64,000 bases of DNA from Tissierellales bacterium (GCA_035301805.1 DATGTQ010000079.1:3672-67671), one strand, 5' to 3'; counted from the first letter of the stretch, positions 1 through 64,000 are shown. Notes: generated by a model from the letters alone, not told the origin. Made by a program: numbers and translations.

Positions 1-221
1 TTGAAAACTATATAAAGGGATGGCGTTTACATCGTTTAGCTAAAATAGATTTAGCAATTTTAAGAATTTCAATTTATGAATTACTATATAGAAAAGATAT
101 TCCTGTAGAGGTTTCTATAAACGAAGCAATTGAAATTGCTAAAAAATTTAGCACGGATGAGTCCTCTAAATTCATTAATGGTATCTTAGGGAGCTTTGTG
201 CGTAAGGATATGAAGAAATGA
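1..221 (+). CDS. nusB: Transcription antitermination factor NusB, C-terminal part (5' end outside window)
   Basis: Frame 3 is open from the window edge and reads [65 protein letters not shown], a typical NusB C-terminus. Stop TGA 219-221 overlaps the next ATG. Confidence 0.8.
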
Positions 222-1171
222 AAAAATATTATTTGGGAATAGATACAAGTGCATATACAACTTCTATAGCCGTTGTAGATAAGGATAGAAATATTATTTT
301 TGATAATAGAAAAGTATTAAAAGTTGAATCAAGAAAAAAAGGTTTAAGACAGCAGGATGCAGTTTTTCAACATTTGAATAATATACCTGATATAATAGGT
401 GATTTAACAGAAAATATAGATGTTGAAAAATTAGATACTGTCTCTGTCAGTGCAAAACCTAGAAATGCGAAGAACTCATATATGCCTGTTTTTGTCGTGG
501 GAAAAGGACAGGCATATATTATTGCTAAAATGTTAAACTTACATTATAAAGAGTTTAGCCATCAAGAAGGACATATTGGAGCTGCAATGATGAGTAATGA
601 TTTAATATATAAAGACAAATTTTTAGCTTTCCATCTTTCTGGTGGTACTACGGAAGTTTTATTAGTTAATAATAAAGAAAAAAATTTTAAAATTGACATT
701 ATTGGTGGTTCTTTAGATATAAGTGTTGGACAATTAATAGATAGAATAGGGGTACAATTAGGATATAGGTTTCCTTGTGGGAAAAAGCTAGATGAAATTT
801 CTAAGAATAGCTCTATTATCCCTTTAAAATATCCAATTAAGACTAAAGGTACTTGGGCTAATTTTTCAGGTATGGAAAACTTTTTTATTAATTTAATACA
901 ACATGAGAAATATGGTGAGGAACAAATTATAAAAACCATGTTCTACACTATTGGTTTAATGCTGGAAAAGCTTATATTAGGAACATGCAAGAAAACTAAT
1001 ATTAATACTATTGTTCTTATAGGTGGTGTAGCATCTAATTCTATTATAAAGGAATATCTTTTGGGTAATTTAAGAAAAAAAGGTATTAATGTATTTTTAA
1101 CTAATAATAAATTATGTACTGATAACGGGGTCGGGGTAGCTTACTTAGGTACAATCAAGGATGGACACTAA
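218..1171 (+). CDS. Kae1/TsaD-like ASKHA-fold protein (glycoprotease / M22 family)
   Basis: 317-aa ORF with N-terminal [15 protein letters not shown] and an HQEGH metal-binding-type motif, as in the TsaD/Kae1 family. ATGA overlap with nusB. Confidence 0.6.
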
Positions 1172-1185
1172 TAGGAGGTGAAAAA

Positions 1186-2403
1186 ATGAAGGAAAAACCT
1201 TTAAAAGTTAGTGAACTAAATCAATATATTAAAAGAGTATTTGCTAGTGATTTTATTTTATCTAATGTTAGTGTAGAAGGAGAGATTTCTAATTATAACC
1301 ACCATTATAGCGGACATAGGTATTTTTCTCTAAAAGATGAAAAGGGAAGACTAAAATGTGTACTATTTAAAAACAATAGTAAATGTTTAGATTTAGATCT
1401 AAAAGATGGCATGAAGGTTATAGTATCAGGGTATGTCTCTATTTATGAGAGAAATGGTAACTATCAATTATATGTGAAAAGCATCAAAAAAAGTGGATTA
1501 GGGGATCTATATATAGCATATGAAAAATTAAAGAAAAAACTTAATAACGAAGGTATGTTCAATGATGATGAAAAAAAGGAAATCCCTTTTTATCCAAAAA
1601 CTATAGGAGTAGTAACATCTTTAACTGGAGCGGCTATAAAAGATATTATAACTGTACTTAGAAGAAGAAACCCAGGAATAAATATAATTATATATCCTTC
1701 ATTAGTTCAAGGTAAAGAAGCACCAAAATCTATTTGTGAAGGGTTAAAATATTTAGATAATAGAGAGGATATAGATCTTATTATTACTGGCCGAGGTGGT
1801 GGTTCAATAGAAGAGCTTTTTGCATTTAATGATGAAGAAGTGGCAAGAACTATATTTAACATGAAAACTCCTGTTATATCGGCTGTGGGACATGAGACTG
1901 ATTTCACAATTGCAGACTTTGTTAGTGATTTAAGGGCTCCTACGCCATCGGCAGCTGCAGAACTAGCAGTCCCTAAGGTGGAGAATTTAAAGGAGAACGT
2001 AGATAATATATATGATAAATTATTACACGAGTTTCTAAACATAAAAGATTTTAAACAAAATTACTTAACTATCTTAAAAAAGGACTTAGAACATAATAAT
2101 CCAATGTCTAAATTAAATGAAAGCAGACAAGCCCTAGACTATTTATTCAAAGAACTTAATTATAATATGAATATACAAATTGAAACTCATAAGAACAATT
2201 TAAAGCAGATAGGTAATAAACTTAATTTATTAAGTCCTTTATCGTCCTTAGAAAGAGGGTACAGTATAGGAACAAATAATAAAGATAAGGTAATAAAGTC
2301 TATTTATGATATAAAAACTGGCGATTTTGTTAATATTATTTTAAAAGATGGTATTATAAGTGCAAAAGTGGAAAATATTAAGGAAGGAGAGTTTATAAAG
2401 TGA
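1186..2403 (+). CDS. xseA: Exodeoxyribonuclease VII large subunit
   Basis: 405 aa. N-terminal OB-fold region (LKVSELNQYIK...VEGEISN) and catalytic-core motif TGRGGGSIEELFAFNDE. SD GGAGGTG upstream. Confidence 0.9.
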   Translation: MKEKPLKVSELNQYIKRVFASDFILSNVSVEGEISNYNHHYSGHRYFSLKDEKGRLKCVLFKNNSKCLDLDLKDGMKVIVSGYVSIYERNGNYQLYVKSIKKSGLGDLYIAYEKLKKKLNNEGMFNDDEKKEIPFYPKTIGVVTSLTGAAIKDIITVLRRRNPGINIIIYPSLVQGKEAPKSICEGLKYLDNREDIDLIITGRGGGSIEELFAFNDEEVARTIFNMKTPVISAVGHETDFTIADFVSDLRAPTPSAAAELAVPKVENLKENVDNIYDKLLHEFLNIKDFKQNYLTILKKDLEHNNPMSKLNESRQALDYLFKELNYNMNIQIETHKNNLKQIGNKLNLLSPLSSLERGYSIGTNNKDKVIKSIYDIKTGDFVNIILKDGIISAKVENIKEGEFIK

Positions 2404-2633
2404 GTTTAGAAAATATGTCCTATGAAGAGGCAACTAAGAAGATGGAAAAGATAGTTAGCAAGTTGGAAGGTGGAGAACTTACTTTAGACGAAGCCTTAGA
2501 TAACTTTAAAGAAGGCATAGAATTATATAAATATTGTAATAGTATTTTAGACAAAGTTGATGATAAAATAAAGGTATTGGTAAAAGATGATGAAAATAAT
2601 ATATTAGAAGAGGATTTTTCAACTGGAGGCTAA
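2400..2633 (+). CDS. xseB: Exodeoxyribonuclease VII small subunit
   Basis: 77 aa. YEEATKKMEKIVSKLEGGELTLDEAL matches the XseB helical hairpin. 4-nt overlap with xseA. Confidence 0.9.
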   Translation: MSLENMSYEEATKKMEKIVSKLEGGELTLDEALDNFKEGIELYKYCNSILDKVDDKIKVLVKDDENNILEEDFSTGG

Positions 2634-2637
2634 AGTT

Positions 2638-3507
2638 ATGGATTTAAAACAAGAATTAGAGGCCTATGGAAATATAGTAGATGAAGAATTGAATAAATTA
2701 TTTATTAACAAGAATGGTTACCAAAAAACAGTAATTGAATCTATGGAGTATAGTTTATTTACTGGAGGCAAAAGATTACGTCCCGTACTTTTATTAAAAA
2801 GTTGTGAAGCTTTAACAGGGGATTATAAAGATGCAATTCCTTTTGCTTTAGCAATGGAGATGATACATACTTATTCACTTGTACATGATGATTTGCCTCC
2901 AATGGATAATGATGATTATAGACGAGGAAAGAAGACAAATCATAGAGTATATGGCGAAGGAATGGCTATTTTAGCTGGTGATGGATTGTTAAATTTAGCA
3001 TATGAATCAACAATAAATTATATAATAAAAAATTCTAATTCTAAAGAAGATTTTGAAAGATATATATATGCCCTTGATGTAATAGCAAAATCTGCTGGTA
3101 TAAATGGAATGATAGGAGGACAAGTAATAGATATAGAGTCAGAAAATGAAAATATTAATATAGATACTTTGCATTGTATGTATGAAAATAAAACGGCGGC
3201 ATTAATAAAGGCATCTGCTATTGCTGGGGGGATAATAGGTAAAGGTAATGAAAAGGAAATAAAAAGCTTAGGGGAATTTGGTTTGGCTATTGGTCTAGGT
3301 TACCAAATAAGAGATGATATATTAGATTTAGAAGAGGATAAAATAGCTAATAAAACAACTTATATATCCTTTTATAAAAAAAATGAAGCAGAAAAAAAGG
3401 TAAGAGAATTAAGTCTAAAGGCTATAAAGATACTGGAAGATTTAAAAGGCCATGATACAAGGTTTTTAGAAAGCTTTGCAAGGTATTTAATTAATCGAGA
3501 ATATTAG
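2638..3507 (+). CDS. ispA: Farnesyl/geranyl diphosphate synthase (polyprenyl synthetase)
   Basis: 289 aa. First Asp-rich motif LVHDDLPPMDNDDYRRG and second motif YQIRDDILD. Confidence 0.9.
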   Translation: MDLKQELEAYGNIVDEELNKLFINKNGYQKTVIESMEYSLFTGGKRLRPVLLLKSCEALTGDYKDAIPFALAMEMIHTYSLVHDDLPPMDNDDYRRGKKTNHRVYGEGMAILAGDGLLNLAYESTINYIIKNSNSKEDFERYIYALDVIAKSAGINGMIGGQVIDIESENENINIDTLHCMYENKTAALIKASAIAGGIIGKGNEKEIKSLGEFGLAIGLGYQIRDDILDLEEDKIANKTTYISFYKKNEAEKKVRELSLKAIKILEDLKGHDTRFLESFARYLINREY

Positions 3508-3522
3508 CAGTTTTTCTTCATA

Positions 3523-3551
3523 TTGAAATCATAGAATTATTATGTTATAAT
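3523..3551 (+). promoter_or_regulatory. Sigma-A type promoter for the ORF-free RNA unit
   Basis: TTGAAA (3523-3528), exact 17-nt spacer, TATAAT (3546-3551), directly after the ispA stop. Confidence 0.6.
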
Positions 3552-3557
3552 ATTGTT

Positions 3558-4126
3558 GAGTCTGAGTGGTACAGTATTCTAGTCAGCACAGCTATTCTTG
3601 AAGGCGGGGCTAAAAATCCGTCAAAGGGCACATCGATGAAGTTTCTTGTTATAGCTTGCGACGCCCAGTTGGGGGCTATAACAGGGAGTAAGAAGGATGG
3701 GGCGATCCACAATGGCATGTGGGCGTTGACCCTACCTTCGTGGAGACTTATTATAAATTTTATAATAAGATAAACCTGAAAAGCAATAAAACATGCTTTC
3801 AGTGTAGCCTGCCTTGAGTGAAATAGGCAGATGATAATAATTGTCGAAACCTATTTTGCAAAAGAGGCTAGGGAATAAACTGGCTGTAGAGGAAAACTCC
3901 TAGACTGTTCTAAATATGGAGGTATATTAGGGATTACAGTGCGGACTAAGTGGTAATCTAGTTCTATTTATGGCGACATAATAGGGATAAGATTAAAGGG
4001 AAACCGCTGTAATGGCGACATACAGTTCTTATTTGGGAAATCCTGCTAGACCTTAAGCCGTAAGATTTACCTAACATACCACCACTCATTAGGCTGATAG
4101 CATAATAATAAGGCTATCAGCTTTTT
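3558..4126 (+). ncRNA. ole: Large structured noncoding RNA, probable OLE (ornate, large, extremophilic) RNA
   Basis: About 570 nt with stops in all frames and visibly higher G+C than the flanks. Bounded by a promoter (3523-3551) and an intrinsic terminator (4091-4126). Long-range 8-bp closing helix 3563-3570/4081-4088, plus local helices 3645-3655/3675-3685, 3707-3711/3718-3722 and 3809-3814/3825-3830. The ispA-RNA-oapA-tlyA-argR-recN synteny is as published for OLE. Confidence 0.7.
4091..4126 (+). terminator. Intrinsic terminator at the 3' end of the RNA unit
   Basis: Perfect 9-bp stem GCTGATAGC (4093-4101) / GCTATCAGC (4113-4121), 11-nt loop, then TTTTT (4122-4126). Confidence 0.75.
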
Positions 4127-4156
4127 ATATTAATTTTTTTGGAGGTTATATATTAA

Positions 4157-4741
4157 ATGGCAAGGAAAGAAAAGGTCTCATATAACATCAAATGGATATT
4201 ATCAATTTCATTTTGGACTTTTTTAATGGCAATTTTATTTAGCTTTATTACTGAAAAATTGTTGATTAATTTAGATATATTATTTGGATTTTTAATACTT
4301 ATAATTATAGTTTTTATTGGAATATTTTTTGATATAATAGGAATAGCAGTTACGGTTTCTAGTGAAAAACCTTTTCATTCAATGGCTGCTAATGGAGTCG
4401 ATGGAGCTAAACAGGCTATAAAATTAATTAGAAACGCTGGACAAGTTTCAAATTTTTGTAATGATGTAATTGGAGATATAAGTGGTATTATTAGTGGTGG
4501 TGTAGGGGCAAACATTATATATAAATTAATAAATATATATAGTATAAAAGATGGCACATTGTTAAGTATTATTATTACAGCATTAGTTGCATCTTTAACA
4601 GTTGGTGGAAAGGCTTTGGGAAAAGAAATTGCTATTTTTTATTCTGAAAAAATAATTTTTAGAGTGGCAAAATTTTTTGAAACCTTAGAAACAAAGTTTA
4701 ATATAAATATACTACCAGATATCAAAAAAAAGAATGATTAA
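4157..4741 (+). CDS. oapA: Small polytopic membrane protein, probable OLE-associated protein A
   Basis: 194 aa with about 4 hydrophobic spans. It lies immediately downstream of the structured RNA, the defining position of OapA. SD GGAGG sits 9 nt upstream of the ATG. Confidence 0.65.
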   Translation: MARKEKVSYNIKWILSISFWTFLMAILFSFITEKLLINLDILFGFLILIIIVFIGIFFDIIGIAVTVSSEKPFHSMAANGVDGAKQAIKLIRNAGQVSNFCNDVIGDISGIISGGVGANIIYKLINIYSIKDGTLLSIIITALVASLTVGGKALGKEIAIFYSEKIIFRVAKFFETLETKFNINILPDIKKKND

Positions 4742-4768
4742 AACGATTATGTTTTCAGGAGAGATATT

Positions 4769-5575
4769 ATGGACAAGAAAAAAAGAATAGATGTACTATT
4801 AGTTGAAAAAGGCTTTTATAGTACTAGAGAAAAGGCTAAACGAGTTATAATGGAAGGAGTAGTTTTTGTTGGGGAAAATAGAATAGATAAGCCTGGTGAA
4901 AAAATAGATATAGATAGTAAAATAATTGTAAAAAAGGACCCAATTCCTTACGTTGGTCGGGGAGGATTAAAACTAGAAAAGGCTATAAATAGTTTTAATA
5001 TAGAACTTAGGGGGAAAACGGCTATAGATATTGGGGCATCAACTGGTGGGTTTACTGATTGTATGTTAAAAGAAGGAATAAAAAAAGTTTATGCAATAGA
5101 TGTAGGATATGGACAGCTAGATTGGAAATTACGTAATGATAATAGGGTAGTTGTCAAAGAACGGACTAATATTAGATATGTAAAAGAAGATGATATAGGA
5201 GAGAGAGTTGATTTTATCTCTATTGATGTTTCTTTTATATCCTTAAAGTTAGTATTGCCAGTAGCTGAAAGTTTGTTAAAAAAAGAAGGGGAAATAGTAG
5301 CTTTAATTAAGCCACAATTTGAAGCTGGTAGGGAAAAGGTAGGTAAAAAAGGTTTAGTTAAAGACAAAGGAGTCCATTTTGAAGTAATAAAAAAAATATT
5401 GAATGTTTGTAGTAAGAATAATTTACAATTAGATAACCTTACTTATTCTCCAATTACTGGTGCTACAGGTAATATAGAATTTTTAGCTCATTTAGTAAAA
5501 GAGACTAATCTAGATGTAACTTTAAGTGAGCTTCAAATAAAAGAAATAATTGAAAATGCTCATAAAAGATTATAA
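4769..5575 (+). CDS. tlyA: TlyA-family rRNA 2'-O-methyltransferase (hemolysin A-like)
   Basis: 268 aa. N-terminal S4 domain (RIDVLLVEKGFYSTREKAKRVIMEG) followed by an FtsJ-like SAM fold (AIDIGASTGGFTDC). Confidence 0.85.
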   Translation: MDKKKRIDVLLVEKGFYSTREKAKRVIMEGVVFVGENRIDKPGEKIDIDSKIIVKKDPIPYVGRGGLKLEKAINSFNIELRGKTAIDIGASTGGFTDCMLKEGIKKVYAIDVGYGQLDWKLRNDNRVVVKERTNIRYVKEDDIGERVDFISIDVSFISLKLVLPVAESLLKKEGEIVALIKPQFEAGREKVGKKGLVKDKGVHFEVIKKILNVCSKNNLQLDNLTYSPITGATGNIEFLAHLVKETNLDVTLSELQIKEIIENAHKRL

Positions 5576-5608
5576 TTTTTTGTTATTTCTTTTATTAAGG
5601 AGGAAAAA

Positions 5609-6061
5609 ATGAGAAAATATACGAGACAAAGAAAGATATTAGAATTAATAGATAATAAAGAAATAGAAACTCAAGAAGAATTATCTGAGAATCTGGAGGA
5701 AATAGGTATATCTATAACTCAGGCTACTATATCAAGGGATATCAAGGAACTTGGTTTAGTAAAAGTTATTACCAATAATGGACGTTATAAATATTCAGCT
5801 ATTGAGGACAATAGGGAAAGTAGTAAAGAAAGATTGATGAAAGTCCTTAAAAGTTCTATAATTAATTTTGAGGTAGCTGGACATATTATAGTTATTAGTA
5901 CTTTACCTGGTGCAGCACAGATTTGTGGATTAGCCATAGATAGTTTTGAGCTAAAAGGTATAGTTGGAACTATTGCTGGCCATGATACATTATTTGTTGC
6001 TGTAGATGATATCAATAATGTGGACAAGGTTATTGAAAAGTTAAAAACTTTACTCAATTAG
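5609..6061 (+). CDS. argR: Arginine repressor
   Basis: 150 aa. Winged-helix N-terminus (RQRKILELI...QATISRDIKELGLVK) and C-terminal oligomerisation motif GTIAGHDTLFV. Confidence 0.85.
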   Translation: MRKYTRQRKILELIDNKEIETQEELSENLEEIGISITQATISRDIKELGLVKVITNNGRYKYSAIEDNRESSKERLMKVLKSSIINFEVAGHIIVISTLPGAAQICGLAIDSFELKGIVGTIAGHDTLFVAVDDINNVDKVIEKLKTLLN

Positions 6062-6076
6062 CCAAGGAGGTATCAT

Positions 6077-7774
6077 ATGCTTGTTGAGTTGAATATTAAA
6101 GATTTTGCAATATTAGAAAATTTAAATATTAATTTTACTAAAGGTTTCAATATTTTGACTGGTGAAACTGGTGCTGGTAAATCTATTATTGTTGAGGCCA
6201 TAAGCCTAATTTTAGGGGAAAGAGCTAGTAAGGATTTAATTAGAACGGGTAGTCATAAAGCAGTTATTGAAGGTGTTTTTTATTTGGAAAAACCAATGGA
6301 AATTAGGCAAGGATTAATTGAATATGGTATAGACCTAGGGGAAGATAATTATTTAATTTTATCTAGGGAAATTTTTTCTACGGGAAGAAGTGTTTCAAGG
6401 GTAAATGGTAGGACTGTTACTTTATCTATGCTTAATAAAATTACGGAAAATCTAATAGACATTCATGGACAACACCAACACCAATCATTATTGAATATTG
6501 AAAATCATATAAAAATAGTGGATACTTTTGGTGATGCTAATTTTAACAAAATAAAAGAAAATATATCAAAAAAATACATAAAATTAATGGAGTTAAAAAA
6601 GAAAGTAAATAATTTATCTATGGATACTATAGAAAGAGATAGAGAAATTGATTTACTTAAATACCAGCTAGAGGAAATAAATAGTGCTAATTTATCTATT
6701 GAAGAGGAAAAAGAAGTAGAAAATGAATTTAAAAAAATGTCTAATACAAAGGAAATTACTTCTACAGCTGGAGAAGTAATAGATATTCTAAATTCAAATG
6801 ACTATAATCGTTCTTCAGTTTTAGATGAATTAAACAATAGTATCACCTTAATGAATAATATAGAAACATATGATAAAAAGCTAAAAGAAATTAGTGATTC
6901 ATTGGAAAATTTCAGCTATGAATTACAAGAGGTATCTATTACCTTAATGCAATATATAGAAAGCATTAACTTTGATGAAGAGAAAATGATTTATTTAGAG
7001 GATAGAATGGATATTATCAATACATTGAAGAAAAAGTATGGAAATACTATAGAGGATATTTTTAAATATGAAAATAAAATAAGGGAAAGGTTAAATTTAT
7101 TAATAGATAATGATAATGAAATACAAGAACTTAAAATTCAAATAGCTGAGTTAGAAAAAGAATTAAATGATAGTTGCAAAATTTTATCAAGAGAGAGAAA
7201 AATAATTAGTCAAAAATTAGAAGAAGCTATTTCAAAAGAATTAGGTCAATTAAATATGCAAAAAGTAGTTTTAAAGGTTAATTTTGAAAAAAAAGATTAT
7301 TTTACAAAAGAAGGTTATGATAAAATTGAGTTTTTAATTTCTACTAACTTAGGTGAAGAATTAAAACCTTTATCTAGAATTGTTTCTGGGGGAGAAATTT
7401 CTAGGATAATGCTCGCTTTCAAGACTATCTTAGCTGATTATGATAATGTTCCCTGTCTAATATTCGATGAAATAGATACAGGAATAAGTGGCAGAACTGC
7501 ACAGATAGTTGGTGAAAAGATAAACAAAATTTCAAAAAAACGTCAAATTATTTGTATTTCTCATTTGCCACAAATTGCTGCTTTGGCAGATACACATTTT
7601 TCTATTAATAAAACTATTAAAGAAGGTAAAACTATAACAAATGTAAATAAATTAAGTTATGAAGAAAGAATTAATGAAATGTCTAGATTATTAGGTGGTG
7701 TAGATTTAACTAATACTACTAAGCTTCATGCAGAGGAAATGCTAAAAATGTCAAAAAAATTTAAAAATAAATAA
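6077..7774 (+). CDS. recN: DNA repair protein RecN
   Basis: 565 aa. Walker A GETGAGKS, long coiled coil, signature SGGEISRIMLA and Walker B LIFDEIDTG. Confidence 0.93.
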   Translation: MLVELNIKDFAILENLNINFTKGFNILTGETGAGKSIIVEAISLILGERASKDLIRTGSHKAVIEGVFYLEKPMEIRQGLIEYGIDLGEDNYLILSREIFSTGRSVSRVNGRTVTLSMLNKITENLIDIHGQHQHQSLLNIENHIKIVDTFGDANFNKIKENISKKYIKLMELKKKVNNLSMDTIERDREIDLLKYQLEEINSANLSIEEEKEVENEFKKMSNTKEITSTAGEVIDILNSNDYNRSSVLDELNNSITLMNNIETYDKKLKEISDSLENFSYELQEVSITLMQYIESINFDEEKMIYLEDRMDIINTLKKKYGNTIEDIFKYENKIRERLNLLIDNDNEIQELKIQIAELEKELNDSCKILSRERKIISQKLEEAISKELGQLNMQKVVLKVNFEKKDYFTKEGYDKIEFLISTNLGEELKPLSRIVSGGEISRIMLAFKTILADYDNVPCLIFDEIDTGISGRTAQIVGEKINKISKKRQIICISHLPQIAALADTHFSINKTIKEGKTITNVNKLSYEERINEMSRLLGGVDLTNTTKLHAEEMLKMSKKFKNK

Positions 7775-7806
7775 AAGCATCCTAAAAAAGGATGCTTTTA
7801 TTTATT
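7773..7806 (+). terminator. Intrinsic terminator after recN
   Basis: AAAAGCATCC (7773-7782) / GGATGCTTTT (7790-7799) stem followed by a T-rich tail. Confidence 0.75.
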
Positions 7807-7944
7807 TGGAAAAAAACATTATACTTAGTAAATTGATAAATATTTTTAGAGAATAAATAATATAAAATAAGGCCAAATTATATGTGCAACAATATTTTAG
7901 GGAGGTGAATATTTCATAAGGGACAATTGGGAGTGTGATTATTA

Positions 7945-9258
7945 TTGAGGAAATTTAAAAATAGAAAAATATTTTCTATATTTTTTTTGATTATAGCTTT
8001 TTTTTATATGATACAAATTGCTAGCATTTTTTATTGTCCTAAAGAAATTAGAATAGTTAAAGGGGAAGATAAAGAGTTAGAATTATTATTTCCTTTTAGA
8101 TTAAAAAATCGGGGTAAAGAAAATAAAATTTTAGAAACAACCTTTAACTTAAATAATAGGTCTAAACTAAAAAGGTCTTACAATATTGTGGCTAATCAAG
8201 AAGGAAATGCAAAATTTAATTTAAATATACTAGGTTTTATTCCAGTTAAAAATGTAGATGTTAATGTAGTAGATAGACAGGAACTGATTCTTGGAGGTAA
8301 TTCTATTGGTGTAAGCCTTAATACAAAAGGTGTATTGGTAGTTGCTGTTACTGATATAATAGGTATAGATGGAAAGAACTATAATCCAGCAAGAACTGCA
8401 GGAATTAAAGCAGGAGATAGTATTATAGATATTAATGGTGAGAAAGTAAAAAATGCGGAACATGTAGTTCAATTATTAAATGATTTAAAAGATAGTAGTA
8501 TAAAAATAACTATTGAAAGAAATGGAGCTAATTTTGTAACTAGTGTGACGCCAGTACAAAGCCTTCAAGATAACTGCTATAGACTAGGAATTTGGGTTAG
8601 AGATAAAACTGCAGGTATTGGTACCTTAACTTTTTATGATGAAAAAAGCAAAAACTTTGGAGCTTTAGGCCATGGTATTACAGATATTGATACTGGAAAA
8701 TTATTAAATGTTAGAAATGGTAAAATAATGGATGCTAAAATTGCAAATATTGAACAGGGAAAAAAAGGGGAACCTGGCGAAATAAAAGGAATCTTTTATG
8801 AGACGGAAAATACAGTAGGAGATATAAAAGAGAATACTAATTTTGGTATTTACGGAAAATTAAATGATGAATTTATAAAAAATAATAGAGCAGAAGCCTT
8901 ACCAATAGGATTTAGAGATGAAGTAAAGGAAGGTAAGGCTTATATATTAACTACAATAAATGATAACAAAATTCAAAAATATGAAATAGAAATTTTAAAA
9001 AAGCAGCAGCAATTTTCACCTGAATCTAAAAGTATGGTGATTAAGATAACAGATGAAAAACTTTTAAATAAAACCGGTGGCATAGTACAGGGAATGAGTG
9101 GTAGTCCTATTATTCAAGATGATAAAATAATTGGAGCCGTAACCCATGTCTTTGTAAATGATCCTACAAAAGGTTATGGTCTTTATATAGAGTGGATGTT
9201 GGAACAGTTAAGTATGGGGAAGGGTGAAAAAATTGGTAATGTAGAAGAAGATAGGTAG
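7945..9258 (+). CDS. spoIVB: SpoIVB signalling serine peptidase (S55)
   Basis: 437 aa. N-terminal signal anchor, PDZ-like region (GIKAGDSIIDINGEKV) and catalytic-region GMSGSPII. TTG start. Confidence 0.85.
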   Translation: MRKFKNRKIFSIFFLIIAFFYMIQIASIFYCPKEIRIVKGEDKELELLFPFRLKNRGKENKILETTFNLNNRSKLKRSYNIVANQEGNAKFNLNILGFIPVKNVDVNVVDRQELILGGNSIGVSLNTKGVLVVAVTDIIGIDGKNYNPARTAGIKAGDSIIDINGEKVKNAEHVVQLLNDLKDSSIKITIERNGANFVTSVTPVQSLQDNCYRLGIWVRDKTAGIGTLTFYDEKSKNFGALGHGITDIDTGKLLNVRNGKIMDAKIANIEQGKKGEPGEIKGIFYETENTVGDIKENTNFGIYGKLNDEFIKNNRAEALPIGFRDEVKEGKAYILTTINDNKIQKYEIEILKKQQQFSPESKSMVIKITDEKLLNKTGGIVQGMSGSPIIQDDKIIGAVTHVFVNDPTKGYGLYIEWMLEQLSMGKGEKIGNVEEDR

Positions 9259-9275
9259 ATTTACCTATCTTTTTC
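9250..9275 (+). terminator. Intrinsic terminator after spoIVB
   Basis: GATAGGTA (9250-9257) / TACCTATC (9262-9269) stem that includes the stop codon, followed by TTTTT. Confidence 0.6.
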
Positions 9276-9338
9276 TATTAAATTAAAAAATAGAAAAAAG
9301 GAACTATTATGGTAGAATTAAAGGAAATAAGGTTTCGT

Positions 9339-9345
9339 TGTCGAA
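9339..9345 (+). promoter_or_regulatory. Spo0A-box-like element upstream of spo0A
   Basis: TGTCGAA matches the 0A-box consensus TGNCGAA and sits about 50 nt upstream of the spo0A start. It is embedded in the near-palindrome TTTCGTTGTCGAAA. Confidence 0.35.
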
Positions 9346-9393
9346 AGGAATAAATGAGAGTAATTATTAAATATTAAACAGGGGGTAATTTTT

Positions 9394-10200
9394 TTGGAAA
9401 AAACAACAGTATTGATTGCGGATGACAACAAAGATTTTACCGATATTTTATGCGAATACTTATCCATGCATGAAGATTTTAAAGTAATCGGGGTAGTAAA
9501 AGATGGGCTGGAAGCATTAGAAGAAATGCCTAAGGCGGAACCGGACGTTTTAATATTAGATATTATAATGCCTCATTTAGATGGTTTAGAAGTATTAGAA
9601 AGGCTAAATAGCATGGTGATTAAAAAATATCCTAAAGTAATTGTATTGTCTGCAGTAGGACAAGATAAAATAACTCAAAAAGCTATTAAATTGGGAGCAG
9701 ATTACTATGTAGTTAAACCATTTGATTTTGATATTTTTATAAAAAGGCTAAGGGAAATAGCAGGTAATGCCAAAGAAGAACCAATAAAACGAAATTATAT
9801 TAATATTCCTAAAAAATCCATAAATAATGGTGAAAATCAAGTAAGTGTTGAGGCAAAAATAACTAATATTATACATGAAATAGGAGTTCCTGCCCATATT
9901 AAAGGATATCAGTATTTAAGAGAAGCAATATCTCTGGTTATAGACGATGTTGAACTATTAGGAGCTGTTACTAAAGAACTATATCCAAATATTGCAAAGA
10001 AATATGGTACTACTCCAAGTAGGGTTGAAAGAGCTATAAGACATGCAATAGAAGTTGCTTGGAGCAGAGGTAAAATAGATACTATAAATAATATCTTTGG
10101 ATATACTGTTCATACAGATAAAGGTAAGCCTACTAATAGCGAGTTTATAGCCATGGTGGCAGACAAACTCAGATTAGAACAGGAAATATTACAGTACTGA
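9394..10200 (+). CDS. spo0A: Sporulation master response regulator Spo0A
   Basis: 268 aa. Receiver domain (VLIADDN...[14 protein letters not shown]) and the Spo0A-specific C-terminal DNA-binding domain ([35 protein letters not shown]). TTG start with SD AGGGGGT. Confidence 0.94.
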
Positions 10201-10215
10201 TTTAGTAGCATCAGG

Positions 10216-10249
10216 ACCTCGTAAGTAGTTCTTACTTATGAGGTTTTCT
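10216..10249 (+). terminator. Intrinsic terminator after spo0A
   Basis: 12-bp stem 10216-10227 / 10233-10244 with one G-U pair, followed by TTT. Confidence 0.7.
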
Positions 10250-10375
10250 ATATTTAATTCCTAATCTTTAATTTAACATGAACAAATATTATGCTATAAT
10301 AAACTAGGGAGATTATAATAATTATTTAATGCTATAAAAGATGAATTGTATAACTAGAAAAATCGGAGGAATATT

Positions 10376-11497
10376 ATGTTCATTAAAGGTGTTGTAAAAA
10401 AAGATAAGGTAACTAAAAATTTAACAAAGCGATTGAAACTTGGTGATATTGCATTAATAGCCCATAAGGATTTAGACGAAATTGCAGCCACCTCCCTTGT
10501 AGAAAAAAAAGTAAAGGCAATAATTAATACTGAGCCAACTATTAGTGGAAAATACCCAAATCAAGGACCTATAATCCTTTTAGAATCAGGTATTCCTATT
10601 TATGAAGTATCTGATAGTGAGATTTTTCACCATATAGAAGAAGGGGAAGTAATAGAAATTGAAAATGGGAAAATGTTTTGTGGTGACGAAGTATTAGGAA
10701 GTTGTCAACTATTAGATAAAGAAAAAATTGAAAACTTACTTAATAAGGGCTACGAAAACTTAGAAAGAGAATTAGATAAATTTATAGAAAATACCCTTGA
10801 ATATGCAAAAAAGGAGAAAGGTCTTGTTACAGGAAAGGTTGATGTGCCAAATATAAAGACTAAAATAAAAGGTAAACATGTTTTAGTCGTTGTAAGAGGG
10901 AAGGGATTCAAGAGAGATTTAGCTGCAATTCAATCTTATATAAGCGAAGTTGATCCTATAATGATAGGGGTAGATGGTGGAGGGGATGCCTTATTGGAAA
11001 TTGGATATACTCCTGATATAGTTATTGGTGATATGGATAGTGTTAGTGATAAGTGTTTAAAAGCTACAAAGGAAATAGTTGTCCACGCTTATCCAAATGG
11101 GGAAGCTCCCGGTCTTGATAGGGTGAAAAGCCTAGGAATTGAACCAGTAGTATTTCCAGCACCAGGAACTAGTGAAGATATTGCATTACTTCTTGCCTTT
11201 TCTAATAATGCAGATTTAATTGTTGCTGTAGGTACTCATAGTAATATGATTGATTTTCTAGAAAAAGGCAGAAAAGGAATGGCAAGCACATTTTTGGTTA
11301 GATTGAAAGTAGGCTCTAAATTAATTGATGCAAAAGGTGTAAATCAACTTTATAAAGCACATTTTAAATTAAAATATGTATTAGGATTATGTTTAGCGGC
11401 TTTAATTCCTATTTTGGTTATAACTTTAATGTATCCACCTATGCAGGAGTTTTTGAAGTTAATAAAAATTAGATTAAGAATAATGTTTGGGTTATAA
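10376..11497 (+). CDS. steA: Putative cytokinetic ring protein SteA (thiamine-pyrophosphokinase-like domain)
   Basis: 373 aa. N-terminus MFIKGVVKKDKVTKNLTKRLKLGDIALIAHKDLD, central GVDGGGDALLE...VIGDMDSV motif and a C-terminal TM helix, the architecture of the SteA family. Confidence 0.7.
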   Translation: MFIKGVVKKDKVTKNLTKRLKLGDIALIAHKDLDEIAATSLVEKKVKAIINTEPTISGKYPNQGPIILLESGIPIYEVSDSEIFHHIEEGEVIEIENGKMFCGDEVLGSCQLLDKEKIENLLNKGYENLERELDKFIENTLEYAKKEKGLVTGKVDVPNIKTKIKGKHVLVVVRGKGFKRDLAAIQSYISEVDPIMIGVDGGGDALLEIGYTPDIVIGDMDSVSDKCLKATKEIVVHAYPNGEAPGLDRVKSLGIEPVVFPAPGTSEDIALLLAFSNNADLIVAVGTHSNMIDFLEKGRKGMASTFLVRLKVGSKLIDAKGVNQLYKAHFKLKYVLGLCLAALIPILVITLMYPPMQEFLKLIKIRLRIMFGL

Positions 11498-11508
11498 GGA
11501 GTGATATT

Positions 11509-12393
11509 TTGAGTCCGAATATAAAATATTATGTAGTTACTATTGCAGCAATTTTTTTAGCTCTAGGAATAGGTATATATATAGGTTTTACTTTAGATGC
11601 TCATAATTTATTAATTGAGCAAAAAGATGATATTGTTACAAAAATAGAAGAAAAGTTCGATTATTTAAACGATGAAAATAAAGATTTAAAAGAAGAAGTT
11701 AGTGAGTTAGAAAAGGAGAACAACAAATATAATGATTATATAGAGACTATTTATTCATCTGTAATTAAAGATAGGTTAAAGAATATTAATGTAGCCATTG
11801 TAGAAACAAATGATGATTATGTATACTCTGGTATAGGTAAAACTTTAGAATTAGCTGGAGCAAATGTAGCTAGTATAACCACAATTAAAGATAGGTATTT
11901 AAGCGAGGAACTATTAGAAAAGATTAACAATTCTTTACCAGAGAGTGAAAGTATTAAAGATAATTTAATTGAAGGTGGAGTAATTAATTTAACAGAAGGA
12001 ATTATTAAAGGGGAAAAGAATGAATTGATGCAAAAGCTTAGAGAAAATGATGCTGTAAATTTTGTTGGAAATTATGATATACCTATAGATTTTGTAATTA
12101 TTGCTGGTGGAACGGAAAGTAAGGAGTCAAACAATATCTCCCAGATTGATAAAAATATTATAGAAGTAGCAAAAGGACTAGAGGTTCCTATTATTGGAAT
12201 AGAAAAGGAAAAGGTAAATTATTCTTATACTGAAGGATACAAAGATTACCGTATATCTACAGTTGATAATGTAGATAGCACAATTGGTAAGACTGCATTA
12301 ATATTATCTATGGAAGGCAGACCTGGAAATTATGGAGTAAAGCCTGGTGCTGAAGAATTATTACCTAATTTAGACAGTAATATTTCAGAATAG
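11509..12393 (+). CDS. MctB-like 'copper transporter' family membrane-anchored protein (DUF3186)
   Basis: 294 aa. N-terminal TM helix, a coiled-coil segment, then a globular domain. It is the conserved neighbour of steA. TTG start. Confidence 0.55.
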   Translation: MSPNIKYYVVTIAAIFLALGIGIYIGFTLDAHNLLIEQKDDIVTKIEEKFDYLNDENKDLKEEVSELEKENNKYNDYIETIYSSVIKDRLKNINVAIVETNDDYVYSGIGKTLELAGANVASITTIKDRYLSEELLEKINNSLPESESIKDNLIEGGVINLTEGIIKGEKNELMQKLRENDAVNFVGNYDIPIDFVIIAGGTESKESNNISQIDKNIIEVAKGLEVPIIGIEKEKVNYSYTEGYKDYRISTVDNVDSTIGKTALILSMEGRPGNYGVKPGAEELLPNLDSNISE

Positions 12394-12410
12394 GACAAGG
12401 AGAGAAAGTT

Positions 12411-13091
12411 ATGGAAAGAAAAGATAAAATTGTTGCGGTAGTACCGGTTTATAATGAAGAAAATAAAATTAGTGATACAATTGAAGGGCTAAAGTTAATA
12501 AATGCCATTGATAATATTATTGTAGTAGATGATGGATCTACAGACAAGACTTATAATATTATTAAACAATTAGGGGTAAACATTATAAAATTAGAGAAAA
12601 ACTCAGGTAAAGGTTATGCTATAAAATCAGCTATTAAAAATCTAGAATATGAATATTTAGCCTTAGTTGATGGAGATTTGGGGAAAAGCAGTTATGAAAT
12701 AGAAAAACTTATTGATCCAGTTGTTAATGGTGAAGTTGATGTAACTATTGCAAAGTTCCCACCTGCTAAAAAGAAAGGGGGATTTGGTTTTGTAAAAAAA
12801 CTTGCAAAAAATGGTATTAAATATTATACTGGAACTGAGATCAATTCAGGTTTATCTGGGCAGAGAGTTTATAAAAGAGAGGTAATAGAGGATATAAACA
12901 ATATACCTGATACTTTTGGTATAGAAGTAGCTATGACAGTAGAAACATTGAGAAAAGGGTATAGTATTAAAGAGGTAGATGTAAATATGACCCATGATGA
13001 AACTGAAAGAGATATTAAAGGATTTTATCATAGAGGCAAGCAATTTTTAAACATACTTTGGACTTTAATAAAGTTAGGGATTAGAAGGTGA
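12411..13091 (+). CDS. Glycosyltransferase family 2
   Basis: 226 aa. VAVVPVYNEE...VVDDGSTDKT and the DGD motif (LVDGDL) of GT-A fold GT2 enzymes. Confidence 0.75.
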   Translation: MERKDKIVAVVPVYNEENKISDTIEGLKLINAIDNIIVVDDGSTDKTYNIIKQLGVNIIKLEKNSGKGYAIKSAIKNLEYEYLALVDGDLGKSSYEIEKLIDPVVNGEVDVTIAKFPPAKKKGGFGFVKKLAKNGIKYYTGTEINSGLSGQRVYKREVIEDINNIPDTFGIEVAMTVETLRKGYSIKEVDVNMTHDETERDIKGFYHRGKQFLNILWTLIKLGIRR

Positions 13092-13095
13092 ATAT

Positions 13096-13920
13096 ATGGA
13101 ACTATTAAAAATAAATATAGGAAGTTATTTAATAAGTCTTATATTATCTACTATAGCTATGCCTTTTTTCTTAAATATGCTTATAGATAGTAATTGTGCT
13201 GCTTTAAATTATAAAAAGGAAGAGATACCTATAAGTTTAGGTATACTATTTATTATTGTTCAAACTATGACCGTGAGTCTTTTTTCTATAATTAAGGAAC
13301 ATCATGTAAGCGTTATTATGGCCTATTTAGTTGGGTTTATATTGATAGGTTTTGTTGGAATATTTGATGATATAGTTGGAGATACAACGATTAAAGGATT
13401 TAAAGGACATATTTCTGCCTTTTTTAAAGGGAGACTTACTACGGGAGGACTTAAGGCTGGAGTAGGCTTTTTAGCTGCATTAATATTTTCTGCCCTAGTC
13501 TCTCATAATGTTCTAGATTTATTAGTAAATATATTATTAATAGCATTATTTATAAACTTTATTAATCTCTTTGATTTAAGACCTGGAAGAGCTTCAAAAG
13601 TTTTTATACTTCTATCTATTATTTTATTTGGGACTAATGATAAAACACATTATTTTGATTTTATTATTTTTTCTTTTTATGGTATTTTAACGAGATACTT
13701 ACCTGTAGATATAAAAGCTAAAGCTATGATGGGCGATGTAGGTTCTAATAGTTTAGGTTTGACTTTAGGCATATATTGTGTCCTAAGCCATGGTTTAAAG
13801 ATAAAAATTATATATTTAATTGTTTTAATAATGCTGCAAATTCTTGCTGAAAAAATATCCTTTTCTGAAGTAATAGAAAATAATAAGATACTAAAATATA
13901 TTGATAATATTGGTAGATAG
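13096..13920 (+). CDS. MraY/WecA-like polyprenyl-phosphate sugar-phosphate transferase (GT4 family), short form
   Basis: 274 aa and highly hydrophobic. Contains the motifs FDDIVGD and NLFDLRPGRA typical of the family. Confidence 0.55.
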   Translation: MELLKINIGSYLISLILSTIAMPFFLNMLIDSNCAALNYKKEEIPISLGILFIIVQTMTVSLFSIIKEHHVSVIMAYLVGFILIGFVGIFDDIVGDTTIKGFKGHISAFFKGRLTTGGLKAGVGFLAALIFSALVSHNVLDLLVNILLIALFINFINLFDLRPGRASKVFILLSIILFGTNDKTHYFDFIIFSFYGILTRYLPVDIKAKAMMGDVGSNSLGLTLGIYCVLSHGLKIKIIYLIVLIMLQILAEKISFSEVIENNKILKYIDNIGR

Positions 13921-13932
13921 GAGGTAATTTCA

Positions 13933-15018
13933 CTGATAAGTTATAAGAAAGGAATTGTAATTGAAGTTATAGAAAAAAATGATGTAGATTGGATAAAATT
14001 AGAGATTGATGATAATATAGAAAAAGCTGTTAATTATAGAAAGTTGACAGGAAAAATAAAAGTTGGTGATATAGTTATAGTAAATACAACTGCTGTAGAG
14101 CTTTCCTTAGGTACTGGCGGATATCATTATGTTATTTATAATTATTGTAATGAGAGCAAGAAAGCAGAGGGTAAAGGTCATATTATGAAATTAAGATATA
14201 CGCCATTACAAATTAAATGTTTAACATCCGAAGAAGAAGATAGTCCTTATCATGAAGAATTTTTAAACTTTAAAAATTTAGAAGGCTCAATATTTATAGT
14301 AGGTACCTTACATAGTATGCTTGCACCTATTGCTTGTATGATTAAGTGGCTGGATCCAACAATTAATCTAAATTATATTATGACCGATGCAGGAGCATTA
14401 CCAATAAGTTTTAGTCGTACAGTGGAAGAATTAAAGGAAAAAAGAATAATTAATAAAACTATAACTATTGGTCATGCTTTTGGTGGTGATCTAGAGTGTA
14501 CAAATATTTACAATGGATTAATTGCAGCAAAAGAAATTTTAAATAGTGATGTAACCATTATTACTATGGGGCCAGGAATAGTAGGTACAGGTACAAAGTA
14601 TGGATTTAGTGGAATAGAACAAGGTTCTATAATTGACAGTATTAATACATTGGGAGGTTTACCAATGGCTGTACCTAGAATAAGTTTTGGTGATAAAAGA
14701 AAGAGACATAGGGGTATTAGTCACCATACCATTACAGTATTAAGTGAGGTTTGTAAAACATCAGCTAATGTTATTTTCCCAATTATTGAAGAGGATAAAT
14801 TAAATATATTAAAAAGACAAATTACTGAAAATAATATTAATAAGAAACATAATTTAACCTATGAAAAAGGTGAAAATATTGAAAAGGCTTTAAAAACCTA
14901 TAATATGAAAGTAACAACTATGGGTAGAGGCTTCCATGATGACAAGGAATATTTTTTAACTTTAGGTGCTGTTGGTCAAAAAGCAGTTCAAATTTTAAAT
15001 GAAGGGAATGAACGTTGA
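13933..15018 (+). CDS. DUF3866 family protein, likely non-canonical CTG start
   Basis: The ORF-track start is TTG 14044, but the frame is open from 13921 and encodes a domain-like N-terminus (ISYKKGIVIEVIEKNDVDWIKLEIDDNIEKAVNYRKL). SD AGGAGGT (13919-13925) lies 7 nt before CTG 13933. No in-frame ATG/GTG/TTG occurs before 14044. Confidence 0.55.
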   Translation: MISYKKGIVIEVIEKNDVDWIKLEIDDNIEKAVNYRKLTGKIKVGDIVIVNTTAVELSLGTGGYHYVIYNYCNESKKAEGKGHIMKLRYTPLQIKCLTSEEEDSPYHEEFLNFKNLEGSIFIVGTLHSMLAPIACMIKWLDPTINLNYIMTDAGALPISFSRTVEELKEKRIINKTITIGHAFGGDLECTNIYNGLIAAKEILNSDVTIITMGPGIVGTGTKYGFSGIEQGSIIDSINTLGGLPMAVPRISFGDKRKRHRGISHHTITVLSEVCKTSANVIFPIIEEDKLNILKRQITENNINKKHNLTYEKGENIEKALKTYNMKVTTMGRGFHDDKEYFLTLGAVGQKAVQILNEGNER

Positions 15019-15559
15019 GATGGATTTTGAAGAAAAAACTATGAAGACAGAAAATGTATATAAGGGTAAAATGTTAAACTTAAGAATAGATACTGTAGAA
15101 CTACCAGATAAAAAATATTCTAAAAGAGAAATAGTGGAGCACCCTGGTTCAGTAGCTATAGTTCCTATAACAGAAGACAATGAAATTATTTTAGTAAGAC
15201 AATATAGGAAAGCAGTAGAAAGCAACTTATTGGAGATTCCAGCTGGAAAGTTAGAAGTTAATGAAGAACCAAAAGAGACAGCTATAAGGGAGTTAAAAGA
15301 GGAAACAGGAATTAAAGCTAAAAAATTAGAATATATAACTGAGTTTTATACATCACCTGGCTTTTCTAATGAGAAAATGTATTTGTTTTTAGCTATGGAT
15401 TTATCTATGGATGTATTAGAACCTGCTGATGATGAGTATATAGAAATAACTAAAGTAAAAATAGATAAGTTAGCCAATATGATTAAAAAAGGAGAAATCT
15501 TAGACAGTAAAACAATGATAGGTATATATATGGCTATGGAGCATCTTGAAAGTAAATAA
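14999..15559 (+). CDS. nudF: ADP-ribose pyrophosphatase (NUDIX hydrolase)
   Basis: Nudix box GKLEVNEEPKETAIRELKEETG. Alternative start ATG 15020, just after the upstream stop at 15016-15018. Confidence 0.8.
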   Translation: MKGMNVEMDFEEKTMKTENVYKGKMLNLRIDTVELPDKKYSKREIVEHPGSVAIVPITEDNEIILVRQYRKAVESNLLEIPAGKLEVNEEPKETAIRELKEETGIKAKKLEYITEFYTSPGFSNEKMYLFLAMDLSMDVLEPADDEYIEITKVKIDKLANMIKKGEILDSKTMIGIYMAMEHLESK

Positions 15560-15641
15560 AATTACTTAGTGATATTATTCTCTTTTCAAGCATAAGATTT
15601 TCATATAGAGCTTGTATATTATGTGAAGGGAGGATAAATTT

Positions 15642-16277
15642 TTGCAATACAAAATTAAAAATTTATTTCGAAGGAACTTTCAAGATAATTTTATAATTTA
15701 TTTTACTATAATAGTATTTCTGATTGCAGGAATAGTAATTGGTTCAATAACTATTAAAGTGTTAAATGCAGAACAAAAAAGTGAAATATTAAACTTTTTT
15801 AATTCTTTTTTTAAGAGTTTAGATAATAAAGATTATAATAATTTGCAAATTCTAAAACAATCAGTTTTAGATAATTTTAAAACCATTTTTGTAATATGGA
15901 TAACTGGAATCCTTATCATAGGTATACCTATTATACCTATGATAGTATTGTTAAGAGGGTTTGCTTTGGGTTTTACAGTTGGTTTTTTAGTAAATGAATT
16001 TGGGATAAAGGGTTTTCTTTTCTCCTTACTTGCAATATTACCACAAAATATATTCATAATACCTGGTATTATATTTGTTTCATCTACAGGCTTAATACTT
16101 TCTTTAAAACAAATAAGAGGTGGTAAAACTAGAAGGAATAAAGAAAATACTTTTCAAGACATTATAAATTATTCAATTACAATTTTAACTTTTTCTATTG
16201 TAGTATTTTTAGGTAGTTTAGTTGAGGCTTATATTACACCTATATTTATAAAATTACTTACTGATTATTTTTCCTAA
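15642..16277 (+). CDS. spoIIM: Stage II sporulation protein M
   Basis: 211 aa with 5-6 TM segments in the SpoIIM-type layout. TTG start with SD GGGAGG. Confidence 0.75.
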   Translation: MQYKIKNLFRRNFQDNFIIYFTIIVFLIAGIVIGSITIKVLNAEQKSEILNFFNSFFKSLDNKDYNNLQILKQSVLDNFKTIFVIWITGILIIGIPIIPMIVLLRGFALGFTVGFLVNEFGIKGFLFSLLAILPQNIFIIPGIIFVSSTGLILSLKQIRGGKTRRNKENTFQDIINYSITILTFSIVVFLGSLVEAYITPIFIKLLTDYFS

Positions 16278-16365
16278 AATCAGATTTGTTTAAAAGTTTT
16301 TTAAAAAGTATATCAAAGTATATTAATATATAAAAGTAGTAGAAAGTTATAAAGGGGCCGTTTGT

Positions 16366-17232
16366 ATGGAAGAATTAATAGAAGCTTATATTTTATATCT
16401 TAAGGAAACTAAGGGATTAGCAGATAATACTTTAGAGGCCTATAAAAGGGATATATTTCAATTTAAAGAATACTTAGATAGTAATCATTCAGTTAAATTA
16501 ATAGAAGTGAATAAAACTCAAATTATAACATACTTAATGTTTTTACAAAAAGAAAATAAAGCTATTTCTACAGTTAGTCGAATTATATCATCTTTAAGAT
16601 GTTTTTACCAGTATCTATTATATAAAAAAATTATTAAAGAGGACCCAACTTTTAATTTACAAGCACCTCAACAGGAGAAGAAACATCCTGATATTTTAAC
16701 TACCGAGGAAGTTGAACTATTTTTATCAATGCCAAAGGGAGAGGATTTTAAAAGTATAAGGGACAAGGCTATGTTAGAATTATTATATGGAACAGGGGTA
16801 AGAGTATCTGAACTTATTTCACTGGATGCAGATGATGTGAACTTAGATATAGGTTACATAGTTATTAGAGAATCTGAACTTAAAGAAAGGGCAGTTCCAA
16901 TAGGGAAAGCTTCTCTTAGTTCTTTAAAACCATATATAAATAATTATAGAGAAAAGGTTTTAAAAAATGAAAATGAAAATGCTTTATTTTTAAATTATCG
17001 GGGCAAAAGGTTAACAAGACAAGGTTTTTGGAAAATTGTAAAGTTTTATACCAAAAAGTCTAATATTAATAAAAACATAACTCCCCAAAAATTGAGGCAT
17101 TCCTTTGCTGTCCATTTATTACAAAATGGAGCAAATGTAAAAGCTGTTCAGGAAATATTGGGACATTCAAATGTTTCAACAACTAATTATTATTTCACTA
17201 CGGTGGATAATATAAATTTAAAGGATACTTAG
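16366..17232 (+). CDS. xerD: Site-specific tyrosine recombinase XerD
   Basis: 288 aa. N-terminal SAM-like core-binding domain, catalytic residues in GVRVSEL, LRHSFAVHLLQNGANVKAVQEILGHSNVSTTNYY. Confidence 0.85.
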   Translation: MEELIEAYILYLKETKGLADNTLEAYKRDIFQFKEYLDSNHSVKLIEVNKTQIITYLMFLQKENKAISTVSRIISSLRCFYQYLLYKKIIKEDPTFNLQAPQQEKKHPDILTTEEVELFLSMPKGEDFKSIRDKAMLELLYGTGVRVSELISLDADDVNLDIGYIVIRESELKERAVPIGKASLSSLKPYINNYREKVLKNENENALFLNYRGKRLTRQGFWKIVKFYTKKSNINKNITPQKLRHSFAVHLLQNGANVKAVQEILGHSNVSTTNYYFTTVDNINLKDT

Positions 17233-17269
17233 AATAAAACTCATCCAAGAACATAGGAGGTATAAAAAT

Positions 17270-18088
17270 ATGACTTTTTTAAAAAAAATCGAAGAAAGCG
17301 CAAAATATATATTAAATAAAAGTGAAGTAAAACCAAGTATAGGTATAGTTTTAGGTTCTGGCTTAGGAACTTTAGCAGATGATATAATAAATCCAGTCAT
17401 TATTGATTATAATGAGATACCTAACTTTCCTGTTTCAACTGTTGAAGGTCATAAGGGACGACTTGTTATTGGAGAACTAAGTGGAAAAAATGTTCTAGCT
17501 ATGCAAGGCAGATTTCATTATTATGAAGGCTATTCAATAGAAGATGTTACTTTCCCTATTAGAGTTATGAAAGGGATAGGGATAGAAAAATTAATAGTTA
17601 CTAATGCAGCTGGAGGTTCTAATAAAAATTTTGAATCTGGCGATTTAATGATAATAAGGGATCATATTAATTTTTCAGGAATCAATCCTTTAATGGGAAA
17701 AAATTATGATGAATTAGGACCACGTTTTTTAGATATGAGTATGGCCTATGATAAAGAGTTAATAGATATAGCTAAAGAAGTTGGTAATAATATAAATTTA
17801 GATTTAAAAGAAGGTGTATATATGTGGTTTTCAGGGCCAACTTATGAGACACCTGCTGAAATAAAAATGGCTACAGTATTAGGGGCTGATGCTGTAGGTA
17901 TGTCTACAGTACCAGAGGTAATAGTGGCAAATCATGGTAGCATGAAAGTTCTAGGTATTTCATGTATAACTAATATGGCTGCAGGTATATTAGATAAAAG
18001 CTTAGATCATAATGAGGTTATAGAAACTTCTAAAAAAGTCAAAGATAAATTTGAACTATTAGTAAAAGAAATTATTAAAAGAATATAA
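17270..18088 (+). CDS. punA: Purine nucleoside phosphorylase (PNP family, PunA type)
   Basis: 272 aa. GSGLG, VEGHKGRLVIGELSGK, QGRFHYYEG and MSTVPEV motifs. Confidence 0.88.
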   Translation: MTFLKKIEESAKYILNKSEVKPSIGIVLGSGLGTLADDIINPVIIDYNEIPNFPVSTVEGHKGRLVIGELSGKNVLAMQGRFHYYEGYSIEDVTFPIRVMKGIGIEKLIVTNAAGGSNKNFESGDLMIIRDHINFSGINPLMGKNYDELGPRFLDMSMAYDKELIDIAKEVGNNINLDLKEGVYMWFSGPTYETPAEIKMATVLGADAVGMSTVPEVIVANHGSMKVLGISCITNMAAGILDKSLDHNEVIETSKKVKDKFELLVKEIIKRI

Positions 18089-18104
18089 TTGAGGTGTTGT
18101 AGCT

Positions 18105-19430
18105 ATGAATATGTACGACATTATTAAGAAAAAAAGGGATGGATTAGAATTAAATGAGGAAGAGATAAAATATTTTGTTGAAGGATATACCCATAATAAA
18201 ATACCTGATTATCAGGTATCAGCCCTGTTAATGGCAATTTATTTTAATAAAATGAATGAAAAAGAAACCTTAGATTTAACTAAGGCCATGATTGATTCAG
18301 GGGATACAGTAGATTTGTCTATGATTGATGGCATAAAGGTTGACAAGCATAGTACAGGTGGTGTAGGTGATAAAACTACTATAGCATTGGCACCGATGGT
18401 TGCTGCTTGTGATGTACCTTTTGTAAAAATGTCTGGTAGGGGTCTTGGTCATACCGGCGGAACTCTAGATAAATTAGAATCTATAAAGAATTTCAAAGTA
18501 GAATTGGCTGAAGAAGAGTTTAGAACAATAGCAAAAGAAAATGGTTTAGCTATCTGTAGTCAAAGTGGAAATATTACGCCAGCAGATAAGAAATTATATG
18601 CTCTTAGGGATGTAACAGCTACAGTGGAAAACATTTCTCTTATTGCAAGTAGTATTATGAGTAAAAAGTTAGCAATTTCACCAGATGCCATTTTATTAGA
18701 TGTGAAAGTTGGTAAAGGTGCTTTTATGAAAGATATAGAAAGTGCTTTATTATTAGCGGAAGAAATGGTCAGTATAGGAGATGGTTTTGGAAAAGAAACT
18801 ATTGCTGTACTTACTAATATGGATGAACCTATAGGTTTTGCTGTAGGTAATGCACTAGAGGTTAAGGAAGCTGTTAATACCTTAAAAGGAAAAGGGCCTT
18901 CAGATTTTCATAAATTATGTATCGAACTTGGAGCTCGATTATTAATACTAGCCCAAAAAACTTCTACTTTAGATGAAGGAAAAAAGATGTTAGAAGAAGT
19001 AATTAGTAATGGTAAGGCCTATGAGAAATTTTTAGAAATGGTTAAGATACAACAAGGAGATATTAGATCTATAGAAAATATGGATTTACTTCCAGAGGCT
19101 CAACATATTATTGAGGTTAAAAGTTCAAAGGATGGTTTTGTAAAATCAATAGATGCGGAAAAGATAGGGCAATTAGCTTTACTATTAGGTGCTGGAAGAG
19201 AAGTTAAGGATAGTGATATTGATCTAGCAGTAGGTATTGAATTGAAGAAAAGAGTAGATGATAAAGTACGTAAAGGAGACGTATTGGCAATTGTCCATAG
19301 TAATAATATGGATAAGGCAAAAGCCGTTGAAAAAGAATTAAAAAAGATAATAGAGATAGGCGAAAAAAATAAAATTGCTAAAAAATTAATATATGGAGAA
19401 GTAACAAGGAAGGGAAAAAGGCTTTATTAA
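18105..19430 (+). CDS. pdp: Pyrimidine-nucleoside (thymidine) phosphorylase
   Basis: 441 aa. IIKKKRDG...EEI N-terminus, DKHSTGGVGDKT and SGRGLGHTGGTLDKLE motifs. Confidence 0.9.
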   Translation: MNMYDIIKKKRDGLELNEEEIKYFVEGYTHNKIPDYQVSALLMAIYFNKMNEKETLDLTKAMIDSGDTVDLSMIDGIKVDKHSTGGVGDKTTIALAPMVAACDVPFVKMSGRGLGHTGGTLDKLESIKNFKVELAEEEFRTIAKENGLAICSQSGNITPADKKLYALRDVTATVENISLIASSIMSKKLAISPDAILLDVKVGKGAFMKDIESALLLAEEMVSIGDGFGKETIAVLTNMDEPIGFAVGNALEVKEAVNTLKGKGPSDFHKLCIELGARLLILAQKTSTLDEGKKMLEEVISNGKAYEKFLEMVKIQQGDIRSIENMDLLPEAQHIIEVKSSKDGFVKSIDAEKIGQLALLLGAGREVKDSDIDLAVGIELKKRVDDKVRKGDVLAIVHSNNMDKAKAVEKELKKIIEIGEKNKIAKKLIYGEVTRKGKRLY

Positions 19431-19442
19431 TAAAGCCTTTTT
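19416..19442 (+). terminator. Intrinsic terminator after pdp
   Basis: AAAAGGCTTTA / TAAAGCCTTTT stem spanning the stop codon, followed by T residues. Confidence 0.75.
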
Positions 19443-19537
19443 AATCTTAATAAAATAACACTTCTATCCTGTTGTTGAATAACTACAATATTTAATGGTT
19501 ATTCTAAATGTAAATAAAAAAGATAGGAGGTTATGTA

Positions 19538-20698
19538 TTGAGTAGAAAAATATTAAGATTTATTTCAATATATTTAACAATAATCCTAATTTTATTAAGT
19601 CCAAATATAAGTTCTGCAGAATCTGAAGAGGTTTTTGATATTGATGCAAAATCAGCTTTATTAATGGATTTTAATACAGGAGAAATAATATATGAGAAGA
19701 ATCCTCATGAAAGATTAGCACCAGCGAGTATTAGTAAAATAATGGTTTTATTAATTGCAATGGAAAGTATAGAAGATGGAAAAATAAGCTTAGATGATGA
19801 GGTAATAATAAGTGGTAATGCTGAAAGTATGGGAGGAAGCCAAGTATTTTTGGAGGAGGGGGAAGTACAAAAAGTAGATGATTTAATAAAGGCTATTAGC
19901 CTTAGATCGGCTAATGATGCTAGTGTAGCACTGGGAGAACATATTTCTAAAAGTGAATCAGCCTTTTTAAAGTTAATGAATAAAAGAGCAAAAGAGTTAG
20001 GAATGGAAAATACTAATTTTGCTAATGCTACAGGCCTACCAAATGATAACCATTATACTACGGCTTATGATATAGCTATAATGTCAAGGGAATTAATGAA
20101 ATACCCTAAAATACAAGATTGGCTAACGCTATGGATGGCTGAAATGAAAGTTTCTAGGGATAAGGATATAGTTCAAGGCTTAGTAAATACTAATAGATTA
20201 ATAAAAGATTATGATGGAGCAAATGGAATTAAGACAGGTTCAACTCAAGAGGCAGGATTTTGTCTTTCTGGTTCAGCAAAAAGGGGTAATTTACAGTTAA
20301 TATCAGTGGTCTTGGGTTGTGAAAATTCAAAGATTAGATTTGAAGAAAGTAAAAGACTTCTAGATTATGGTTTTGACAATTATAACTCTGTTACTATAGG
20401 CAAAAAAGGTGATATAGTTGCTCAAACAAAGGTAAATAAAGGAAGTGAAGAGTTTACTAATATTGTCTTGGGAAGAGACAGTTTTATACTTGTACCTGAA
20501 GGTTCCTCATCAAATGTAGAAAAAGAAATTAACATACCAGAGACAATTGATGCACCTATAGAAATAGATAGGGTTATTGGAGAATTAATTTTGCAAATAG
20601 ATGGAAAGACAATTGATAAGGTAGATTTAGTATGTGAAAAAAAGATTGAAAAGGCTAATGTCTTAGATATGATAAAGAAGATAATTAATATGTATTAA
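19538..20698 (+). CDS. D-alanyl-D-alanine carboxypeptidase (S11 low-MW PBP)
   Basis: 386 aa. Signal peptide plus the SxxK (ASISK), SxN (SAN) and KTG (IKTGST) motifs. Confidence 0.87.
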   Translation: MSRKILRFISIYLTIILILLSPNISSAESEEVFDIDAKSALLMDFNTGEIIYEKNPHERLAPASISKIMVLLIAMESIEDGKISLDDEVIISGNAESMGGSQVFLEEGEVQKVDDLIKAISLRSANDASVALGEHISKSESAFLKLMNKRAKELGMENTNFANATGLPNDNHYTTAYDIAIMSRELMKYPKIQDWLTLWMAEMKVSRDKDIVQGLVNTNRLIKDYDGANGIKTGSTQEAGFCLSGSAKRGNLQLISVVLGCENSKIRFEESKRLLDYGFDNYNSVTIGKKGDIVAQTKVNKGSEEFTNIVLGRDSFILVPEGSSSNVEKEINIPETIDAPIEIDRVIGELILQIDGKTIDKVDLVCEKKIEKANVLDMIKKIINMY

Positions 20699-20716
20699 TA
20701 GAAATATATAAATAAT

Positions 20717-20785
20717 AAGCTAGATATAATTGTTTTTTATTCTATTTAGTTATACAATATATCTAGCTTTGTTATTTATATTTTA
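20717..20785 (+). terminator. Long imperfect hairpin / terminator after the dac gene
   Basis: Arms 20717-20733 and 20754-20769 (AAGCTAGATATAATTGT / ACAATATATCTAGCTT, one bulge), followed by a T-rich tail. Confidence 0.5.
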
Positions 20786-20854
20786 AAGTATTATATAAGG
20801 GAATTGTCAATTAAAAATATAGAATTAATTTATTATTTTGAAAGAGGGTTTGAT

Positions 20855-21448
20855 ATGGTTTTAAATAAAATTATTGCTTTACCAGGTTTATTTATGGCTA
20901 TTATCTTTCATGAAGTGGCCCATGGATATACAGCCTATAAATTAGGGGATCCTACTGCTAAAAACGCAGGACGTTTAACTTTAAATCCAATTAAACATAT
21001 CGATTTAACAGGATTTTTATTTTTATTGATTTTTAAATTTGGATGGGCCAAGCCTGTTCCTGTTAATTCTATGTATTTTAAACATAGGAAAAGAGATATG
21101 ATACTAGTATCTTTAGCTGGCCCTTTAACTAATTTCCTTTTAGCATTGGTACTTGGAGGGATCCTTTCTATAGGTTTTATTACAAATGAAATAGTGGCTC
21201 AGATTTTAATTATTGGTATTTGGTATAATATAATGTTGGGAATATTTAACTTACTGCCATTTCCTCCTTTGGACGGTTCTAAGGTAGTTGCTAGCTTGTT
21301 GCCTACTAAATATGAATACTTTTTTTATGAAAACCAACGCTACTTAAGTTTAATACTAATTATTTTAATATTAACTAATTCAGTTGATAAAATACTAAGT
21401 CCTTTAATTGACTTTACTTTAAATATAATGATGAAAATATTTGCTTAA
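20855..21448 (+). CDS. Site-2 protease family (M50) membrane metalloprotease
   Basis: HEVAHG zinc motif in TM1 and a polytopic layout. I prefer ATG 20855 (SD GAAAGAGGG upstream) over the track's TTG 20804. Confidence 0.7.
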   Translation: MVLNKIIALPGLFMAIIFHEVAHGYTAYKLGDPTAKNAGRLTLNPIKHIDLTGFLFLLIFKFGWAKPVPVNSMYFKHRKRDMILVSLAGPLTNFLLALVLGGILSIGFITNEIVAQILIIGIWYNIMLGIFNLLPFPPLDGSKVVASLLPTKYEYFFYENQRYLSLILIILILTNSVDKILSPLIDFTLNIMMKIFA

Positions 21449-21462
21449 CTAGGGGTAATAAT

Positions 21463-22206
21463 ATGGAGTATAAAGTAGTATTAGAAACATTTGAAGGTCC
21501 TTTAGATTTACTATTGCATTTAATAGAAAAAGCAGAAGTAGATATTTATGACATCCCTATAAGTAAAATTACTGACCAATATATAAAATATTTAAAGAAT
21601 ATGCAAAAATTAGATTTAGAAGTTACTAGTGAGTTTTTAGTTATGGCATCAACATTATTAGAAATAAAATCGAAAATGCTTTTACCTAAAATTAAAAGTG
21701 AAGATAGGAATAATAGCGATAAAGAAGAAGCCCAAGAGGATCCTAGATATGATTTAGTGAAAAGATTATTAGAATATAAAAGATATAAGGTTGTTTCCCA
21801 AAAGTTGAGACAACGGGAAAAAAAACAAAATAAAATATTTTATAAACCTCAGGAAGATTTAAGTCATATTGAACCTGAGGAAGAGGACATATTAGAAGAT
21901 TTGGAATTGGAGCAATTAGTTATAACTTTAAATAAAATATTAAAGGATAAAAATAAGAATTATGAACCAATAAATTTTGATGAAATACATAGGGATGAAA
22001 TTACATTAGATGAATGTATAAAAGAGGTTAAAGATGTACTAAGAAGAAAGGGTAGTATTAAGTTTACTCAGTTATTCCATGATAATGTTACTAGGACGGA
22101 AATAGTAGTAAATTTTTTATCAATTTTAGAACTTGTCCGATTAAAGGATGTAACTATTATACAAGAAGAAGACTTTTCAGATATACTAATTATAAAGACT
22201 GAATAA
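21463..22206 (+). CDS. scpA: Segregation and condensation protein A
   Basis: 247 aa. LETFEGPLDLLLHLIEKAEVDIYDIPISKITDQY is the canonical ScpA N-terminus. Confidence 0.9.
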   Translation: MEYKVVLETFEGPLDLLLHLIEKAEVDIYDIPISKITDQYIKYLKNMQKLDLEVTSEFLVMASTLLEIKSKMLLPKIKSEDRNNSDKEEAQEDPRYDLVKRLLEYKRYKVVSQKLRQREKKQNKIFYKPQEDLSHIEPEEEDILEDLELEQLVITLNKILKDKNKNYEPINFDEIHRDEITLDECIKEVKDVLRRKGSIKFTQLFHDNVTRTEIVVNFLSILELVRLKDVTIIQEEDFSDILIIKTE

Positions 22207-22221
22207 AGAGGTGCCTATAAA

Positions 22222-22758
22222 GTGGATAAGAGAGAAATAAAATCAATAATTGAATCTTTGTTATTTGTTTGGGGGGATCCTCTTTCTTTAAAAGATATAG
22301 CTAATGTATTAAATATAGAGGAGAAAGAGTTAAAGACAATAATTAATGAAATGATAGATGAATTTGATTATGAACGTAGAGGTGTAAAAATAAGCAAAAT
22401 AGACAATGGGTATCAGTTAGGAACGCGAAATGAACATTTTAAATGGATAAAAAAGCTTTGTGTTCCAAAGGAAAATAAAAGCCTTTCTAATGCTGCTATT
22501 GAAACCTTATCTATAATAGCCTATAGTCAGCCAATAACAAAGACTGAAATTGAATCTATAAGAGGTGTTAGATGTGATAAGGCAGTAGAAACTCTTGTTA
22601 ATAAAAAACTTATTGAAGAGAGAGGTAGGTTAGATAGAACTGGAAGACCTATTATATATGGAACTACAAGTAGGTTTTTACAGTATTTTGGTTTAAAAGA
22701 TTTAAAGGAATTGCCACCTCTTAATAATATAGAAGAAGATATTATTGGAGAAAAATAA
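22222..22758 (+). CDS. scpB: Segregation and condensation protein B
   Basis: 178 aa. IIESLLFVWGDPLSLKDIA and SQPITKTEIESIRGV winged-helix repeats. GTG start with SD AAAGAGGTG. Confidence 0.9.
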   Translation: MDKREIKSIIESLLFVWGDPLSLKDIANVLNIEEKELKTIINEMIDEFDYERRGVKISKIDNGYQLGTRNEHFKWIKKLCVPKENKSLSNAAIETLSIIAYSQPITKTEIESIRGVRCDKAVETLVNKKLIEERGRLDRTGRPIIYGTTSRFLQYFGLKDLKELPPLNNIEEDIIGEK

Positions 22759-22827
22759 TACATATATGTATTATTTTTCTTTTTTTATGGCATCATAACT
22801 AATAGCAATATTAAAAGAGGTGAGAAA

Positions 22828-23394
22828 ATGCTATGGATAATATTGATTGCCATTTTATTAATCATATTATTTTTACCAATTAATATAAAAATAAAATTTA
22901 ATAATGAAAATAGGAGCAAATTAGTTGTAAAAATTACACTACTAAAAGATTTAATTAACCTACCTGTAAGTTTTAAGAATAAGGATAAAAATAGTAGTAA
23001 AAATAAAGAGAAAAATAACTATTTAGATAATATCTTTCTAAATAAAAAATATATTATATATTTTTTAAAAAAATCAAAAGTTTTGCAATTTAAATGGACT
23101 ACTATTGTAGGATTTAATAATGCAGCAACAACTGCTATTAGCACAGGAACCTTATGGTCTATAAAGTATAATGTTGTAGCTTTCTTCTTTAGGGATAAAC
23201 CTATTGAAGATTTTTTTATTAATGTGGTGCCAGAATTTAATAAAAATAAATTTAATACGGAAGTTATTTGCATAATTAAAACTAAAGTTGTTCATATTAT
23301 TATTATAGGTCTATGGATTTTAATACGAAATAAAGGTGGTGAAAGAGTTGTCGGAACACCCAATAGAAGGTTTAATGAAAACAACTATGGATAA
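22828..23394 (+). CDS. ytfI: DUF2953 (YtfI-like) sporulation membrane protein
   Basis: 188 aa with an N-terminal TM helix. It is paired upstream of a GerW/YtfJ gene, as in the ytfIJ operon. Confidence 0.55.
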   Translation: MLWIILIAILLIILFLPINIKIKFNNENRSKLVVKITLLKDLINLPVSFKNKDKNSSKNKEKNNYLDNIFLNKKYIIYFLKKSKVLQFKWTTIVGFNNAATTAISTGTLWSIKYNVVAFFFRDKPIEDFFINVVPEFNKNKFNTEVICIIKTKVVHIIIIGLWILIRNKGGERVVGTPNRRFNENNYG

Positions 23395-23800
23395 TTTAAA
23401 GGAAATGATTGATGTAAATACTATAGTAGGAGACCCTGTTCAATCTCCTGATGGTTTAGTAATTATACCAGTTTCAAAAGTATCTTTTGGTTTTGCATCT
23501 GGAGGTAGTGAATTTAATTTCGCGCCTTTTAATAAAAATATAAGTGAAATAGAGGCAGATAAGCATCCATTTGGAGGAGGTAGTGGAGCCGGAGTATCAC
23601 TGCAACCAGTTGGTTTTATAGTAGTTGGCAATGAACAAATTAAGCTAATGCCTGTAGATGAAGGAAATAATGCTTTAAGTAGTTTCTTCGATTTTATGAA
23701 TTCTATGTCAAATAATGTACAAAATATGATAAATAATAAGAAAGATAATGAAACTACAATAAAGGTAAAAAATAATTCATATGATGATGAAAATGAATAA
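23348..23800 (+). CDS. ytfJ: GerW/YtfJ family sporulation protein
   Basis: IEGLMKTTMDNLKEMIDVNTIVGDPV...VIIPVSKVSFGFASGGSEF and PFGGGSGAGVSLQPVGFIVV are family hallmarks. I prefer TTG 23348 (SD AAAGGTGG 8 nt upstream) over the track's GTG 23336. Confidence 0.8.
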   Translation: MSEHPIEGLMKTTMDNLKEMIDVNTIVGDPVQSPDGLVIIPVSKVSFGFASGGSEFNFAPFNKNISEIEADKHPFGGGSGAGVSLQPVGFIVVGNEQIKLMPVDEGNNALSSFFDFMNSMSNNVQNMINNKKDNETTIKVKNNSYDDENE

Positions 23801-24890
23801 GAAATATATAATATTATCTATAGGAGTTTGCTTACTACTATTTAGCGGTACGATAGGTTATGCTGATGGTGTAAAAGTACATGGTGAAGGGGTTATATTA
23901 ATGGATACTGATTCTGGAAGAGTATTATATGAATATAATCCCTATTCAGAATTATCTATGGCTAGCACCACCAAAATTATGACTGCTTTGGTTGCTCTTG
24001 AAAATGGAAATTTAGACGATATAGTAACTATTAAAAAAAGCAGTGTTGGAATAGAAGGGTCAAGTATATATCTATATGAGGAAGAGGAAATTTCTTTAGA
24101 AGATTTATTATATGGATTAATGCTTAGATCAGGTAATGATGCGGCAATAGCTATTGCTGAGTTTATAGGAGGTTCTGTTGATGGATTTGTTGAATTGATG
24201 AATAAGAAGGCAAAGGAAATCGGTGCAAGAAATACAAACTTTACTAATCCCCATGGCCTTAGTGATGAAAATCATTACACTACTTCCTATGATCTAACCA
24301 TTATTACAAGAGCAGCCTTAAAAAATGAGAATTTCAATAAAATTGTTAAAACTCAAAAATGGGTTGCAAATAGGGAAAAAAATCAATATTTTTATAATAA
24401 AAATAAAACCCTATGGCAATATGAAGGGGGAGATGGGGTAAAGACTGGTTATACAAAAAAAGCTGGTAGATGCTTAGTTGCTAGTGCAACTAGGAATGAT
24501 TTACAATTAATATCTACAGTATTAAATGATGGGAACTGGTTTAATGATTGCTATGAACTTTTAGATTATGGATTCCAAAATTTTTCTCAGGTAATTATAT
24601 ATGATGCAGGTCAGTATGTTGAAAATGTAGAAGTTATTAACGGAAATAAAGATAAGGTACCGATAGTTACTAAAAATAGTTTCACTTATCCTTTAAGAAA
24701 AGAAGAGATAGACAAAATAACGGTTTTCTATAAATTGCCACCAGGAATAGAGGCTCCCATTAAAAAAGGAGAAGAAATAGGAGAAATATCTGTGTACTTA
24801 GATGGAAAACTAATTCATACTGAAAAGATGATAACTAAAGAAAACATAAATAAATTGAATATTTTAGAAAAGATGCTTAAGAACCTATAA
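23781..24890 (+). CDS. D-alanyl-D-alanine carboxypeptidase (S11), second paralog
   Basis: 369 aa. Signal peptide plus SxxK (ASTTK), SGN and KTG (VKTGYT). The start is ambiguous among ATGs at 23781-23793. Confidence 0.87.
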   Translation: MMMKMNKKYIILSIGVCLLLFSGTIGYADGVKVHGEGVILMDTDSGRVLYEYNPYSELSMASTTKIMTALVALENGNLDDIVTIKKSSVGIEGSSIYLYEEEEISLEDLLYGLMLRSGNDAAIAIAEFIGGSVDGFVELMNKKAKEIGARNTNFTNPHGLSDENHYTTSYDLTIITRAALKNENFNKIVKTQKWVANREKNQYFYNKNKTLWQYEGGDGVKTGYTKKAGRCLVASATRNDLQLISTVLNDGNWFNDCYELLDYGFQNFSQVIIYDAGQYVENVEVINGNKDKVPIVTKNSFTYPLRKEEIDKITVFYKLPPGIEAPIKKGEEIGEISVYLDGKLIHTEKMITKENINKLNILEKMLKNL

Positions 24891-24909
24891 GATTAGGTTC
24901 TTATTTTTG
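24878..24909 (+). terminator. Intrinsic terminator
   Basis: TAAGAACCTA (24878-24887) / TAGGTTCTTA (24894-24903) stem, then TTTTT. Confidence 0.8.
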
Positions 24910-24969
24910 TAACATAAATAATTAATATTAATAATCTAGTAGAAAGAGCAATAAAGGGGGCAAAAAAAG

Positions 24970-25914
24970 ATGGTTAAATATTGGAAATGTGTAGATGCTG
25001 GCAGTGAATATTGTCCTTGCTATTTAGCTGAAACTAAAAATTGTATTTCATGTTCTCAATTAAGGGGGGAAGAATTTTGTGATTGTCAATGGAATGGTGT
25101 TTGTATTTTAAATGAATATATAAATAATCTAGAAAAAGTTTCTCTTAGTAGGAAAAATTATAAAGGAAAGATAATTGATAAAAAGATACTAGAGAATGGT
25201 GTAGTTATTATTAAAATAAAGACGGAAAAAGATTTAGTTAAGAATTTAATGGAACCGGGATCTTATGTTTTTATTAAAGGAATTAAAGATGAAGATTATT
25301 TTAAAACTCCTATGTCTATTTTTAAAATAGACTCAGAAGCAAATATTTATATAGTATATCAGGAACTTGGATGTAAAACTAAAAGCTTAAGGGATAAATA
25401 TGAAATTAATATAAGAGGGCCTTATTGGCATGGAATCCTAGGAAGTAGGAATTTAAAAAATATTACTAATTCAAAATCTTTAGTTATAGCAAGAGGTATT
25501 GGACAATCTTCGATTTTATTAGCAACTGAAAAATTAATATCTAATAATAATAAGGTATATATTATATTAGATAAAGGAAAGCTAAATAGTTTATATTTTT
25601 ATGATTTTTTTGATGATATGGATAAAGTAATTATAAAAGAGCTGGATTTATTTACAAAGGAAGGAAGTACCTTCTTGGAAAGTATACTAAAAAAAGAAAA
25701 ATTTAGCCTTGTGCTAAGTGGAGGTTCCAATATGTTACACAGGAGGATAAGTAGTAAGATAAGTCTTTTAGACGAGAAACCATATTTCTTAACTTCAAAT
25801 AATGGTATCCTTTGTTGCGGTGAGGGAGTATGTGGGTCATGTATGGTGAAAACCATAGATGGAACAAAGACAAAATTGTGTAAATCTCTTGTAGCTCCAA
25901 ATAAATTGTATTAA
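24970..25914 (+). CDS. PyrK-like FAD/NAD(P)-binding electron-transfer subunit with N-terminal Cys-rich extension
   Basis: 314 aa. 8 Cys in the first 45 aa (CVDAGSEYCPCYLAETKNCISCSQLRGEEFCDCQWNGVC). Ferredoxin-reductase-like middle region. C-terminal CCGEGVCGSCMV...LC, a PyrK-type [2Fe-2S] motif. Confidence 0.55.
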   Translation: MVKYWKCVDAGSEYCPCYLAETKNCISCSQLRGEEFCDCQWNGVCILNEYINNLEKVSLSRKNYKGKIIDKKILENGVVIIKIKTEKDLVKNLMEPGSYVFIKGIKDEDYFKTPMSIFKIDSEANIYIVYQELGCKTKSLRDKYEINIRGPYWHGILGSRNLKNITNSKSLVIARGIGQSSILLATEKLISNNNKVYIILDKGKLNSLYFYDFFDDMDKVIIKELDLFTKEGSTFLESILKKEKFSLVLSGGSNMLHRRISSKISLLDEKPYFLTSNNGILCCGEGVCGSCMVKTIDGTKTKLCKSLVAPNKLY

Positions 25915-25930
25915 GAGGGGGTATTTGTAT

Positions 25931-27208
25931 ATGTCTAAGGTTGTAATTATAGGTGGTGGTTGGTCCGGTTGTGCGGCAAGTATTACTGCTAAAAAGGCTG
26001 GGGCTGAAGTAATACTTATTGAAAGAACAGATATGCTGCTAGGTTTAGGTAATGTTGGTGGTATAATGAGAAATAATGGTAGGTTTACAGCTACAGAAGA
26101 AAATATATTATTAGGTGCAAAAGAACTTTTTGAAATAACTGATAAATTTTCAAGGCATAAAAATATAGATTTTCCAGGTCATAGCCATGCTAGTTTATAT
26201 GATGTGAATGAAATTGAACCAGAAGTGCGAAGACTGCTTATAGATATGAATATAGAACTAATATTTAAAAAAAGGGCTACAGATGTTATAATGAAGGATA
26301 ATGAAATTACAGGAATAGTATTAAGTGATGAAAGCACTGTATATGGAGATGTGTTTATTGAAACTACAGGAAGTACAGGACCTATGGGTAATTGTCTTAA
26401 ATATGGTAACGGATGCTCTATGTGTATTTTAAGATGTCCAACCTTTGGTCCAAGAATAAGTATTAATAATAAAGCTGGTATTGATGATATAGTTGGATTA
26501 AAAAAAGATGGAACTGTAGGGGCCTTTAGTGGTTCTTGCAAATTAAATAAGGATTCTCTTAGTAAAGAAATAAGGGAAAAACTAAATAGTACTGGTGTTG
26601 CTATACTACCTGTTCCTTCAGAAGATATAAATTTTGATAAATTAGATAAAAAAGTATGTCAACAATATGCCTTAAAGGAATATGCTGAAAATATTATACT
26701 TTTAGATACTGGTCAAGCAAAAATAATGACTTCGTTTTATCCATTAGAAGAACTAAGGAAGATAAAAGGCTTGGAAAAAGCTAAATATGAGGATCCTTAT
26801 TCTGGTGGCATAGGAAACTCTATAAGGTATATTTCAATGGCACCTAGGGATAATAAAATGAAAGTTAAGGGCATAAAGAACTTATTTTGTGGAGGGGAAA
26901 AGGCAGGTTTATTTGTGGGCCATACAGAAGCTATATCTACAGGAAGCTTAGCCGGTCACAATAGTGTACGGTTTATAAAAAATGAACCCTTAGTTGAAAT
27001 ACCAATAGATTTGGCCATAGGGGATATAATTAGTTATACTAACAAAGTTATGGGTACTGAGGAAGGCTTAAAAGATAGATATACTTTTGCCGGTGGAAGT
27101 TATTTTGAAAGAATGAAAAAACAAAATTTATATACTATGAATATAGAGGATATAAGTAAACGGGTTAAAGGCACCGGATTATTAAATCTGTATAACTCGC
27201 AAATTTAA
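25931..27208 (+). CDS. FAD-dependent oxidoreductase with internal Cys cluster (function unknown)
   Basis: VVIIGGGWSGCAAS dinucleotide-binding motif and the Cys cluster GNCLKYGNGCSMCILRCP. ATG 25931 has better SD spacing (GAGGGGG +9 nt) than the track's TTG 25925. Confidence 0.6.
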   Translation: MSKVVIIGGGWSGCAASITAKKAGAEVILIERTDMLLGLGNVGGIMRNNGRFTATEENILLGAKELFEITDKFSRHKNIDFPGHSHASLYDVNEIEPEVRRLLIDMNIELIFKKRATDVIMKDNEITGIVLSDESTVYGDVFIETTGSTGPMGNCLKYGNGCSMCILRCPTFGPRISINNKAGIDDIVGLKKDGTVGAFSGSCKLNKDSLSKEIREKLNSTGVAILPVPSEDINFDKLDKKVCQQYALKEYAENIILLDTGQAKIMTSFYPLEELRKIKGLEKAKYEDPYSGGIGNSIRYISMAPRDNKMKVKGIKNLFCGGEKAGLFVGHTEAISTGSLAGHNSVRFIKNEPLVEIPIDLAIGDIISYTNKVMGTEEGLKDRYTFAGGSYFERMKKQNLYTMNIEDISKRVKGTGLLNLYNSQI

Positions 27209-27245
27209 TAAAATAACTACTAAAGAAAAATGAAAGGGGAAAATT

Positions 27246-27953
27246 ATGAGATTACAAAAATACATGGCACAGGCAGGTGTTGCTTCTAGAAGAAAATCGG
27301 AAAAAGTAATCCTAGATGGAAGGGTTAAGGTCAATGGAAAGAAGGTTACAAAATTAGGCACTAAAATAAATCCTAAGGAAGATATTATTCAAGTTGACAA
27401 TAAAAGAATTAATATGGAAAATACTATGATTTATATTGTGTTAAATAAACCTATTGATTATGTTACTACAGTAAAGGATGAATTTAATAGAAAAACAGTC
27501 CTAGATTTAGTTAAAGGAGTGGAGGAAAGAATATACCCAGTAGGTAGACTGGATTATGACACTTCAGGACTTCTTTTATTAACTAATGATGGTGATGTAA
27601 CTTATAAAATGACTCATCCTAGTTTTGAAGTTGATAAAACATATATTGGAGAAGTTAAGGGAATACCGACAGAAGATGAAATTAAAAGGTTTGGAGAAGG
27701 TTTAATAATTGATGGGTATAAAACTTGGCCAGCTAAAGTCAAAATTTTAAAAGAAAATGTGGAAAGTTCAATTCTTAAAATTACAATACATGAAGGAAGA
27801 AATAGACAGGTAAGAAAAATGTGTGAAGCAATAAATCATCCAATAATTAATTTAAAAAGAGTTAGTATAGGAGAAATAAATTTAGAATCTTTAAATATAG
27901 GAGAATGGAGATTTTTAAGGGAAGGAGAAATTGAATATATTAAAAGCTTTTAG
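27246..27953 (+). CDS. rluB: 23S rRNA pseudouridine synthase RluB
   Basis: 235 aa. S4 domain (MRLQKYMAQAGVASRRKSEKVI) and catalytic GRLDYDTSGLLLLTNDG. Confidence 0.88.
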   Translation: MRLQKYMAQAGVASRRKSEKVILDGRVKVNGKKVTKLGTKINPKEDIIQVDNKRINMENTMIYIVLNKPIDYVTTVKDEFNRKTVLDLVKGVEERIYPVGRLDYDTSGLLLLTNDGDVTYKMTHPSFEVDKTYIGEVKGIPTEDEIKRFGEGLIIDGYKTWPAKVKILKENVESSILKITIHEGRNRQVRKMCEAINHPIINLKRVSIGEINLESLNIGEWRFLREGEIEYIKSF

Positions 27954-27990
27954 CATTAGAACAATAAATTTGCTCTAATGCTATCTTTTT
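27951..27990 (+). terminator. Intrinsic terminator after rluB
   Basis: TAGCATTAGA (27951-27960) / TCTAATGCTA (27974-27983) stem, then TCTTTTT. Confidence 0.7.
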
Positions 27991-28133
27991 GCCTTTTAAA
28001 TTACCGACTATATTGTTATAATGTTCTTGGACTTCTAAAAAATTATATATAGTTGTCTTAAAATATAATTATGGTATATTAAACATGTAGCATAAAAGAA
28101 GAGACTTTTATTATTGTTGTAGGAGCGATAGAA

Positions 28134-28718
28134 GTGAAATATAAATATATGAATAACGTTCTTAATATATCAAAGGCTTTAATGGATTTAGCAATTTATA
28201 ATGGGGATACAGTAATAGATGCAACTGTTGGAAATGGAAATGACACTTTATACATGGCTAACTTAATAGGAGATGAAGGAAAAGTTTATGGTTTTGATAT
28301 ACAAAAAACGGCTATAAATAGAACAAAGCAGGCATTAGAAAAGGCAGGCTTTAACAATAGGGTTACGCTTATAAATTCTGGCCATGAGACTATGGATGAG
28401 TATGTGAAGGAAAAGGTAAAACTTGTTGTTTTTAATTTAGGTTTTTTACCTAAAGGAGATAAAAAAATAACTACTTTGCCAGGCACTACTATAATGGCCA
28501 TGGAGAAATCTTTGAAACTTTTAGTAGATAATGGTTTATTATTGATTATTTCTTATATAGGCCATAGTGGTGGTTTAGAGGAAAAAGAAGCTGTAGAAAA
28601 TTACCTTAAGGAACTGAATCAAAAAGAATATAATGTTTTAAAATATAAGTTTATAAATCAAATAAATAATCCGCCTATATTATATGGCGTAGAAAAACGA
28701 TCTTTTAAGGAGGGCTAA
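28134..28718 (+). CDS. mnmM: Class I SAM-dependent methyltransferase, YtqB/MnmM-like
   Basis: 194 aa. VIDATVGNGNDTLYMA SAM-binding motif, with size and layout as in the YtqB (MnmM) family. GTG start. Confidence 0.55.
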   Translation: MKYKYMNNVLNISKALMDLAIYNGDTVIDATVGNGNDTLYMANLIGDEGKVYGFDIQKTAINRTKQALEKAGFNNRVTLINSGHETMDEYVKEKVKLVVFNLGFLPKGDKKITTLPGTTIMAMEKSLKLLVDNGLLLIISYIGHSGGLEEKEAVENYLKELNQKEYNVLKYKFINQINNPPILYGVEKRSFKEG

Positions 28719-28719
28719 A

Positions 28720-30117
28720 ATGTCTGGAGTAAAGATAACAGAAACAATTTTAAGAGATGCGCACCAATCACTAATTGCAACTAGGATGAAAACTGATGAA
28801 ATGTTACCTATAGCTGAGAAATTAGATAAGGTAGGTTTTCATTCTTTAGAGGTATGGGGAGGGGCAACTTTTGATTCTTGTTTACGTTTTTTAAATGAGG
28901 ATCCATGGGAAAGATTGAGAACGCTGAGGAAGGCGTTTGAGAACACAAAATTTCAAATGTTATTAAGGGGACAAAACTTATTAGGCTACAGACATTATTC
29001 AGATGATGTTGTTGAAGAATTCGTTAAAAAGTCTATTGAAAATGGTATAGACATAATGAGAATTTTCGATGCATTAAATGATCCAAGAAATTTAAAAACT
29101 TCTATTAAAGCAACAAATAAATATGGTGGACATGCGCAAGCAGCTATTTCTTACACTGTAAGTCCGGTTCATAATATTGATTATTATGTGGATTTGGCAA
29201 AAGAATTTGAAGGTATGGGAGCAGACTCTATATGTATTAAGGATATGTCAGGTATATTACTTCCTTATGTTGCTGAAGAATTGATAACTAAAATGAAAAA
29301 AGAAATTTCTATACCAATTCAAATACATTCCCATTTTACAAGCGGAATAGCTAATCAAACCTATATGAAGGCTATAGAAGCAGGGGCGGATATTATAGAT
29401 ACAGCCTTTTCACCTTTTGGTATGGGAACAAGTCAACCAGCTACAGAGTCCATGGTTGCATCTTTAAGAAATTCACCCTATGATTCTGGTCTTGATATGG
29501 ATTTATTACTAGAGATTTCCGATTATTTTAATGGTATAAAGGAAAAATATAAAAGGGACGGTTTATTAAGTGAGAAAGTATTAATGGTAAATGCAAAAAC
29601 ATTGAAATATCAAGTGCCTGGTGGAATGATATCTAATTTAGTATCTCAATTAGATGGACAAGGAGCTTTAGACAAGTTTGAAGAAGTACTGGAAGAGGTG
29701 CCTAAAGTAAGAGAAGATTTAGGATATCCACCATTAGTAACTCCTATGAGCCAAATAGTAGGTACACAATCGGTTTTTAATGTAGTATTAGGTGAAAGAT
29801 ATAAAGTAGTACCAAAAGAGGCTAAAAACTATGTTAAAGGCTTATATGGGAAACCAACAGTTCCTATTAAAAAAGAAGTAGAAGAAAAAATAATAGGAAA
29901 TGAATATGTCTACACCGGTAGACCTGCAGACTTATTAAAACCGGAATTAGATACACTTAGAGACGATATTAAAGAATATATTGAACAAGATGAAGATGTT
30001 TTAAGTTATGCTTTATTTCCATCAGTTGCTATTGACTATTTTAAATATAGACAAGCAGAGAAATATAAAATAGATAGCAATTTAGTGGATAACGAACTTA
30101 AAACTTATCCAGTATAA
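28720..30117 (+). CDS. Oxaloacetate decarboxylase alpha / pyruvate carboxylase subunit B-type carboxyltransferase, without biotinyl domain
   Basis: 465 aa. ITETILRDAHQSLIATRM TIM-barrel carboxyltransferase signature. No C-terminal AMKM biotin-attachment motif is present. Confidence 0.85.
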   Translation: MSGVKITETILRDAHQSLIATRMKTDEMLPIAEKLDKVGFHSLEVWGGATFDSCLRFLNEDPWERLRTLRKAFENTKFQMLLRGQNLLGYRHYSDDVVEEFVKKSIENGIDIMRIFDALNDPRNLKTSIKATNKYGGHAQAAISYTVSPVHNIDYYVDLAKEFEGMGADSICIKDMSGILLPYVAEELITKMKKEISIPIQIHSHFTSGIANQTYMKAIEAGADIIDTAFSPFGMGTSQPATESMVASLRNSPYDSGLDMDLLLEISDYFNGIKEKYKRDGLLSEKVLMVNAKTLKYQVPGGMISNLVSQLDGQGALDKFEEVLEEVPKVREDLGYPPLVTPMSQIVGTQSVFNVVLGERYKVVPKEAKNYVKGLYGKPTVPIKKEVEEKIIGNEYVYTGRPADLLKPELDTLRDDIKEYIEQDEDVLSYALFPSVAIDYFKYRQAEKYKIDSNLVDNELKTYPV

Positions 30118-30260
30118 AAAATATTAATTAAATACAGTACAAACACGAGAAGAACCCATATACCTAAATAGCAATGATTTTATTATACGCAAAAGTAATA
30201 AATATTGACTAACAGCAATAAAGTATATTGTTAAAAGTATAAGATAGTTAAAATATAATA

Positions 30261-30309
30261 AATAGCGAATGGATAGTATGTCAACTGTCTATTCGCTATT
30301 TTGCATTTT
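30261..30309 (+). terminator. Probable terminator after the carboxyltransferase gene
   Basis: AATAGCGAAT (30261-30270) / ATTCGCTATT (30291-30300) stem, then TTGCATTTT. Confidence 0.55.
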
Positions 30310-30394
30310 ATATATATTTTTTCATATATTTTAGATAGATATCTTATATGTATTTCTTTAGAATTATTAAAAAGTATTGATAAATTAGGAATGG

Positions 30395-30454
30395 ATGAAA
30401 TAAATCTTGCATATTTTACTTAAATGAATAAAAAATGAAATAAATCTTGCATAT
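30395..30454 (+). repeat. Two perfect 20-bp direct repeats (ATGAAATAAATCTTGCATAT), 40 bp start to start
   Basis: Copies at 30395-30414 and 30435-30454. The second copy contains the -35 hexamer of the kor operon promoter. Confidence 0.85.
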
Positions 30455-30475
30455 AATATATATCTTTGGTATTAT
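30447..30475 (+). promoter_or_regulatory. Promoter of the 2-oxoacid:ferredoxin oxidoreductase operon
   Basis: TTGCAT (30447-30452), 17-nt spacer, extended -10 TGgTATTAT (30467-30475). SD AAGGAGG lies before ATG 30525. Confidence 0.5.
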
Positions 30476-30524
30476 CTAATTAAAGGTAGTTCTTTACTAA
30501 ATACATTAATAAGGAGGAAAATTA

Positions 30525-30725
30525 ATGGCTACAAAAGCTATGAAAACGCTTTACATAGACAAAAATTGGTGTAAAGGGTGTAGAATATGTGTAGCATTTT
30601 GTCCTAAAGATGTACTTGAAATAAAAGATGGTAAAGTAAATATTAAAAATGGTGATGATTGTATTAGATGTGGGCAATGTGAATTAAGATGTCCTGATTA
30701 TGCAATTTATTTAAGGGGGGAATAG
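30525..30725 (+). CDS. korD: 2-oxoacid:ferredoxin oxidoreductase delta subunit (2x[4Fe-4S] ferredoxin)
   Basis: 66 aa with CKGCRICVAFCP and CIRCGQCELRCP motifs. Confidence 0.8.
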   Translation: MATKAMKTLYIDKNWCKGCRICVAFCPKDVLEIKDGKVNIKNGDDCIRCGQCELRCPDYAIYLRGE

Positions 30726-30726
30726 C

Positions 30727-31863
30727 ATGTCTAATAATAGCGTAAGACTTATGCAAGGCAATGAGGCTTGTGTAGAAGGTGCAATAGCTGCTGGAATGAG
30801 ATTTTATGCCGGCTATCCAATAACTCCTTCTACAGAAATTGCTGAAATTTCTGCTGCTAAATTACCTGCAATAAAAGGTAAGTTTATTCAAATGGAAGAT
30901 GAAATAGCGAGTATGGGGGCGATTATTGGTGCTTCTTTAGCAGGGTATAAGTCCATGACAGCAACTAGTGGACCAGGCTTTTCATTAAAACAAGAAAACT
31001 TAGGCTATGCCGCAATGGCAGAAGTACCCTGTGTAATCGTTAATGTTCAAAGAGGTGGTCCGAGTACAGGATTGCCGACAGCTCCTGCACAAGGGGATAT
31101 GATGCAAGCTAGATGGGGTACTCACGGTGATCATCCAGTTATTGCTTTATATCCATCTACAGTTAGAGAAATTTATGATATTACAATACGTGCTTTTAAT
31201 TTAGCTGAAAAATACAGAACACCAGTAATGCTCTTAATGGATGAAGTAATTGGGCATATGAGAGAAAAAATTGAAATTCCAAAAGAGGATACTATAGAAA
31301 TTATAAATAGAAAAAAACCTGAAGAGAATTTAGGTGAATATAATCCTTATGAAGTTAAAGAAGGAGATTTAGTTCCACCTATGGCAGCCTATGGTGAAGG
31401 ATATAGATTTCATGTTACAGGACTTGTACATGACAAGACAGGATTTCCAACTAATGATAAACAGGTTGCTGAAATGTCTATTAAGAGACTTGTAAATAAA
31501 ATTGAAGATAATGCAGATGACATTGTTGAATATGAGGAGTACAAACTTAGGGATGCTGACATAGCAATAGTTGCCTATGGCTCTACTTCTAGATCTGCAA
31601 AATCCGCTATAGATATGGGAAGAGAATCTGGTTTAAAAGTAGGGTTATTTAGACCTATAACTATTTGGCCTTCTCCAGAGAAGAAACTTAAAGAATTGTC
31701 AAAGAAAGTTAAGAAAATAGTTGTTATAGAAATGAACTTAGGTCAGTACTTTTTAGAAGTTGATAGGGTTGCAGGTAAGAATACAGAAGTTCATAAATAT
31801 GGTCGTGTTGATGGAGAGTTAATAACTCCAGAAGAGATATTATCAGTTATTAAGGAGGTATAA
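30727..31863 (+). CDS. korA: 2-oxoacid (2-oxoglutarate-type):ferredoxin oxidoreductase alpha subunit
   Basis: 378 aa. MQGNEACVEGAIAAGMRFYAGYPITPSTEI and GPGFSLKQE motifs. Confidence 0.88.
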   Translation: MSNNSVRLMQGNEACVEGAIAAGMRFYAGYPITPSTEIAEISAAKLPAIKGKFIQMEDEIASMGAIIGASLAGYKSMTATSGPGFSLKQENLGYAAMAEVPCVIVNVQRGGPSTGLPTAPAQGDMMQARWGTHGDHPVIALYPSTVREIYDITIRAFNLAEKYRTPVMLLMDEVIGHMREKIEIPKEDTIEIINRKKPEENLGEYNPYEVKEGDLVPPMAAYGEGYRFHVTGLVHDKTGFPTNDKQVAEMSIKRLVNKIEDNADDIVEYEEYKLRDADIAIVAYGSTSRSAKSAIDMGRESGLKVGLFRPITIWPSPEKKLKELSKKVKKIVVIEMNLGQYFLEVDRVAGKNTEVHKYGRVDGELITPEEILSVIKEV

Positions 31864-31866
31864 AAG

Positions 31867-32676
31867 ATGCCAAGTGAATTAGTAGAAAAGTATTATAGAG
31901 CAAATAAATTACCTCATATTTGGTGTCCCGGTTGTGGAAATGGAATAGTTACAAGAAGTATTGTAAAAGCTATTGATAATCTTGGGCTAGAAAAAGATAA
32001 AGTATGTATAGTTTCTGGTATTGGTTGTTCTTCAAGGGCTTCTGGTTATTTAGATTTTAATACCATACATACAACTCATGGTAGAGCTCTTGCATTTGCT
32101 ACAGGTATAAAATTTGCCAATCCAGAATTAACAGTTATAGTAATAACTGGAGATGGAGATAGTGCTGCCATAGGCGGAAACCATTTAATCCATGCGGCAA
32201 GAAGGAATATTGATATTACTACTATTGTATATAATAATAATATTTATGGTATGACGGGAGGCCAATATTCACCTACAACTCCTACAGGAGACAAAGGTAC
32301 TACTGCACCTTATGGAAATATTGATAGTAATTTCGACCTTTGTAAGCTTTCCGAAGCTGCTGGGGCAACTTATGTAGGAAGAGCTACAGTATATAATGCA
32401 AATATGATAACTAAGCTAGCTGAAGGTGGTATAAAGAATAAAGGATTCTCTTTCATTGAAACATTGACTACCTGTCCTACTTACTATGGACGTAGAAATA
32501 AAAAAGGCGATCCAGTGGATATGATGGAATTTATAAAAAATTGTTCTATAAATATTAAGGCCTACGAAAAATTACCAACAGAAAAAAAGGATGGTAAAAT
32601 AGTTGTTGGAGAATTATTTAAAACTAGTCGACCAGAATATACTGAGAAATATAAAAAATTAATAGAATCCTTTTAA
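31867..32676 (+). CDS. korB: 2-oxoacid:ferredoxin oxidoreductase beta subunit (TPP-binding)
   Basis: 269 aa. WCPGCGNG, GIGCSSR and TGDGDSAAIGGNH motifs. Confidence 0.88.
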   Translation: MPSELVEKYYRANKLPHIWCPGCGNGIVTRSIVKAIDNLGLEKDKVCIVSGIGCSSRASGYLDFNTIHTTHGRALAFATGIKFANPELTVIVITGDGDSAAIGGNHLIHAARRNIDITTIVYNNNIYGMTGGQYSPTTPTGDKGTTAPYGNIDSNFDLCKLSEAAGATYVGRATVYNANMITKLAEGGIKNKGFSFIETLTTCPTYYGRRNKKGDPVDMMEFIKNCSINIKAYEKLPTEKKDGKIVVGELFKTSRPEYTEKYKKLIESF

Positions 32677-32689
32677 GGGGGGATATGTA

Positions 32690-33229
32690 ATGCATAAAGA
32701 ATTAAGACTAAGTGGTTCTGGGGGACAAGGGCTAATTTTAGCAGGAATCATACTTGCGGAAGCAGCTTTAGATGATGGAAAAAATGTTGTTCAATCTCAA
32801 TCCTATGGGCCAGAGGCCAGAGGTGGTGCAAGTAAATCGGAGGTTATAATAAGTGAGGATGAAATAAATTATCCAAAGATTGGCGATAGTGATATTCTAT
32901 TATGCCTAACTGAAGTGGCTTATGATAAATATATAGGTAGTTTAAAAGAAAATGGTGTACTTATACTTGATAATAATATAACTAAAAAAGTTGACAAAGA
33001 TAAATGTAAAGTGTATAAAGTTCCTATACTAGATATTGCAGAGAATAAATTAAAAAAACCTATGGTTGCAAATATTGTGGCTCTAGGCACTATATATGAA
33101 TTAACTAATGTTGTTAGTAAAGATTCCCTAGAAAAAGCTGTATTAAATAGAGTTCCTAAGGGAACGGAAGAGCTTAATAAAAAGGCTCTTGAATATGGAT
33201 TTAACTTAATATTAGATATAAAAGATTAA
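32690..33229 (+). CDS. korC: 2-oxoacid:ferredoxin oxidoreductase gamma subunit
   Basis: 179 aa. LSGSGGQGLILAG...SYGPEARGGAS motif. Confidence 0.85.
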   Translation: MHKELRLSGSGGQGLILAGIILAEAALDDGKNVVQSQSYGPEARGGASKSEVIISEDEINYPKIGDSDILLCLTEVAYDKYIGSLKENGVLILDNNITKKVDKDKCKVYKVPILDIAENKLKKPMVANIVALGTIYELTNVVSKDSLEKAVLNRVPKGTEELNKKALEYGFNLILDIKD

Positions 33230-33247
33230 AGATTAAGGAAGATTAAT

Positions 33248-34135
33248 ATGGAAAATTACGTTAACTTAATAAAGCTCCTACAAACAAATTTCAATAAACT
33301 AAGCAAAGGCCAAAAACTTATTGCTGAATATATCATAGAAAATTACGACAAAGCTGCTTTTATGACAGCATCAAAATTAGGTGAAACTGTTGGTGTTAGT
33401 GAATCTACAGTAGTTAGATTTGCCAATACTTTAGGTTATAAAGGTTATAGAGAATTACAAAATGAATTACAAGAATTAGTTAAAAATAAATTAACTACTG
33501 TACAAAGAATAAGTTTAACAGATAGTTATTTAGATACAAAAGATAATTCAATGAAAAAAGTATTAAAAAAGGATATGGATAATATTAGAAGTACCATTGA
33601 TGAATTAGATTATGAAAACTTTGACATAGCTATTGAAAATATTTTAAAAGCTAAAACAGTTTATGTATTAGGCCTTAGAAGTTCTGCTTTTCTAGCAGGC
33701 TATTTAGGATTTTATTTTAATTTTATAGTTGATAATGTGAAAGTTGTAACATCTGCACCAAGTGATGTTTTTGAACAATTATTAAAAGCTACAGAAAATG
33801 ATGTAGTTATTGGAATAAGTTATCCACGGTATTCTAAAAGAACATTAGAGGCTCTAGATTATGCTAAGGAAAAAGGCTGTAAAATAATTGGCATAACTGA
33901 TAGTTTAGTTTCACCAGCTGCACAAATAGCAGATATAACTCTTATAGCTGGAAGTAATATGGTATCCTTTGTAGACTCCTTAGTGGCTCCTATGAGTTTA
34001 ATTAATGCACTTATAGTTGGAGTTGCTATGGAAAAAGAGGAAGGCATTACAAAATATTTTGAGGATCTAGAAGCAATATGGGAAAAACATAATGTTTATG
34101 GAATTAGTAATAGAAATAATAATCTAAATAAATAA
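33248..34135 (+). CDS. MurR/RpiR family transcriptional regulator (HTH + SIS domain)
   Basis: 295 aa. N-terminal HTH_6 (LSKGQKLIAEYIIENYDKAAFMTASKLGETVGVSESTVVRFA) and a C-terminal SIS fold. Confidence 0.85.
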   Translation: MENYVNLIKLLQTNFNKLSKGQKLIAEYIIENYDKAAFMTASKLGETVGVSESTVVRFANTLGYKGYRELQNELQELVKNKLTTVQRISLTDSYLDTKDNSMKKVLKKDMDNIRSTIDELDYENFDIAIENILKAKTVYVLGLRSSAFLAGYLGFYFNFIVDNVKVVTSAPSDVFEQLLKATENDVVIGISYPRYSKRTLEALDYAKEKGCKIIGITDSLVSPAAQIADITLIAGSNMVSFVDSLVAPMSLINALIVGVAMEKEEGITKYFEDLEAIWEKHNVYGISNRNNNLNK

Positions 34136-34170
34136 AAGGGTCTATGTATGACCCTTTTATTTATTTTTTC
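34134..34170 (+). terminator. Intrinsic terminator
   Basis: AAAAGGGTC (34134-34142) / GACCCTTTT (34150-34158) stem, then a T-rich tail. Confidence 0.8.
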
Positions 34171-34409
34171 AATTAATTGTTGTTTTAATAGGGAATTTTG
34201 TAGGCAAAACCTATGATATCATATCAAATGTTATCATAAATGATACATACTATATTATTATTTAATCTATTTTTTAAACTATTTTTTAACTAAATCAGTT
34301 ATCTCATATTTAAAATAAGAAAAAAATATAAAAATCTGGTATAATAAATTTTAGTAAATTAATGAAAATAAAATAATAAAAACAATTAATAATATAAAAG
34401 GTGATTAAA

Positions 34410-35036
34410 ATGAAAAAAATTTATTTAACAAGACATGGTGAATCAAAATGGAATGTATTAAAAAAGGTACAAGGGCAACAAAATATTGATTTAACACAGA
34501 AAGGCATTAAGCAGGCAGAAAAATTAGCTAAAAGACTAAATAACCAAGAAATTGATGCTATATATAGTAGTGATTTATCAAGGGCATATGAGACAGCTAA
34601 AATAGTAGGAGCTGAAAATAAAATTAATATTGTAAAATTGAAGGAATTACGAGAAATTAAATTTGGACCTTGGGAGGGTTTAGATATAGAAGAAATAATA
34701 AATAATTATGGTGAAGAATATAAATTATGGTTAAAGACCCCCCATAAGCTTAAACTAGAGAAAGTAGAAACAGTAGAAGAACTAAAGGAACGGGCTAAAA
34801 AAGCTTTAGATATTATTTTAAGCAATAAAGAACTGGAGAATGTGCTTATTGTAAGTCATGGAGCATTTTTAAAAGCGATATTATTAGTTCTTTTAGATTT
34901 AGATATTTCTAGTTTTAGCAGGTTTTCACTAAATAATGTTAGTTTAAGTATTGTTGAATTTAGACAATACAATAATATTTTAAAATTATTCAATGATATT
35001 AATCACCTACGAGAGGATAATGTTTATAATGACTGA
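34410..35036 (+). CDS. Histidine phosphatase family protein (phosphoglycerate-mutase-like)
   Basis: LTRHGESKWN catalytic RHG motif and a later SHG. I prefer ATG 34410 (SD AAAGGTGA) over the track's GTG 34401. Confidence 0.8.
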   Translation: MKKIYLTRHGESKWNVLKKVQGQQNIDLTQKGIKQAEKLAKRLNNQEIDAIYSSDLSRAYETAKIVGAENKINIVKLKELREIKFGPWEGLDIEEIINNYGEEYKLWLKTPHKLKLEKVETVEELKERAKKALDIILSNKELENVLIVSHGAFLKAILLVLLDLDISSFSRFSLNNVSLSIVEFRQYNNILKLFNDINHLREDNVYND

Positions 35037-36252
35037 TAAAGTTGCTATTATTGGCGGTGGACCAGCTGGAATGATCTCTGCTGGATATGCTGCAGCTAGA
35101 AATAAAGATGTCACTCTATTTGAAAAGAATGAAAAGCTAGGAAAAAAACTATATATAACAGGTAAAGGTAGATGTAATATAACGAATAATTCTCCCATAG
35201 AAGATTTTTTCGATAACGTAGTAACTAATAGGGAGTTTTTATATAGTGCATTTTATAGCTTTTCTAATTATAATATTATAGAATTATTAGAAGAATATGG
35301 GTTACAGAGTAAGGTAGAAAGAGGAAACAGAGTTTTTCCATCTACAGATAAATCAAGTGATGTAATTAATACACTGAAACTTTTTCTAAAAGATAAAAAA
35401 GCAAATATAGTTTTAAATAGTAATGTAGTTTCTGTCAATTCAAAAGGTAATGGTTTTATAGTTACACTGGATAGTGAAGACGAATATTATTTTAATAAAA
35501 TTATATTAGCTACTGGTGGACAATCTTATCCTTTTACTGGTTCAACAGGAGACGGCTATAAATTCGCTAAAAATTTTGGTCATACAATTGAAAGCATAAG
35601 ACCTGGTCTAATTCCTATTGAATTAAAAGATAAGTGGTTATCCTCACTACAAGGATTAACATTAAAAAATGTTACCTTGTCTGCTAAGAAAGATAATAAA
35701 GTTATTTATGATGAATTTGGTGAAATGATATTTACCCATTTTGGTATATCTGGGCCTATAGTTCTATCTCTAAGTAGTTATTTAAACAAATATTCTTTAA
35801 GAGAAATAAGTTTATATTTAGATTTAAAACCAGCTCTTACAAATGAAAAATTAGAAAAGAGAATATTAAGAGATTTTGATATATACAAGAACAAATATAT
35901 AGAAAATGGTCTAGTTGATTTATTACCTAAAAAGATGATTCCTATTATATTAAATAATGCAGGTATAGATGGAAATAAATTTATTCATCAAGTTACAAAA
36001 AAAGAAAGATATGAATTAGTTAAAACTATTAAAAATTTTCCACTAAATACTTTAGGCTTTAGACCAATTAAGGAGGCTATAGTTACTTCTGGTGGTGTCT
36101 CAACATTGGAGATTAATTCTTCTACTATGGAATCTAAATTAAAAAAGGGTTTGTTTTTTTCTGGTGAAATTATTGATGTAGATGCATTAACGGGAGGATA
36201 TAATTTACAAATTGCATATTCTACTGGCTATTTAGCAGGGAATAATGTGTAG
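35029..36252 (+). CDS. HI0933/YhiN-family NAD(P)/FAD-dependent oxidoreductase
   Basis: VAIIGGGPAGMISA, GKGRCNITN and a C-terminal GEIIDVDALTGGYNLQ motif. I prefer ATG 35029, which overlaps the upstream stop by 8 nt (ATGACTGA). Confidence 0.8.
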   Translation: MTDKVAIIGGGPAGMISAGYAAARNKDVTLFEKNEKLGKKLYITGKGRCNITNNSPIEDFFDNVVTNREFLYSAFYSFSNYNIIELLEEYGLQSKVERGNRVFPSTDKSSDVINTLKLFLKDKKANIVLNSNVVSVNSKGNGFIVTLDSEDEYYFNKIILATGGQSYPFTGSTGDGYKFAKNFGHTIESIRPGLIPIELKDKWLSSLQGLTLKNVTLSAKKDNKVIYDEFGEMIFTHFGISGPIVLSLSSYLNKYSLREISLYLDLKPALTNEKLEKRILRDFDIYKNKYIENGLVDLLPKKMIPIILNNAGIDGNKFIHQVTKKERYELVKTIKNFPLNTLGFRPIKEAIVTSGGVSTLEINSSTMESKLKKGLFFSGEIIDVDALTGGYNLQIAYSTGYLAGNNV

Positions 36253-36322
36253 TTAGATACATTATTTCTTTTAATATTGCATATTATATTTATAGAATAT
36301 GTAATATTTAGGAGGAGTTTTT

Positions 36323-36772
36323 GTGCGTAAATTATTTCATGGATTAGAAATAGTAATATTAATTTTAACAGTTATAAGTATGCTATTTTTAGTCTTTATT
36401 CAAATTATTTCACCTAGTGATATGGATATAGTAGCAGTAATTGGTAAACATAATAATGGTAATGAATTTACTCCTATGAATAAGTTAAATATAAATGAAA
36501 AAGGCATTGTTATTTTAAAGTTATTAAATAATAATTTAGAAGATATTAAAATACTTGTAAATGGGGATGAAGTTGATAATTTTCAAGGTAATGATGAAGT
36601 AAGCATCCAAGTATATAATAATGATTTAATTGAAATAGATGGTACTAAATATTTAGAAAGGGTAAAAGTTCAAATAATAGGTATTAGCGAAAATTTAAAG
36701 CTACCTGAATTAGATACTACTATTGAAACTTCTCAAAGCATTGAAATGTTAGGAAGAGTTAAGTTAAAATAG
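36323..36772 (+). CDS. Hypothetical membrane-anchored protein
   Basis: 149 aa with a single N-terminal TM helix and no motif I recognise. GTG start with SD AGGAGG. Confidence 0.4.
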   Translation: MRKLFHGLEIVILILTVISMLFLVFIQIISPSDMDIVAVIGKHNNGNEFTPMNKLNINEKGIVILKLLNNNLEDIKILVNGDEVDNFQGNDEVSIQVYNNDLIEIDGTKYLERVKVQIIGISENLKLPELDTTIETSQSIEMLGRVKLK

Positions 36773-36823
36773 CTTGAGTCTAATGCCTTTTTAATATATA
36801 ATTATAAAAGAAAGTGGTGTTTT

Positions 36824-37183
36824 ATGAGTATTATTGCTATTAGAGGAGCAATTACGGTAGAACAAAATAATAAAGCTGACATTGCTAAAAACACAAAGGA
36901 ACTTATTCAAAAAATAGAAAAGGAAAATAATATAGAAAAGGATAAGGTAATAAGTATTATATTCTCTGTAACTAAAGATTTAAATGCGGATTATCCAGCA
37001 AAAACTGCAAGGGAGCTAGGCTATATTCATAGTGGTTTAATGTGTTTTAATGAAATGGAAGTTTCAAATAGTTTAAGAAAATGTATAAGAGTAATGATAT
37101 TATATAATGAGGAAACTTCCCAAAGTAATGTAAAACACGTTTATTTGAAAGAAGCTAAGGTATTACGTCCAGATTTATCTTGA
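36824..37183 (+). CDS. aroH: Chorismate mutase, AroH class
   Basis: 119 aa. MSIIAIRGAITVEQN is the AroH-type N-terminus. Confidence 0.8.
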   Translation: MSIIAIRGAITVEQNNKADIAKNTKELIQKIEKENNIEKDKVISIIFSVTKDLNADYPAKTARELGYIHSGLMCFNEMEVSNSLRKCIRVMILYNEETSQSNVKHVYLKEAKVLRPDLS

Positions 37184-37243
37184 TGAAAATTATGCAACAA
37201 CCACCACAAGGTGGTTATAATTTTATATAGGAGGAAATACAGC

Positions 37244-37906
37244 ATGAAAAATAAATTTTCTATTGCAATAGATGGTCCTGCTGCTTCTGGCAAAAGCACT
37301 ATGGCTAAAATTATTAGTAAAAAATTAGGACTAGAATATATTGATACAGGAGCTATGTATAGGGCATTAACATTAAAAGTTATAAGTGAAAATATTGATT
37401 TTTCAAATATACCTTCTATTGTTAGCCTATTAGAAAATACTAAAATTGATTTCTCTAACAATCATATTTATTTGGATAATGAAAAAGTAGACAAGCAGAT
37501 ACGAAAAAATATTATTAATCAAAATGTTTCAAATATATCAAAGATTAAACAAGTAAGAAGTATAATGGTTAAAAAGCAACAGGACATTGCTAAAGAGAAA
37601 AATGTAATTATGGATGGCCGTGACATTGGAACAATAGTATTACCTAATGCTGAGTATAAATTCTTTGTATTAGCCTCTATTGAAGAAAGAGCTAAAAGGA
37701 GACACTTAGAGCTAATAAAGAAGGGTGAAAAGAGTGTAAGCTTTGAACAAGTAAAAGAAGAAATAGCTATAAGAGATAAAATTGATAGTAATAGAGAAGT
37801 TGGGCCTTTATTAAAAAGTCCAGATGCTTATGAAATTGATACAACTAACAAAACTATTGATGAATCTGTAAAAAAAATACTTAATATTATTGAGGGGGAT
37901 AATTAA
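37244..37906 (+). CDS. cmk: Cytidylate kinase
   Basis: IAIDGPAASGKST P-loop and DTGAMYRA. I prefer ATG 37244 (SD AGGAGG) over the track start at 37211. Confidence 0.9.
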   Translation: MKNKFSIAIDGPAASGKSTMAKIISKKLGLEYIDTGAMYRALTLKVISENIDFSNIPSIVSLLENTKIDFSNNHIYLDNEKVDKQIRKNIINQNVSNISKIKQVRSIMVKKQQDIAKEKNVIMDGRDIGTIVLPNAEYKFFVLASIEERAKRRHLELIKKGEKSVSFEQVKEEIAIRDKIDSNREVGPLLKSPDAYEIDTTNKTIDESVKKILNIIEGDN

Positions 37907-38485
37907 TTGACATTTTATAAAGTTTGTAGGGGAATTTGCAATGTTTTATTTAGAATCTTTTTCAGATTTAAGGTAATCGGGAAGGAAAAAATACCAAAGG
38001 ATGGCAAGGTTATAGTCTGTGCTAACCATATAAGTCTTTTAGACCCAATTGCATTGGCTATATCAATTCCAAGGCCTATAAACTTTATGGCAAAAAAAGA
38101 ACTTTTTGAAAATAAATTTTCTAAATGGTTAATAGGAAATTTAGGGGCCTTCCCCGTAGATAGGGAAGGTTCAGATTTATCGGCAATTAGAAATTCTATG
38201 AAAGTATTAAAAAATAATGGCATATTAGGCATTTTTCCAGAGGGTAAAAGAGTTTATGAACCTGATATTAAAAATGCAAAACCAGGCATAGGTATAATTG
38301 CTGTAAAGGCACAGGCACCAGTAATACCTATTTATATAGATTCTAAATATAGGATTTTTGGTAAAGTATTGATTAAAGTTGGAGATCCAATAAAAGTTGA
38401 TAAATATCATAAACAAAAAACTACAGGTGAAGATTATAAAAAACTAAGTGAAGAGATAATGTACTCAATTTATTCACTTAAGTAG
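37907..38485 (+). CDS. plsC: 1-acyl-sn-glycerol-3-phosphate acyltransferase
   Basis: 192 aa. NHISLLDP (HX4D) and FPEGKR motifs. TTG start abutting the cmk stop. Confidence 0.85.
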   Translation: MTFYKVCRGICNVLFRIFFRFKVIGKEKIPKDGKVIVCANHISLLDPIALAISIPRPINFMAKKELFENKFSKWLIGNLGAFPVDREGSDLSAIRNSMKVLKNNGILGIFPEGKRVYEPDIKNAKPGIGIIAVKAQAPVIPIYIDSKYRIFGKVLIKVGDPIKVDKYHKQKTTGEDYKKLSEEIMYSIYSLK

Positions 38486-38501
38486 AATAGGGGGAAATGT
38501 T

Positions 38502-40487
38502 TTGCAAATTATTTTAGCAGACCATGCAGGCTATTGTTTTGGTGTAGATAGGGCTATAAATTTAGCCCTGGAAACAATAAATAATTTTAGTGAAGATACA
38601 AATATTTATTCATTAGGTCCATTGATACACAATAAACAAGTGGTAGCTCACCTAAAGAATTTAGGTTTAGAAGTTATAGAAGAAATTTCTAATGAAGGTA
38701 AAGGTAAAATAATTATTAGAGCTCATGGCGTTCCATATGAAATTCAGCAAAATGCCGAAAAAAAAGGCTTTGAGGTTGTTGATACAACTTGCCCTTACGT
38801 AAAAAGTGTCCATAATAGAGTGAAGAATTATCAGGAAAAAGGGTATAAAATAGTTATTATTGGTGATTCTAATCATCCGGAAGTGATAGGAATCAATGGA
38901 TGGTGTAACAATGAAGCTGAAATTATCAATAATATTGAATATGCTAATAGTCTAGATGAATATGAGAAAATATGCGTTGTTTCACAAACTACTAATACTA
39001 AAGAAAAATTTGAAACCCTCTCTGAAATAATTAAGGACAAAGGTAAAGAGGTCAAAATTTTTAACACTATATGTAATGCTACAAAACTTCGCCAAGATGC
39101 TTGTAAAGATGTAGCTCAAAAAGTAGATGCTATGGTTGTAATAGGTGGATTTCATAGTTCTAATACTAATAAATTAGCAGAGGTAGCAAGAAATTATTGT
39201 CCTAGTGTATACCATATTGAAACAATAGAAGATTTACCTTTGCAAGAGGTACTAAAATTTAATACAATAGGAGTAACTGCAGGTGCCTCTACACCTGATG
39301 TCATAATTAAGGAGGTTATAGATACAATGAAGAATTCAAATAATAATATTGATGATCAAGAAATGTTGGAAGCAATAGAAAATTCTTTTGTTAGTATTCA
39401 TCGCGGAGATGTAGTTAAGGGAGAAGTTATAACAGTAACTAATAATGAAGTTATGGTAAATATTAACTATAAATCAGATGGTATAGTTTCTAAAGGAGAG
39501 CTTTCAAATGACCAAGATATAAATCCTAAAAGTCTATATAAAGAGGGAGATACTGTTGAGGTCTATGTAATAAATTTGGATGATGGCGAAGGTAACGTTC
39601 TACTCTCAATTAAGAAAGTTGATAATATTAAAAATTGGGAGAAATTAGAGGAAATATACGAAAATAACGGGGTAATAGAGTGCAAAGTAACTGATATAGT
39701 AAAGGGTGGAGTTATCGGATTAGTTAATGAAATAAATGGATTTATACCTGCTTCTCATTTATCGACTAATTATGTTAAAGATTTGAGCAACTATAATGGT
39801 AAAGTATTTAATGTAAAGATAATTGATTTTGATAAAGAAAAAAATAGAATTATATTATCGAGAAAAAATGTAGAACTAGAAGAATTAGAGAAAAAAAGAG
39901 AAGGTCTATGGGAATCTTTAGAAATTAATAAGACTATTAGTGGAGAAGTAAAAAGATTGACAAACTTTGGTGCTTTTGTTGATTTAGGTGGTGTAGATGG
40001 ATTAATTCACATATCGGATCTATCTTGGTCAAGGATTAATCATCCTTCAGATATTTTAAAAGAAGGTGAAGAAGTTAAAGTAATTGTACAAGATTTTAAT
40101 AAAGAAAAGAATAGAATCTCATTAGGCTATAAGCAAAAGTATCCAAAACCATGGGATGTATTTATTGAAAACAACAAAGTAGGAGATATTGTTGAAGGAA
40201 TAGTAGTTAATCTATTAGATTTTGGAGCATTTGTACAATTAAAAGAAGGAGTAGATGGATTAGTTCACGTTTCTCAAATATCAAATGAGCATGTCCATAA
40301 GCCAAAGGATGTTTTAAGTAAAGGTGATAAAGTAAAAGTAAAAATAATTGATATAGGAGAAGAAGAAAGAATAAGTTTAAGTATAAAAGAGGCTATCCAA
40401 AAAGATATAGAAGATAAAGGTAAATATAATGATGAAAATGAAGAGCCAGAAGTTACTATTGGTGATATGATAAAGGATAAAGAATAA
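38502..40487 (+). CDS. ispH: Bifunctional 4-hydroxy-3-methylbut-2-enyl diphosphate reductase / ribosomal protein S1-like fusion
   Basis: 661 aa. The N-terminal ~280 aa are IspH/LytB (AGYCFGVDRA, TTCPYV, ICNAT Cys ligands). The C-terminal part has four S1 repeats (e.g. GEVKRLTNFGAFVDLGGVDGLIHISD). Confidence 0.88.
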   Translation: MQIILADHAGYCFGVDRAINLALETINNFSEDTNIYSLGPLIHNKQVVAHLKNLGLEVIEEISNEGKGKIIIRAHGVPYEIQQNAEKKGFEVVDTTCPYVKSVHNRVKNYQEKGYKIVIIGDSNHPEVIGINGWCNNEAEIINNIEYANSLDEYEKICVVSQTTNTKEKFETLSEIIKDKGKEVKIFNTICNATKLRQDACKDVAQKVDAMVVIGGFHSSNTNKLAEVARNYCPSVYHIETIEDLPLQEVLKFNTIGVTAGASTPDVIIKEVIDTMKNSNNNIDDQEMLEAIENSFVSIHRGDVVKGEVITVTNNEVMVNINYKSDGIVSKGELSNDQDINPKSLYKEGDTVEVYVINLDDGEGNVLLSIKKVDNIKNWEKLEEIYENNGVIECKVTDIVKGGVIGLVNEINGFIPASHLSTNYVKDLSNYNGKVFNVKIIDFDKEKNRIILSRKNVELEELEKKREGLWESLEINKTISGEVKRLTNFGAFVDLGGVDGLIHISDLSWSRINHPSDILKEGEEVKVIVQDFNKEKNRISLGYKQKYPKPWDVFIENNKVGDIVEGIVVNLLDFGAFVQLKEGVDGLVHVSQISNEHVHKPKDVLSKGDKVKVKIIDIGEEERISLSIKEAIQKDIEDKGKYNDENEEPEVTIGDMIKDKE

Positions 40488-40574
40488 TTAATTGGGGTTT
40501 GATGTATAAAATATTTAGTTATGGTAATAATATTATTGACCTCACAAACTACATCAAGACCCCCTTTATAATGA

Positions 40575-40607
40575 TTCTGTGGTATTCTTACCACAGAACT
40601 TTTTTTA
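40575..40607 (+). terminator. Intrinsic terminator after ispH-S1
   Basis: TTCTGTGGTA (40575-40584) / TACCACAGAA (40589-40598) stem, then C + T7. Confidence 0.85.
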
Positions 40608-40627
40608 TGCTAAAATATAATTTTTTT

Positions 40628-40666
40628 ACAATAAGATTGTTTAGTTTCTCTAAACAATCTTATTGT
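40628..40666. repeat. Perfect 17-bp inverted repeat (ACAATAAGATTGTTTAG / CTAAACAATCTTATTGT), 5-nt spacer
   Basis: Arms 40628-40644 and 40650-40666. No downstream T-tract. It lies between the terminator and the M42 peptidase operon. Confidence 0.8.
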
Positions 40667-40709
40667 ATGTTATACTTATAGTATCTTAATTAACAAAGGG
40701 GGGGTTATA

Positions 40710-41765
40710 TTGGATACAAAAAAGTTTTTGCAGAAATTAAGTAATGCTTATGGTATTTCTGGTTTTGAAAGTGGTTTAAATGATATTGTTATATCGGCAA
40801 TGAAAAACTATACTGATGATATTCATGTTGATAATTTAGGTAATATTTTAGCAGTAAAAAAAGGTACAAATAATAAAGAAAATTTAAAAGTCATGTTGGC
40901 CGCTCATCTTGACGAAATAGGCTTAATTGTAACTTATATTGAAGAGAATGGATTTATTAGATTTTCTAATATAGGTGGAATTGATCCAAGAACATTATTA
41001 AGTCAAGAAGTAGTAGTACATGGAAAAGAAGATATTATTGGAATAATAGGAGCTAGGCCACCCCATTTTCAATCTTCTGATAGGGCTAATAAAACAATAA
41101 AAATGGAGGATATGACTATTGATTTAGGTCTATCAAAAGAGGAAGTAAAAAGAGTAGTAAAAATTGGAGATCCAATTACAATAAGGCGAAATTTTGCAAG
41201 TTTACAAGGTGAAAGGGTTACAGGCAAAGCATTAGATGATAGAGCTGGTGTAGTGACTTTATTAGAATGTGCTAAAGAATTAGAAAAGATAGTTCATGAA
41301 GTAGATGTATATTTTGTTTCCACTGTGCAAGAAGAGGTAGGAGTTAGGGGAGCTTTTACCAGTACTTATAGTATAAATCCTGACATAGGTATAGCCATCG
41401 ATGTAGGCTTTGGAGCCACTCCTGAATTGCCAAAAAAAGATACCTTAGAAATGGGCAAGGGGCCAGGAATTACTTTAGGTGGAAATATACATCCAGGACT
41501 AAGAAAGCATATAGTTAAGTTAGCTGATGAATATAATATTCCCTATCAAATGGAAATCGCTCCTGGAGCTACAGGTACAGATGGATATGCCATACAGATA
41601 ACAAAGGCTGGCATACCTACATTATGTATATCAATACCATTAAGGTATATGCATACTTCAGTTGAAATTATAGATATGGTAGATATAAGAAATACCGCTA
41701 AATTATTATCACTATTTATAAGTTCTATAACTAGTGATAACTTGGAGGGATTCCTATGTTATTAA
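40710..41765 (+). CDS. M42 family metallo-aminopeptidase (TET/FrvX-like), paralog 1
   Basis: 351 aa. AHLDEIGL, ALDDRAG and QEEVGVRGA motifs. TTG start with SD AGGGGGG. Confidence 0.85.
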   Translation: MDTKKFLQKLSNAYGISGFESGLNDIVISAMKNYTDDIHVDNLGNILAVKKGTNNKENLKVMLAAHLDEIGLIVTYIEENGFIRFSNIGGIDPRTLLSQEVVVHGKEDIIGIIGARPPHFQSSDRANKTIKMEDMTIDLGLSKEEVKRVVKIGDPITIRRNFASLQGERVTGKALDDRAGVVTLLECAKELEKIVHEVDVYFVSTVQEEVGVRGAFTSTYSINPDIGIAIDVGFGATPELPKKDTLEMGKGPGITLGGNIHPGLRKHIVKLADEYNIPYQMEIAPGATGTDGYAIQITKAGIPTLCISIPLRYMHTSVEIIDMVDIRNTAKLLSLFISSITSDNLEGFLCY

Positions 41766-42775
41766 AAAAATTAACAGAAGCTTCTGGCGTATCTGGAAAT
41801 GAAAGTGAAGTTAGAAATATTATTATAGATGAAATAAAGGATTATGTAGATGATATAAAGATAGATAATATTGGGAATGTTATTGTTTACAAAAAGGGAA
41901 AAGTTAATGCCCCTAAATTAATGGTTACAGCTCATTTAGATGAAGTTGGACTTATGGTAGTTAATATAGATGATTCTGGCCTTCTAAAGTTTGTGCCTGT
42001 GGGAGGTATAGATAAAAGAGTATTAGTTTCAAAACCAGTGAAAGTTGGAAAAGATAAAATACAAGGTGTTATAGGTGCAAAGCCTATACATTTACAAAAA
42101 CGTACTGAATGGGAAAATGCTTTAGATATTGAGGATTTATATATTGATATAGGTGTTAATAATAAAGAGGAAGCAGAAAAATTAGTTTCTATAGGAGATT
42201 ATGTAACATTTGATACTGAATCCTTAGAATTTGGCAATAATTTAATTAAAGCTAAAGCATTAGATAATAGGGTAGGTTGTAGTTTACTTATAGATTTGCT
42301 AAAAGAAGAGTCAAGTTTCAGTTATTATGGGGTATTTACGGTTATGGAAGAAGTAGGTCTTAGGGGAGCTGGTCCTGCTGCCTTTAGTGTAGAGCCAGAT
42401 GTAAGCATTATATTGGAAGGTACTTTGTGTTCTGATATGCCAAAAGCTGAAGTTTATGAAATTTCAACTGTTTTAGGAGATGGGCCTGCTATTTCATTAA
42501 TGGATAGAACTACAGTTTATAATATTAAACTAAGAGAAAGAATTGTATCTATAGCTAAGAAAAATAATATACCTTATCAATATAGAAAAACTACTTTTGG
42601 TGGAAATGATTCTGGGAAAATTCATTTAGCTAAAGAGGGCTCTATAACTACAACAATTTCTGTACCTTGTAGATATATACATTCACCTGTTTCTGTTATG
42701 TCAAAGGATGATTATGAAAATACTTTTAAACTTTTAAAGGCAGTTTTGAAAGATATAGAAGGGGAGGGTTTATAA
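41756..42775 (+). CDS. M42 family metallo-aminopeptidase, paralog 2
   Basis: 339 aa. AHLDEVGL, ALDNRVG and MEEVGLRGA motifs. Overlaps paralog 1 by 10 nt. Confidence 0.85.
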   Translation: MLLKKLTEASGVSGNESEVRNIIIDEIKDYVDDIKIDNIGNVIVYKKGKVNAPKLMVTAHLDEVGLMVVNIDDSGLLKFVPVGGIDKRVLVSKPVKVGKDKIQGVIGAKPIHLQKRTEWENALDIEDLYIDIGVNNKEEAEKLVSIGDYVTFDTESLEFGNNLIKAKALDNRVGCSLLIDLLKEESSFSYYGVFTVMEEVGLRGAGPAAFSVEPDVSIILEGTLCSDMPKAEVYEISTVLGDGPAISLMDRTTVYNIKLRERIVSIAKKNNIPYQYRKTTFGGNDSGKIHLAKEGSITTTISVPCRYIHSPVSVMSKDDYENTFKLLKAVLKDIEGEGL

Positions 42776-43768
42776 ATGAATTTTAACGGTCAGCTACTTA
42801 ATGATTTAACAAATGTTTATTCACCATCTAGTAATGAAGATAGAATAAGAGAATTTATTGAAAATGAAATAAAAGACTATGTAGATGAGGTTGAAGTAGA
42901 CGCTTTAGGAAACTTAATTGCAAGAAAAAAAGGTAATGGTAAAAAAATAATGTTAGCTGCTCATATGGATCAAATTGGACTTATGATAACTGCTATTGAT
43001 AAAAAAGGGTTTTTACGATTTACAAATGTAGGTGGCATATCGCCAGATATTTCATTGAGTCAAAAAGTCGTTTTTGAAAATGGTACTGTTGGAGTTATAT
43101 ATACAGAGCCTATGGAGGATTCATCAAGGATAGAACTTGATAAAATGTATATAGATATTGGAGCTTTTAGTAAGGAAGAAGCAGAGCAAAAGGTGAAAAT
43201 AGGAGATATTTGTGTTTATAAATCTGGTTATGAGGAAAATGAAAATGTTGTTTTTTCACAATGTTTAGATGATAGGGTAGGATGTTATGTATTAATAGAT
43301 ACTATTAAAAATGTTAAAAAGACTAATAATGATTTATACTTTGTTTTTTCAGTTCAAGAAGAAGTAGGACTTAGGGGTGCTAAAACTTCCGCATATAGAA
43401 TTAATCCAGACATGGGAATTGCTATTGATGTTACAGGTAGTGGAGATACACCAAAGGCTAAGAAATTTGCTATAAGTTTAGATAAAGGTACAGCAATTAA
43501 AGTAAAGGATAATTCCATACTTGCTCACCCTAAGGTTAGAGAATTAATGGTAGAAGTAGCCGGGGAAAAAGATATTCCATATCAAATGGAAGTGTTAGAA
43601 TTTGGGGGTACAGATTCAGGTGCCATCCATCTTACAAGAGAAGGAATACCTTCAGGGGTAATTTCTATTCCTACTAGGTATGTACATTCTACTATAGAGA
43701 TGGCCTCCAAAAATGACATAGTAAATTCAATTAGGCTTTTGACAAATCTTCTTGAAAAAGAAATATAA
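42776..43768 (+). CDS. M42 family metallo-aminopeptidase, paralog 3
   Basis: 330 aa. AHMDQIGL, CLDDRVG and QEEVGLRGA motifs. The ATG directly abuts the paralog 2 stop. Confidence 0.85.
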   Translation: MNFNGQLLNDLTNVYSPSSNEDRIREFIENEIKDYVDEVEVDALGNLIARKKGNGKKIMLAAHMDQIGLMITAIDKKGFLRFTNVGGISPDISLSQKVVFENGTVGVIYTEPMEDSSRIELDKMYIDIGAFSKEEAEQKVKIGDICVYKSGYEENENVVFSQCLDDRVGCYVLIDTIKNVKKTNNDLYFVFSVQEEVGLRGAKTSAYRINPDMGIAIDVTGSGDTPKAKKFAISLDKGTAIKVKDNSILAHPKVRELMVEVAGEKDIPYQMEVLEFGGTDSGAIHLTREGIPSGVISIPTRYVHSTIEMASKNDIVNSIRLLTNLLEKEI

Positions 43769-43779
43769 ATTAAAAACTT

Positions 43780-43809
43780 AAGGGACTGAGACTTTCAGTC
43801 CTTTTTTTA
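43780..43809 (+). terminator. Intrinsic terminator after the M42 operon
   Basis: GGACTGA / TCAGTCC stem followed by T7. Confidence 0.8.
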
Positions 43810-43994
43810 TAAAAATTAGAATTTAAAGCCTATAAAATTCGATAAATTGACAAAATATCTACTTATACGATTTTGTTTAGAATAATTTGTAATATTATAT
43901 TGAAATTTAGAATAAAAAACTTAAATAGGATATAAAGGAATTTCAAGTTTTTTGACGAACTTATAATTAACAGGGATTTAAAGGGGGAAGAAAA

Positions 43995-44588
43995 ATGTTG
44001 GATACACAAAAACATTATACTATTTCTGAAGCTGCAGAAGTTACTGAATACCCTCCACATGTTCTAAGGTATTATGAAAAAGAATTTGAGCTAGATATTC
44101 CTAGAAATGAAGCCAATCATAGATATTATACCTTTCAGGAAATTGAAATATTTCAGTATATAAAGGTTCTACAAGAAAAGGGTTTCAGTAACAAACAAAT
44201 TAAATTAATAATTGAATCGCCGCAATTAGCCTTAAATGAGGAGGAAAGTGCAGCTTTAACAAATATAATGCCTAGGGACAAAATAGAACCGGCGAAATTA
44301 TCGAAGGAAATAAGTGGATATCTTCAAGAAGAGTTTTTTAATGAACTGGAAGCTGCTTTAGATAAAAATGCTGAAGGAAGTGATAAGCTTCTTGAGGAAT
44401 TGAGGGATGAGATAACTAAATTAAGAAATGAATTGAATAATAGTGAAAGGGATGTACTGATTTGTGAAAATGCTAAACTTAAAATGAAGGTTAAGCAAAA
44501 AACCTATGAAAATTTAGAACTTAAAGAAGAAATTAATAAATCTAAAAATAAACAGAACCCTTTAAAACGTTTGTTTAAAAAACCATAA
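43995..44588 (+). CDS. MerR family transcriptional regulator with C-terminal coiled coil
   Basis: 197 aa. YTISEAAEVTEYPPHVLRYYEKEFEL...HRYYTFQEIEIFQYIKVLQEKGFS is the MerR HTH plus wing. Confidence 0.8.
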   Translation: MLDTQKHYTISEAAEVTEYPPHVLRYYEKEFELDIPRNEANHRYYTFQEIEIFQYIKVLQEKGFSNKQIKLIIESPQLALNEEESAALTNIMPRDKIEPAKLSKEISGYLQEEFFNELEAALDKNAEGSDKLLEELRDEITKLRNELNNSERDVLICENAKLKMKVKQKTYENLELKEEINKSKNKQNPLKRLFKKP

Positions 44589-44760
44589 AAAATTTTGCAA
44601 GACATGAATTTTAACTTGCATAGCAACCTTTTATATATAAAAAAAGAATGAAATATTGCAATAAAATTATAACTAGTATTCAATTATCAGAAAATACTGT
44701 TGATTTTATTTGTTGAGCATGGTATAATTTAGATAACTAATATATAAGGGGTTGACTGTT

Positions 44761-44916
44761 ATGGATTCAAAAAGTATAAATAGTAAGAATATTTCTCCTA
44801 CATATAATCATAACCATAAAAAATGTGGTGCTGTAACTTGTATAAATAATGTTCAAGGAACTTGTAGTTTTAAAAAATGTGATTTATATGAAAACGTACT
44901 GATACAGGAGGATTAA
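44761..44916 (+). CDS. Small Cys-rich protein, DUF1540-like (51 aa; below the ORF-track cutoff)
   Basis: My own translation is MDSKSINSKNISPTYNHNHKKCGAVTCINNVQGTCSFKKCDLYENVLIQED. The C-x4-C-x7-C-x4-C spacing resembles DUF1540. Extended -10 TGgTATAAT at 44719-44727 and a G-rich SD (AAGGGG) upstream. Confidence 0.5.
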   Translation: MDSKSINSKNISPTYNHNHKKCGAVTCINNVQGTCSFKKCDLYENVLIQED

Positions 44917-44940
44917 CTACTTAAAAAATAAATATTATAT

Positions 44941-44995
44941 AATTAAATTGAGTAGGTGGTAAAAATATAGAGTTTACTACCTACTCAATTTAATT
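44941..44995 (+). terminator. 21-bp stem hairpin after the small ORF (terminator-like, weak U-tract)
   Basis: Arms 44941-44961 / 44975-44995 (AATTAAATTGAGTAGGTGGTA / TACTACCTACTCAATTTAATT, one G-U pair), 13-nt loop. Confidence 0.5.
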
Positions 44996-45095
44996 ATTGT
45001 ATAAAAACTAACTATGATATAAAAGCTTATAAAAACTAATGATTGTGATATAATGGTATAGAAATAGTTGAAAGTAAGAAACAGGAGGTACAGTA

Positions 45096-46436
45096 ATGAA
45101 TTTAGATAATATAAAAAACGATAAAAAATATACGATTTTAACTTTTGGTTGTCAAATGAATGAACATGATTCTGAAAAAATCTCTTGGATTTTAGAACAA
45201 ATGGGTTATAGATTTACAAATGAAATAAAAGATAGCGATATTATTATATATAATACTTGTTTAGTAAGAGAAAATGCAGAGCTAAAGGTTTATGGCCAAT
45301 TAGGAGCATTGAAGCATTTAAAAAACCAAAAGCCTGATATGATACTAGCAGTATGTGGTTGTATGATGCAACGTAAAGAAATTAGAGAAGTTATAGTGGA
45401 AAAGTATAGCCATGTTGATATAATATTTGGAACTAATAATATTCAAAAATTGCCTCAATTAATAAACAGGCATTTACAAACAAAAGAAACTATAGTTGAT
45501 ATTGTTGAGGATACTAGGGAGATAGTAGAGGATATTGATGCAAATAGAAAATACGATTTTAAAGCCTTTACTAATATAACATATGGATGTAACAACTTTT
45601 GCTCCTATTGTATAGTACCTTATACTAGAGGTAGGGAAAAGAGTAGAGAACCCGAGGCCATAATAAAAGAAATAAGCAATTTAGCCAAAAAAGGTTATAA
45701 GGAAATTACTTTATTAGGACAAAACGTTAATTCCTATGGTAAAACATTAAATAAAGACTATAGATTTCCACAGCTTTTAAGAGATGTAAATAAAATTGAT
45801 GGTATTGAAAGAATTAGATTTATGACATCTCATCCTAAGGATTTATCCGATGATTTAATATATGCAATGGCTGAATGTGAAAAAGTTTGTGAGCATTTAC
45901 ACTTACCGGTTCAATCAGGGAGCAATAGAATTCTAAAACTGATGAATAGAAAGTATACAAAAGAAGACTATTTAGCTAAAATAGAGAAAGTAAAAAGTAT
46001 AATTCCTAATATTTCTATAACTACTGATATAATTGTAGGATTTCCTAGTGAAACAGAAGAGGATTTTAATGAAACCTTAGATTTAGTTGAAAAAGTAAAA
46101 TATGATTCAGCTTTTACTTTCTTATATTCAATTAGAGAGGGAACTCAAGCAGCAAAAATGGAAGAACAAATTCCCTATGAAGTTAAGCATCAAAGATTCC
46201 AAAGATTATTAGATAAACTATATGTTGTTATGTATGATAATAATTTAAAATATAAAGATAAGGTAGTTGAGGTTTTAGTAGAAGGTACTAGTAAAAATGA
46301 TGATACTGTATTGAGTGGAAGAACTAGAAGTGAAAAATTGATACATTTTAGTGGTGACAAAGATTTAATAGGCAAATTAGTTAAAGTAAAAGTTACTGAA
46401 GTTAAAACTTTTACTTTAGAAGGTATATTAGTTTAG
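45096..46436 (+). CDS. miaB: tRNA-i6A37 methylthiotransferase MiaB
   Basis: 446 aa. UPF0004 N-domain (TFGCQMNEHDSE), radical-SAM CNNFCSYC and a C-terminal TRAM domain. Confidence 0.92.
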   Translation: MNLDNIKNDKKYTILTFGCQMNEHDSEKISWILEQMGYRFTNEIKDSDIIIYNTCLVRENAELKVYGQLGALKHLKNQKPDMILAVCGCMMQRKEIREVIVEKYSHVDIIFGTNNIQKLPQLINRHLQTKETIVDIVEDTREIVEDIDANRKYDFKAFTNITYGCNNFCSYCIVPYTRGREKSREPEAIIKEISNLAKKGYKEITLLGQNVNSYGKTLNKDYRFPQLLRDVNKIDGIERIRFMTSHPKDLSDDLIYAMAECEKVCEHLHLPVQSGSNRILKLMNRKYTKEDYLAKIEKVKSIIPNISITTDIIVGFPSETEEDFNETLDLVEKVKYDSAFTFLYSIREGTQAAKMEEQIPYEVKHQRFQRLLDKLYVVMYDNNLKYKDKVVEVLVEGTSKNDDTVLSGRTRSEKLIHFSGDKDLIGKLVKVKVTEVKTFTLEGILV

Positions 46437-46476
46437 AAGGTAATTAGTATAGTAATAAACAGCTGGAGGGATTTAG

Positions 46477-49089
46477 TTGAAAGAAATGACACCTATGATG
46501 AAACAATATATGGAGATTAAATCTAATTATAAAGATAGCATACTTTTTTTTAGGTTAGGTGACTTTTATGAAATGTTTTTTGATGATGCATTAATCGCTT
46601 CTAGGGAATTAGAAATTACTTTGACACAAAGGGGAATAGGCCAGGATAAGAAGGCACCTATGTGTGGTGTGCCTTATCATGCAGTGGAACCTTATATTGC
46701 AAAATTAATTGATAAAGGTTATAAGGTTGCAATATGTGAACAACTTGAATCCCCATCAGAAGCTAAAGGTATTGTTAAAAGGGATGTAATTCAAGTTGTA
46801 ACTCCTGGTACTATAACGGATATGAATGCTCTAGATGAAAAATCAAATAATTTTTTAGCCTGCATATATCATGATGAATATGGTGCAGGTATATCATATG
46901 TTGATAATTCTACGGGAGAATTATATACTACTGAACTTTTAGGAAATGGACAATCTACATTAAATTTTGTTCTAGACGAAATAGGAAAAATACAACCTTC
47001 GGAGATTATTTTAAATAATAAGCTGAGAAGAAAAAATAAAATAATTAAAATAATACAAAATAACATTAATTCCTATATAAATGAATATGATAATCAGTTA
47101 ATAAATATAAAGTTTTGCAAAGATATTATTGAAAATAATTTTGATGATAATGTATTTGAAAAGTCAGGTATAAATAGAAAAAAGTACAGTGTTTTAGCTA
47201 CTGGAATTCTTTTAAACTATTTAAAAGAAACTCAAAAAATTGCCCTTACTCATATTAATGAAGTTATATACTATAATTTGGATAATTATATGGAACTAGA
47301 TATAAATACTAGAATAAATCTTGAAATTAATGAAACTATTATGGGAAAAGGTAAGAAGGGTAGTTTAATATGGCTACTAGATAAAACATCTACTGCCATG
47401 GGAGGTAGATTGCTAAAAAATTGGCTGGAGCAGCCATTAATTGAAAAAGAACTTATAGAGGAAAGACTTGATATTGTAGAAATCTTTTCTAAAGATGTTA
47501 TTTTAACAAGTGAAATTAAAGAATATTTAAAGAATATTTATGATTTGGAAAGATTGATGGGGAAAATTACTTATGGTAATTGTAATGCAAGAGATTTAAT
47601 TTCTTTAAAAAGTTCATTGGAAGAATTACCTAAGATAAAGAAGCTTATTATTGATTCAGGATATGCCCCATTAAATAAATTAGCAGATAAAATTGATACC
47701 CTAGATGATGTATTTAATTTGATTGATAATTCTATAGTAGACGAACCACCTATATCTATAAAAGAAGGCGGAATAATTAAAGGTGACTTTAATGAAGAAC
47801 TAAGATCACTAAAATCCATTTCGAAGAATGGTAAGGAATGGTTAAGTAATTTAGAACAAGAAGAAAAAAAGAAAACAGGGATTAAATCATTAAAAATTGG
47901 ATATAACAAACTTTTCGGTTACTTTATAGAGGTAACTAAATCTAATTTAGAATTGGTGCCTGATGAATATATTAGAAAGCAAACATTAGTTAATTCTGAA
48001 AGATATATAACTCCTAAGTTAAAAGATATGGAATCAACAATTTTAGGTTCTGAAGAAAAAATGATTGATTTAGAATATAAAATTTTTGTAAATATTAGGG
48101 ATAGAATAAAGAAGGAAACGGCAAGAATACAAAAAGTAAGTAAAATAATATCTAAAATTGATGCTTTAAATTCTTTAGGATATGTGGCATATACGAATAA
48201 TTATGTTAGACCTAGTTTAAACAACGATGGCTTTATAGATATAAAAGAAGGTAGACATCCAGTAGTTGAGAAAACTTTAGAGGAAGAATTATTTGTTCCT
48301 AATGATACAGTGTTAGATAATAAAGATAGTAGATGTTTAATAATTACTGGTCCTAATATGGCTGGTAAATCAACGTATATGCGACAGGTAGCACTTATAA
48401 CACTAATGGCTCAGGTAGGTAGCTTTGTTCCTGCTAAAGAAGCTTCTGTAGGGCTAGTAGATAGAATATTTACTAGGATAGGTGCATCTGATAACTTATC
48501 ACAAGGTGAAAGTACTTTCATGGTTGAGATGAATGAAGTATCTAATATAATTAGCAATGCTACTAAAGATAGTTTAATAATATTAGATGAAGTAGGTAGG
48601 GGAACTAGTACCTATGATGGACTAAGTATTGCTTGGGCAGTTGTGGAATATATAGCTGAAAATATAAAAGCTAGGACTTTATTTGCTACACATTATCATG
48701 AGCTAACTGAACTTGAAAATAGACTTCCAGGAATTAAAAATTATAATATTCTTATAGAAGAACAAGGTGATGAAATTATATTCTTAAGAAAAATAGTAGA
48801 AGGAAGTACTAATAAAAGTTATGGTGTTGAAGTAGCAAAACTTGCTGGTATAAATCAAAGTATTATTATGAGGGCCAATGAGATATTAAAGAGTATTGAA
48901 TTTAGTCATAAGGAAAATCAAAACATAGAAATAAAAGATAGTAGTAACGAAAACACTCAATTAAACCTTACAGATTATAAAAAGGATAATTTAATAGAGA
49001 AGATTAAATATATAGATACAGTAAAAATGACTCCAATAGAGGCCTTAAATATTCTTCATAAATTAGTAGAGGAAGCAAAGGAACTTTAG
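46477..49089 (+). CDS. mutS: DNA mismatch repair protein MutS
   Basis: 870 aa. TPMMKQYMEIK...FFRLGDFYEMF mismatch-binding N-terminus, Walker A GPNMAGKST, DEVGRGTSTYDG. TTG start with SD GGAGGG. Confidence 0.94.
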   Translation: MKEMTPMMKQYMEIKSNYKDSILFFRLGDFYEMFFDDALIASRELEITLTQRGIGQDKKAPMCGVPYHAVEPYIAKLIDKGYKVAICEQLESPSEAKGIVKRDVIQVVTPGTITDMNALDEKSNNFLACIYHDEYGAGISYVDNSTGELYTTELLGNGQSTLNFVLDEIGKIQPSEIILNNKLRRKNKIIKIIQNNINSYINEYDNQLINIKFCKDIIENNFDDNVFEKSGINRKKYSVLATGILLNYLKETQKIALTHINEVIYYNLDNYMELDINTRINLEINETIMGKGKKGSLIWLLDKTSTAMGGRLLKNWLEQPLIEKELIEERLDIVEIFSKDVILTSEIKEYLKNIYDLERLMGKITYGNCNARDLISLKSSLEELPKIKKLIIDSGYAPLNKLADKIDTLDDVFNLIDNSIVDEPPISIKEGGIIKGDFNEELRSLKSISKNGKEWLSNLEQEEKKKTGIKSLKIGYNKLFGYFIEVTKSNLELVPDEYIRKQTLVNSERYITPKLKDMESTILGSEEKMIDLEYKIFVNIRDRIKKETARIQKVSKIISKIDALNSLGYVAYTNNYVRPSLNNDGFIDIKEGRHPVVEKTLEEELFVPNDTVLDNKDSRCLIITGPNMAGKSTYMRQVALITLMAQVGSFVPAKEASVGLVDRIFTRIGASDNLSQGESTFMVEMNEVSNIISNATKDSLIILDEVGRGTSTYDGLSIAWAVVEYIAENIKARTLFATHYHELTELENRLPGIKNYNILIEEQGDEIIFLRKIVEGSTNKSYGVEVAKLAGINQSIIMRANEILKSIEFSHKENQNIEIKDSSNENTQLNLTDYKKDNLIEKIKYIDTVKMTPIEALNILHKLVEEAKEL

Positions 49090-49101
49090 GAGATGATAAA
49101 G

Positions 49102-51087
49102 ATGAATAGGATAAAAATACTTGATGAAGTTACTGTTAATAAAATTGCAGCAGGTGAAATTATAGAAAGACCTGCCTCTATAGTAAAAGAGTTAGTTGAA
49201 AACTCAATTGATGCAGGGGCAAAAAACATTGTAGTAGAAATTAAGGATGCTGGTAAAAGTTATATAAGAGTAACAGATGATGGAAAGGGCATTCCTAATG
49301 ATGAGGTAGATTTAGCTTTTAAAAGACATTCTACAAGTAAAATAGAATTTATAGAAGATCTTAGTGAAACTATATCTTTAGGTTTTCGTGGAGAAGCCTT
49401 AGCTAGTATATCTACAGTAAGTAAGATGGAAACTTTAACAAAAACGAAGGATAGTTTAAAGGGTAGCCAATTATATATAGAAAATGGCAAAGTTATAGAA
49501 AAAAATATAGTTGGATGTCCCATAGGTACCACAATGATCGTTAAAGACCTATTTTATAATATACCTGTTAGAAAAAAATTTTTAAAGAGTAATATTACTG
49601 AATCTAAACATATAAGTGATTTAATATATAAATTGGCCCTTGGTAACTCAAATATATCATTTAAATATATTAAAGATGATAGGGTTGTAATAAATACACC
49701 TGGGAATAATGATTTATCTTCAAATATTTATTTATTACTTGGCAAAGAATTTGTTGAGAATTTAAAGGAAGTTTATTATGAAGATGATGTTTCGAAAATT
49801 TATGGGTATATTTCAAATAATATTTTTTATAGAGGGAGTAGGGCTCACCAATATGTTTATATTAACAATAGATATATAAAAAGCCATCATATATCAAAAA
49901 TTGTAGAAGAGAAGTATAAAACATTAATACCTATTAATAAATTTCCAGTGTTTATATTATTTATAGAAATTGATCCTATGTTAATAGATGTAAATATTCA
50001 TCCAACCAAACAAGAGGTAAAAATTGAACAACAATATATGTTAGATGTAGCAATAAATAAATGTATAAATTCTGCTATTCATAGTTTATACAGTGTACCA
50101 AAAGTTGAATTATCTAAAAAGAAAAAAAAGAAGACAGAATATGAAGATATTACATTTTTAGATATACCAAAAGAAAATATGAATAGTAGTCAAAAGGATG
50201 AAAAAAAGCCAGTAGATGAAATTAGAGATTCTGATGAAGATTACAATGATTATAATAATAGGTATGAGAATATAAATTATAAAAATATAGATAATAATAG
50301 CAATAGCTATAATCATGCAGATTATGAGGATGTAGACTATAATAATATAAATTATGAAGATGTAGATGATAACAATCTATATAGTCAAAATAAAGCTGAA
50401 GATAGTGTTGAGAAAAAGAGTATAAGTAGGGAATGTAAAAGGGATAAAAATTCAATAGATAATCATGATTTAAAAACTAAATCCAAGGGAGATAAATTTC
50501 CGTTATTAACAGATTTAAAAATAATTGGCATTGCGTTTAAAACCTATATAATTACTCAAGATAATACTAATGATAGTTTGTATATTATAGACCAACATGC
50601 TAGCCACGAAAGAATATTATATGAAAAGTATAAAAAGGAATATAAAAATGAAAAGGTTATAATTCAAAAAATGTTAGCTCCTGAGATAATAGATTTAACT
50701 GATCAAGAATTAAGTGTTTTTAAGGAGAACATAGATTTGTTTCGTAAATTAGGTTTTGAAATAGATGAATTTGGTATGAATAGCATAGCTTTAAGGGGAG
50801 TGCCTGTATTGTTTGGTAAACCTAATTATAAAGAATTATTTTTTGATATATTAGATAATTTTAATGAAGATATAGAGAGTAATTATGAAATGAGATTAGA
50901 GAAGATAATGAAAATTGCTTGTTCTAACGCTGTGAAGGCCGGGGATGAAATCACGGAAATAGAAGTATATAACTTATTTAAACAACTAGAGGAAATAGAA
51001 AATCCATATACATGTCCTCATGGCAGACCAACTATTATAAAAATGACTAAGCAAGAGTTAGAGAAGCAATTTAAAAGGATTATGTAA
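49102..51087 (+). CDS. mutL: DNA mismatch repair protein MutL
   Basis: GHKL ATPase N-terminus (IAAGEIIERPASIVKELVENSIDAG), C-terminal endonuclease-type motifs (DQHASHERILYE, CPHGRP). I prefer ATG 49102 on SD spacing over the track's 49093. Confidence 0.92.
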   Translation: MNRIKILDEVTVNKIAAGEIIERPASIVKELVENSIDAGAKNIVVEIKDAGKSYIRVTDDGKGIPNDEVDLAFKRHSTSKIEFIEDLSETISLGFRGEALASISTVSKMETLTKTKDSLKGSQLYIENGKVIEKNIVGCPIGTTMIVKDLFYNIPVRKKFLKSNITESKHISDLIYKLALGNSNISFKYIKDDRVVINTPGNNDLSSNIYLLLGKEFVENLKEVYYEDDVSKIYGYISNNIFYRGSRAHQYVYINNRYIKSHHISKIVEEKYKTLIPINKFPVFILFIEIDPMLIDVNIHPTKQEVKIEQQYMLDVAINKCINSAIHSLYSVPKVELSKKKKKKTEYEDITFLDIPKENMNSSQKDEKKPVDEIRDSDEDYNDYNNRYENINYKNIDNNSNSYNHADYEDVDYNNINYEDVDDNNLYSQNKAEDSVEKKSISRECKRDKNSIDNHDLKTKSKGDKFPLLTDLKIIGIAFKTYIITQDNTNDSLYIIDQHASHERILYEKYKKEYKNEKVIIQKMLAPEIIDLTDQELSVFKENIDLFRKLGFEIDEFGMNSIALRGVPVLFGKPNYKELFFDILDNFNEDIESNYEMRLEKIMKIACSNAVKAGDEITEIEVYNLFKQLEEIENPYTCPHGRPTIIKMTKQELEKQFKRIM

Positions 51088-51112
51088 AAGGATTATGTAA
51101 AAGGTTTATGTA
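51074..51112 (+). repeat. Tandem 13-bp repeat AAAGGATTATGTA x3 across the mutL stop
   Basis: Units at 51074-51086, 51087-51099 and 51100-51112 (third unit has 1 mismatch), followed by a partial unit. The first unit encodes the last mutL codons (RIM) and the first two bases of the stop. Confidence 0.85.
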
Positions 51113-51132
51113 TTTATGTAAAGGATGATTAA

Positions 51133-52074
51133 ATGACAGTTGAAAAAATACCTTTATTTATTCTTTTAGGGCCAACTGCGGTAGGAAAAACAGGTGTTTC
51201 AGTTAAGATTGCTGAAAAGTTAGAGGGAGAAATTATTTCGGCTGATTCTATGCAGATATATAAATATATGGATATTGGAACGGCAAAGATTAAAGAGGAA
51301 GAAATGAAGGATATTCCACATTATATGATAGACATTGTTTATCCAGATGAAGAGTTTACTGTAGCAGATTATAAAGAAGCTGCTACAGAACATATAGAGG
51401 ACATATATAATAGAGGAAAGTTACCGATGATAGTAGGAGGTACAGGGTTTTATATTAATTCACTAGTATATCAATTAAGTTTTACTCAAGTATCTCCAAA
51501 TTATATATTGAGAGATAAATATTTATCATTGGCTGATAAGTATGGGAATGACTATATTTACAATCAGCTAAAGGAAGTAGATCCTAAGTCGGCTAAAAGA
51601 ATCCATAAAAACGATAGAAAAAGAGTTATAAGAGCCTTAGAGATATATAATGAAACTGGTAAACCTATGTCAGATTATTATAAAGATCTCCGAAGGCCAA
51701 ATAATAAATATGATTTAACTTTAGTTGGACTAAGCATGGAAAGGGCAAGATTATATTCAAGGATAAATAAAAGAGTAGAATTAATGATAAAAGAAGGACT
51801 TTTAGGAGAAGTAGAGAATCTATTAAAAATGGGATATGATAAAAGTTTAACTTCTATGAAGGGAATTGGTTATGAAGAAGTTATTAAATATTTTGAAGGA
51901 GAGATTAGTTTAGAAGAAGCAATTAACTTAATAAAACAAAACTCAAGAAGACTTGCAAAAAGACAGTTAACTTGGTTTAGAAGGAATAAAGATATAAAGT
52001 GGATAGATATTGACAAATTTACTGGTTCATATAATATAGAAAATGATATTATAAATTATGTAAAGAAAAAGTAA
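51133..52074 (+). CDS. miaA: tRNA dimethylallyltransferase MiaA
   Basis: 313 aa. P-loop GPTAVGKT, DSMQIYKYMDIGTAK. Confidence 0.92.
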   Translation: MTVEKIPLFILLGPTAVGKTGVSVKIAEKLEGEIISADSMQIYKYMDIGTAKIKEEEMKDIPHYMIDIVYPDEEFTVADYKEAATEHIEDIYNRGKLPMIVGGTGFYINSLVYQLSFTQVSPNYILRDKYLSLADKYGNDYIYNQLKEVDPKSAKRIHKNDRKRVIRALEIYNETGKPMSDYYKDLRRPNNKYDLTLVGLSMERARLYSRINKRVELMIKEGLLGEVENLLKMGYDKSLTSMKGIGYEEVIKYFEGEISLEEAINLIKQNSRRLAKRQLTWFRRNKDIKWIDIDKFTGSYNIENDIINYVKKK

Positions 52075-52119
52075 ATAATTAAATAAAAGAATTAAATAAT
52101 AATAAGGGAGGTTGTCAAT

Positions 52120-52353
52120 TTGAAAGGCCCAATGAATCTTCAAGATGTTTTTTTGAATAGAGCTAGAAAAGAGAGAGTAGGTATTACGGTTTTTTTAGTA
52201 AATGGATATCAGCTAAAAGGTATTGTTAAAGGTTTTGATAATTATACATTAATTCTTGATAGTGAAGGAAAACAACAATTAATTTATAAACATGCAATAT
52301 CAACAATAGTACCAAGTACAATTATAGATTTAGCTAATAAAGATACATTATAG
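52120..52353 (+). CDS. hfq: RNA chaperone Hfq
   Basis: 77 aa. [41 protein letters not shown]...[10 protein letters not shown] covers the Sm1/Sm2 motifs. TTG start with SD GGGAGG +7 nt. Confidence 0.9.
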
Positions 52354-52373
52354 AATGGAAATAATATAATCAT

Positions 52374-52403
52374 AAAAGACCTGGGATTAATTCCAGGTCT
52401 TTT
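52374..52403. terminator. Bidirectional intrinsic terminator between convergent hfq and lexA
   Basis: AAAAGACCTGG...CCAGGTCTTTT. The stem is flanked by an A-run and a T-run, so it reads as a terminator on both strands. Confidence 0.8.
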
Positions 52404-52449
52404 ATGATTAAACTAATAATATTTTACAATATAATTTCTATGTAAACCT

Positions 52450-53061
52450 TTAAAATTGTCTATATAGTCCTATAACTAAACCTAATATTAGTACGTTATC
52501 AGTATATATTGGCCCCATAGAAGAATTTTCTGGTTGTAATCTTATATAATTTTCTTCTTTAAAAAATCTTTTAACTGTTGCTTCTTCATCAATTAAAGCA
52601 ACGACAATATCACCATTATTCGCATAATTTTGTTGTTTCACTAGAATATAATCGCCACTATATATACCAGCATCAATCATACTATCCCCTTGAACTTTAA
52701 GCATGAAAATGTCTGCATCTTGAGTAAATTCTTTGGATATAGGGAAAGTGCTTTCTATATTTTCTACAGCCAAAATAGGTTTTCCAGCAGTAACACAGCC
52801 AACAACTGGTACAGAAACAATATCTTGTTTTGAATTTAGATAGTTTTTATCAGTTATTTCAATAGCTCTTGGTTTAGTTGGATCTTTTCTTATATATCCT
52901 CTTTCTTCAAGGGCTTCTAAATGCCCGTGAACAGTCGAAGTAGATTTAAGGTTTACTCCTTTACATATTTCTCTTACAGAAGGAGGATAACCTTTAATTT
53001 CAACTTGTGACTTAATAAAATTAAGTATCTGAAGTTGTCTATCACTTAAGTCTTTATACAC
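52450..53061 (-). CDS. lexA: LexA repressor
   Basis: N-terminal wHTH ([13 protein letters not shown]...GYPPSVREI), cleavage-site region VGCVTAGKP, and Ser/Lys dyad region QGDSM...VKRF. I prefer GTG 53061 (SD AAGGGGTGA +4 nt; aligns with M-x-K-LSxRQ of LexA) over the track's GTG 53070. Confidence 0.9.
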
Positions 53062-53095
53062 GTATATCACCCCTTATATTTACTTTATTTATATG

Positions 53096-53135
53096 ATTAT
53101 ACCATATTAATATTTAAACATCAAACATTAGTTCT
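53096..53135 (-). promoter_or_regulatory. lexA promoter with SOS (LexA) box
   Basis: On the minus strand: AGAACTAATGTTTG (plus coordinates 53122-53135) fits the Firmicute GAAC-N4-GTT(C/T) box and overlaps -35 TTGATG (53119-53124). A 17-nt spacer precedes the extended -10 TGgTATAAT (53096-53104). Confidence 0.6.
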
Positions 53136-54102
53136 AATTTGAATTATTATGGTCAGCAAGTGGATTGCTCTTTACAGCAGTTCTAAGACGTTGGTCATCA
53201 ATGTGAGTATATATTTGGGTTGTAGAAACATTTTCATGTCCTAAAATTTCTTGCAACGCTCTAATATCTACATTACCATATTGATACATTAAAGTTGCCG
53301 CTGTATGTCTTAGCTTATGGGCGGAATAGACAGTAGGATCTAACCCTGCTATCTTTAAATATTTATCTATTGCATGCTGAACAGCTCTAGTACTTATTCT
53401 GTTTTTTCTTTTACTTAAAAATAATGCTTTTTTATCATTATTTTCTTCAGGTCTAACCTTTAAATAGTCATCAATAGCAGAAATACAAGAGTCATTTAAG
53501 TATATAGTCCTTTCTTTATCTCCTTTTCCTACAACGGCTAAAGTGTCACCTTTTATCTTATCAATATCAATACTAACAAGCTCTGACAATCTTAAGCCAC
53601 AGTTTAAGAAGAGGGTGAGGATAGCATAATCTCTTTTTCTATAGTACTCATTTTTATTAGTGTTAACGGCATCTAGAAGTTTTGTCGCTTCTTCTAAAGT
53701 GAGGAAGACAGGTTGTCGATTTTTAGTTTTAGGGAACTCTAAGAAATCTGCTGGATTTTTATCTATAACATTTACAATGCCATAAAGATAAGAATAAAAT
53801 GATTTAATACTAGCAACTTTTCGAGATTTAGTATAATTACCATTATTCATATTTTTATCTACATAACCAATATAGGCATGAAGGTCCTGTAAGTTAATTC
53901 TTTTGATGAAATCAACATCAATATCAGTGATGTCAATATCCTCAAAAGGAATAGAGTCATCAACTAATCGATATCTAAGTTTAAGGTATTTGAAGAAAGT
54001 TCTTAAGTCATAATAATATTCTTTAACAGTATTTGAGGAAGCACCTTTAATAGTCTCCATATAATTCAAAAAATCCTCTGCAATAATAGGTAAATCTCTC
54101 AT
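53134..54102 (-). CDS. Tyrosine recombinase, Xer/integrase family
   Basis: Core-binding N-domain, catalytic GLRLSEL, HKLRHTAATLMY and LGHENVSTTQIYTH. I prefer ATG 54102 (SD AAAGGA +8 nt) over the track's 54111. Confidence 0.85.
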   Translation of the reverse strand: MRDLPIIAEDFLNYMETIKGASSNTVKEYYYDLRTFFKYLKLRYRLVDDSIPFEDIDITDIDVDFIKRINLQDLHAYIGYVDKNMNNGNYTKSRKVASIKSFYSYLYGIVNVIDKNPADFLEFPKTKNRQPVFLTLEEATKLLDAVNTNKNEYYRKRDYAILTLFLNCGLRLSELVSIDIDKIKGDTLAVVGKGDKERTIYLNDSCISAIDDYLKVRPEENNDKKALFLSKRKNRISTRAVQHAIDKYLKIAGLDPTVYSAHKLRHTAATLMYQYGNVDIRALQEILGHENVSTTQIYTHIDDQRLRTAVKSNPLADHNNSN

Positions 54103-54155
54103 GAAAATCATCCTTTCTATAATTTTTAGTACTTTTACTATAATTATATCATATG

Positions 54156-54185
54156 TTAGTCACAAAATACATATTTTGTGACTAA
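54156..54185. promoter_or_regulatory. 30-bp perfect palindrome upstream of the recombinase gene (operator-like)
   Basis: TTAGTCACAAAATA-CA-TATTTTGTGACTAA has 14-bp arms and a 2-nt centre. It lies about 55-85 nt upstream of the recombinase start, next to a minus-strand TATAAT. Confidence 0.6.
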
Positions 54186-54296
54186 TGATAAATAGATAAA
54201 AAAATAAACGGTAAATAGACCGTATTAAATAATTATAGTAATCATTTAAATATCTTAACTATTTAAAAAGTAATAAATATTGCTTTATATTAAAAT

Positions 54297-54457
54297 CTAA
54301 TTAATTTTTATATCATCTTCAATCTTAGCTTTCGCTTTAAAATTTAATTCTAATTTATTCTTTATTGCATATTACTTTGTTTTTTAACAATTGCTACTAT
54401 ACTTGAGATAGCTATTATAGTTATACAAGTTATCATAGCTATTAAAATTTTATTCAT
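54297..54457 (-). pseudogene. Frame-disrupted paralog of the small membrane protein gene
   Basis: SD GAGGTGAGG + ATG 54457 gives MNKILIAMITCITIIAISSIVAIVKKQSNMQ* (stop at 54362-54364). Another frame continues YAIKNKLELNFKAKAKIEDDIKIN*, which matches ...IYNKDKLELEFKTKTEVKDN of the intact copy. Confidence 0.45.
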
Positions 54458-54471
54458 TTCCTCACCTCATG

Positions 54472-54500
54472 TTGTTATTTTTTTAAATATAGGATATAAT
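54472..54500 (+). promoter_or_regulatory. Plus-strand sigma-A-like promoter facing the 3' end of the small ORF
   Basis: TTGTTA (54472-54477), exact 17-nt spacer, TATAAT (54495-54500). Confidence 0.45.
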
Positions 54501-54506
54501 AAAAAT

Positions 54507-54584
54507 AGAAGAGATTGCAGGATAAAATTAGTTGAACTATCTTTTAAATAGGCTGCGTGCTGTGAACACGAAGTCTATTTTTTT
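54507..54584 (+). ncRNA. Candidate ~78-nt convergent antisense RNA (type I antitoxin-like)
   Basis: Defined only by the promoter at 54472-54500, a hairpin at 54553-54573 (CTGCGTG/CACGAAG, 1 mismatch) and a T7 run at 54578-54584. It overlaps the stop and last codons of the minus-strand ORF and would be complementary to that ORF's 3' UTR. Confidence 0.3.
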
Positions 54585-54807
54585 GTATCTTTTTCTCCTT
54601 GCTTCATATTAAAGTCTATTTCATTTTTGGCATTATCTTTTACTTCAGTTTTTGTTTTAAATTCTAACTCCAGTTTGTCCTTATTGTATATTGTAATAGA
54701 AGCTATACCTACTAGCGCTACTATTGTCATACAAAATATACCCCACAGCATAACTGTTTCTCTTTCCATATCACCACTCTCCTCTTTTGCGCTCCTGCAA
54801 TCTCTTC
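54508..54807. repeat. Perfect 15-bp inverted repeat pair flanking the small ORF
   Basis: GAAGAGATTGCAGGA (54508-54522) and its exact reverse complement TCCTGCAATCTCTTC (54793-54807) enclose 270 bp containing the ORF and its SD. Confidence 0.85.
54575..54769 (-). CDS. Small hydrophobic membrane protein (64 aa), type I toxin-like architecture
   Basis: MERETVMLWGIFCMTIVALVGIASITIYNKDK... has one TM helix followed by a K/E/D-rich tail. SD GAGGAGAG lies 7 nt before the ATG. About 95-nt leader from an extended -10 promoter. Confidence 0.55.
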   Translation of the reverse strand: MERETVMLWGIFCMTIVALVGIASITIYNKDKLELEFKTKTEVKDNAKNEIDFNMKQGEKDTKK

Positions 54808-54863
54808 ATATTAGATAAAATAGGAAGAAAGAGTGGTTTTTTGGCCTAATTCAACTAATCCCT

Positions 54864-54879
54864 TATGTTTATTATACCA
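54864..54879 (-). promoter_or_regulatory. Extended -10 promoter for the small membrane protein mRNA
   Basis: The minus strand reads TGgTATAAT (plus coordinates 54871-54879) followed by AAACATA. This mirrors TATAATAAAAATA of the plus-strand promoter at 54495-54507. Confidence 0.45.
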
Positions 54880-55377
54880 TATTTTAGACAAAAATTAGTT
54901 GATTATTTATCATTGTTAGATTATTTTTATACCTCAAGCTTAGGTTATTTTGATTCATCATTTATTTTATCTTTGAAATTAATTATTAAACATTTCCATT
55001 AAACATATAACAAATATTATTTATATATAACTATATAGTATTTAAATAGCTTCCTAAGTAATGTATCCGCTGTTAATTTCCTATAAAATCCAGGGCGAAA
55101 TATTATAAAAGCAAATTATAAAAAAGCGGTCTTTAAAAGGTGGCAATTTTGGACTTAAATACATTTTGAATACAATAACATTCTTAACAATATAAAGGCT
55201 CCTAAATCGTATGTTTAAAGCATTAAACCACAAACTGGAATCTTATAACTTTATAAAGTTCAATAAAATGCGATTTATATTGTTATTATTATAAATGTTC
55301 CATTTTACACCAAATTTATGTTGGAAACTATAAAGTTTTTATAAATAAATTATTTTTCAGATAACTTTATTAATTGA

Positions 55378-55421
55378 ATTAAAATCTTATTATCTAATAC
55401 TTTATATAATAAGATTTTAAT
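55378..55421. repeat. 16-bp perfect inverted repeat in the ORF-free region
   Basis: ATTAAAATCTTATTAT (55378-55393) / ATAATAAGATTTTAAT (55406-55421), 12-nt loop. Confidence 0.8.
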
Positions 55422-55511
55422 TTTAGTATAATTTTAATATCTTAAAACTAATGTTCTAAATTATAGCTTAACTATTAGGATGAAAAATGTATTATCATGA
55501 GTAAATATATT

Positions 55512-55597
55512 TTAGTTAACATAATTTTATTATGTTAACTAATTCAATAATTCAAACATAGGTTTACATAATAAAGTTATGTTAACCTATGTTTGAA
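55512..55597 (-). terminator. Two tandem long hairpins downstream of the ThiF-like gene
   Basis: Hairpin A has arms 55551-55571 / 55577-55597 (21 positions, 1 mismatch). Hairpin B has arms 55512-55524 / 55530-55542 (13 bp). Both share a TTATGTTAAC core, and neither has a strong U-tract. Confidence 0.45.
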
Positions 55598-55627
55598 TTG
55601 CTTATAGCCAACAATATCCATTGTTAA

Positions 55628-56329
55628 TTAATCAAACTCAATTAAATCATAATTATTTTCTAAGCTATCAATGAATAAAACTTTTTTATTTAGCAAATCT
55701 CCTTGTTTTATTAGCAGTTTTATTACTTCTGAAACTTCCATTGATGCAATTAATGGAACTATAAAAGAAAGGTTTCCCAGACTCCCTTCTATCCCTTTCT
55801 TTTCTATAGTATCTTCTGGATATAATTTATTTAGTATATCATCTCCAGGCAAGATAGTAGTAACCTGACCATAAAATCCAGCTATAGCTCCATGTATCAT
55901 TGGTATATCTAATTGTTTAGCTTTTTCTTGTAATAATAATCTTACTTTAATATTATCAAGAGCATCTACTATAACATCATGCCCCTTTAAAATAGTAGAT
56001 GCATTTTTTGCAGTTAGCATTTTATCTATTGCCGTTACCTTAATTAATGGATTTACTAGCTCCATCCTTTTTTTTGCTTCAATAGCTTTATTTTGACCTA
56101 TATTTTTAGTATGACATAAAACTTGTCTATTTAAATTTGTTTCATCAAAAACATCTCCATCTATAACAGTAAGGTTTCCCACTCCAATTCTCCCAAGTAA
56201 TTCAATAATATATCCACCTAATCCTCCACAGCCAACAATACAAACTTTACTTTCATTTAAAATTTTATTTTCCCCTATAGACAAAGCATTCATATTCTTA
56301 ACATATCTTTTGTCAATATGCTTTTTCAT
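55628..56329 (-). CDS. ThiF/MoeB/HesA family E1-like adenylyltransferase
   Basis: 233 aa. VCIVGCGGLGGYIIELLGRIGVGNLTVIDGDVFDETNLNRQ nucleotide-binding motif. No C-terminal Cys-rich or rhodanese domain. Confidence 0.8.
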   Translation of the reverse strand: MKKHIDKRYVKNMNALSIGENKILNESKVCIVGCGGLGGYIIELLGRIGVGNLTVIDGDVFDETNLNRQVLCHTKNIGQNKAIEAKKRMELVNPLIKVTAIDKMLTAKNASTILKGHDVIVDALDNIKVRLLLQEKAKQLDIPMIHGAIAGFYGQVTTILPGDDILNKLYPEDTIEKKGIEGSLGNLSFIVPLIASMEVSEVIKLLIKQGDLLNKKVLFIDSLENNYDLIEFD

Positions 56330-56375
56330 AATATCACCTAATTATCCTTATTATAATAACCTTATTTTATATCTA

Positions 56376-56424
56376 AATAAAAAAGAACCCCTTTATATTT
56401 GTAGCATATATAGCGGTTCTTTTT
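56376..56424 (-). terminator. Terminator after the aminotransferase gene
   Basis: The minus strand reads AAAAAGAACCGC...GGGGTTCTTTTTT, a stem with an internal AT-rich sub-helix followed by a T-run. Confidence 0.5.
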
Positions 56425-56556
56425 CCTTTAAAAGTATCCTTAGATAAACGTATTTACCTTGTAAAACTTTATTATCTTTTATTATAATATTATATATTTT
56501 TTTATTATACTATTATTACCAATTCTATTTTAATTCTCTTTAAACTTAAATCTCTA

Positions 56557-57747
56557 TTAATTTTCCTCTACTATATCCTTTATTCTCTTTAATCCTTCTT
56601 TAATATTTTCCATAGATGTTGCATATGAAAGTCTTATATAGTCGTCATCACCAAAACCCATTCCTGGAACAACTGCTACATTACCTTTATCTAATAATAA
56701 GTTTGCTAAGTCTAAGGAACTATTTATTGTTTGTCCATTAATAACTTTTCCTTTTAACTCTTTAAAATTAATCATAATATAGAAAGCACCTTCAGGTTTT
56801 TTGCAGCTTAATCCTTTAATAGAATTAACAGCTTTATTCATATAATTTCTTCTTTCTTCAAAATGTTTTTTCATTTCTAAAACGTTTTCTTGTTCTCCTG
56901 TTAATCCTTCAATACTTGCATATTGAGATATTGAGCATGGGTTAGAAGTAGTATGACTTTGAATATTACTCATAATTTTTGCTATATCTCTATGTGCAGC
57001 AGCATATCCAATTCTCCAGCCAGTCATAGCATATGCTTTAGACATCCCATTTATAACAATAGTTAAATCCTTTATTTCATCACCAAGATTAGCTATACTT
57101 ACATGTTTTAGATCATCATATATTAATTTTTCATAAATTTCATCAGAAATTACAAATACATTATTTTCAACAGCCCAATTAGCAATTACACCTAATTCAT
57201 CTTTTGTATAAATTGCACCTGTTGGATTACTTGGACTGTTTAAAATTATTGCTTTAGTTTTATCTGTCAATACATTATTTAAATCATCAACATTAAATTT
57301 AAAACCATTTTCTTCTTTAGTTTGAATAAAGACAGGTTTTCCCCCTGCAATTTTAACCATTTCAGGATAGCTAACCCAATATGGTATAGAAATTATCACT
57401 TCATCTTCTGGGTTTAGTATTGCCATTAATGCATTATAAATTGAATGTTTTGCACCACTTGAAATAATAATATTTTCAGGTTCATAAGTTAAATTATTAT
57501 CCTTTTCTAGCTTTTCACAGACCGCTTTTTTAAGTTCTGTAATTCCAGAAGCAGCTGTATACTTGGTTAAGCCTTTCTTAATCGCTCTTATTCCTTCTTT
57601 TTGAATAGATTCAGGAGTGTTAAAATCTGGTTCACCTGCGCCAAAGCTTATAACGTCAATTCCTTCTGCTTTCATAGCCTTAGCTTTAGCAGTAATTTCT
57701 AATGTTACAGATGGTGATATTTCTAAACCCTTTTTAGATAAATTCAT
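56557..57747 (-). CDS. aspC: Aspartate aminotransferase (class I PLP-dependent)
   Basis: SNPTGA, the PLP-lysine motif NGMSKAYAMTGWRIGY and C-terminal IRLSYATS. I prefer ATG 57747 (SD GGAGGT +7 nt) over the track's 57753. Confidence 0.88.
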   Translation of the reverse strand: MNLSKKGLEISPSVTLEITAKAKAMKAEGIDVISFGAGEPDFNTPESIQKEGIRAIKKGLTKYTAASGITELKKAVCEKLEKDNNLTYEPENIIISSGAKHSIYNALMAILNPEDEVIISIPYWVSYPEMVKIAGGKPVFIQTKEENGFKFNVDDLNNVLTDKTKAIILNSPSNPTGAIYTKDELGVIANWAVENNVFVISDEIYEKLIYDDLKHVSIANLGDEIKDLTIVINGMSKAYAMTGWRIGYAAAHRDIAKIMSNIQSHTTSNPCSISQYASIEGLTGEQENVLEMKKHFEERRNYMNKAVNSIKGLSCKKPEGAFYIMINFKELKGKVINGQTINSSLDLANLLLDKGNVAVVPGMGFGDDDYIRLSYATSMENIKEGLKRIKDIVEEN

Positions 57748-57793
57748 ATGCATACCTCCATTTTTATCATTTTAATTTATGTTAAATATTTAT

Positions 57794-58177
57794 TTATCTA
57801 TCTATCCCATATATATCCATTAGAACATTATTAATAATGTGTAAGGAATCCTCAAAAATTGGTTTATACATTAATAGTATTACTTTATAATGCTCATACC
57901 CTTTATCAGTAATTTTATATCTTCTTATAGATCTTTTATCAGGTTCATCCCACCAACCTGTTACATAACCCTTTTCCTCTAAATCTCTAAGTAAAGGATA
58001 AACCATTCCTGGACTTGGTTCCCACTTACCATCAAGTCTAGTTTTTATCTCATCTATAATTTCATTTCCATAATAGCTTCTTTCTTTAAGAAAGTGTAAG
58101 ATATAGAGTTTTACAAAAGAGGTTGTACTAATTTTAGCAGGAAACTGCCTATTTCGTTCCCCTTTATATGTTGACAT
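57794..58177 (-). CDS. PadR family transcriptional regulator
   Basis: 127 aa. ILHFLKERSYYGNEIIDEI...PSPGMVYPLLRDLEEKGYV winged HTH. Confidence 0.85.
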   Translation of the reverse strand: MSTYKGERNRQFPAKISTTSFVKLYILHFLKERSYYGNEIIDEIKTRLDGKWEPSPGMVYPLLRDLEEKGYVTGWWDEPDKRSIRRYKITDKGYEHYKVILLMYKPIFEDSLHIINNVLMDIYGIDR

Positions 58178-58994
58178 TTTGTATCCTCCTTTTCATTTCA
58201 GGAATATTATTTAAGTTTACATAATACTTTCCTAGTAAACAGTCTCCATCTTTAAAATTACCATGCCAATCTGAACCGCCAGTAGCTATCAAATTAAATC
58301 TTTCTGCTACTTTAATAAAATCTAGTACATTTTTATTAGAATGTTTAGGATGTATAACCTCTATACCATCAATTCCAGACTTAATACAGTGATTTATTAT
58401 TTCTTTCTGATCCAATAAACCAGGATGAGCAAGACTTACAAGACCATTTTCACTATGAATAAGTTCTACAACTTCCTCAATTCTTAGTTTATAGCGTTCA
58501 ACATAAGCTGGTTTTCCTCTATTTAAATATTTTCCAAAGGCTTCATCCATTGAATTTACATATCCTTTATCTATTAATGCCCTTCCTATATGAGGCCTTC
58601 CAATATAATCTTTTCTAGCATGTTTTATTACATCATCAATAGTAATTTTAATTCCTAGATTATTTAATTTTTTAATTATTTTTTCTCCTCTTGTTACTCT
58701 TGCATCTTTCAACCCCTTAGTTAAGGATAACATATTTTCTGAGTAATAATCAAAAAAATATCCTAATAAGTGGACTTCTTCATCTAAATAGACACAACCA
58801 AATTCAATTCCTGGGATAATATAAAAATCATTGTATAATTTTCCCCTCTTTACAGCAGCTTCAATTCCTTCTAGTGAATCATGATCAGTAATAGCAATAC
58901 CATCAAGACCAGATTCAACTGCCATATCTACAGCTTGGGAGGGGGTATATGAACCATCAGAAAAAGTAGTATGTAAATGCAAATCTGTTATCAT
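58164..58994 (-). CDS. PHP domain metal-dependent phosphoesterase (TrpH/YciV-like)
   Basis: 276 aa. DLHLHTTFSDGS, ITDHDS and GGSDWHG motifs. 14-nt overlap with padR. Confidence 0.82.
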   Translation of the reverse strand: MITDLHLHTTFSDGSYTPSQAVDMAVESGLDGIAITDHDSLEGIEAAVKRGKLYNDFYIIPGIEFGCVYLDEEVHLLGYFFDYYSENMLSLTKGLKDARVTRGEKIIKKLNNLGIKITIDDVIKHARKDYIGRPHIGRALIDKGYVNSMDEAFGKYLNRGKPAYVERYKLRIEEVVELIHSENGLVSLAHPGLLDQKEIINHCIKSGIDGIEVIHPKHSNKNVLDFIKVAERFNLIATGGSDWHGNFKDGDCLLGKYYVNLNNIPEMKRRIQNVNI

Positions 58995-59035
58995 TAGAAT
59001 TCACTCCCTATTCATAGGATTATAATATACATAGA

Positions 59036-59067
59036 AAAAAACCTGCCAAAATTCAGCAGGTTTTTTT
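59036..59067 (-). terminator. Intrinsic terminator after spoVS
   Basis: ACCTGC (59041-59046) / GCAGGT (59056-59061) stem flanked by an A-run and a T7-run, so terminator-capable on both strands. Confidence 0.8.
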
Positions 59068-59075
59068 AGTTTTTA

Positions 59076-59336
59076 CTATCTTGGTTCAACAAGGAACTTT
59101 ATTGCTGTCCTTTCTTCTCCTTCAATTTCAATGTCAGTAAAAGCTGGTATACAAATTAAATCCATACCACTTGGTGCTACAAAACCTCTAGAAATAGCAA
59201 TAGCTTTAACAGCCTGATTAATTGCACCTGCACCGATTGCCTGAATCTCCGCATTCCCTTTTTCTCTTAAGACTCCAGCTAATGCTCCTGCAACAGAATT
59301 TGGACTTGATTTTGCTGATACTTTTAATACATCCAT
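59076..59336 (-). CDS. spoVS: Stage V sporulation protein S
   Basis: 86 aa. MDVLKVSAKSSPNSVAGALAGVLREKGNAEIQAIGAGAINQAVKAIAI is nearly invariant SpoVS sequence. Confidence 0.93.
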   Translation of the reverse strand: MDVLKVSAKSSPNSVAGALAGVLREKGNAEIQAIGAGAINQAVKAIAISRGFVAPSGMDLICIPAFTDIEIEGEERTAIKFLVEPR

Positions 59337-59444
59337 TAAAATAGCCCCCTCTAACTATATTTTTTATTATATTTAGTGCTTATATCTCTATTCTACAAAT
59401 AACAAAAGAATCCTCTTTTTTTTAATAATTTTTTAACTTAAAGC

Positions 59445-60977
59445 CTATTTTGCATATTCTATTGCTCTTGTTTCTCTTATAACATTAATCTTAATTTGTC
59501 CAGGGTAATCTAGCTCCTGCTCAATTTTTTTTACGACTTCTCTTGCAATATGAGTAATGTAATCATCACTTATTTCATCAGGTTTTACCATTATTCTTAA
59601 TTCACGACCAGCTTGTATAGCATAAGATTTTTCTATTCCCTCAAAGGAACTGGCTATATCCTCAAGCTTTTCAAGCCTCTTTATATATGTTTCTAAGGTT
59701 TCCCTTCTTGCACCAGGTCTTGCAGCTGATATAGCATCTGCTGCTTGTACTAATACAGCCTCTACTGTTTGAGGCTCAACATCTCCATGATGAGCTGCTA
59801 TTGCATGAAGGACTTCTTTAGACTCTTTATACCTTTTTGCAAAATCTACACCAATAGTAACATGAGGACCTTCAATTTCGTGATCCACAGCCTTACCTAT
59901 ATCATGTAATAATCCCGCTCTCTTTGCAACCTTAATATCCACACCTAACTCTGCAGCCATAGTTCCTGCAAGATGGGCTACCTCTATGGAATGCCTTAAT
60001 ACATTTTGGCCGTAACTACTTCTGTACTTTAATCTTCCTAATAATTTCATTAGTTCAGGATGAAGATTGTGTACTCCCACATCAAAGGCAGCTTGTTCGC
60101 CTTCTTCTTTTATAATAACATCTACTTCTTTCTTGGCCTTTTCAACCATTTCTTCAATTCTAGCTGGATGGATTCTTCCATCTGCTATTAGTTTTTCCAA
60201 TGCAATTCTAGCAACTTCTCTTCTAATTGGATCAAAACCTGATAATACTACAGCTTCTGGAGTATCATCGATTATTAAATCTATTCCTGTTAATGTCTCT
60301 AATGTTCTAATATTCCTACCTTCTCTACCTATTATACGCCCTTTCATTTCATCATTAGGTAAAGGTACCACTGTTACCGTAGTATCAGCTACGTGATCAG
60401 CAGCACATTTTTGAATTGCACAAGAAATAATTTTCCTTGCCCGCTTTTCAGCTTCTTCTTTAGCCTTACTTTCATGTTCTTTTATCATAATGGCAGATTC
60501 ATGAACTATTTCTTTCTTAACATCATTTAATAGTGTTTCTTTTGCTTCATCAGTAGTGAGTCCTGACAACCTTTCTAACTCATCTACTTGTTTTTCATAA
60601 AGCTTACCAATTTCATGTTCCTTTTCTTCTAAACGCTTTGTTCTTTTAGTTAGAAGTTCTTCTTTTCTATCAAAGTTTTCACTTTTTCTATCAATAACTT
60701 CTTCCTTATTAACAAGCCGACGCTCTAATCTTTGAAGTTCAGTTCTTCTTTCTCTATTTTCTTTCTCTATTTCAGTTCTCATTTTATGAACTTCCTCCTT
60801 GGCTTCAAGGAGTAGTTCCTTCTTATGAGATTCACCATCCCTCTTAGCATCGTCAAGAATCTTTTCAGCTAATAATTCAGCATTACCAATTTTTCCTTCA
60901 CCAATGGTTTTCCTTATATAATATCCAATGACAATTCCTATTATAACACTTATAATAACAGCTATTAAAAGTTCAAT
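59445..60977 (-). CDS. rny: Ribonuclease Y, with N-terminal membrane anchor requiring a non-canonical start
   Basis: KH domain ([15 protein letters not shown]) and HD domain (LLHDIGKA). The track starts at ATG 60782, but the frame is open to 60995 and encodes [47 protein letters not shown], the conserved Rny TM and coiled coil. SD GGGAGG lies 9 nt before ATT 60977. Confidence 0.85.
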
Positions 60978-61056
60978 AACAAAGCACCTCCCTTTCTATT
61001 TAATTTTCAAGTTCCATTACACATTTTCAAATATAATTCAATCCAATAAAAATATA

Positions 61057-61075
61057 AACCGAGGTATCTCGGCCT
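61057..61075 (-). promoter_or_regulatory. Terminator-like hairpin in the rny leader
   Basis: The minus strand reads GGCCGAG-ATAC-CTCGGTT followed by TATATTTTTA. It lies between the promoter (61121-61149) and the rny SD. Confidence 0.4.
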
Positions 61076-61120
61076 ATAGTGATTTAACTATCTTGATTTG
61101 AACAGCCAGCATACGCTTTA

Positions 61121-61149
61121 ATTTTATTACTTTTAGTCAATTCTGTCAA
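61121..61149 (-). promoter_or_regulatory. rny promoter
   Basis: On the minus strand: TTGACA (61149-61144), 17-nt spacer, TAAAAT (61126-61121). Confidence 0.5.
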
Positions 61150-61156
61150 GTTTTTT

Positions 61157-61825
61157 TCACAAGTTAAAAGTCAACTTTTCTACAATACTCTCTGTTCCTT
61201 TTAACTCTACCTTATATGCATTTGTACCAATGGCTGATAGGTGATTATTGTGTGTTACCATAATAATTTGCCTATTAAACATTTCTGAAGTTTTCTTTAA
61301 AAAATTAGCAACATTAAAAATATATTCTTCACTTACATGTTTTGCTGGCTCATCTAATATTAAAGGACCTTCAATAAAAGGTCTATGAATTTGGAGAAAT
61401 GATATTCTTAAAGCTAAGGATACAATATCAACAACTCCCCCACCCCTAGACTCAGTAGGTTTAGTTTTAATTTCTTCTCCGTCAACATTGGTTATTACAT
61501 AGAATTCAGCGTTTTGTTTTTTATAAGCTTCGTTTATTTCGATTTTAAACTGAGTATTATTTTCAAAAATATACTCTAAACAATTAGTAACAAGATTTTC
61601 TACCTGAACTTTCGCTTGTTCACGAGCAAATTGGGAAGTTTTTTGTAGTAAAATATTAACCTGTTCTAGTAGTTCCTGTTGCTTTTCAATTGAAGCTATT
61701 TTTTCATTGTTTTCCTTAAGCTGTTCAATAATTTTTTCCCTTTTACCACTTTCTTTTGCATAATACTGTTTTAATAAATCTAAGTAACTTTTTAACTCAT
61801 CATATTCGGTCATGACATTTATCAC
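61157..61825 (-). CDS. Rad50/SbcC-like ATPase, C-terminal head fragment
   Basis: 222 aa. About 75 aa of coiled coil, then signature-like SRGGGVVDIVSLALRISF, Walker B/D-loop PLILDEPAKHV and H-loop MVTHN. The GTG start overlaps the upstream stop (GTGA). Confidence 0.7.
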   Translation of the reverse strand: MINVMTEYDELKSYLDLLKQYYAKESGKREKIIEQLKENNEKIASIEKQQELLEQVNILLQKTSQFAREQAKVQVENLVTNCLEYIFENNTQFKIEINEAYKKQNAEFYVITNVDGEEIKTKPTESRGGGVVDIVSLALRISFLQIHRPFIEGPLILDEPAKHVSEEYIFNVANFLKKTSEMFNRQIIMVTHNNHLSAIGTNAYKVELKGTESIVEKLTFNL

Positions 61826-62073
61826 ATCTTTTCTAATATATCTCTTGGTAATAATTCATTTGCATCTTTAAATAAATTATTAATTTCATTTTCCAATTTT
61901 TCTATTTCCATATCTAAATCTTCGGGATTTACCCCTAATTCTTTTAATTCCTTAATTATTTTTTCCTTTTCTTGAGTAAGTTGTTCGAGTCGCACTTCAG
62001 CTTTATATTTTAATGTCTTAGCCCTTTCTAAATTTTGCTTTAAATTATTAAGTTCCTTTTCATAATCTGCCAA
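61822..62073 (-). CDS. 83-aa coiled-coil protein (descending-arm fragment of the split Rad50-like ATPase)
   Basis: Heptad-rich throughout (LNNLKQNLERAKTLKYKAEVRLEQLTQEKEKIIKELKEL...). TTG start 7 nt after a perfect AAGGAGG that contains the upstream TAA. Confidence 0.55.
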   Translation of the reverse strand: MADYEKELNNLKQNLERAKTLKYKAEVRLEQLTQEKEKIIKELKELGVNPEDLDMEIEKLENEINNLFKDANELLPRDILEKM

Positions 62074-62085
62074 TTTGAAACCTCC

Positions 62086-63528
62086 TTACCTATAATTATC
62101 AATAATATTATTAATAGTGCTGCTGTGTATTTTACTAAAACATAATGGACAAACTTCCAGTTCTAATAATAGTTTTTTATACTCCTCCAACAGCTTTTGA
62201 GTTTGTAACTCTTCTTTTTTAATTTTATTTTTAGATATATTTATTTCTTTAATATTTTCATCATATTTCTCCTTAATTGAAATTAGTTTATGTTTCTTAA
62301 CTATCAAGTCATTAATTTCATTAGTAAACTTCTCAGCAGTATTTACATTAGATAATTTTTCTAAATAAAAATTACCAAAAACTATTCTCTTATTAGAATC
62401 TCCTAAAGAAGTATTTAATTTAATTAATTTATTTAACTTATTATTAAATTTTTCTAAATTCTTAATGTTTTCATCTATTTTATCAGTATGCGTTAATTTT
62501 TTTATTATATTTAAGTTTTTATCATAGTAGCTATTTACTTTTTTATAGTCTTTATTAATATCTAATAGGTTAGTAAATATTTCCTTTTTCTGTTCCAATA
62601 GTTTATAAACAGCTTGAGTTTCCTCTAGATTTGTTAATTTATTTATGATGTGAGAATTGTATTTAATATTTTTATCTAAATCCTTTAATATATTATAGTT
62701 ATTGACTATTAAAGTATAGGATTTAATTCTATATTCTAGGTTTTCTTTATATATTTCTATCTTGTTAATATTATCTAATTTAGAAATTACTTTATTTATC
62801 TTATAGAATTCTTCCATTGTAACTTTTAACTCTGTATTTAATTTTTTTAACTTCTCTATCTTTTCCTTTTTTTCCTTCACTTCTAATAAAAGCTTATCTA
62901 TTTCATTAATATCTTTTTCAAGTCTATCTAAATAATCATATTTCTTTAAATCTTCATTTAAGCTTTCTTGAAAATTAATTAAATTTCTTCTAGAAGAATT
63001 TAAATTAATTATTTCTTTAACTGTATCCCTAATAGCATTATCTATTATATGGACACCCACTAAGCGGCCTATAGCATTGGCTCTTACAGCTTTACTCTCA
63101 GACAATAGAAAAGGGCCCTCTAATTGTTCACTAATATTTACAGAGTTAGTTTCCGAAGTATCAAGATGAATTTTTCTAATATTAATTTTCTCTTTTATTT
63201 CAAGAGGAACAGTATTTCCAAAACCTTGATATATAGTTTCATTTCCTTCAGAATCATAATATAGGTATAAATTTTTACTATTACTTCTATATCTCTTTAC
63301 TTTAGTATTGTCACTAAATATTATAGTAACACTACATTTATTTTCTCCTTCTCTAATGAAGAAATCTCCAGATGGCTCATTAAATAGAGCCCATTTTATT
63401 CCCCTGATAATGGCACTTTTCCCCTGATCAGATGGACCCACTATAACATTTAAATGTTCATCAAATTCTAATTCACTATATTTATGTGATTGAAAATTTT
63501 CTAAAACTACCTTCTCAATATATTTCAT
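62086..63528 (-). CDS. Rad50/SbcC-like ATPase, N-terminal head + ascending coiled coil + zinc hook
   Basis: 480 aa. LENFQSHKYSELEF...VIVGPSDQGKSAI (Walker A), about 300 aa of K/E/L/N-rich coil, then a CPLC hook motif 17 aa from the C-terminus. Confidence 0.75.
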   Translation of the reverse strand: MKYIEKVVLENFQSHKYSELEFDEHLNVIVGPSDQGKSAIIRGIKWALFNEPSGDFFIREGENKCSVTIIFSDNTKVKRYRSNSKNLYLYYDSEGNETIYQGFGNTVPLEIKEKINIRKIHLDTSETNSVNISEQLEGPFLLSESKAVRANAIGRLVGVHIIDNAIRDTVKEIINLNSSRRNLINFQESLNEDLKKYDYLDRLEKDINEIDKLLLEVKEKKEKIEKLKKLNTELKVTMEEFYKINKVISKLDNINKIEIYKENLEYRIKSYTLIVNNYNILKDLDKNIKYNSHIINKLTNLEETQAVYKLLEQKKEIFTNLLDINKDYKKVNSYYDKNLNIIKKLTHTDKIDENIKNLEKFNNKLNKLIKLNTSLGDSNKRIVFGNFYLEKLSNVNTAEKFTNEINDLIVKKHKLISIKEKYDENIKEINISKNKIKKEELQTQKLLEEYKKLLLELEVCPLCFSKIHSSTINNIIDNYR

Positions 63529-63529
63529 C

Positions 63530-63999
63530 TTAATTTTGCTCCCTTACTATTTTCATTTGTGATGATGCTATTCTATTTAAGGCTTCCTCTTTAACAGTAG
63601 GGCTAACTCCTTCACTATCAGAAATATCTAATAAAATTTGATTTATATCTAATTTTTCAAAATTTACAGCTGCATCTATTGATTGTTTAAACTCAAATAG
63701 TTTTTCATTTTTAAAGATAGTGCTTTCTATTTCTTTTCTGTCTAAAACTTTTTCTCCAGCTAAAGCCACTTTTAATGGTATTAACTCAATTTTTATTCCA
63801 TCCTTTATTTCTATTAAAACAGCCTTAGGAATTCGTTCAATTTCCTTTAAACTATTAGTAATTCGTACTAAACTACCTGGATTTATAAAAAACTTATTTT
63901 CCATTTCTAAAGCTCCAAAACCAGTATGGTAATGGCCAGCCAAGGTTATATCTGCATATGTGTCTTTTATATCATCAATTAATGTATAAGGAATACCTT
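63530..63999 (-). CDS. SbcD/Mre11-like metallophosphoesterase, C-terminal part (5' end outside window)
   Basis: The frame is open to the window edge (...GIPYTLIDDIKDTYADITLAGHYHTGFG). The GHYH motif is typical of calcineurin-like nuclease subunits. The stop lies 1 nt before the next ATG. Confidence 0.75.
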   Translation of the reverse strand, partial: GIPYTLIDDIKDTYADITLAGHYHTGFGALEMENKFFINPGSLVRITNSLKEIERIPKAVLIEIKDGIKIELIPLKVALAGEKVLDRKEIESTIFKNEKLFEFKQSIDAAVNFEKLDINQILLDISDSEGVSPTVKEEALNRIASSQMKIVREQN

Positions 64000-64000
64000 T

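Follow-up and report, generated by a model that had tools for sequence, protein, structure and literature searches.

Is a Rad50-like ATPase encoded in three consecutive open reading frames (ORFs) a broken gene, or is it a protein naturally made in pieces? The ATPases of SbcCD and Mre11-Rad50 are single chains, in which the arm is an intramolecular antiparallel coiled coil with matched strands; SbcC of E. coli, the partner of SbcD, is 1048 aa long. In a Tissierellales bacterium, the corresponding parts are distributed over two larger ORFs (N-half and C-half) with a small one (S) between them, next to an SbcD-like gene. The window is the whole 64,000-nt stretch of DNA that was analyzed, and coordinates are counted along it. 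All genes of interest are on the minus strand in the order SbcD-like, N-half, S, C-half, with rny directly downstream of C-half:

63530..64000, minus strand: 3' part of the SbcD-like gene (155 codons; the gene runs past the window end)
62086..63528, minus strand: N-half of the Rad50-like ATPase (480 aa, running from the N-lobe through neck helix and repeat arm to the zinc-hook motif and a 17-aa stub)
62082..62088, minus strand: AAGGAGG Shine-Dalgarno sequence of S, which includes the N-half TAA stop (62086-62088), with the TTG 7 nt further on
61822..62073, minus strand: S, a helix-loop-helix subunit (83 aa, TTG start)
61157..61825, minus strand: C-half of the ATPase (222 aa from GTG; an N-terminal helix of ~75 aa, then the C-lobe)

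The ORFs, junctions, motifs and downstream rny described in an earlier sequence-only reading were confirmed in every detail. The N-half ATG begins 1 nt after the SbcD-like stop, and the TGA of S shares bases with the C-half GTG in a GTGA overlap. An alternative C-half start, an ATG at codon 5 (61813) that gives 218 aa, is NCBI's call (P0002); either start is possible, because the GTG-initiated 'MINV' aligns with the 'MINS' N termini of homologues. N-half and S share one frame in the window, parted by the TAA plus four codons, while in other genomes they are in different frames. The duplex of the S Shine-Dalgarno sequence with the 16S rRNA 3' end was -12.8 kcal/mol in the window, and duplexes of -8 kcal/mol or stronger were found for S in 30 of 38 loci, for N-half in 2 and for C-half in none. 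The description of the ORFs as translationally coupled fits the S-to-C-half junction; S for its part has a strong Shine-Dalgarno sequence of its own.

In Pfam and NCBIfam, the two larger ORFs matched the N and C halves of Rad50/RecN-type ATPases. N-half matched AAA_23 (Pfam, E 1.3e-17) as well as Rad50 profiles, and C-half matched Rad50/RecN C-terminal profiles, with the Rad50_Sulf alignment spanning positions 679-869 of 872. The motifs are divided between the two proteins as follows:

63415..63438, minus strand: Walker A, GPSDQGKS, N-half residues 31-38 (G31, S33, D34, G36 and K37 invariant in 118 homologues)
63109..63132, minus strand: Q-loop region, SEQLEGPF (Q135), N-half (Q135, L136, F140 and L141 invariant in 118 homologues)
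62929..63048, minus strand: neck helix R0, N-half residues 161-200, which exits the N-lobe (AF2 helix 161-195)
62224..62928, minus strand: arm R1-R5, five exact tandem 47-residue repeats (201-247, 248-294, 295-341, 342-388 and 389-435)
62140..62151, minus strand: CPLC zinc-hook motif, N-half residues 460-463 (C460, P461 and C463 invariant in 118 homologues)
61427..61450, minus strand: ABC signature, SRGGGVVD, C-half residues 126-133
61346..61363, minus strand: Walker B, LILDEP, C-half residues 155-160, followed by the D-loop (D and E invariant in 47 diverse homologues)
61247..61258, minus strand: H-loop, VTHN, C-half residues 190-193 (H invariant in 47 diverse homologues)

The CPLC motif lies only 17 aa from the end of N-half, and CP(L/T)C was present in all phage homologues. 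At the level of the motif there is a CxxC zinc hook at the arm apex, with putative roles in zinc binding and dimerization. The AF2 model of N-half had a pLDDT of 81, and Foldseek aligned its N-lobe to the archaeal Rad50 heads 3auy and 1f2u with a probability of 1.00. The closest solved sequences to both halves were the two-chain catalytic domains of Pyrococcus furiosus Rad50, for C-half the C-segment (3qkr_B). The best scores against the NCBIfam Rad50/SbcC equivalogs were 55 bits for N-half and 37 bits for C-half, below cut-offs of 700-1087.

The fragment of the SbcD-like gene inside the window gave weak Metallophos_2/YfcE matches only. Its full-length orthologue in another genome (L006:3281-4264, 327 aa) matched Metallophos (E 1.6e-17), and its closest solved relatives were Mre11 of Thermotoga maritima and P. 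furiosus, although it scored below the SbcD and Mre11 equivalog cut-offs. The neighbor of the split ATPase is a calcineurin-like phosphoesterase with similarity to Mre11/SbcD. Since all matches to curated Rad50, SbcC, SbcD and Mre11 models lie far below the cut-offs, we infer biochemical activity from distant homology and context.

In order to see whether the split recurs, relatives were compared in 40 genomes (Tissierellales genera plus Fonticella, Caloramator, Anaerosphaera and Urinicoccus) and 44 viral contigs from IMG/VR. All 40 genomic loci had the order cinA, recA, phosphoesterase (~328 aa), proteins of ~480, ~82 and ~218 aa, and rny. The three-ORF arrangement is conserved, and all complete loci among the 44 viral contigs keep separate genes as well. 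Several families of Clostridia carry it at one fixed site, between recA and rny, with cinA, recA, rny and spoVS as the chromosomal neighbors. Homologues of N-half are 479-490 aa long. Those of C-half number 1896; the top 120 range from 193 to 243 aa, with nearly all of them at 215-222, and among 3018 representatives the best 150 are stand-alone C-halves, down to 30% identity and nearly all 205-260 aa. PHROGs holds three separate families with lengths matching N-half, S and C-half, to which N-half (phrog_16465, E 7.6e-67), S (phrog_18563, E 3e-7) and C-half (phrog_15167, E 6.6e-61) were matched. Among the arm-bearing relatives found, cellular and viral, the genes are separate throughout, except in a jumbo-phage form without an S gene.

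That an SbcC-like gene was broken here by nonsense, frameshift or assembly error, or is rejoined by programmed recoding, has next to no probability. In its favor is the single frame that N-half and S share in the window. Against it, the three ORFs recur in 40 independent genomes and in the complete viral loci, and the junctions differ in spacing and frame: the gaps between N-half and S range from -23 to +17 nt and occur in all three relative frames, which excludes readthrough or frameshifting as a conserved mechanism. All three genes are under purifying selection (dN/dS 0.08-0.18 for N-half, 0.03-0.23 for S and 0.02-0.10 for C-half), and no conserved recoding signal was found. Uninterrupted close relatives would have spoken for decay; no uninterrupted arm-bearing ORF was found in the best 120 clusters (90% identity) per protein, the best 150 representatives (50% identity), the 40 genomes or the 44 viral contigs. 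A pseudogene or fragmented gene was rejected on these grounds, the breaks being common to all relatives. The natural three-piece Rad50-like ATPase is a real, conserved design, not a broken gene.

The arm of N-half has about the 290 aa first attributed to a coiled coil, and in place of a plain coil it consists of the five exact 47-residue repeats. Profile-profile comparison of repeat against repeat (hhalign) gave in-register matches with probabilities of 87-97% (34% for R1-R2) and E values from 4e-4 down to 5e-11, with controls below 10% probability. An autocorrelation peak at offset 47 was present in 6 of 7 lineages tested. In the AF2 model, helix breaks or dips in pLDDT fall at the repeat boundaries, and the last helix of N-half comprises residues 348-456. 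Every repeat has the same hydrophobic pattern, with about one hydrophobic position per helical turn, equivalent to a single seam. No repeat was found in the arm at the DNA level, indicating that the shared pattern is not the product of recent gene conversion. In about 80 homologues, the distance from Walker A to the hook fell into classes of 2, 4, 5 or 6 repeats (288, 382-389, 422-437 and 473-481), with none between classes; the repeat number therefore varies by lineage, and the arm changes by whole repeats while S and C-half keep constant sizes.

Nearly all members of the family have the cut directly behind the hook, with a post-hook tail of 5-25 aa; the sole exception is one jumbo-phage variant. 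The inequality of the two arms is also real: the candidates for a descending strand (17, 83 and ~75 aa) fall far short of the ~290-aa ascending arm and do not co-vary with it. The two lobes are not joined in one chain by an intramolecular antiparallel coiled coil.

All 40 genomes had S, at 42-77% identity, and it was also found in 43 of 44 viral loci, which is every one whose sequence covers the stretch upstream of C-half. It is always directly upstream of C-half, even where other genes are inserted between N-half and S, and it stays 77-97 aa whatever the length of the arm. Its AF2 model (pLDDT 83) has helices at residues 2-45, 50-74 and 77-82; the first, helix A (44 residues), is about as long as one repeat. 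Two stretches are particularly conserved:

61990..62022, minus strand: most conserved stretch of S, AKTLKYKAEVR, residues 18-28 (A18, K22, A25 and E26 conserved to 90% or more among 62 S sequences from cells and phages)
61915..61938, minus strand: loop of S, LGVNPEDL, residues 46-53 (G47, P50 and L53 invariant or nearly so; AF2 loop 46-49)

Mean pairwise identity was 63.6% for S, 64.6% for the N-lobe and 68.4% for the C-lobe, as against 46.5% for R0, 44% for the C-half helix and 21-27% for the repeats, with the arm at 25%; the hook reached 60% and the arm segments R5 and R6a 22-29%. An independent phage set had the same pattern. S had been called a pure coiled coil, a label that does not survive: it is a helix-loop-helix protein with lobe-like conservation and a size independent of the arm, and it is not a passive coil fragment.

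The cassette is also found outside the recA-rny locus, in an unrelated chromosomal context (L045), in the Bacillus prophage phBC6A51, in phage 0305phi8-36 and in every complete locus among the 44 IMG/VR contigs. In phage loci, inserted genes often lie between N-half and S, among them an HNH/AP2-like ORF (HNH and AP2 Pfam matches below threshold) and a C5 methylase; these inserts vary between phages and are absent from the chromosomal copies. Several variants are fused. The SbcD-like protein and N-half form one chain in three phage-type loci (gp8 of 0305phi8-36, L041 and L048), and coil-less forms of 325-368 aa join the N-lobe to C-half and have no S, one of them adjoining a phosphoesterase gene and addBA. 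As gene fusions, both kinds support a physical association of the parts. One jumbo-phage form has a long post-hook tail in place of S, and L048 has two repeats and a single fused tail, without S copies. The L048 tail contains 'FGVDITQFE', which resembles the loop of S, although the similarity of tail and S was not significant.

With all four parts common in Bacillus prophages, jumbo phages and at least 44 IMG/VR contigs, with copies in unrelated chromosomal contexts, and with weak PADLOC matches to LmuB, AriA, PtuA, mad3 and PbeC, the cassette might be taken for a mainly mobile phage-derived or anti-phage module, the recA-rny copy being a domesticated phage recombination module. We regard this as improbable, given the position fixed over several families of Clostridia, the lack of flanking phage genes or a defense effector partner at recA-rny, and a pattern scan that gave the C-half of the window no viral relative. 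The PADLOC matches are weak and incomplete: the best, to LmuB (E 7e-12), covers part of the profile, and the matches lie mainly on the P-loop, extending little beyond it or generic ABC parts. Lamassu LmuB/LmuC, PtuA, GajA and other SMC-like defense ATPases are coiled-coil ABC ATPases derived from Rad50/SbcC; CxxC hooks occur in some of them, as do small accessory proteins. Each is a single chain paired with an effector such as Cap4 or Sir2, whereas the split ATPase has an Mre11-like phosphoesterase for a partner and recA-rny for a context. Lamassu has been reported as SbcCD-derived (PMC12663957). Given only partial ATPase matches and the neighbors cinA, recA, rny and spoVS, the split system was not assigned to Lamassu, Gabija, Septu, PARIS, mads or Pbe.

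The best sequence and fold matches remain bacterial SbcCD, as in E. coli, and the Mre11-Rad50 proteins of P. furiosus, Methanocaldococcus jannaschii and T. maritima. Like them, the split system places Walker A and the Q-loop in the N-lobe, while its C-lobe holds the signature, Walker B, D-loop and H-loop; it also has a CxxC hook at the end of a helical arm and an adjacent gene for a calcineurin-type nuclease. In contrast to those proteins, its chain stops 5-25 aa past the hook with the C-lobe as a separate protein, it has a conserved 83-aa third subunit, and its arm consists of 47-residue repeats, the number of which varies with no change elsewhere to compensate. In the two-chain Rad50 structures (PDB 1F2T/1F2U, 1II8 and 3QKR/3QKS), the N and C segments of the P. 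furiosus protein form one head as separate chains, so a head can assemble without an unbroken chain running through the arm. Those chains were truncated by engineering and have lost the hook and most of the arm, whereas the split here is natural and ancient, a long arm with its hook is retained, and a third protein takes part. Fusions of Mre11 and Rad50 (SbcD and SbcC) have been described, including gp8 of Bacillus phage 0305phi8-36 (A7KV18), in a study that did not describe the split itself (Yoshida, Claverie and Ogata 2011; PMC3175470). The top viral fold match of N-half was gp8, which belongs to the split family with the nuclease fused ahead of N-half; the segment missing from it is a separate C-half gene, gp5, and gp7 is a homologue of S. 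The nrdA gene of Aeromonas phage Aeh1, fragmented by a mobile element (PMC3045599), offers a parallel: an enzyme that is otherwise one chain comes from separate ORFs and is reassembled, and phage members here likewise have inserts at the gap. The Aeh1 split is recent and lineage-specific, whereas this one is common to distant cellular and viral lineages. A literature search found no paper describing the three-piece split, which is apparently undescribed.

The four genes probably encode a functional, conserved split SbcCD-like machine, a judgment that applies to the split machine in general and leaves aside how neck and arm are arranged. The ABC head would consist of two halves, each translated on its own, and a small third subunit that is obligatory. 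N-half contributes Walker A, the Q-loop, the neck helix, five 47-residue helical modules and the terminal CPLC hook, and C-half a helix of ~75 aa, the signature, Walker B, the D-loop and the H-loop. Because the P. furiosus Rad50 catalytic domains were solved as separate N and C chains, the two halves would be expected to form a normal Rad50-like head. This head may bind the adjacent SbcD-like nuclease, and two such units could dimerize via ATP and a zinc shared between CPLC hooks. The complex would cleave or resect DNA ends and hairpins for RecA-dependent repair, and phage versions may serve recombination and replication. The proposal of a heterotrimeric ATPase is upheld in that the split is genuine, with 1:1:1 as one candidate stoichiometry; the S ribosome-binding site is much stronger than those of its neighbors.

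S may sit at the neck, at the hook or on every repeat, with several candidates for its copy number as well. We tentatively place S and the C-half N-terminal helix at the base of the N-half arm, an arrangement to which we give somewhat less than an even chance. There, on R0 and the beginning of R1, they would form a conserved 'neck' bundle beside the heads, while the poorly conserved R1/R2-R5 would pair with the same repeats of a second N-half; the two strands would make a parallel rod, with the hook as a clamp at the tip. Such a structure would explain why the chain ends right after the hook and how the arm can change by whole repeats without a change in S or C-half. The placement of S at the neck comes from conservation gradients and gene adjacency only, and we know of no precedent for a parallel intermolecular arm in Rad50/SbcC. 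The model implicit in the first reading puts a single S at the hook-proximal end of the descending coil, after the 17-aa stub, and the C-half helix at its head-proximal end, with mid-arm unpaired or folded back. This is quite doubtful. The gene order N-half, S, C-half agrees with it, as do the length of stub plus S (~100 aa, close to the last AF2 helix, 348-456), the L048 tail in the same chain with its S-like loop motif, and the conservation of the hook. However, its would-be partners R5 and R6a are 22-29% conserved against 64% for S, the phage stub can be as short as 5 aa, S stays with C-half when inserts part it from N-half, the L048 resemblance is not significant, and single-repeat changes of the arm argue against a zig-zag fold-back.

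A further arrangement has S as the descending strand supplied in trans, one copy per 47-residue repeat, in which case N-half:S:C-half may be 1:n:1, with an S:N-half ratio of 5:1 in this bacterium, while other lineages would have 4:1 or 6:1. The strong Shine-Dalgarno sequence of S (by far the strongest of the operon, in 30 of 38 loci) and the exact repeats fit this at least as well as they fit the neck. The repeats have a common, position-specific, in-register pattern that does not come from recent gene conversion, the arm is quantized in whole repeats while S is constant at 77-97 aa, and helix A approximates one repeat. S is also far more conserved than any repeat, as expected of a hub fitting several diverging partners. 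We nevertheless think one S per repeat unlikely. Strong Shine-Dalgarno sequences are common on small ORFs anyway, S always adjoins C-half and not N-half, profile comparison found no similarity of S to anything marking a repeat-binding register, and the two-repeat L048 has one fused tail in place of S copies. If S does pair with each repeat, arm length would be set by the number of repeats (2, 4, 5 or 6). SMC-like arms would then have a new mode of construction, and nature would offer a system for altering arm length and strand continuity module by module.

Four consecutive ORFs on the minus strand fill 61157-64000, and they are arranged as the sequence-only reading had proposed, with a Rad50-like ATPase divided over three ORFs and cut just after its zinc hook:

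63530 to beyond the window end, minus strand, 3' end of the SbcD-like nuclease gene
62086-63528, minus strand, 480-aa ORF (N-half)
61822-62073, minus strand, 83-aa ORF with a TTG start (S)
61157-61825, minus strand, 222-aa ORF with a GTG start (C-half)

The junctions described in that reading are present in the sequence. The SbcD-like gene stops 1 nt from the ATG of the N-half, whose TAA lies inside an AAGGAGG that is followed 7 nt on by the TTG of S, and the TGA of S overlaps the GTG of the C-half. The motifs were also found where they had been placed, with GPSDQGKS at residues 31-38 and the CPLC hook at 460-463 of 480 in the N-half, and SRGGGVVD, LILDEP and VTHN in the C-half. Identification of the two larger products as Rad50-like halves is borne out by Pfam and NCBIfam, which place the 480-aa protein on the N-terminal half of Rad50 profiles and align the 222-aa protein with the C-terminal 190 positions of Rad50/RecN profiles. 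The operon lies upstream of rny as stated, with rny, spoVS and a PHP-domain gene coming next.

The central claim, that this is a genuine split and not a decaying gene, is upheld by homologue lengths, by gene order in 40 genomes and by purifying selection. The C-half has 1896 homologues, and lengths in the best 120 clusters are almost all 215-222 aa; the best 120 of 640 N-half homologues are 479-490 aa, barring three shorter or partial entries (315, 394 and 479 aa), and the best 120 of 368 S homologues are 81-99 aa. An exhaustive HMMER search with the C-half against 1.84 billion cluster representatives gave 3018 matches, the best 150 of which, down to 30% identity, are with few exceptions stand-alone proteins of about 205-260 aa. 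The order cinA-recA-[metallophosphoesterase, ~328 aa]-[~480 aa]-[~82 aa]-[~218 aa]-rny was found in 40 of 40 species-level genomes, which are independent assemblies and represent Tissierellales genera together with Fonticella, Caloramator, Anaerosphaera and Urinicoccus. Pairwise dN/dS values of 0.08-0.18 for the N-half, 0.03-0.23 for S and 0.02-0.10 for the C-half indicate purifying selection on all three genes. The three-ORF layout is thus shared by relatives, but the junctions are not identical, as gap length and frame vary. In related genomes N-half and S are separated by -23 to +17 nt with all three relative frames represented, so that the same-frame arrangement in the window is accidental and readthrough or frameshifting cannot be a conserved mechanism.

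The same three proteins occur in phages, where PHROGs holds three separate families whose lengths match: phrog_16465 (491 positions, 'exonuclease', E 7.6e-67 with the N-half), phrog_15167 (211 positions, 'ATPase', E 6.6e-61 with the C-half) and phrog_18563 (77 positions, function unknown, E 3e-7 with S). The B. cereus prophage phBC6A51 carries BC1852 (518 aa, 'SbcC'), BC1853, BC1854 (77 aa, the S homologue), BC1855 (211 aa), BC1856 and BC1857 ('SbcD'). In Bacillus phage 0305phi8-36, nuclease and N-half are fused as gp8, with gp7 corresponding to S and gp5 to the C-half. The published account of this Mre11/Rad50 fusion gives the Rad50 ATPase segment as 'not observed' (Yoshida et al., PMC3175470); the 'missing' segment is gp5, two genes downstream of the fusion (L044). 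Among 44 IMG/VR contigs related to BC1855, every complete contig encodes N-half, S, C-half and nuclease, and S is invariably just upstream of the C-half, while N-half and S are often parted by variable inserts. A scan of viral contigs found no viral relatives of the window's own C-half. The cassette has a second chromosomal context in locus L045, between genes for an MFS transporter and an AdoMet decarboxylase. Taken together, this is a gene set of the SbcCD/Mre11-Rad50 type that has long been maintained in Clostridia and phages, with its lobes on separate proteins and a third conserved small protein.

In the phage loci the gap between N-half and S, just past the hook, is an insertion hot spot (L067:5179-5751, L071:4310-4834, L075:4151-4675 and L079:1988-4325). 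The inserts include homing-endonuclease-like ORFs of 174-193 aa with sub-threshold AP2 and HNH_3 matches, and also a C5 cytosine methylase that is apparently interrupted. They may be relevant to the origin of the split or to its exploitation. On another contig, S and C-half homologues (L047:537-1506) are accompanied by ParA/ParB, NurA and a TopoVI-A/Spo11-like gene, with the upstream part cut off; this contig could belong to a plasmid or to an element of archaeal type.

Naturally fused forms support a physical association of the parts. Nuclease and N-half form one protein in gp8, in locus L041 and in the phage-like locus L048, and proteins P0336, P0388 and P0389 are coil-less 'mini' forms of 325-368 aa in which the N-lobe is joined straight to the C-half, without arm, hook or S gene. 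One of these (P0336, L042:958-3025) is encoded beside a gene for a 319-aa phosphoesterase, followed by addB-addA. In two 213-kb phage-like contigs (L048:2684-5669 and L049), a single 771-aa protein consists of nuclease, a two-repeat N-half, the hook and a 138-aa post-hook tail. In jumbo-phage-like L048 a separate C-half comes right after this protein and there is no separate S gene. The tail was considered as a fused S, but although its 'EFGVDITQFE' resembles the S loop, the HMM score was not significant.

The 83-aa product had been described as pure coiled coil. It is helical, with AF2 predicting helices at 2-45 and 50-74 around a four-residue loop (pLDDT 83), but this helix-loop-helix form and conservation at the level of the catalytic lobes do not fit a passive coil fragment. 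Mean pairwise identity in the 38 genomes with complete N-halves was as follows:

C-lobe, 68.4%
N-lobe, 64.6%
S, 63.6%
hook, 60%
neck helix leaving the N-lobe (R0, residues 161-200), 46.5%
N-terminal helix of the C-half, 44%
each arm repeat, 21-27%

A second, independent sample, 17 phage loci, put S at 55%, the lobes at 59% and 63%, and the arm at 24.5%. All S sequences share the loop motif G-(V/L)-x-P-x-x-L and a C-terminal (L/I)-P, and A18, K22, A25, E26, P50, E56, I57, L60 and P76 are at least 90% conserved in 62 cellular and phage S sequences. Its ribosome-binding site is strong as well, with a mean Shine-Dalgarno duplex of -10.1 kcal/mol (N-half -4.7, C-half -3.4) and values of -8 kcal/mol or stronger in 30 of 38 loci.

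A Foldseek search with the S model returned no matches, and its profile matched only generic or designed coiled coils among PDB sequences, plus a weak match to a CT398-like hairpin protein. The Pfam copy searched held no family for S. PF27863.1 appears in the precomputed annotation of a few S homologues (P0391, P0399 and P0503), so S may recently have been given its own family entry. The ideas that S is an arm repeat that has diverged, or that it duplicates the helix of the C-half, were rejected at hhalign probabilities below 10%. There was likewise no support for S as the detached Rad50-binding helix-loop-helix of Mre11, since the SbcD-like protein retains a conserved C-terminal helical region, which in phage forms is fused directly to the N-half.

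The arm is built of repeats. Five exact 47-residue units (R1-R5, boundaries at 248, 295, 342 and 389) make up N-half residues 201-435. Each begins with an L-x-x-L-(S/T/D)-N-like motif, and all share their hydrophobic positions, which come about once per helical turn; 47 residues correspond to about 13 turns of undistorted helix. Sub-alignments of the five repeats, built from 118 homologues, matched one another in hhalign with probabilities of 87-97%, apart from R1 against R2 (34%), and with E values from 4e-4 down to 5e-11, position 1 aligning to position 1. Against every repeat, scores stayed below 10% for S, for the C-half helix and for the helices that flank the arm (161-196 and 437-480), which rules out generic coiled-coil composition as the cause. 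Autocorrelation put offset 47 on top in six of seven lineages tested, including phBC6A51, 0305phi8-36, L041 and L045 (z 5 to 9); L048 gave a weak peak at offset 48 (z 2.9). No tandem repeat was found in the arm at the DNA level, so what the repeats have in common is old and preserved in the protein.

Arms accordingly come in discrete lengths. Walker A-to-CxxC distances in about 80 distinct N-halves fall into classes of 288, 382-389, 422-437 and 473-481 with none between, matching 2, 4, 5 and 6 repeats, respectively, and the chain continues for 5-25 aa past the hook in all but one of them. In the AF2 model of the N-half (mean pLDDT 81), helix breaks at 196-198, 252-253, 299-300 and 346-347 and a confidence dip at 390-400 correspond to the repeat boundaries. 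These breaks raised the idea of a zig-zag bundle, which is unlikely since arms differ in length by steps of one repeat; a pTM of 0.31 and a very large Foldseek rmsd suggest that the modelled protein is extended.

We infer a mechanism and function like those of SbcCD/Mre11-Rad50. The N- and C-lobes would join as one ABC head. A precedent is P. furiosus Rad50, whose catalytic domains are in the PDB with the N and C segments as individual chains (1F2T, 1II8 and 3QKR), and these are the closest solved sequences to both halves. Two heads would sandwich ATP, two CPLC hooks would share one zinc, and the nuclease would be bound near the neck. A location between recA and rny and the mini form beside addBA point to DNA end or hairpin processing for recombinational repair, and in phages to recombination and replication.

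How the arm is completed is harder to say. The ascending and descending arms had been noted as unequal, and they are: a 17-aa stub, the 83 aa of S and a C-half helix of about 75 aa cannot cover 290 aa, and none of the three co-varies with repeat number, S remaining at 77-97 aa throughout. The model implied by the sequence-only reading, in which one S carries the coil on from the hook, agrees with gene order, but the segments with which S would pair are poorly conserved, and we regard it as improbable. A somewhat better, still unlikely, arrangement would have each repeat bound by one S. Exact repeats and quantised arm lengths would follow naturally from it, as would the hub-like conservation of S and its strong ribosome-binding site. 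Our tentative preference is that S and the C-half helix sit on R0 and the start of the arm, while the distal repeats of one N-half pair with those of a second in a parallel rod that the hook closes. This placement at the neck is consistent with the adjacency of the S and C-half genes, with moderate conservation of R0 and the C-half helix versus poor conservation of the repeats, with the single hydrophobic seam and with a chain that ends at the hook.

Motif-level features and the nuclease partner are those of SbcCD/Mre11-Rad50, whereas the single-chain antiparallel arm of Rad50/SbcC was tested for and is absent. Since curated equivalog cut-offs were also all missed by a wide margin, the system should be classed as a separate Rad50/SbcC variant and not as SbcC proper. 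Matches to the defence ATPases LmuB, PtuA, GajA, AriA, mad3 and PbeC were partial, and no defence effector genes were found near the locus. No description of a three-way split was found in the accessible literature. To the sequence-only reading the analysis adds an arm built of repeats and quantised in length, an S conserved as strongly as the catalytic lobes, and the occurrence of this design in phages.

The downstream rny region has features of its own:

61121-61149, minus strand, just past the C-half stop, promoter-like TTGACA-17 nt-TAAAAT with 11 of 12 consensus matches
61053-61078, minus strand, upstream of rny, 11-bp terminator-like hairpin with a T-run
60972-60992, minus strand, GGGAGGTG, Shine-Dalgarno followed after 7 nt by an in-frame ATT
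59445-60977, minus strand, rny if the ATT is the start
59076-59336, single spoVS after rny

The conserved N-terminal membrane helix of RNase Y is encoded upstream of the first ATG (60782), and there is no in-frame ATG, GTG or TTG between that ATG and the previous stop. As 'GGAGGTG-7 nt-ATT' also occurs at rny in about 25 of 38 related loci, rny in this clade probably starts at AUU, recalling the AUU start of infC; Anaerosphaera and Urinicoccus have ATG. With the promoter-like site ahead of the hairpin, the arrangement looks more like an attenuator in the rny leader than a simple terminator of the operon, and no Rfam family matched in the leader. Three related loci (L003, L009 and L012) have two tandem 86-aa spoVS-like ORFs in place of the single spoVS.

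How hook and head signal to each other through the long arms of Rad50 and SMC proteins, and how much the continuity and length of the arm matter, is a standing question. The split ATPase is a natural experiment on it, with a two-chain head, a chain stopping at the hook, a conserved third protein and arms in integer multiples of a 47-residue module in bacteria and phages. Should it prove to be just a split SbcCD that functions in the ordinary way, the gain would still be useful, though modest. Reconstitution of the complex, if achieved, would make the strand contacts needed for ATP-driven control of the nuclease directly testable. For annotation, thousands of entries named 'ATPase', 'AAA family ATPase' or 'hypothetical protein' are parts of one SbcCD-like machine.
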